DNA of 63,543 nt, the filler included, from Octopus bimaculoides (lineage: Eukaryota): assembly GCF_001194135.2 (NCBI RefSeq). It is 8 parts of 6 records of this genome, joined end to end, with 100 filler letters (N's around TTAATTAATTAA, not from the genome) between each part and the next. Parts side by side here need not be neighbours in the genome. Positions count along the whole stretch, not along the records: positions 23,900 to 37,570 come from NC_068999.1; 7 more parts are not named here. One strand, written 5' to 3'. Shown in pieces: positions 1-63,543 of the stretch. Made by a program: the position numbers and the translations under genes. Under the pieces are notes generated by a model that had not been told where the DNA came from, did not search any database, and saw nothing but the letters and a program-made list of their open reading frames with translations. Position 1 is the first letter of the stretch. The number at the start of each line of letters is the position of its first letter.

Positions 1-225
1 TATATATATATATATATTCGTTTTTTTTTCATTTTATCTAGTTTCAGCTCATGAGATGTGGCCATGCTGGGGCACCGCCGCCATATACATATATATATAT
101 ATGTGTGTCTGTGTGTGTCTGTATGTCTGTGTATGTACATATATATGTGCATGTAAATCTATCTATCTATATATCTCTGTCTCTATCTCCTTTTCTCTCA
201 CTCTTTCTGCATATACATACGTACA

Positions 226-261
<36 letters not shown>

Positions 262-666
262 TATATATACAGACACACATGTGCCACCCTCTTCCCACGC
301 ATACATATATGCGTATTCTTTGTTATTCTTTGTCAGTCATTGACGAAATATCTATGCAGTGAGATTGATTATGAAGCGGCATTTTTCAAGTGAAATATCT
401 CTACTACGCAGTAATGACTTTGCCGAGATTAATATTTAGTGTTTGTGCGTGTATATTTGCGAATATTCGTGAGAATAACAATAAAGTATTTATACTAAGT
501 ATGACTATTTGAAACATGAATCGTGTAATAGTTAATTGATTTTAATGTACAGATCAATACCTCACACTGAAATGATTTTTGCCTGCCCAAGTATACGCAA
601 CACATAGGCAAAGCAAAAATTTTAACTTCCCATGTCCTCAATTGCAGTGACATACAGCTATGTCAA

Positions 667-705
<39 letters not shown>

Positions 706-715
706 NNNNNNNNNN

Positions 716-770
<55 letters not shown>

Positions 771-1009
771 CCGCAAAAGGTTCTGAACAACGAAGGAAAC
801 TAGTGCTCGTTTAGTTAGAGTAGTACACATTTCAAAATAGTTTGACTCAGTTCCATATTTCCTAAAGTTTAGTGAGCGCAAAACACGTCCACGTCGTTTT
901 GCTATGCAGACTCACAGGAGAGGACCTTTTCAAAAACTTCAGATAGATTCTACGTAAATGTTATGAAGTCAAATTATACTCGTATTCAATATGCGTACAA
1001 ACATGTATA

Positions 1010-1215
1010 CTTATATACCTACATACCACCTCTTACTATTTCTAATTCTACAATACATATTTTATATGCGCAGAAAAAATAAGTTTTTCTCCTTGTCTCG
1101 GTATTCTTTCTGTTGAAGAGCGTAGCTCGAAACGTCAAAGACTTTCCGTATTTCCGAGCGTCATACTAAGACATCCTTTTGTTATTTACACCACCTGTCC
1201 TCGTCTGTTGTTGTT
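1010..1215 (+). mobile_element. Small Penelope-type terminal-repeat element with minimal hammerhead-like motif (1105-1141)
   Basis: TCTTT-CTGTTGA-A-GAG-CGTAG-CTC-GAAAC-GTC-AAAGA; homologous copies at 3765-3905 and 52050-52205. Confidence 0.7.
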
Positions 1216-2287
1216 NNNNNNNNNNNNNNNNNNNNNNNNNNNNNNNNNNNNNNNNNNNNNNNNNNNNNNNNNNNNNNNNNNNNNNNNNNNNNNNNNNNNN
1301 NNNNNNNNNNNNNNNNNNNNNNNNNNNNNNNNNNNNNNNNNNNNNNNNNNNNNNNNNNNNNNNNNNNNNNNNNNNNNNNNNNNNNNNNNNNNNNNNNNNN
1401 NNNNNNNNNNNNNNNNNNNNNNNNNNNNNNNNNNNNNNNNNNNNNNNNNNNNNNNNNNNNNNNNNNNNNNNNNNNNNNNNNNNNNNNNNNNNNNNNNNNN
1501 NNNNNNNNNNNNNNNNNNNNNNNNNNNNNNNNNNNNNNNNNNNNNNNNNNNNNNNNNNNNNNNNNNNNNNNNNNNNNNNNNNNNNNNNNNNNNNNNNNNN
1601 NNNNNNNNNNNNNNNNNNNNNNNNNNNNNNNNNNNNNNNNNNNNNNNNNNNNNNNNNNNNNNNNNNNNNNNNNNNNNNNNNNNNNNNNNNNNNNNNNNNN
1701 NNNNNNNNNNNNNNNNNNNNNNNNNNNNNNNNNNNNNNNNNNNNNNNNNNNNNNNNNNNNNNNNNNNNNNNNNNNNNNNNNNNNNNNNNNNNNNNNNNNN
1801 NNNNNNNNNNNNNNNNNNNNNNNNNNNNNNNNNNNNNNNNNNNNNNNNNNNNNNNNNNNNNNNNNNNNNNNNNNNNNNNNNNNNNNNNNNNNNNNNNNNN
1901 NNNNNNNNNNNNNNNNNNNNNTATATATATATATATATATATATGTACATATATATATAATATGTGTGTGACCATGTATATGTATATGTATGTGGGTCCT
2001 GATGACTCGTAAATGTAGGAGGCTAAGATGAAAACAATTAAATGTAAGACCTTCTAGAAACATAATTTCTTTATAGATGTGTCTACTACCATATTCTCAG
2101 TGTTCAGAATATAAAGCTCGGGGAAGATATACATATTATACCTTAAAACTCGATTAACTGCACAAATATGAATTGATGTGTATTCAGACGATCGAAATTT
2201 AGGTCAGTTCAATCAATTCTCCCTCCCACCCCTCTCTTCTCCCTCTTTCCCTTTCCCTGTTTCATATAAATACACACATACCATATA

Positions 2288-2710
2288 CGCGCAGGAGTGG
2301 CTGTATGGTAAGAAGCTCGCTTCCCAACCACATGTTACCGGGTTTAGTCCCACTTCGTGGCATCTTCGGTAATTTTCTTTTACTATAGTCTCGGGTCGAT
2401 CAAAGCCTTGTGAGTGGATTTAGTAGACGGAAACTGAAAGAAGACTGTCGTATGTATGTGTGTGTGTGTGTGTATATATATATATGTATGTATGTGTGTC
2501 TGTGTTTGTCCCGACACTATCACTTGAAAACCGATGCTGGTGTGTTTACGTCCGCATAAATTAGCGGTTCGGCAAAAGATAGCGATAGAATAAGTACTAG
2601 GCTGACTAAAAATAAGTCCTGGGATCGATTTGTTCGACTAAAGGCGGTGCTCCAGCATGGCCGCAGTCAAATGACTGAAACAAATACAAAAATTATAGAA
2701 TAAAAGAATA
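2288..2710 (+). mobile_element. tRNA-derived SINE family A, full-length copy
   Basis: A box tggctgtatgg, B-box-like ggtttagtccc, central agccttgtgagtggatttagtagacggaaactgaaagaag, internal (TG/TA)n, tail ggcggtgctccagcatggccgcagtcaaatgactgaaac. Other copies or fragments near 1-75, 9030-9220, 11365-11415, 14180-14320, 17045-17400, 18330-18545, 44200-44420, 48730-48850, 52870-52950, 62390-62450, 63033-63150. Confidence 0.9.
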
Positions 2711-2714
2711 CCTA

Positions 2715-2787
<73 letters not shown>

Positions 2788-3764
2788 GTTATTCAGCCCC
2801 ATGTTCTAGATCATTATTTATGCATTGTCATATGGTGGCCAGCTGGCAGAATCATTACAGAGTCAGACAATATGCTTAGAACGTATGTCTTTCGGCTCTT
2901 TACCTTCTGCGTTCATATACATCGGCGGTCGACATTGATTTTTATCGATTCAGAGCAATAAATAAAGTGTCAGTTGAACATACATGTCTCCGTAATCTAC
3001 TGACCCACTTGCTCAAAATTCCAGGTCTTGTGCCTATAGTAGAGAATATTATTTATATACCGTTATAAAGCAGTGAATTAGCAGTGCGTCGGACAAAATA
3101 CTAGGCCACACTTCTTTCCGTTCTTTACGTTTTGGATTCAAATACCACCAAAGTCGTCGTTACTTTTTATCAATTCGGGATCAATAAGAATTAGGAGCAG
3201 TTGAATACTGACGTCGATGTAATCGGTGTATCCCGACCCTTAAAACTGCTGGCCTGGTGCTAAAATTAGAAAGAATTACTTACATAATCATTATCAATGT
3301 TAGAGCGTATAGATGTTTATAACTGCTTTCTTGTAGTAAAAGCTACATACGCAAACTGATTACTAAGATTTCTTTATAAACATATAGAATATCTGTATAA
3401 GATTTTTCATACAATTTGAACGTATGATTAACTTAAAAGGCATTGAATTATGGGAGGTACAAATTAGTACATTCTTAGTAAATATATTTATGAATTATAT
3501 ATGATGGATCCGAAATAATTCTGTATGATATTTTCATATCATTTTTTATTTTATTGTTTAATTATTTATATGGTTTGTAAGAATATACGTATATGTGTGT
3601 GTACACACATACACACACACGCACACACACACACATATATATACACATACACATACACTCATACGAATATATCTATATGTATATATATATATAGTTGCAT
3701 ATACATATATGTAGATATACTTATGTAAATATACATATATATATGGGAGAATATACAAATAATA

Positions 3765-3905
3765 ACAACAGACGAGGACAGGTGGTGTAAATAACAAAAG
3801 TATATATTAGTATGACGCTCGGGAATACGGAAAGTCTTTGACGTTTCGAGCTACGCTCTTCAACAGAAAGAATACGTAGACAAGGAGAAAAACACGGAGA
3901 AAAAA
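3765..3905 (-). mobile_element. Second copy of the hammerhead-motif element (motif 3835-3871)
   Basis: Near-identical reverse complement of 1090-1212. Confidence 0.7.
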
Positions 3906-4093
3906 AATTGAATAGTGTTCAGTCAACGGTCAATCATAATAATGGCCGATCATAACAATGGCTGACCGGAAGTTAGCAATTCTTATTTCAGGAGAGCTAA
4001 AAAAGGATGATAAAGGAGGTTTACAAAAGTAGAAAAGTTCAAAAGTTTTTTAGACGTCGTGGTATATTGAAGCGATTTCCAATCAGAAGATGG

Positions 4094-4193
4094 NNNNNNN
4101 NNNNNNNNNNNNNNNNNNNNNNNNNNNNNNNNNNNNNTTAATTAATTAANNNNNNNNNNNNNNNNNNNNNNNNNNNNNNNNNNNNNNNNNNNN
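4094..4193. other. Artificial scaffold spacer N44-TTAATTAATTAA-N44 (12-mers also at 8698, 20495, 23844, 37615, 48301, 62221)
   Basis: Identical 12-mer with stops in all six frames, centred in 100-bp gaps seven times. Confidence 0.95.
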
Positions 4194-4737
4194 ATATATA
4201 TATATATATATATATACATACACACACACAAACACGCACGCATGTACGTCCGCGCACACATATGCACTTAAACATGCGCAGGTATGTATGTGTCTATCCT
4301 AGTGGTGCTGGAGAATATGTATCTATATGATGGCAGAGGAGTCGTTGTCAGTTCTGTTTATTATTTATGCTTATGAATTCACATCTACTATCTGATAAGT
4401 ATGTAGAAATAATTCCAACATAGACACAGAGCTGTGAATTAGAAGAAAGAGGAGAACGGTTGACCTCATCGACTACGCAAGTTGTCCATTGATTGGCAAC
4501 TTGTCCATTGATCTCATTCCGGGATAGATGTTTATTAGTATCTATCTACACGGGCCGACACTCAGAAACACACGAGGTCTCACGCATACCTCTATACAGG
4601 GGTAGTGGTAGTGAATGTTCCCGTCCGTGTGTTAGTGGTGGAGCGATAGCGGTGGTGGTATATCGATGTCATTTCTCCCGCATTTTTTGTTAAGTGTTGG
4701 TTATTGTTCTGTTTAATAGACGCTCAATTAAATTATA

Positions 4738-5222
4738 CAGCTGCTGCCCTAATATGAAGAGCATCATTACCCGTTAGCACTACCGAGTGCCCACTTCCAG
4801 TTGTAACTGTCTAAACCCTGGAGATTGCCTACTTGACAAAGCATGCATGATGAACTCCGTCGTATATAAGGCAGATGTCACAGCAACGCTACATGATAAT
4901 CCTAATCGGGCTATGCCAGGGTGATTTCAAAAGACTCTATGTTATCCTCCTATCTTCCTTCCGGCACATGGACAAAAGTAAAGCCACTAATTTCGATAAC
5001 TAGGTATGGCGCTTGAAGACCAACTCCACACCACACACAATCAAGTGGAAAATCGTTGAAAAATCCATGCCATATGTTAATGGATCTAAAAAAATGCAAG
5101 TTATATGTAGACGAAAGATCGCATATTCTTTTTAGATCTAAGAATTCCACCGTACTGCTGAATTCTAGATGAGAAATTTTCTGCAAATGCATATGGACAA
5201 GTTTCTTTTGGCGAATTTGATA
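4738..5222 (+). pseudogene. Penelope-like element GIY-YIG endonuclease region relic
   Basis: Frameshifted translation SCCPNMKSII...CNCLNPGDCLLDKACMMNSVVYKADV...IGLCQGDFKRLY...SSFRH...VWRLK...IKWKIVEKSMPYVNGSKKCKL...ERSHI...LLNSR follows the C-terminal pattern of Penelope-like ORFs with the CNC...C insert. Confidence 0.85.
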
Positions 5223-5583
5223 ACATTGCTCTCTCCAGATTGAACAGCTGTATCGCAGACTTTAGACCTCTTCTGTTAATTCTACACCAACTAGCTTTAT
5301 GGCTTTACGGTAAAAGGGGGCATAACTATGATTCTCTCACTTTTTTCCGTTTTTTCACCCTTCCACTTTGTGTGTACCCCAGCCTCTCAATCTTTTCTTG
5401 TGATTTCTCTTGTTCTATTGTCTTGACTTGTAACTTGTATAGACCGTTTGCTCAGATCCCGAAAATCGCTTGAAGACATTAGGCGTGTTATTAAAACCTG
5501 GCTAGACAACATCTCTAATGCATGGAACTATTAGGAGCTCATAGCTACATACAGTGTACACTAAACAGTATATGTATGTGTGC

Positions 5584-5623
<40 letters not shown>

Positions 5624-5803
5624 ATATATANNNNNNNNNNNNNNNNNNNNNNNNNNNNNNNNNNNNNNNNNNNNNNNNNNNNNNNNNNNNNNNNNNNNNN
5701 NNNNNNNNNNNNNNNNNNNNNNNNNNNNNNNNNNNNNNNNNNNNNNNNNNNNNNNNNNNNNNNNNNNNNNNNNNNNNNNNNNNNNNNNNNNNNNNNNNNN
5801 NNN

Positions 5804-5830
<27 letters not shown>

Positions 5831-5834
<4 letters not shown>

Positions 5835-6633
5835 TAAGGGCACACAAAGGCGCCTACCTGCTAGAAAGAGGAGTTAAAATCCCCATTTTAACCACCAATA
5901 ATAACACTGAAATATACGACAGAAAAACAATAGAAGTCGGGCGAACGGGCCAAAAAAAAAAAATATTTCACATAACTATATAGCCTAATGCTATATATTT
6001 CTTGGTATTTGGATACACGTGGACCATGGTTTCTGGACTGGCAAACAGCCTCACCTTCCTCAGCACGTATTATCAGCTAAAAAACTTTTCCAATCCGTTA
6101 CGTTGAAGTCAGCCGGTGCTCTGAATTGTTTTGCGCCAAAATCAGAACCGTCTCAGTGTAAATATACCAATAAGGAGCGAATTTTCAGGAGTGAATATTT
6201 ACATAGATACTAGTATTGCTATTATCCACAGTAATATAAATAGTTCATAATAACAACAACAATAATATAAGTGGTTGCAGGCCTAAAATAACATTTAGAT
6301 AGCTATAGAATTAAAACTTATATCAATCATAAGGGCACATAAAGGTGCCTACCTGCTAGAAAGAGGAGTTTAAACCCTCTTTACCAAGCAATATATAACA
6401 TTGGACTATATAGGTATGCGAAAGATTTTCTTTGCTCCGTTCGCCCGACTACTGCTGTTTTTCTTTCGTATTTTTCAGTGTTATTATTGGTGGTTTAAAA
6501 GAGGGTTTTAACTCCTCTTTCAAGCAGGTAGGCTTGTTGTTGTTGTATTATGAACTATTTATATTACCGTGGATAATAATAACAATAATAATATCTATAT
6601 AAATATTCACTCCTGAATATTTGCTCCTTATTG
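5831..6633. repeat. Local direct plus inverted segmental rearrangement
   Basis: 5831-5890 repeated directly at 6326-6385; 5852-5985 inverted at ~6405-6533; 6167-6260 inverted at ~6534-6633. Confidence 0.8.
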
Positions 6634-6702
<69 letters not shown>

Positions 6703-6720
6703 TGTATAGAGACATACATA

Positions 6721-6936
6721 CGAAGGGGTGCTGAACAATTCCTGTCCTTAAGGGTATCGCGAAAGGCCTGATTGGAGGCCTAGCATTCCGAGTTTTTTTG
6801 CAGGGCTTAGAGAAATCGAAGGACCGCTTCAGTAAGTGTGAGAATCTGGGAGGGGAAAATATTGAATAAAATTATAATTAACTGATCCTCCTGTATTTTC
6901 TTTTACTCAAAGCCAGGGACTTTTCAGCACCCTTCG
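6721..6936 (+). mobile_element. Mariner-derived MITE / internal deletion derivative
   Basis: TA-flanked imperfect TIRs cgaaggggtgctgaac / ttttcagcacccttcg; retains transposase C-terminus GLEKSKDRFSKCENLGGENIE-stop. Confidence 0.8.
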
Positions 6937-8596
6937 TACATACACCACCTCGCATATATAAATACGGATATGTTAGTATAATATAATATAATATAATATA
7001 ATATAATATAATATAATACATGCACATATGGGGTAAAAATACTTAATACGAAGAGTTGAGTGACATCAAATTTTGTATGAGTTGAAACTTTCCTAGTGCA
7101 ACTCTGAGTTTTGCTTCTCGGCTCGTTCGGCTGTTGTGATATAAAGTAGAACATTCACTTATTTTCATATAATTTGGATATGTGAAAGCTGCATATAACA
7201 GTGTATCTGTATAAAATTATATAAAGGGATACAAATTCATAGAAGCAGCGCAGATATTGTAATGTACTGAGCAAGCTGAGTGCAATTCTTTTGTCTTATA
7301 ACGGTAATGCAATATACAATTGTACGTTATATATATATTTAGTGAAAAGGAATTTCTGAGTCTCAAACACGATACGAGTCTGGAATTTCTGTTCTCTGGT
7401 ACTGAACAAAATTTCGCTCTTTTATGAAAGGCATAAATCAAAAGATCTTGAAAATTGGTTATATGTTTTCGTATGGCTAAAATTTTGCATTTGGTATCGA
7501 AATTGGTGTTTATACCTCAAAACCCATTACACCCCAGAATCGCACTAATGAGTATCGTATCAAAAACATAGCGTTGTGTGGTTGCACAAAAAATACAACA
7601 AATACAGTAATATTTGTACATGTTTACATATTTTTATTGCGGTTTCTTTTTACATTTTAATCAACTTCAGTGCATATACCTGTCTGGTGATGGAAATAAT
7701 TGTTACAGTGATATAAAATAGCAACTTACGAGTTACATAAAGCAAAAGTTCGAATTGATTAAAACAACAATTCATGAGTTACTAATATGTTTGTGTATCA
7801 ATCTTAATTAAGTGATTCATCTGTAGAAGGTATACTCCAACAGGTTGAAAGTGAATACTTTTGAAAGAAAAGGAGCGAAAATTACATAATTTTATAGGAA
7901 ATGGTAGAAATAATTTACTGCTTTAAGTATTCATTCAGTTAAGAACACGTATAGTTTTGAGAGAGTCTAACCGAAATAGATGAAAGGAGGTATAAATAGT
8001 ATAAATATAATACATAAATTACAAAATGACTCGAGTCTGTAATTTCTTCGAAGGCTGCAAATTGGCTTACGGCTGTAAGTTGTGCATCCGGTCATGTACC
8101 AGTGTTCATGCAACTTATTGAAGTAACGCAGTGCGTACATGGAAACGAATGATTCACAAACTGTATAACTCGAATGTAGTTGTGGTTAGATGTTGGTTGT
8201 TGTGGTGATTGCTGCAAGGTCGAGATGTGAAGCGAAATTAAATAGTCGACGCATGTATTGACTTATAAGTTGCATAGTTGGAGAGAGCGTTTGTATCGTA
8301 TTCGATAAGCTTCGTAGCTGGTGATTCCTGAACTTACTGCTGTTGGTAAAAGAGCTACCGAGAGTTAGTGGTAAAAATACTTGAATGTTAATTGACTTGC
8401 TCTACAGACAACATACAACATAACTAGTGAGGATGCGAAAGACTCTGAAATAGAAAGCTGGTAACTAATTCTAGCAATGTGATGACTTCGACTTTGATCG
8501 AATAAATACAGCAGTGGTTTCCCAACCTTTTAACAGTGGTTCCCAACCCTTTTATTTAAGTTTTCCCACGGCCCTTTTTTAATATGCTTATTCTTA

Positions 8597-8653
<57 letters not shown>

Positions 8654-8754
8654 NNNNNNNNNNNNNNNNNNNNNNNNNNNNNNNNNNNNNNNNNNNNTTA
8701 ATTAATTAANNNNNNNNNNNNNNNNNNNNNNNNNNNNNNNNNNNNNNNNNNNNT

Positions 8755-9010
8755 GGACTGGCTCTTGTGCGGGTGGCACATAAAAGACACCATTTCGAGC
8801 GTGGCCGTTTTCGTGCGGGTGACACGTAAAAGCACCCACTACACTCTCTGAGTGGTTGGGGTTAGGAAGGGCATCCAGCTGTAGAAACTCTGCCAGATTA
8901 GATTGGAGCCTGGTGTAGCCATCCGGTTGCACCAGTCCTCAGTCAAATCGTCCAACCCATGCTAGCATGGAAAGCGGACGTTAAACGATGATGATGATGA
9001 TGATGATGAT
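8755..9010 (+). mobile_element. RTE-type 3' tail (truncated LINE or tail-sharing SINE) ending in (GAT)n
   Basis: Shares ggttgg..ttaggaagggcatccagctgtagaaa...gtccaacccatgc..gcatggaaa...gatgatgat with 36170-36310. Confidence 0.75.
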
Positions 9011-9989
9011 AGATAGATAGATAGCTGTGTATGTGTGTGTGTGTTTATCCCCCCACCGATGTTGGTGTGTTTACATACCCGTAACCTAGCGGTTCGGCAA
9101 ATAGAGACCAATAGAATAAATACTAGGCTTACGAAGAATAAGTCCTGGGGTCGATCTGTTCGACTAAAGGCGGTGCTCCAGCATGGCCGCAGTCAAATGA
9201 CTGGAACAAATGAAAGAATTTGATGCCAATATCAATCCAAGGCGGTAGATTGGTGGAACTGTAAGGATCAGATGCCTTCAAGTATTTGTTCTGGTTCCTT
9301 GCGTTCTAAGTTCATATCCTACAAAAGACCTACATGGAAGGGGAGGGGATAAATTTAATCCGTCGTCTGGTTTTGGAGGAGGGGGATAAACTTCATCCGT
9401 CATCTGGTTTAGCATCACCACTTGGCAAGCACGGTAAATGTCTTTGGTAGAACCCCCCCCCCCCCCNNNNNNNNNNTAAATGCCTTTGGTAGAACCCCCC
9501 CCCCCCACATGGGCCAAATCTCTGATTTGAGGTAACGTTCCTGCATCCCTTCTGTCCCGTAAGGCCCTTGTAAACATGTACACATTGACATGTATAAAGA
9601 TGAGTGCGTGTGTGTGTGTGTATACAAACATGTATAGACATATACATACACATACGTATATATATGCATACAAAAACACACGCATATATATATACACATT
9701 AACATATATGTATATAATTCTTCAGAAGTATTGATCTGCATTTATTTTTTCTTCAGAAAAAGTTAATAATAAAAATCTAATTAAGTTCCGTCGTATCTAA
9801 TTGTAGAAGAATTACGAAGGAAGCTGGAGCCGTTGCCGTGCCGTTGCGTAACGTTGTTTAAACAAGAGATTTTATCATTTTATTTCATCAAATTCCCGCC
9901 TTCAGCTTCCTTCCTTCCCGGCTCCATTCAGTGAATGGAAGAGTTGTGACGACATAAGTGAGTAGTGGTGTAAGTGAATGAGGAACAGA

Positions 9990-10320
9990 AAGAAACAGTG
10001 AGGCAGAGAAATAGAGAGAAAAGCGTAGGGAGGGAAAGAAAGAGGAAGGGACGGAGAGAGAGAGAGAGAGATGGGGGGGAAACGTAGAGAAAGATACGCA
10101 ACGAAGGAGGGAGAGAGAATCAGTGAGATATGGAAGGGGAGGAGGGTGAGAAAGACGGTAGGGAGAGGGACAGGAAGCAAGACAGGTAAAGAGAAAGCAA
10201 GAGAGGAAGGAAGAAAGCAAGTCAAGCAGAAATGGAGAGAGAGGGGGAGGTAGGAAGAAAGAGAGAAAGTCAGAGAGTGGGGAAGAAAGACAGGAAGAAG
10301 CAAGAAAGGCAAACACGAAA
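9990..10320. repeat. Purine-rich (GA/GAA) low-complexity tract
   Basis: Almost pure A/G on the plus strand. Confidence 0.85.
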
Positions 10321-12355
10321 GTCAGCCATGAAATTAAAATAGAAATTTATATCGGCCAGCTATTTTATTCATTAGAGAGTGTGAACGGTGAGGGTAATGA
10401 GGACGGGTGTGACAGAATCTCAAAAGGGTATAAATTGTAAAGGAGAGAGGCAACACAAAGACCCAGGATGGCCGGAATGACGCTATTTCAAGTACATCTG
10501 ACCTCCTTTCACACACACACACACACACACTCTCTCTCTTAACTTCCATTTAGGACAACTGTGTTATCTTGTTGCCAACTAAGTGTGAGAGAGTTTAATT
10601 TGTGTGTATGTATGTGTATCAGTCGTTGACAATAACAGTGTATACAAACTAATGTATGTTAAACCGATACATTCACAGAACGTAGATATTCAAAAAACAC
10701 ATTTTGTAAGATGTACCGAAACAGCCGATATAGTCACTCGTGTCCTGCTCCGTCATCTTATACCATTCAAACACTGCATGTCGGTCGGTGTGTGCGGTAC
10801 GGATAGGTTCTCCGCAGCGAGGAAGGGTGGTTGGGGTGGAACTGGGTAAAAAAAAATCTAGTTGCCTAAGACTGCTCGAGATCATACAGACGTGAACGAG
10901 GAGTTGCTGTACACGTACGTGACAAAGGACGGCGTTTACTCGAATACCTAGTGTGTGTGTATGTTTCTATAACATTATGGCTGATGAATAACATCCCAAT
11001 AGAATATTCTAGATTCTAAATATAAATCTTTTAATAGAGTATCAGATAAATATGCTACCTGCGTTGTCTTGATATTTCAAGTTTCAATTAGCTGGTTTTG
11101 TTGCGGTTATCCCCCTTATTTTTATATTTTAAACATTTTGAGGAAGTTTTTGCCTTATTGGATACCCTTATTGTCGGATCTCCCCCAAATATATTCTCAA
11201 CTACATTGTCGATATATTTTCAAAGTTTCAGTTAGCTGCTTTTATTGCAGTTATCTCCCTGTCTTTTAGTTTTTACGTTTTAAATAGATACCTCCTAGAA
11301 AGAGCTTTTACGTTATTGCAAGAATTCTAGTAAACTGAGCCAACTAACTATTATATATAATGAAAAAGGTGCTCCAGCATGGCCGCAGTCAAATGACAAA
11401 CAAATAAAAGAATAAAAAATGCATAGTAAATACACAAACGAAGAGTAAAAAAAAATGTATATTGTATATTGACTGCACATACGGACGGAACACACACTTT
11501 TCTATTTTTTATGTTTAAACAGTTGATAGACAATTTGGCATTCCTTCGGAGATGGTATCATGAAAGTGAAAATGAAAATCGTCTGTCTTATCTATTTGTT
11601 CGGCAATTTCTGTAAAAATGCTTTATTTCTTTAATTCTATATACATACATGCATGCACATAAATACCTACATATACTTACATACACAAATATAAAATCAA
11701 CATACATGCATAAACATATACACATTGAAAAAAATCCCAAAACAAGCGATTTGTGAAAACGTAAAATAAAAAGTGTGTGTGTTAGATCATGTGTGTTCAC
11801 TGTTCAGCTCGCTCGGGGACATGAAAGACAATATCGGCGTCAACAACACACGAAGAAAAAATTTTCAAGAAATAAACCTTTCTTTTTTACGGAAATTACT
11901 TAACAAATAGGAAACAGACGATTTTCATTTTCACTTTTGTGATACTATGGATGGATGGATGTATTATACATAGCGGTATGAATGTATATATACTACTCGT
12001 ACACAAACACCAATACATCTATCCTCCAGCTAAAAAAATATCCCATTTAGCCCAATTCATTATTTCTGGTCAGACAATTTGCCCTCATTTTTTTTTTTCC
12101 CTTCATCTTTCAGTTTCTACTGTTTTTTCCCCCTACTCTTTTACCACTAACTGAAAAAAACGCTATGTCCGAAACGTTATTTACTTTCTCTTCCGTCGAA
12201 CAAAGAACCGACTGGGAACTTATTCCAGCTTTTAGTTTGTTGGATTTTGTTGCTTATTTTTGTTCTTAATCTCACGCGTGCGTTTGTTATAATGGCCGAT
12301 ATAAATGGTTGGTTGGTTGGATTCTCAAGTTACGCTTTACATTATACAGAGTGGG

Positions 12356-12388
<33 letters not shown>

Positions 12389-24137: not shown

Positions 24138-25174
24138 GTAAGGCGATTACATCTACTCGTACGCACACACCACAGTATACATACACACAAAGTACCTGTC
24201 ACTACTCTCAGTATATCAAACCACCATATGAGTGTGTGTGTGTGTGTATAAGTTAGGTTATATTCTGTTATGAACGTAGTAAAGTGCAGTATAAAACTCA
24301 TCCACTTTCAGATTTCACCCAGTGCTATCCAGCGGTAGTATTATACCTACTGCCAGATATGTGTAGGGCAAGAAGGAGTACACTACAATTGTTTTCACAC
24401 AATTTTGCAGGTTTGCAGGAACTTGGTTATGTAACCATTCCCTGCATTATGAGACCTTGTTGTGTTTCATTAGGTGATATATAAATATTGTTTCTGTGTT
24501 TCATAAACTCAAATTCTCAGCTTCAAGCACATCCTTTCTGTCTGTCGTGGCTTGTAAGATAGTAGCAACCACTCAGTGTATCAAACCACTTTATATATAT
24601 ATATATGAAGACTGAGACAGAACAGTGGAGAAGAAAGACTGGTTGTGTTGGCTACTCATTTCATAGAAAAATATTCCATGTAGAAAGAGAGCAAAACTTT
24701 AACACATTCATAGTCTTCACTGTGTGATAACCTCTATAAGGGGACATAATCAAAGCCATGTCGTTTAGAAGTGTGGTCTTTGTGTTACATCAAAGACCCT
24801 CAGTGCTGTTAGTCTCATATTTATAACCCCAGGTAAGTCCTGACCCATAAACCTATGATCACTGGTATTTCGTCCATGACCATCCTGTCTATTATTTCAG
24901 ACACAGAGTACTGGAGGACTGCCTGCCCTTCTGGTGTATCCCTCTTATCTAAAATGATAGTATGTGTGTGTGTGGTGGGGTCTGATGGTAACTAGATTGT
25001 TATTTCCCAATTTTGGCATGCTTGCTGACACTTGTAAGCTTGTCTCATGAAGAGAGACACTGTAGATTCTCTAATATAGACACAATACCAGAATTTTAAG
25101 AAGACATAGTTGATTATAGTTAATCCTCCTATTTGATTGGTACTTATTTGATGTGATTTGAACTCAAGATTTAA

Positions 25175-25388
25175 TCCTTTAGCATTTAAACTGGCCAAAT
25201 CCAGCCAAAATATTCTGCTTCTTTTATGTTCAAACTGCCCAGATCCAACATCTCACACTTACCCTACAAATTCATTCTAAAAATAAATAACCACATCATC
25301 GAAATCTGAAAGCCACAAGATAAAGCATGATTAATTCAGAACAATGTGAATAAATAAGCTTTACATTTAACAATAACCTGCTAAAGGG
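25175..25388. mobile_element. piggyBac-type MITE
   Basis: Flanked by TTAA at 25171-74 and 25389-92; termini tcctttagca / tgctaaaggg. Confidence 0.75.
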
Positions 25389-25756
25389 TTAAAGTAACCT
25401 AATAGAATACCCCAAGCCATTTTGTTTGAGGCTCTTCCAATTTTACTAGTCCACTATTCTTGCTTAATAATCCTTTCTGCTATAGTCACAAGGCCTGAAA
25501 TTTTGGAGGATGGGGTTAATTGATTACACTGACCCTGGTGCTCAACAGGTACTTATTTTGTCAACCTTGAAAGGATGAAAGGCAAATTTGAGCTTTGAAT
25601 GTAAAGATGGACGAAATGTCACTGAGCATTTGGTCCAGTGTGTTAATGATTCTGCTAGCTCACTGCCTTCTCTTGCTTAATAATGATTTCTAATTTAAAT
25701 ACAAAGCTTTAAATTTTGGGGTGGAGGCATAGCAGATTTTATTAACCCCAGTATTT

Positions 25757-25939
25757 GACGGTTATTTGCCATGAAACCACCTCAATTCTGGGAAGAGGGT
25801 ATTTTCAAGTTAAAGGAAAGATGGAGACGCATTGTGCAACAAAATGGTTCATATTTGGTTGATTAAAAATGTAATGGCAAGTATTTATTGACCATTTTCT
25901 TTCATTTAAAAATCGGCACAAACTTTCTGGACAACCCAA
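25757..25939 (+). mobile_element. Mariner right-end fragment
   Basis: KPPQFWEEGIFKLKERWRRIVQQNGSYLVD-stop, followed by TIR aaaaatcggcacaaactttctggacaacccaa + TA. Confidence 0.8.
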
Positions 25940-26439
25940 TATATATGTAAATATATATATATATTATATCTATATATACATTTTAATTTAATTTAATGTC
26001 TTTATGCAGCTGAGGATTGCTCTGCATTTAAATTGATGTAATGATTGCATTGTTCAATTAAATGGAGTTGCTTGAAACGATCGTACTGCATTACCTCCGG
26101 ATATCATTGTTGCTTATTTTGATTATATATCATATTTATATACGAGACTCTTCGTGGGACACACAAAAACTGGTTCAGGAGTATCTGGTGGAGCAGATGT
26201 ATCTCGTTCGGGTGGTGATAAATAAAAAATCTCGTTAAAATGTCTGTTCCATAATGCAACTTACCGTTTTGTAGAGAGAAAAACAGCCAGATGGAGGAAA
26301 ATTCTTCATATATATATATATAGAAGATCCCAAAATAAGAGAAATGAACACTTAATCCACGAGAAAAGTATATATATATATATAATTAGAAATATAATAT
26401 TTCTAAATCTCTCACAGAGATTTAAGCAGTAGTGGAGCG

Positions 26440-26734
26440 ATAAAGTTGTAGTATATTGTCAACTTAATGTGACAATCCCAATAAGGGAACACACTACTGC
26501 CGTTTAGCCCTAGGAAGCTGGACCGCTTCCTGTCGGCCTTGACACAATTACTGTGTCCTTAAGTTTGCGAGGGGGAGACAAGCTCCTCCACCCAGCCTAG
26601 CCAGCATTCAGGGACATGTTTCTGAGTCTTTGCTCGGCCGACAGGAAGCGGTCCAGCTTCCTAGGGCTAAACAGCAGTAGTGTGTTCCCTTATTGGGATT
26701 GTCACATTAAGTTGACAATATACTACAACTTTAT
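26440..26734. repeat. Fold-back element: 99-bp near-perfect inverted arms, 97-bp spacer
   Basis: 26440-26538 is the reverse complement of 26636-26734 with one mismatch seen. Confidence 0.92.
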
Positions 26735-26804
26735 ATATATATATTTGAAAAGATTTGTAAATGTACCACACGAGTAAGTAGATATTAAAGAGAAATAAAA
26801 AGGT

Positions 26805-28462
26805 CTCAGTCTTTCGTCATTGGCTCTGTGAGGCCCAACGTTCGAAGGTCATGCTTCATCACCTCATCCCATGTCATCCTGGATTCCTTCAACTGTTTGG
26901 GAGTGGCACTTCTTCATACAGCTCTCCTCATCCATCCGTAGTACACGACCATACCAGCGCAAACGTCTCTCTTGCACGCCACATCCGATGCTTCTTATGT
27001 CGAATGTTTCTCTCAGGGCGCTTACACTCTGTCGTGTGTGCACACTGACATTACACATTCAGTGGATGATGCTAGCTTCATTTCTTTTGAGCCTACACAT
27101 GTCCTCCACAGTCACGGCCCATGTTTCACTGCCGTGAAGCATAGCAGTTCATATACATGCATCATACAATCTCTGAGTGAGAGGCCCTTTGTCACCAGTA
27201 GGGGTAGAGGCTTTCTAAACTTTGCCCAGGCTATTCTTATTCTAGTGGTAACACTCTCAGAGCATCCACCCCCATTATTAACTTGGTCACCTCAGTAGCG
27301 TGAGCTATCAACTACATCTAGTTTCTTCCCCTGGAGTGTGATGGTATCTGTTTTCTGAGCATCTGTGGTGTTTATTTCCCCTGTGCATCTGCTGCTCACA
27401 AAAGCTATCTTCCCGGTTAATCTTCCTTTGATGTTGCTGCACCTTTTATGTGTCCATAGCTTACACTGGGTACATCTTATGGAGTTTCTCCCTACACGTT
27501 TTCTACAGATCAAGCAGGGCCACTTACCTGAGGGTGTGTGTGATGAGTTTACCTTCCTACCTACTAGAACTTGGGTCTTTGCTACATTGACTTTAAGGCC
27601 TTTTGATTCTAAACCTGAAATTTCTTCTCTAGTTCACGTAGTGATTCTGCTAAGAGGGCCGGGTCATCAGCATAGAGGAGCTCCCAGGGGCAACCCATCT
27701 TGAATTCCTCTGTTATTGCCTGGAGGACTATGATGAATAAAAGGGCTGATTCTTTGTAGACCCCTACTTCTACCTAGAATTCTTCACTATACTCATTGCC
27801 AATCCTAACCTTACTAACGGCCTCCCTGTATAGGGCCTGTACAGCCCTTATTAACCATTCGTCAATCCCTAGTTTCTGCATCGCCCACCAGATGAGGGAT
27901 TGGGGGACCCTGTCAAAGGCTTTCTCCTAGTCCATAAAAGCTAAGTATAGGGGTTTATCTTTAGCTGGGTATTTCTCCTGCAGTTGCCGTACCCAGAATA
28001 TAGCATCAGTGGTGCTTCTACCTGGCACAAAACCGAACTACATCTCATCTAAGCAGATTCTTTCCTTAATGAGATGGGCTGTGACCCTCTCCGTGACCTT
28101 CACCAGTTTGATACCCCTGTAGTTATTTCTATCTAGAGCATCACCTTTACCCTTGTAGCAGTTGACTATGGTGCTGCTACATCAGTCATTGGGTATGACT
28201 CCATCATGTACTACCTGGTTTACAATGTGGGTGACTAGGCCATAGCCCACACCACTAGATATTTTAAGCATCTCAGTAGTGATTCCTGATGGGCCGGGGG
28301 CTTTTCCTAGTTTCATACCCTTAATTGCTTTATCCACCAGGGTGCTGTCTATTTGGATAGTTGGTCCCTCAACTGGGTCAAAATTTGGCAGGCTCTCCTC
28401 TTCCCATTCATTCTCCACATTCAGCAGTCTTTCATAATGGCTTCTCCAAGCCTCTTTCTTTT
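26805..28462 (-). mobile_element. RTE-clade LINE, decayed reverse transcriptase region (both ends truncated)
   Basis: Translates to AWRSHYERLLN...KAPGPSGIT...NNYRGIKL...EKAFDRVP...PWELLYADD...VVDSSRY...RIRIAWAKF with stops and frameshifts. Confidence 0.93.
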
Positions 28463-28639
28463 GAGAATATAGGGACTATATCAGAAGCCATTATAGTAGA
28501 ATTAGAAAATAGCAGAGGGAAGAGATCGTGTAGTTGTGGGTCAGAAGCTGGAGTATGTCTGAGTGGTTCTTTCCTGGATGAATGTTAAAATTGTAATACA
28601 TACATATGAAACACATGTGTTTTAATATGAAAATGCTTA

Positions 28640-30454
28640 ATTTTTTATTTACCAGACTGGTTTAAAATATGGAAAAAAAGAAAATAAAAGAAAAGAAAAT
28701 GATGGTGTTTATATTTTATTTAGATTTCAGTTTGTTTAAAGTCTTCATTTGTAATTTTTTTCCAATTTAAAAACATTTTTGAATATTATTTTTTTTTTAT
28801 TCATTTTATATTTTTTTCTTTACATAGAATACAAAAAAAAAATTTTGCAAAATAAAAATAAAAAAAAAACGTTTTCTCCCCCCTCCCACTTAAGACAAAA
28901 AAAAAAAAGACCAGGCATACTGCATCACAACTTATAAACTGGAAGGTTAGGTTTCAATACTTGCCAAACAATGATCGGGGATTGGGAGGAGAAGAACAAG
29001 CTTAAATGATATATTTTTTTTGTATCGTTCACTTTTTCACCTAAAATAGGTTTGTTTCATATCTTTTTTTCGAGGGAATGATAAATGAGCAGGGAGGTGG
29101 GGGTTATTATAACTCCCACCACCCCTCCACACAAACTAGTAAAATAATAACAACTAGATTTGCACCGAGTGTAGTAAACATTTGTTTAAACAAACATGCC
29201 AACATTAGACCTCTCTCTCTCTCTCTCTCACAGACAGATTGACAAAACACACAGCCACATAACTAGAAAGAAGTGACCAATACTATACAGCAGATTCACA
29301 CAACATAGATGGATTGGTGACGGAGGGGGGGGGTTAAGGGTGCATAGACAGCCCCCCCCCCCCCCCGCCACATCCTATGTTGCTTTTATGTACAAACCTC
29401 ACACCGCAATCAATCAGTTTACTCTATTCCCTCCTTCCCTCTTGGGGTACTGACTCACATCTTCTTCAGACTAACCAATAAAGCATACCGCCCCCCCCAA
29501 AAAACCCAACCAACAACCTAGATGAAGGGATTAAAAAAAAGATGAAAACATCCTGCAACCATTTGCCCAACTGTTCTGTGAAAAAGCTGCAGAAGAAATA
29601 ATGATGTTTTTTACATAGGCACAAAAATTAGGCGGAAGGGAGTTAGACAACACCATCAACCCTCGGACTTGAGTGGTACTTTATTTTATCAACCTTGGAA
29701 GGATGAAAGGCAAAGTTGACCTCGGGAGGATTTGAACTCAGAATGTAAAGAGCGAGAAGAAACACTGCAAGGCATTTTGTCTGATAAGGAGTAAAAGAAA
29801 AATCAGGTGATGGAGAAGGAATTTTAATATGTCTAAAACGTCTAAGTTTATAATTACACCAGAGGATGATATAACGAGTGACATTCAACTATTAAAGGAG
29901 TAGATTTAATCTTGTCCCAGAACACATGCTTATTCAATCTTCTTTGAATGAAGAAGTTATACAGAAATGAAGCTATCTTAACAACCTCTAATATTTCTAA
30001 AGATTTTATTTTCTCATCTTTTGACAATTATTTTCATAAGTTAGCATGGCTGGGATGGGCATTACTGACACCAAGTAGGTTTGTTCTGTTGCAGTTGAAT
30101 GTTCCTATGACTGCCAACTTCCAAACATAAGAACACTGCAGATTAGTCAACTAGACACAGTTATGGAGTTTGCTCAGAATAACAATAAAATGACTGCAAC
30201 TATAAGGTTTAAAGTCACGATACTCCAAGTAGTGGTGATAATAACAGAAGCAATTAAACTGAGCTTTAACCAACCACTCTCTAATTAATCTTTTAAATAT
30301 ATAATACCTAAACTGAGAAGTTGGCAAAAAAAAGTGTATTAAATTTAGTAGAATATATCCTTCAAAATGACATTTGCTAAAACCTAAGAAAATGTTGACC
30401 TCAATACATACACACACACACACGCATATATATATAAATATATATGTATGTATG

Positions 30455-30508
<54 letters not shown>

Positions 30509-32756
30509 TACAGAGACACACATAAAATGACTGCTGCATACATGTGAAAAAGCTTAGAATAGTGCCACAGTGAATCAAAAGCTTCAAATGAATAAATAAA
30601 CTGGATTAAATTAGTGGAGTACTTTTTCTCCCATTTATATAACAAAACACACACACACATCATAATATAAAACAAACAACTTTTGAGGCAAGTATTATCA
30701 AGAATAAGTCCAACAATACGAACACAAAAACAATATATGAAGTGATATTAAAGCAAGCTAAAATATACCTTAACAGGATCATTAAGATGTGAACGTCGAT
30801 GTATTTCTATTAAATAAAACACAGCTCAGGTGACTGATAAAGCCAGCATACTGGTAATGGCACAGCTGTGACAATAAATGGCAGAATGAAAGTAAGGAAT
30901 TGTTGACAGAAGTTTGGGGAGTAGAGGAGAGAAAATTAAGCAACTTGTGCGAAGTAGTCCCAATAATTTTAAGGGACTAGCAGCATCTGATTCTTTTGAG
31001 AAATAATCAGTTTTAAATAATAATAGCTGATGTTACATTCTGGCTCCAGTGGTTTCAGGCATAAACAGTGGGAGCAAGGGAGAGAATGCTTTCTCATCTT
31101 AAAAAACAGAAGGAAGCCAACAAAAATCTAAGACCAGTTCATTGACAAAAGGAAAGCGAATCACAGTAAATGTTTAATAGAAAAAAATTCTTATAAAAAA
31201 AAAAAAAAGGCCATGATACAATTTCTGAAATGATTATTTAACAGGATGGTGAGTGTTAGGAAAAAAAACGAAGATGAAGTGACTGTGTTTGTGTGTGTGT
31301 GTGTGTGTGTAAAAAGGTGTAAGCATTTTAAATCATGATCAAAGTTACAACTGCATACAATTCACACGTGGCTGTACACATACAATACTCACTCGCAATG
31401 TATTATACACACACAATATGTTTCTGAGCTACATGGAAGTGTAGAAACAAAGTAATAGTTGAATATAGACCAACACTGTTACCACTGCCATCTTAATTAA
31501 GCCAATACTCACACCTAAAGTGATTAATAACAAATGAACATGTTGGCAAATACTGTGAGAGAAACTGGTAGTGTTTGTGTTGGTAACATGTGACAGGCAA
31601 GCTGGAGCAATCGGTAGGTTTCTACAGCTAAGGTTTTTAGGGATGGGGTTGTTCATGACATCAAAGAGGAGGTAAAAAAAACAAGAGGTGCAAAGCATCT
31701 TTGTACAGGGCAGGTGGTTGCTATAGCAACATCAGCAAGTATAGACAGGTTATACAAGGTTGAACTAAAAGGTGCACTACTTAGGGTCAGGGATGGGGGG
31801 GGGTAACCAAAGAAAACAAATTTAAATTAAAGTATCATTCAAAATAAGAGAAGATTCTTGCTTGTAATATTGTAATTTAGGTCAACCCTTCTACACAAAA
31901 AGGACTGTTTTATTGTGCTTTTGGGGTTGTTGTTTCTTTTTGGCTATAGCCCAAACATTTAAGGGCAGAGCAGAGCAACATATTACAGCGAGATATATTA
32001 GGGGTCAGAAAATTAGGTTAGGTGAAACTGGATTATGTCTGAGGTTTTGGTAATTGATTCAGTTTATAAGAGAGCAGAAAAAAATACCCCAATTATTTAA
32101 GAACTTAGTGGCGTTTCTGAACACTATTTAGAACGTTAATAGTTTTTATTGTCATCAGGTTAAAACCATGACCTCCCCATTTTTTTCTGTTTTCTTTTTA
32201 TTGTTAAAATGTTTGAGATCTCAGATCACTGCACCAAGCTTCTACTTTTATTCTGAAAGCTTGATTCCAATAAACTGTTCAATTATCTTTTTGTTTCTTA
32301 ATGGAGTCCATTGCACTGTACACAGAAAATAACAATTTTGGTAATTTTTCAATCATGGATAATTGAGCTATCTTTGGAGCTTATTTATATCATTTTTCAA
32401 GAGATTTATGGACAGTCTTGGTAATAATGCTTTGTTCCCTGCAAAACAAAGGAATATTACAAAATTTTGATTTACTTTCGTACAGAAACGCCCACCAAGT
32501 TCCCTACCAGAAAGTGAGATTGTATGACCCTCTCCCTCACCACCACTCAACTCTTACATTTCAGTTGATGGCGTTGATTGATGTATACTGAAATACAACA
32601 ATTTCACTGTTTATGTGAATACGATTCCAAAGAAGGGAGGTGGTGGGGGACAGGAAAAAAAGATTATACTTCATTGTCGTCGTCGTTATCATCATCATCA
32701 TCATCATCAAGGTTATAAGTAGGACAATTTCACACAATATTTTGGCCAGACACAAC
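28640..32756 (-). other. Probable long terminal 3' UTR of Pak
   Basis: Acceptor tttttttttgttttttttaaatctgctttgaatttgtag at 32757. About 4 kb of repeat-poor sequence, U-tract-rich on the minus strand, ending in clustered minus-strand AATAAA hexamers near 28644, 28715 and 28796. Confidence 0.5.
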
Positions 32757-32952
32757 CTACAAATTCAAAGCAGATTTAAAAAAAAACAAAAAAAAAACAC
32801 AGTCTCTATCCACATTATCGTGTCGTTTGTATTTTAAATAAATTTTAGCATCACTAAATTGTTTTATTTTGAGACTGTTCGTTTCTTCGAGTGGAAATCA
32901 CGAGAGGAATATTATAATTGTAATAGTGAAATTAAAAAAATAAAAAAATTAC

Positions 32953-33090
32953 CCTGGCAGTGTAAATAAAAAGAAAACAAATAAAGAAAACTATCTTAGA
33001 CCTGGTATCTAGTCAGTGAAGATGATTTCAAATTTCATGATCAGAAGAACATCTCTTTAAGATGACCAGCAGATGTGACTTTGTTATCTG
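32953..33090 (-). other. Candidate non-coding (3' UTR) exon of Pak
   Basis: Acceptor tcaattttag(cag), donor AGG|GTAATT. Confidence 0.45.
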
Positions 33091-33324
33091 CTAAAATTGA
33101 TTTGAGTTTGTGACAAGAATAAAAAATGAACAACTAAATATAAAAATGACATAGAAATAAAACAGAGGAGTAAGATAGAAGAAAACTACTATACTAATGT
33201 ATATATAATGTATGTATGATAAATATGTAATGTGTGTATGTGTGTGAGTTCTGAAAACAACTTAAGTTTCATGTTCAAGTGAAATAAATTTGACTTGGTT
33301 TGGGTTAAACTAGAGTCTGCTTAC

Positions 33325-33543
33325 CTTCAATCATCAGCTTATCTCAGTGCATACCACAAAATGGCTGGTGGTAATTTTAAGAAAAATCACAAAACTCAGT
33401 ATCTGTGAGTAAGTGAAAATATTGTGACAGGGGCGATAACTCAGATTTTGAAGTAGGTGAGGAGGCTCTAGTGCAACCCAAACCAAATCAAATATCTTCC
33501 CTGGAGCATGAAACTGGAGTTGCTGTCACAATCATTCAGTTTA
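33325..33543 (-). other. Candidate non-coding (3' UTR) exon of Pak
   Basis: Acceptor atatttttcctatacag, consensus donor AAG|GTAAGC; no open frame through it. Confidence 0.6.
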
Positions 33544-34155
33544 CTGTATAGGAAAAATATTTTTAACTCCTCTCAAAAGTATGTATGTGAGTGTGTCTGT
33601 TATGAGGTGATGAAGAAGAGATAGAAATGTGAAGTAGCACTATATAATTATTGTTTATTGTATGTGTGTGTGTATGTAAATGCCATCTATGTAGGTGTTC
33701 AAAATGTGTGTGTATGTATTCTTCTTTCCACTGGAAGGGAACAAAAGCAAATACCAGCATATATGTTGTGGATGTGGCTAAGATGTTCCATTTGAAGGGA
33801 ACACCTCTCCATACTTTGTGTTGCTGTATGTGTGATGTGTTAAGGAGGGGAGTAAAACAGTCCCGTGGAGTGGCCAGAACACAACAACCAAGCACACAGC
33901 AAAGGTACGCACTTTATCATACTATGTCTTCTGTTATATTTCCTTCACTGTCATGTCTGTCGAAAATGAGAGAGAGAAAGAAAAAGAAAAACTGATGAAA
34001 TGGTATAAAACAAAAACATGTCAGTTTAGAATGTGTGTTGTGCTTGTATTGATATGTGCATGCATGTAATATATTTCCATATGTAACATCACTATCAAGG
34101 TATTGAGGCTTTTAGTGGAGTTCACTCAGTAGTAAACATCTGGACGAGAGCTTAC

Positions 34156-34389
34156 ATTTTCTCAAAACATCTCATGGTACAAGAGGAGATTTATGAACAC
34201 ATTACATTTCACTTGTCTCTGCTATTGCTATTTAATGCAAGGAACACTTTTCTGGTCATGCTGTCAGGTGGAACACCAAATCCCATTGGAGGTTATATTC
34301 TGGAGTCTTCTTTATCCTAATACAAGACGAAGACCAGTCAATAACAATGTGTTATTGGAAGGGACATACAAAATGAAATTGAGAACCTA
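34156..34389 (-). other. Candidate non-coding (3' UTR) exon of Pak
   Basis: Acceptor tctatcccctattatctatag(tag), donor AAT|GTAAGC; stops in all frames; same strand as Pak. Confidence 0.5.
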
Positions 34390-34499
34390 CTATAGATAAT
34401 AGGGGATAGATTCCTGGTATGGTGTGATCAAATGCATCTCAATTGCAGCCAATTGAAATTAAAATGAAATTTTTCTTATAGATGGTCAGGTTGGACATC

Positions 34500-34870
34500 A
34501 ACCACTTTGCTTTCAATAGTTTAGGAAGGACTAAAGAATTGTGTCTAATATAGCCCTGAGTCAACCAATGCCTTATGAATAAATTTGGTAGATGGAAACT
34601 GTGCGGAAGCCCAATGTTTATATGTGTGTATAAACACACACACACACACATATGTATGTGTTGTTTTTGTATTTGTCTATCACAGCTTAACAACTGGCAT
34701 TGATTTGTTTGTGTTCTTGTAACTTTAGCAGTTTGGCAAAGGAAGGCCAACAGAATAAGTACTACAAATTTAAAGTAAATACTGGGATTGATTTGGTCAC
34801 TGAAACCTTTCAAGGTGGTGCCCCAGTATGGTCACGGTCAAAAGACTAAAACAAATAAAAGAATAAATAA
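34500..34870 (+). mobile_element. SINE family A copy, CpG-decayed, inside the first putative 3' UTR intron of Pak
   Basis: Family A motifs with most CG converted to TG/CA. Confidence 0.75.
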
Positions 34871-34918
34871 AACTAACTTACCACTGGATTGTAATTCCAT
34901 AATTTATAACAAGTTCTC

Positions 34919-35002
34919 TCAATGTGTTTTCTGTGCTTCTTTTGCAGCCAATATTAGTGGCACTAGACTAGCCAGTGGTTTGGCTAGACGGAGGAAAGAA
35001 TG
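34919..35002 (-). CDS. Pak: Group I PAK kinase last coding exon: HSFLRLAKPLASLVPLILAAKEAQKTH-stop
   Basis: Matches the PAK C-terminus pattern HxFLxxAKPLxSLxPLIxAAKEA; acceptor caattcttttctgattctgttgcag; TGA at 34921-34919; exon continues 37 nt to donor GTG|GTAAGT at 34882/34881. Confidence 0.95.
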   Translation of the reverse strand, partial: HSFLRLAKPLASLVPLILAAKEAQKTH

Positions 35003-35277
35003 CTGCAACAGAATCAGAAAAGAATTGAGATATAAAAAGGAAAATACCAAAATATATTGAAAAACATGATAACAAATTTTTGCTGTTGTTGTTTTTAGTC
35101 ACAGGCCTGTAAAACAATGAGGGCTGAGGACTGAGATATGTGGTGCAAGAAGACCTGGCCACCACAACAGAACTGAGATCCTAAAACCAAGGTGCCATGT
35201 AAACATACTGGCAGTGCTGATATAAAAGGTCAGGAGGGGGTGATGCGAGGGGAAATAATTAGATAAAGTGATGTTAC

Positions 35278-35415
35278 CTTAAGTAATTCTGATGCTGATG
35301 CTCGTTTATCAACATCAACCTCCAAACATTTGTCCAAGAAATCCTGGAAGACCGGTGACAACTTGTGTTTCTCTTTGATTTCTGGTTTACCATTTGTTGC
35401 TATTAAGTACAGTGC
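35278..35415 (-). CDS. Pak: Group I PAK kinase exon: [46 protein letters not shown]
   Basis: Diagnostic group [13 protein letters not shown] motif; 138 nt, phase 0-0; acceptor ccattattccattaacag, donor AAG|GTAACA; joins in frame to both neighbouring exons. Confidence 0.96.
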
Positions 35416-35699
35416 CTGTTAATGGAATAATGGTAGAAATGTCAAGTTGGATATACAGAGAAGTGACAGTAGAAAGAAAAAGTAATAAATTGAATATGCA
35501 CACTGATAAATATGCATATAAATATACATACATTGCTGAATAGACATTCATACTGACAAATACACACACACAATTATACATACACATACACTGATAAATA
35601 CACACACTGATGGTTACACATGCACGCATAGGTAAATACATGAATTTAGCAATAAACACACACACACACACACAATGATGACAATGAGAAAACTAGACC

Positions 35700-36310
35700 T
35701 GCCATGAGGATAAGAAATAGAAGGAACAGAAAAGTAAATATTGCCAGATAAGACAGAGTGTAAGTGTTTTGAGAGAAAAACTGGGTATACATAGCATCAG
35801 ATGTGAGGTGCAAGAGAGAAGACTGTGCTGGTGTGGCCATGTAATGCATATGAAGACAGTTACATCAAGAGGTGCTGATCTCTAATTGCAGAGAGTATGT
35901 GTGGAAGGGGGACACCAAGTGTGAGAAAGGATCTACAAACGTTAGGACTCACAGAAGCGATGACAGGGGATTGAGACTCCTGGCAGTTTGCTGTACTTGA
36001 AAAGACACATCAAGCCAAGTAAAAGCATGGTTGCCCTTGCTTACAGACTCAACCCCTGCAACCTTCTCCAGCTGAGTATCTTTAATCATGCAGGCTCGTA
36101 GGTGCTGGTGCCATGTAAAAAGCATCCGTGCCAGTGCTGCATAGACGCACCCAGTACACTCTGTAAAGTGGTTGGCATTAGGAAGGGCATCCAGCTATAG
36201 AAACCAGGCCACAACAGACATGGACCCTGAACAACCCTTCAGCTGGTCAGTTCCTGTCAAACCGTCCAAACCAAGCCAGCATGGAAAATGGACGGATGAT
36301 GATGATGATA
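35700..36310 (+). mobile_element. RTE LINE 3' end with 3' UTR and (GAT)n tail, in a Pak intron (antisense)
   Basis: Homologous by eye to the C-terminal part of the 26.8 kb RTE (atcagatgtg..caagagagaagact, gttaggactcacagaagcgatgac), then the aggaagggcatccagct...ccagcatggaaa tail and gatgatgat. Confidence 0.8.
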
Positions 36311-62700: not shown

Positions 62701-63543
62701 GGCCACTATCTTTTCAGCTTTATATTTTATGGTCTAAGGGGAAATAACTCTAATTCTCCACCCACCCACCCCTTTCCTTTTTTTTCTGTTTTCTTTTACG
62801 TTTTCCGGTTTTTCAACCTTCCACCTTTTATATCTACTTCTTTCACGCCTTTTCTCACTTTTTCTCTCATCCTGTCATCCCATTTTTTAGCTTGTTGTGC
62901 CATGTGGGTAGTGCTTGAGGATTGTACTAAGACACCAGACGGGTTAAAAAATACTGTCTGGCATGCTCTCATCACATGAAACAAACAGTAACTCATAAAA
63001 ACAAATTTTGTGTTTATTAAATAATATAATAGGCGTAGGAGTGGCTGTGTGGTAAGTAGCTCGCTTACGAACCACATGGTTCCAGGTTCAGTCCCACTGC
63101 GTGGCATCGTGGACAAGTATCTTCTACTATAGCCTCGGGCCAACCAAAGTTTTAATAGACATCACTTAAAAACAGGATGTTCATATCATAGAACCAGTGG
63201 AGGTGGTTTCAGATGGATTGGTATGAAAAGGGTTAAAAAAAGCTATCAAGCAACATAGTCAAACCAGACCCAACCATATTTACTGTAAGTCTATATCAAC
63301 TATCTGGCACTCATGCTGTGTCCACAAAATAAATCAATATGGTCCCTATACAGACCGTAACCCTTTCATTACTATATTTCTGTTGAAGTATACTGCTTTT
63401 GTTTCAATCAATTTTTAAAATAACGAGGAATTTAGTAAAATAGCATTGCCATTAGTTAATTAATCTTGTTTGGAACATAAATTAGCATGAAATTTTGATG
63501 AAAGATTATAATTTAGATCACAGGAAAGTTATATCATAGAACC

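What the first reader, a model, noticed from the sequence alone, without database searches (positions are those of the whole stretch)
28640..34918. Pak appears to have a multiply spliced 3' UTR: candidate NMD-controlled kinase mRNA
Seen: donor GTG|GTAAGT 37 nt after the Pak stop, then same-strand AG/GT-bounded non-coding blocks at 34389-34156, 33543-33325 and 33090-32953, then a strong acceptor at 32757 into a ~4 kb U-rich tract. The 33325/33090 junction would also create a short in-frame downstream ORF, MIEADNKVTSAGHLKEMFF. Established: junctions more than ~50-55 nt past a stop trigger EJC-dependent NMD, and some neuronal mRNAs such as Arc use this for translation-coupled decay. Inference: the first junction is NMD-neutral but later ones (~270 nt and beyond) are not, so alternative 3' UTR splicing could switch Pak mRNA between stable and short-lived forms.
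Basis: partly seen in the sequence, partly recalled or inferred. Interest (0 to 1): 0.75.

Follow-up and report, generated by a model that had tools for sequence, protein, structure and literature searches.

The report
Conserved stop-proximal intron in octopus Pak 3' UTR
The octopus Pak kinase gene very probably has one ancient intron starting 37 nt after its stop codon, as oyster Pak mRNAs demonstrably do. The three extra non-coding exons and the NMD switch built on them look like chance splice-site matches, so the finding is mostly ordinary.

Summary
The piece carries the last three coding exons of Octopus bimaculoides group-I Pak on the minus strand, with the stop at 34921-34919.

- The donor GTG|GTAAGT 37 nt after the stop is conserved in Argonauta hians at +39, and alignment collapses right after GTAAGTT.
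- In oysters, 9 of 9 RNA-seq contigs splice exactly 37 nt after the Pak stop, directly into one continuous terminal exon.
- Downstream similarity to Argonauta resumes only at 32985-32740. That stretch holds two candidate acceptors, with exon starts at 32953 and 32756.

The three internal blocks are not supported.
- Nothing in 34881-32986 aligns with Argonauta.
- The acceptor at 33090 is poor, and block 2 lies in an inverted-repeat element.

Best model: a single stop-proximal 3' UTR intron of about 1.9-2.1 kb, then a terminal exon of about 4.1-4.3 kb ending at AATAAA 28649.

I could reach no octopus RNA data, so lineage-specific cassette exons are not excluded. Interest is low.

The parts
36806..36905 (-). 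Pak coding exon ([33 protein letters not shown])
   Evidence: Translation. 86% identical to Argonauta L001 97418-97551. The product is identical to O. bimaculoides XP_014779005.
35278..35415 (-). Pak coding exon (ALYLIATNG...ASELLK)
   Evidence: 94% identical to Argonauta L001 98093-98255.
34882..35002 (-). Last coding exon: 84 nt of CDS ([27 protein letters not shown], stop TGA 34921-34919) plus 37 nt of 3' UTR
   Evidence: Aligned to Argonauta. The same 84 + 37 nt layout is RNA-verified in oysters.
34876..34881 (-). 5' splice site GTAAGT of the 3' UTR intron (GTG|GTAAGT, PWM score 9.7)
   Evidence: GGTAAGTT is conserved in Argonauta at +39, and the alignment breaks down immediately after it. 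An oyster donor at exactly +37 is used in 9 of 9 RNA contigs.
32954..34881 (-). Proposed single 3' UTR intron. The minimal version ends at the conserved ..TTTACACTGCCAG acceptor; the alternative version runs on to 32757.
Evidence: There is no alignment between 34881-32986 and Argonauta 99487-102359.
32946..32985 (-). Conserved island A: TTTATTTGTTTTCTTTTTATTTACACTGCCAG|GGTAATTT.
   Evidence: 85% identical over 40 nt to Argonauta 102360-102398, E 1e-6. Scored as an acceptor: Octopus 6.2, Argonauta 3.3. Scored as a donor: Octopus 6.0, Argonauta -0.9.
32778..32862 (-). Conserved island B (core 32862-32817: ACAATTTAGTGATGCTAAAATTTATTTAAAATACAAACGACACGAT) followed by a long U-rich tract
   Evidence: E 8e-12 to Argonauta 102769-102857. 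It is either exonic 3' UTR (if the acceptor is 32953) or an intronic element upstream of acceptor 32756.
32740..32758 (-). Candidate acceptor C: ..gaatttgtag|GTTGTGTCTGGCCAAAA (AG at 32758-32757, exon start 32756)
   Evidence: PWM score 6.1, with a U-run upstream. TGTCTGG(A)CCAAAA is conserved in Argonauta, where a strong acceptor (score 9.2, 85% pyrimidine) lies 12 nt upstream of it with exon start at 102914.
28630..32756 (-). Terminal 3' UTR exon, about 4.1 kb (4.3 kb if it starts at 32953). T-rich, with microsatellites and a repeat fragment.
   Evidence: A conserved island at 31611-31571 matches Argonauta 105476-105519. The ORFs inside it have no Pfam match. The 3' end is inferred, not shown.
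32145..32252 (-). Cluster of three AATAAA hexamers: a possible proximal poly(A) site region
   Evidence: Inference only.
28644..28649 (-). Distal AATAAA followed by TGTGTTT; the likely end of the long 3' UTR
   Evidence: A LINE fragment begins about 60-200 nt further on.
34156..34389 (-).
   Evidence: Acceptor score 4.2, donor score 7.1. No Argonauta counterpart. Site quality is at chance level.
33325..33543 (-). It overlaps an inverted repeat with arms 33249-33326 and 33455-33531.
   Evidence: The sites are good (acceptor 8.4, donor 11.2), but nothing is conserved. The donor sits in one arm of an inverted repeat that is 77-82% complementary, which suggests a MITE-like insertion.
32953..33090 (-).
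   Evidence: Acceptor score -1.5. The Argonauta equivalent of its donor scores -0.9.

Best explanation
This is the 3' end of the Octopus bimaculoides group-I p21-activated kinase (Pak) gene. The last coding exon carries 84 nt of CDS and then 37 nt of 3' UTR, and ends in a strong 5' splice site (GTG|GTAAGT). My inference is that this donor is spliced as one intron of about 1.9-2.1 kb (34881 down to 32954 or 32757). It would join a single long terminal exon that runs to the AATAAA at 28649, possibly with an earlier poly(A) site cluster near 32.2 kb.

The only exon junction after the stop would then lie 37 nt downstream. An EJC deposited about 24 nt upstream of that junction sits roughly 13 nt past the stop. 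That is at the edge of the terminating ribosome, so the mRNA belongs to the 'stop-codon-proximal 3' UTR intron' class. It is not an Arc-like distal-junction NMD target.

Shown here:
- all sites are present at the stated coordinates;
- the donor, and two candidate acceptor regions, are conserved in Argonauta;
- oyster Pak mRNA splices at +37 into one terminal exon;
- the internal blocks are at chance level and are not conserved.

Inferred, not shown: that the octopus donor is actually used, which acceptor it pairs with, and where the transcript ends.
For: Gene identity: the three exons translate to a 106-aa C-terminus identical to O. bimaculoides PAK XP_014779005. It has PLILAAK, whereas O. sinensis, O. 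vulgaris and Argonauta have PLIMAAK.

Donor conservation: Argonauta has AGG|GTAAGT at +39 (score 10.2). The preceding UTR stretch ATGGAA..ACAATCCA is conserved, and the alignment is lost right after GTAAGTT.

Orthologous RNA evidence: six full-length and three partial oyster RNA-seq contigs from nine SRA runs all join ..TTTATAAG (37 nt after the stop) to GTTGTATAAC. They skip a 428-nt GT..AG intron (L003 18865-19292). They then match the genome without a break for more than 1 kb.

Chance: about 0.002 donors this strong are expected in a 5-nt window at +37.

Conservation pattern: there are no hits between Octopus 34881-32986 and Argonauta 99487-102359. Colinear islands appear at 32985-32946, 32862-32778, 32794-32740 and 31611-31571. 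Each candidate acceptor follows a pyrimidine-rich tract in both species.

Internal blocks: they are at chance level, the acceptor at 33090 scores -1.5, and block 2 lies in an inverted repeat.
Against: No octopus transcript could be examined, for three reasons. The Octopus loci exceed the 100-kb limit. No octopus RNA contigs were found.

Argonauta is a distant octopod, so non-conservation cannot exclude exons specific to the Octopus lineage.

The acceptor is not resolved between 32953 and 32756.

The gastropod Littorina has no donor within 100 nt of the stop, so the intron is not universal in molluscs. The 37-nt UTR segments of oyster and octopus are not significantly similar in sequence (p about 0.13), so homology of the intron rests on position alone.

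Several RefSeq mRNA variants encode the same octopus Pak protein. UTR isoforms therefore exist, but I could not tell whether they differ at the 5' or the 3' end.
Confidence: 0.65

Rival explanations
1. The +37 donor splices to 34389, and three non-coding cassette exons (234, 219 and 138 nt) are included or skipped before the terminal exon at 32756. That places junctions 270 nt or more past the stop and switches Pak mRNA between stable and NMD-sensitive forms.
For: All eight sites exist. Donor 33325 (score 11.2) and acceptor 33543 (score 8.4) are individually strong. Island A overlaps donor 32953. Several mRNA variants encode the same protein in RefSeq.
Against: Equally good AG..GT pairs are as common on the antisense strand and in shuffles. 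Acceptors 33090 (-1.5) and 34389 (4.2) are weak. None of blocks 1-2, nor the block-3 acceptor, has a counterpart in Argonauta. Block 2 sits in an inverted-repeat element. The orthologous oyster mRNAs have a single 3' UTR intron.
Confidence: 0.07
2. A two-intron variant. Island A is a real donor that ends a short conserved non-coding exon. The 196-nt stretch 32952-32757 is then a second 3' UTR intron, which puts a constitutive junction more than 50 nt after the stop.
For: Island A is conserved on its upstream side plus about 8 nt past the GT, like the first donor. In Octopus AGG|GTAATT scores 6.0, similar to the real coding donors at 6.3-6.5. Acceptor C is conserved and is strong in Argonauta.
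Against: The Argonauta equivalent, AGT|GTATTT, scores -0.9 as a donor. No plausible conserved acceptor precedes island A in either species: Octopus 33090 scores -1.5, and Argonauta has a (CAGA)n-like purine-rich tract there. The conserved part is a T-rich tract ending in CAG, which is the signature of a 3' splice site. Oysters have no second intron.
Confidence: 0.12
3. There is no 3' UTR splicing in octopus. The roughly 6.3-kb region is one unspliced 3' UTR, or the mRNA ends earlier. The conserved GGTAAGT would then be a U1-binding or other regulatory element rather than a used splice site.
For: Sequence alone cannot prove that the site is used. Octopus 3' UTRs can be long, though the median is only 350-380 nt (PMC9699675). 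Littorina Pak lacks the intron.
Against: The consensus donor is perfectly conserved at the same distance from the stop as an RNA-verified oyster intron. Conservation is lost sharply right after it and returns only about 1.9 kb downstream at pyrimidine tract + AG sites. Only one AATAAA and one ATTAAA lie in the first 2 kb after the stop.
Confidence: 0.1

Closest known systems
[quoted passage not shown] 2020, PMC7310861)
   Same: The junction lies 37 nt after the stop, and its position is kept across distant species (octopods +37 and +39, oysters +37). [quoted passage not shown]
   Different: This case is in molluscs and in a Pak kinase, and use of the site in octopus is not shown. No PAK gene was found in that paper's held supplementary text. 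Whether this particular intron confers any NMD sensitivity is unknown. That paper reports that the 36-50 nt subclass is the most UPF1-responsive in human cells.
Arc-type distal 3' UTR introns that drive EJC-dependent, translation-coupled NMD
   Same: A neuron-relevant gene with a spliced 3' UTR.
   Different: Arc's junctions lie well beyond 50-55 nt from the stop (from general knowledge; ARC is used as the distal control in PMC7310861). Here the only supported junction is at +37, and the candidate distal junctions are at chance level and are not conserved.
Oyster (Crassostrea/Magallana) Pak gene 3' end
   Same: It has the same last-exon layout: 84 nt of CDS plus 37 nt of UTR, a GT donor, and one terminal UTR exon. 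The terminal exon starts with GTTGT in both oyster and Octopus site C.
   Different: The oyster intron is 428 nt against about 2 kb in octopus. The oyster 3' UTR is about 1.1 kb against up to 4.3 kb. The UTR sequences are not significantly similar.

Membership tests
Stop-codon-proximal 3' UTR intron (proximal 3'UI) | An intron is removed from the 3' UTR of the mature mRNA | not testable with these tools
   No octopus transcripts were reachable. In the oyster orthologue the feature is met: 9 of 9 RNA contigs are spliced.
Stop-codon-proximal 3' UTR intron (proximal 3'UI) | The distance from the stop codon to the exon junction is less than 50 nt | tested here: met
   37 nt in Octopus, 39 nt in Argonauta and 37 nt in oysters.
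Stop-codon-proximal 3' UTR intron (proximal 3'UI) | A canonical, conserved 5' splice site with loss of conservation downstream of it | tested here: met
   GTG|GTAAGT scores 9.7. GGTAAGTT is identical in Argonauta, and the alignment ends there.
Stop-codon-proximal 3' UTR intron (proximal 3'UI) | An identifiable 3' splice site partner | tested here: inconclusive
   There are two conserved candidates, with exon starts at 32953 (score 6.2) and 32756 (score 6.1). Sequence alone cannot choose between them.
Distal-3'UI EJC-dependent NMD target (Arc-like) | At least one exon junction 50-55 nt or more downstream of the stop in a mature isoform | tested here: inconclusive
   The candidate sites exist, but they are as frequent on the antisense strand and in shuffles. 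They are not conserved in Argonauta and are absent from oyster mRNAs. RNA data are needed for a firm answer.
Distal-3'UI EJC-dependent NMD target (Arc-like) | The transcript is stabilised when UPF1, SMG1 or the EJC is lost, or when translation is blocked | not testable with these tools
   This needs an experiment.
Group I p21-activated kinase (PAK1-3 / Pak) | The C-terminal kinase-domain sequence is orthologous to PAK1-3 | tested here: met
   The 106 aa are identical to O. bimaculoides PAK isoforms. The cluster carries Pkinase and PBD domains.

The most novel reading that the evidence does not exclude
The +37 position has been held for more than 500 million years (oyster to octopus) just inside the 50-nt rule. 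It falls in the 36-50 nt zone where vertebrate proximal 3' UTR introns show the most UPF1 sensitivity. The intron could therefore be a tuned, weak EJC/NMD or translation-enhancing rheostat for Pak. In Octopus it might be combined with occasional inclusion of lineage-specific intronic exons, such as block 2 or the island-A exon, that push the mRNA into full NMD.
Probability: 0.1. Interest if true: 0.55.

Novelty: new member of a known kind. Interest (0 to 1): 0.2.

Why it matters
If the single-intron model holds, Pak joins the known class of genes that keep a stop-proximal 3' UTR intron over very long evolutionary times. The bivalve-cephalopod example has an almost invariant distance of 37-39 nt. 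That is a small but clean data point for the idea that the position of such introns is under constraint: close enough to the stop to avoid strong NMD, yet retained.

It does not support a new NMD-based switch for a neuronal kinase in cephalopods. It also shows that AG/GT-bounded 'exons' read out of AT-rich octopus sequence carry little information unless they are conserved or seen in RNA.

Tried and rejected
1. Octopus transcripts through protein searches.
- A 106-aa query found no cephalopod hit. The tool appears to list only hits 0.85-1.75 times the query length.
- An X-padded chimeric query found the O. bimaculoides cluster P0122.
- The O. bimaculoides, O. sinensis and O. vulgaris gene ranges are 109-125 kb, so no DNA was returned.
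- The non-longest isoforms are not on record.
- A 215-aa query aimed at partial RNA-derived ORFs returned only oysters and other taxa.

3. Chiton and Haliotis loci were not on record, because the proteins I had were isoform X2.

4. Oyster versus octopus UTR similarity was not significant. The 37-nt segments gave p about 0.13, and the terminal-exon start gave p about 0.7.

5. Rfam on 28400-35100 gave only sub-threshold hits (best 61.9 bits against a gathering score of 90), mostly mir-297/466-type matches on the microsatellites. There is no snoRNA or miRNA in the intron.

6. Pfam on the longest UTR/intron ORFs gave no matches. An alternative coding terminal exon is ruled out, because exon e2 spliced to block 1 starts with TAG in frame.

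7. Global MAFFT of the acceptor region was uninformative because of large indels, so I used local alignments instead.

8. The supplementary text of PMC7310861 held no PAK entries.

Full report
**What is in the piece.** On the minus strand lie three coding exons: 36905-36806, 35415-35278 and 35002-34919. Together they translate to [10 protein letters not shown]...[33 protein letters not shown].
- A padded query retrieved the octopod PAK cluster.
- The C-terminus is identical to O. bimaculoides XP_014779005. O. sinensis, O. vulgaris and Argonauta hians have PLIMAAK where the window has PLILAAK. The window is therefore O. bimaculoides Pak or a very close relative.
- The stop is TGA at 34921-34919.

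**Checking the observation.**
- Donors: GTG|GTAAGT 37 nt after the stop, AAT|GTAAGC (exon end 34156), AAG|GTAAGC (33325) and AGG|GTAATT (32953).
- Acceptors have exon starts at 34389, 33543, 33090 and 32756.
- The 19-codon ORF exists.

I scored the sites with a generic metazoan weight matrix.

| Site group | Scores |
|---|---|
| Real coding donors | 6.3 and 6.5 |
| Real coding acceptors | 6.6, 6.9 and 10.6 |

Such sites are abundant in this AT-rich sequence.

| Thresholds | Sense strand | Antisense strand | Dinucleotide shuffles |
|---|---|---|---|
| Weakest real coding sites | 14 | 8 | about 6 |

A chain of AG/GT-bounded blocks is therefore not evidence in itself. Only the first donor is rare. 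Three sites scoring 9 or more occur in 6.3 kb, so about 0.002 are expected in a 5-nt window at +37.

**Comparative evidence in octopods.**
- The Octopus species' loci could not be fetched, because the gene ranges are 109-125 kb.
- The Argonauta hians locus came back as L001. Its CDS ends at 99447 and it has a 10-kb 3' flank.
- The three coding exons align at 78-94%.
- The alignment of the last exon runs through the stop and the UTR stretch ATGGAA..ACAATCCA, and ends exactly after GGTAAGTT. Argonauta has AGG|GTAAGT at +39 with score 10.2. Conservation up to a donor, with loss right after it, is the classical picture of an exon-intron boundary.
- Between Octopus 34881-32986 and Argonauta 99487-102359 there is no alignment at all, even in a small search space.
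- Colinear similarity resumes in four islands:
  - A: 32985-32946, TTTATTT..ATTTACACTGCCAG|GGTAATTT, 85% identity, E 1e-6.
  - B: 32862-32778, E 8e-12.
  - A fourth island at 31611-31571.
- Blocks 1 and 2 and the acceptor of block 3 have no counterpart in Argonauta.
- Block 2 overlaps an inverted repeat (arms 33249-33326 and 33455-33531, 77-82% complementary). This suggests a MITE-like insertion.

**RNA evidence from an orthologue.** The oyster Pak protein P0142 is present in two genome records (L002, L003) and in hundreds of Logan RNA-seq assemblies.
- Six full-length transcript contigs (L004-L009) and three partial ones (L010-L012) come from nine different runs.
- All nine read TGA + 37 nt (..TTTATAAG), joined to GTTGTATAACTG.
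- In the genome these two points are separated by a 428-nt GT..AG intron (L003 18865-19292).
- After the junction the contigs match the genome continuously for more than 1 kb.
- The last coding exon has the same layout as in Octopus: 84 nt of CDS plus 37 nt of UTR.

So the intron at +37 is real and apparently constitutive in oysters. It is followed by a single terminal exon, and it sits at the same distance from the stop as the conserved octopod donor. The periwinkle Littorina has no donor within 100 nt of its Pak stop. Amphioxus has only a candidate at +6. The intron is therefore shared by bivalves and octopods but is not universal. The UTR sequences of oyster and octopus are not significantly similar, so homology rests on position.

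**Which acceptor.** Two conserved candidates exist.
- Site A (exon start 32953) is a T-rich tract ending in CACTGCCAG. As an acceptor it scores 6.2 in Octopus and 3.3 in Argonauta.
- Site C (exon start 32756) follows a long U-run. It scores 6.1 in Octopus and 9.2 in Argonauta, where about 100 nt upstream of it are free of AG.
Read as a donor it scores 6.0 in Octopus but only -0.9 in Argonauta, and neither species has a credible acceptor upstream of it.

I therefore read island A as a 3' splice site, or as an element near one, rather than as a donor. This step is inference.

**Transcript end.** The AATAAA at 28649 is followed by TGTGTTT and then by a degenerate LINE fragment (RVT_1, E 1e-13, with in-frame stops), so it is a plausible distal end. 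Three AATAAA at 32252-32145 could be a proximal site. No known RNA family lies in the region.

**Mechanism.** The best-supported structure is one stop-proximal 3' UTR intron.
- An EJC is deposited about 24 nt upstream of a junction. This is established knowledge and was confirmed for zebrafish in PMC7310861.
- With the junction at +37, the EJC sits about 13 nt past the stop, where a terminating ribosome should displace it. By the classical 50-55 nt rule the mRNA is not an NMD target.
- There is a caveat. Gangras et al. report that some proximal 3' UTR introns, especially those 36-50 nt from the stop, do respond to UPF1/EJC loss. A weak effect cannot be excluded.

**Verdict.**
- It is unsupported in its main claim.
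- No octopus RNA was available, so Octopus-specific cassette exons remain possible, at roughly 10-20% overall.
- The feature is a new member of a known kind and is of low interest.

Noticed in passing
window 28420-27600 (minus strand); also ORF 27292-27513: A degenerate non-LTR retrotransposon fragment lies just beyond the Pak 3' end. Its reverse-transcriptase domain (Pfam RVT_1, E 1e-13) carries several in-frame stops. It is followed by a PHD/C1-like zinc-finger ORF that scores below the Pfam cut-off (22.3 bits against 24).
   Followed up: partly
window 33249-33326 and 33455-33531: An inverted repeat of about 78 nt per arm, 77-82% complementary, lies inside the proposed 3' UTR intron. It looks like a MITE-type insertion.
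   Followed up: partly
window 36310-36250 and L001 102974-103039 (also L001 96516-96582): The same repeat family occurs in the Octopus intron between the first two coding exons and inside the Argonauta region that aligns with the Octopus terminal UTR exon. In Argonauta it appears as an insertion of about 400 nt.
   Followed up: no
window 30520-30400, 34683-34614 and 33722-33658: TA/CA microsatellites give sub-threshold Rfam hits to mir-297, mir-466 and similar families on both strands. These are repeat artefacts, not miRNA genes.
   Followed up: yes
window 29380-29305: A run of about 17 G, followed about 20 nt later by a run of C (GGCGGGGGGGGGGGGGGGC...CCCCCCCC), lies in the terminal UTR exon. 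It could form a strong hairpin. It draws several weak Rfam miRNA-type hits well below threshold.
   Followed up: no
O. vulgaris record GCA_951406725.2 (no DNA returned): A separate 126-aa 'gene' is annotated on the same strand 4.1-4.5 kb downstream of the Pak stop. That would fall inside the equivalent of the long terminal 3' UTR exon. It may be a spurious ORF called on Pak 3' UTR transcription.
   Followed up: no
L013 (Littorina saxatilis) and L014 (Branchiostoma belcheri), just after the Pak stop: Littorina has no donor-like site within 100 nt of the stop, so the +37 intron seems absent there. Amphioxus has only AAT|GTAAGC at +6.
   Followed up: partly
tool behaviour: the search for homologous proteins listed only hits between about 0.85 and 1.75 times the query length. 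A short exon-derived query therefore cannot retrieve full-length orthologues. Padding the query with X residues worked around this.
   Followed up: yes
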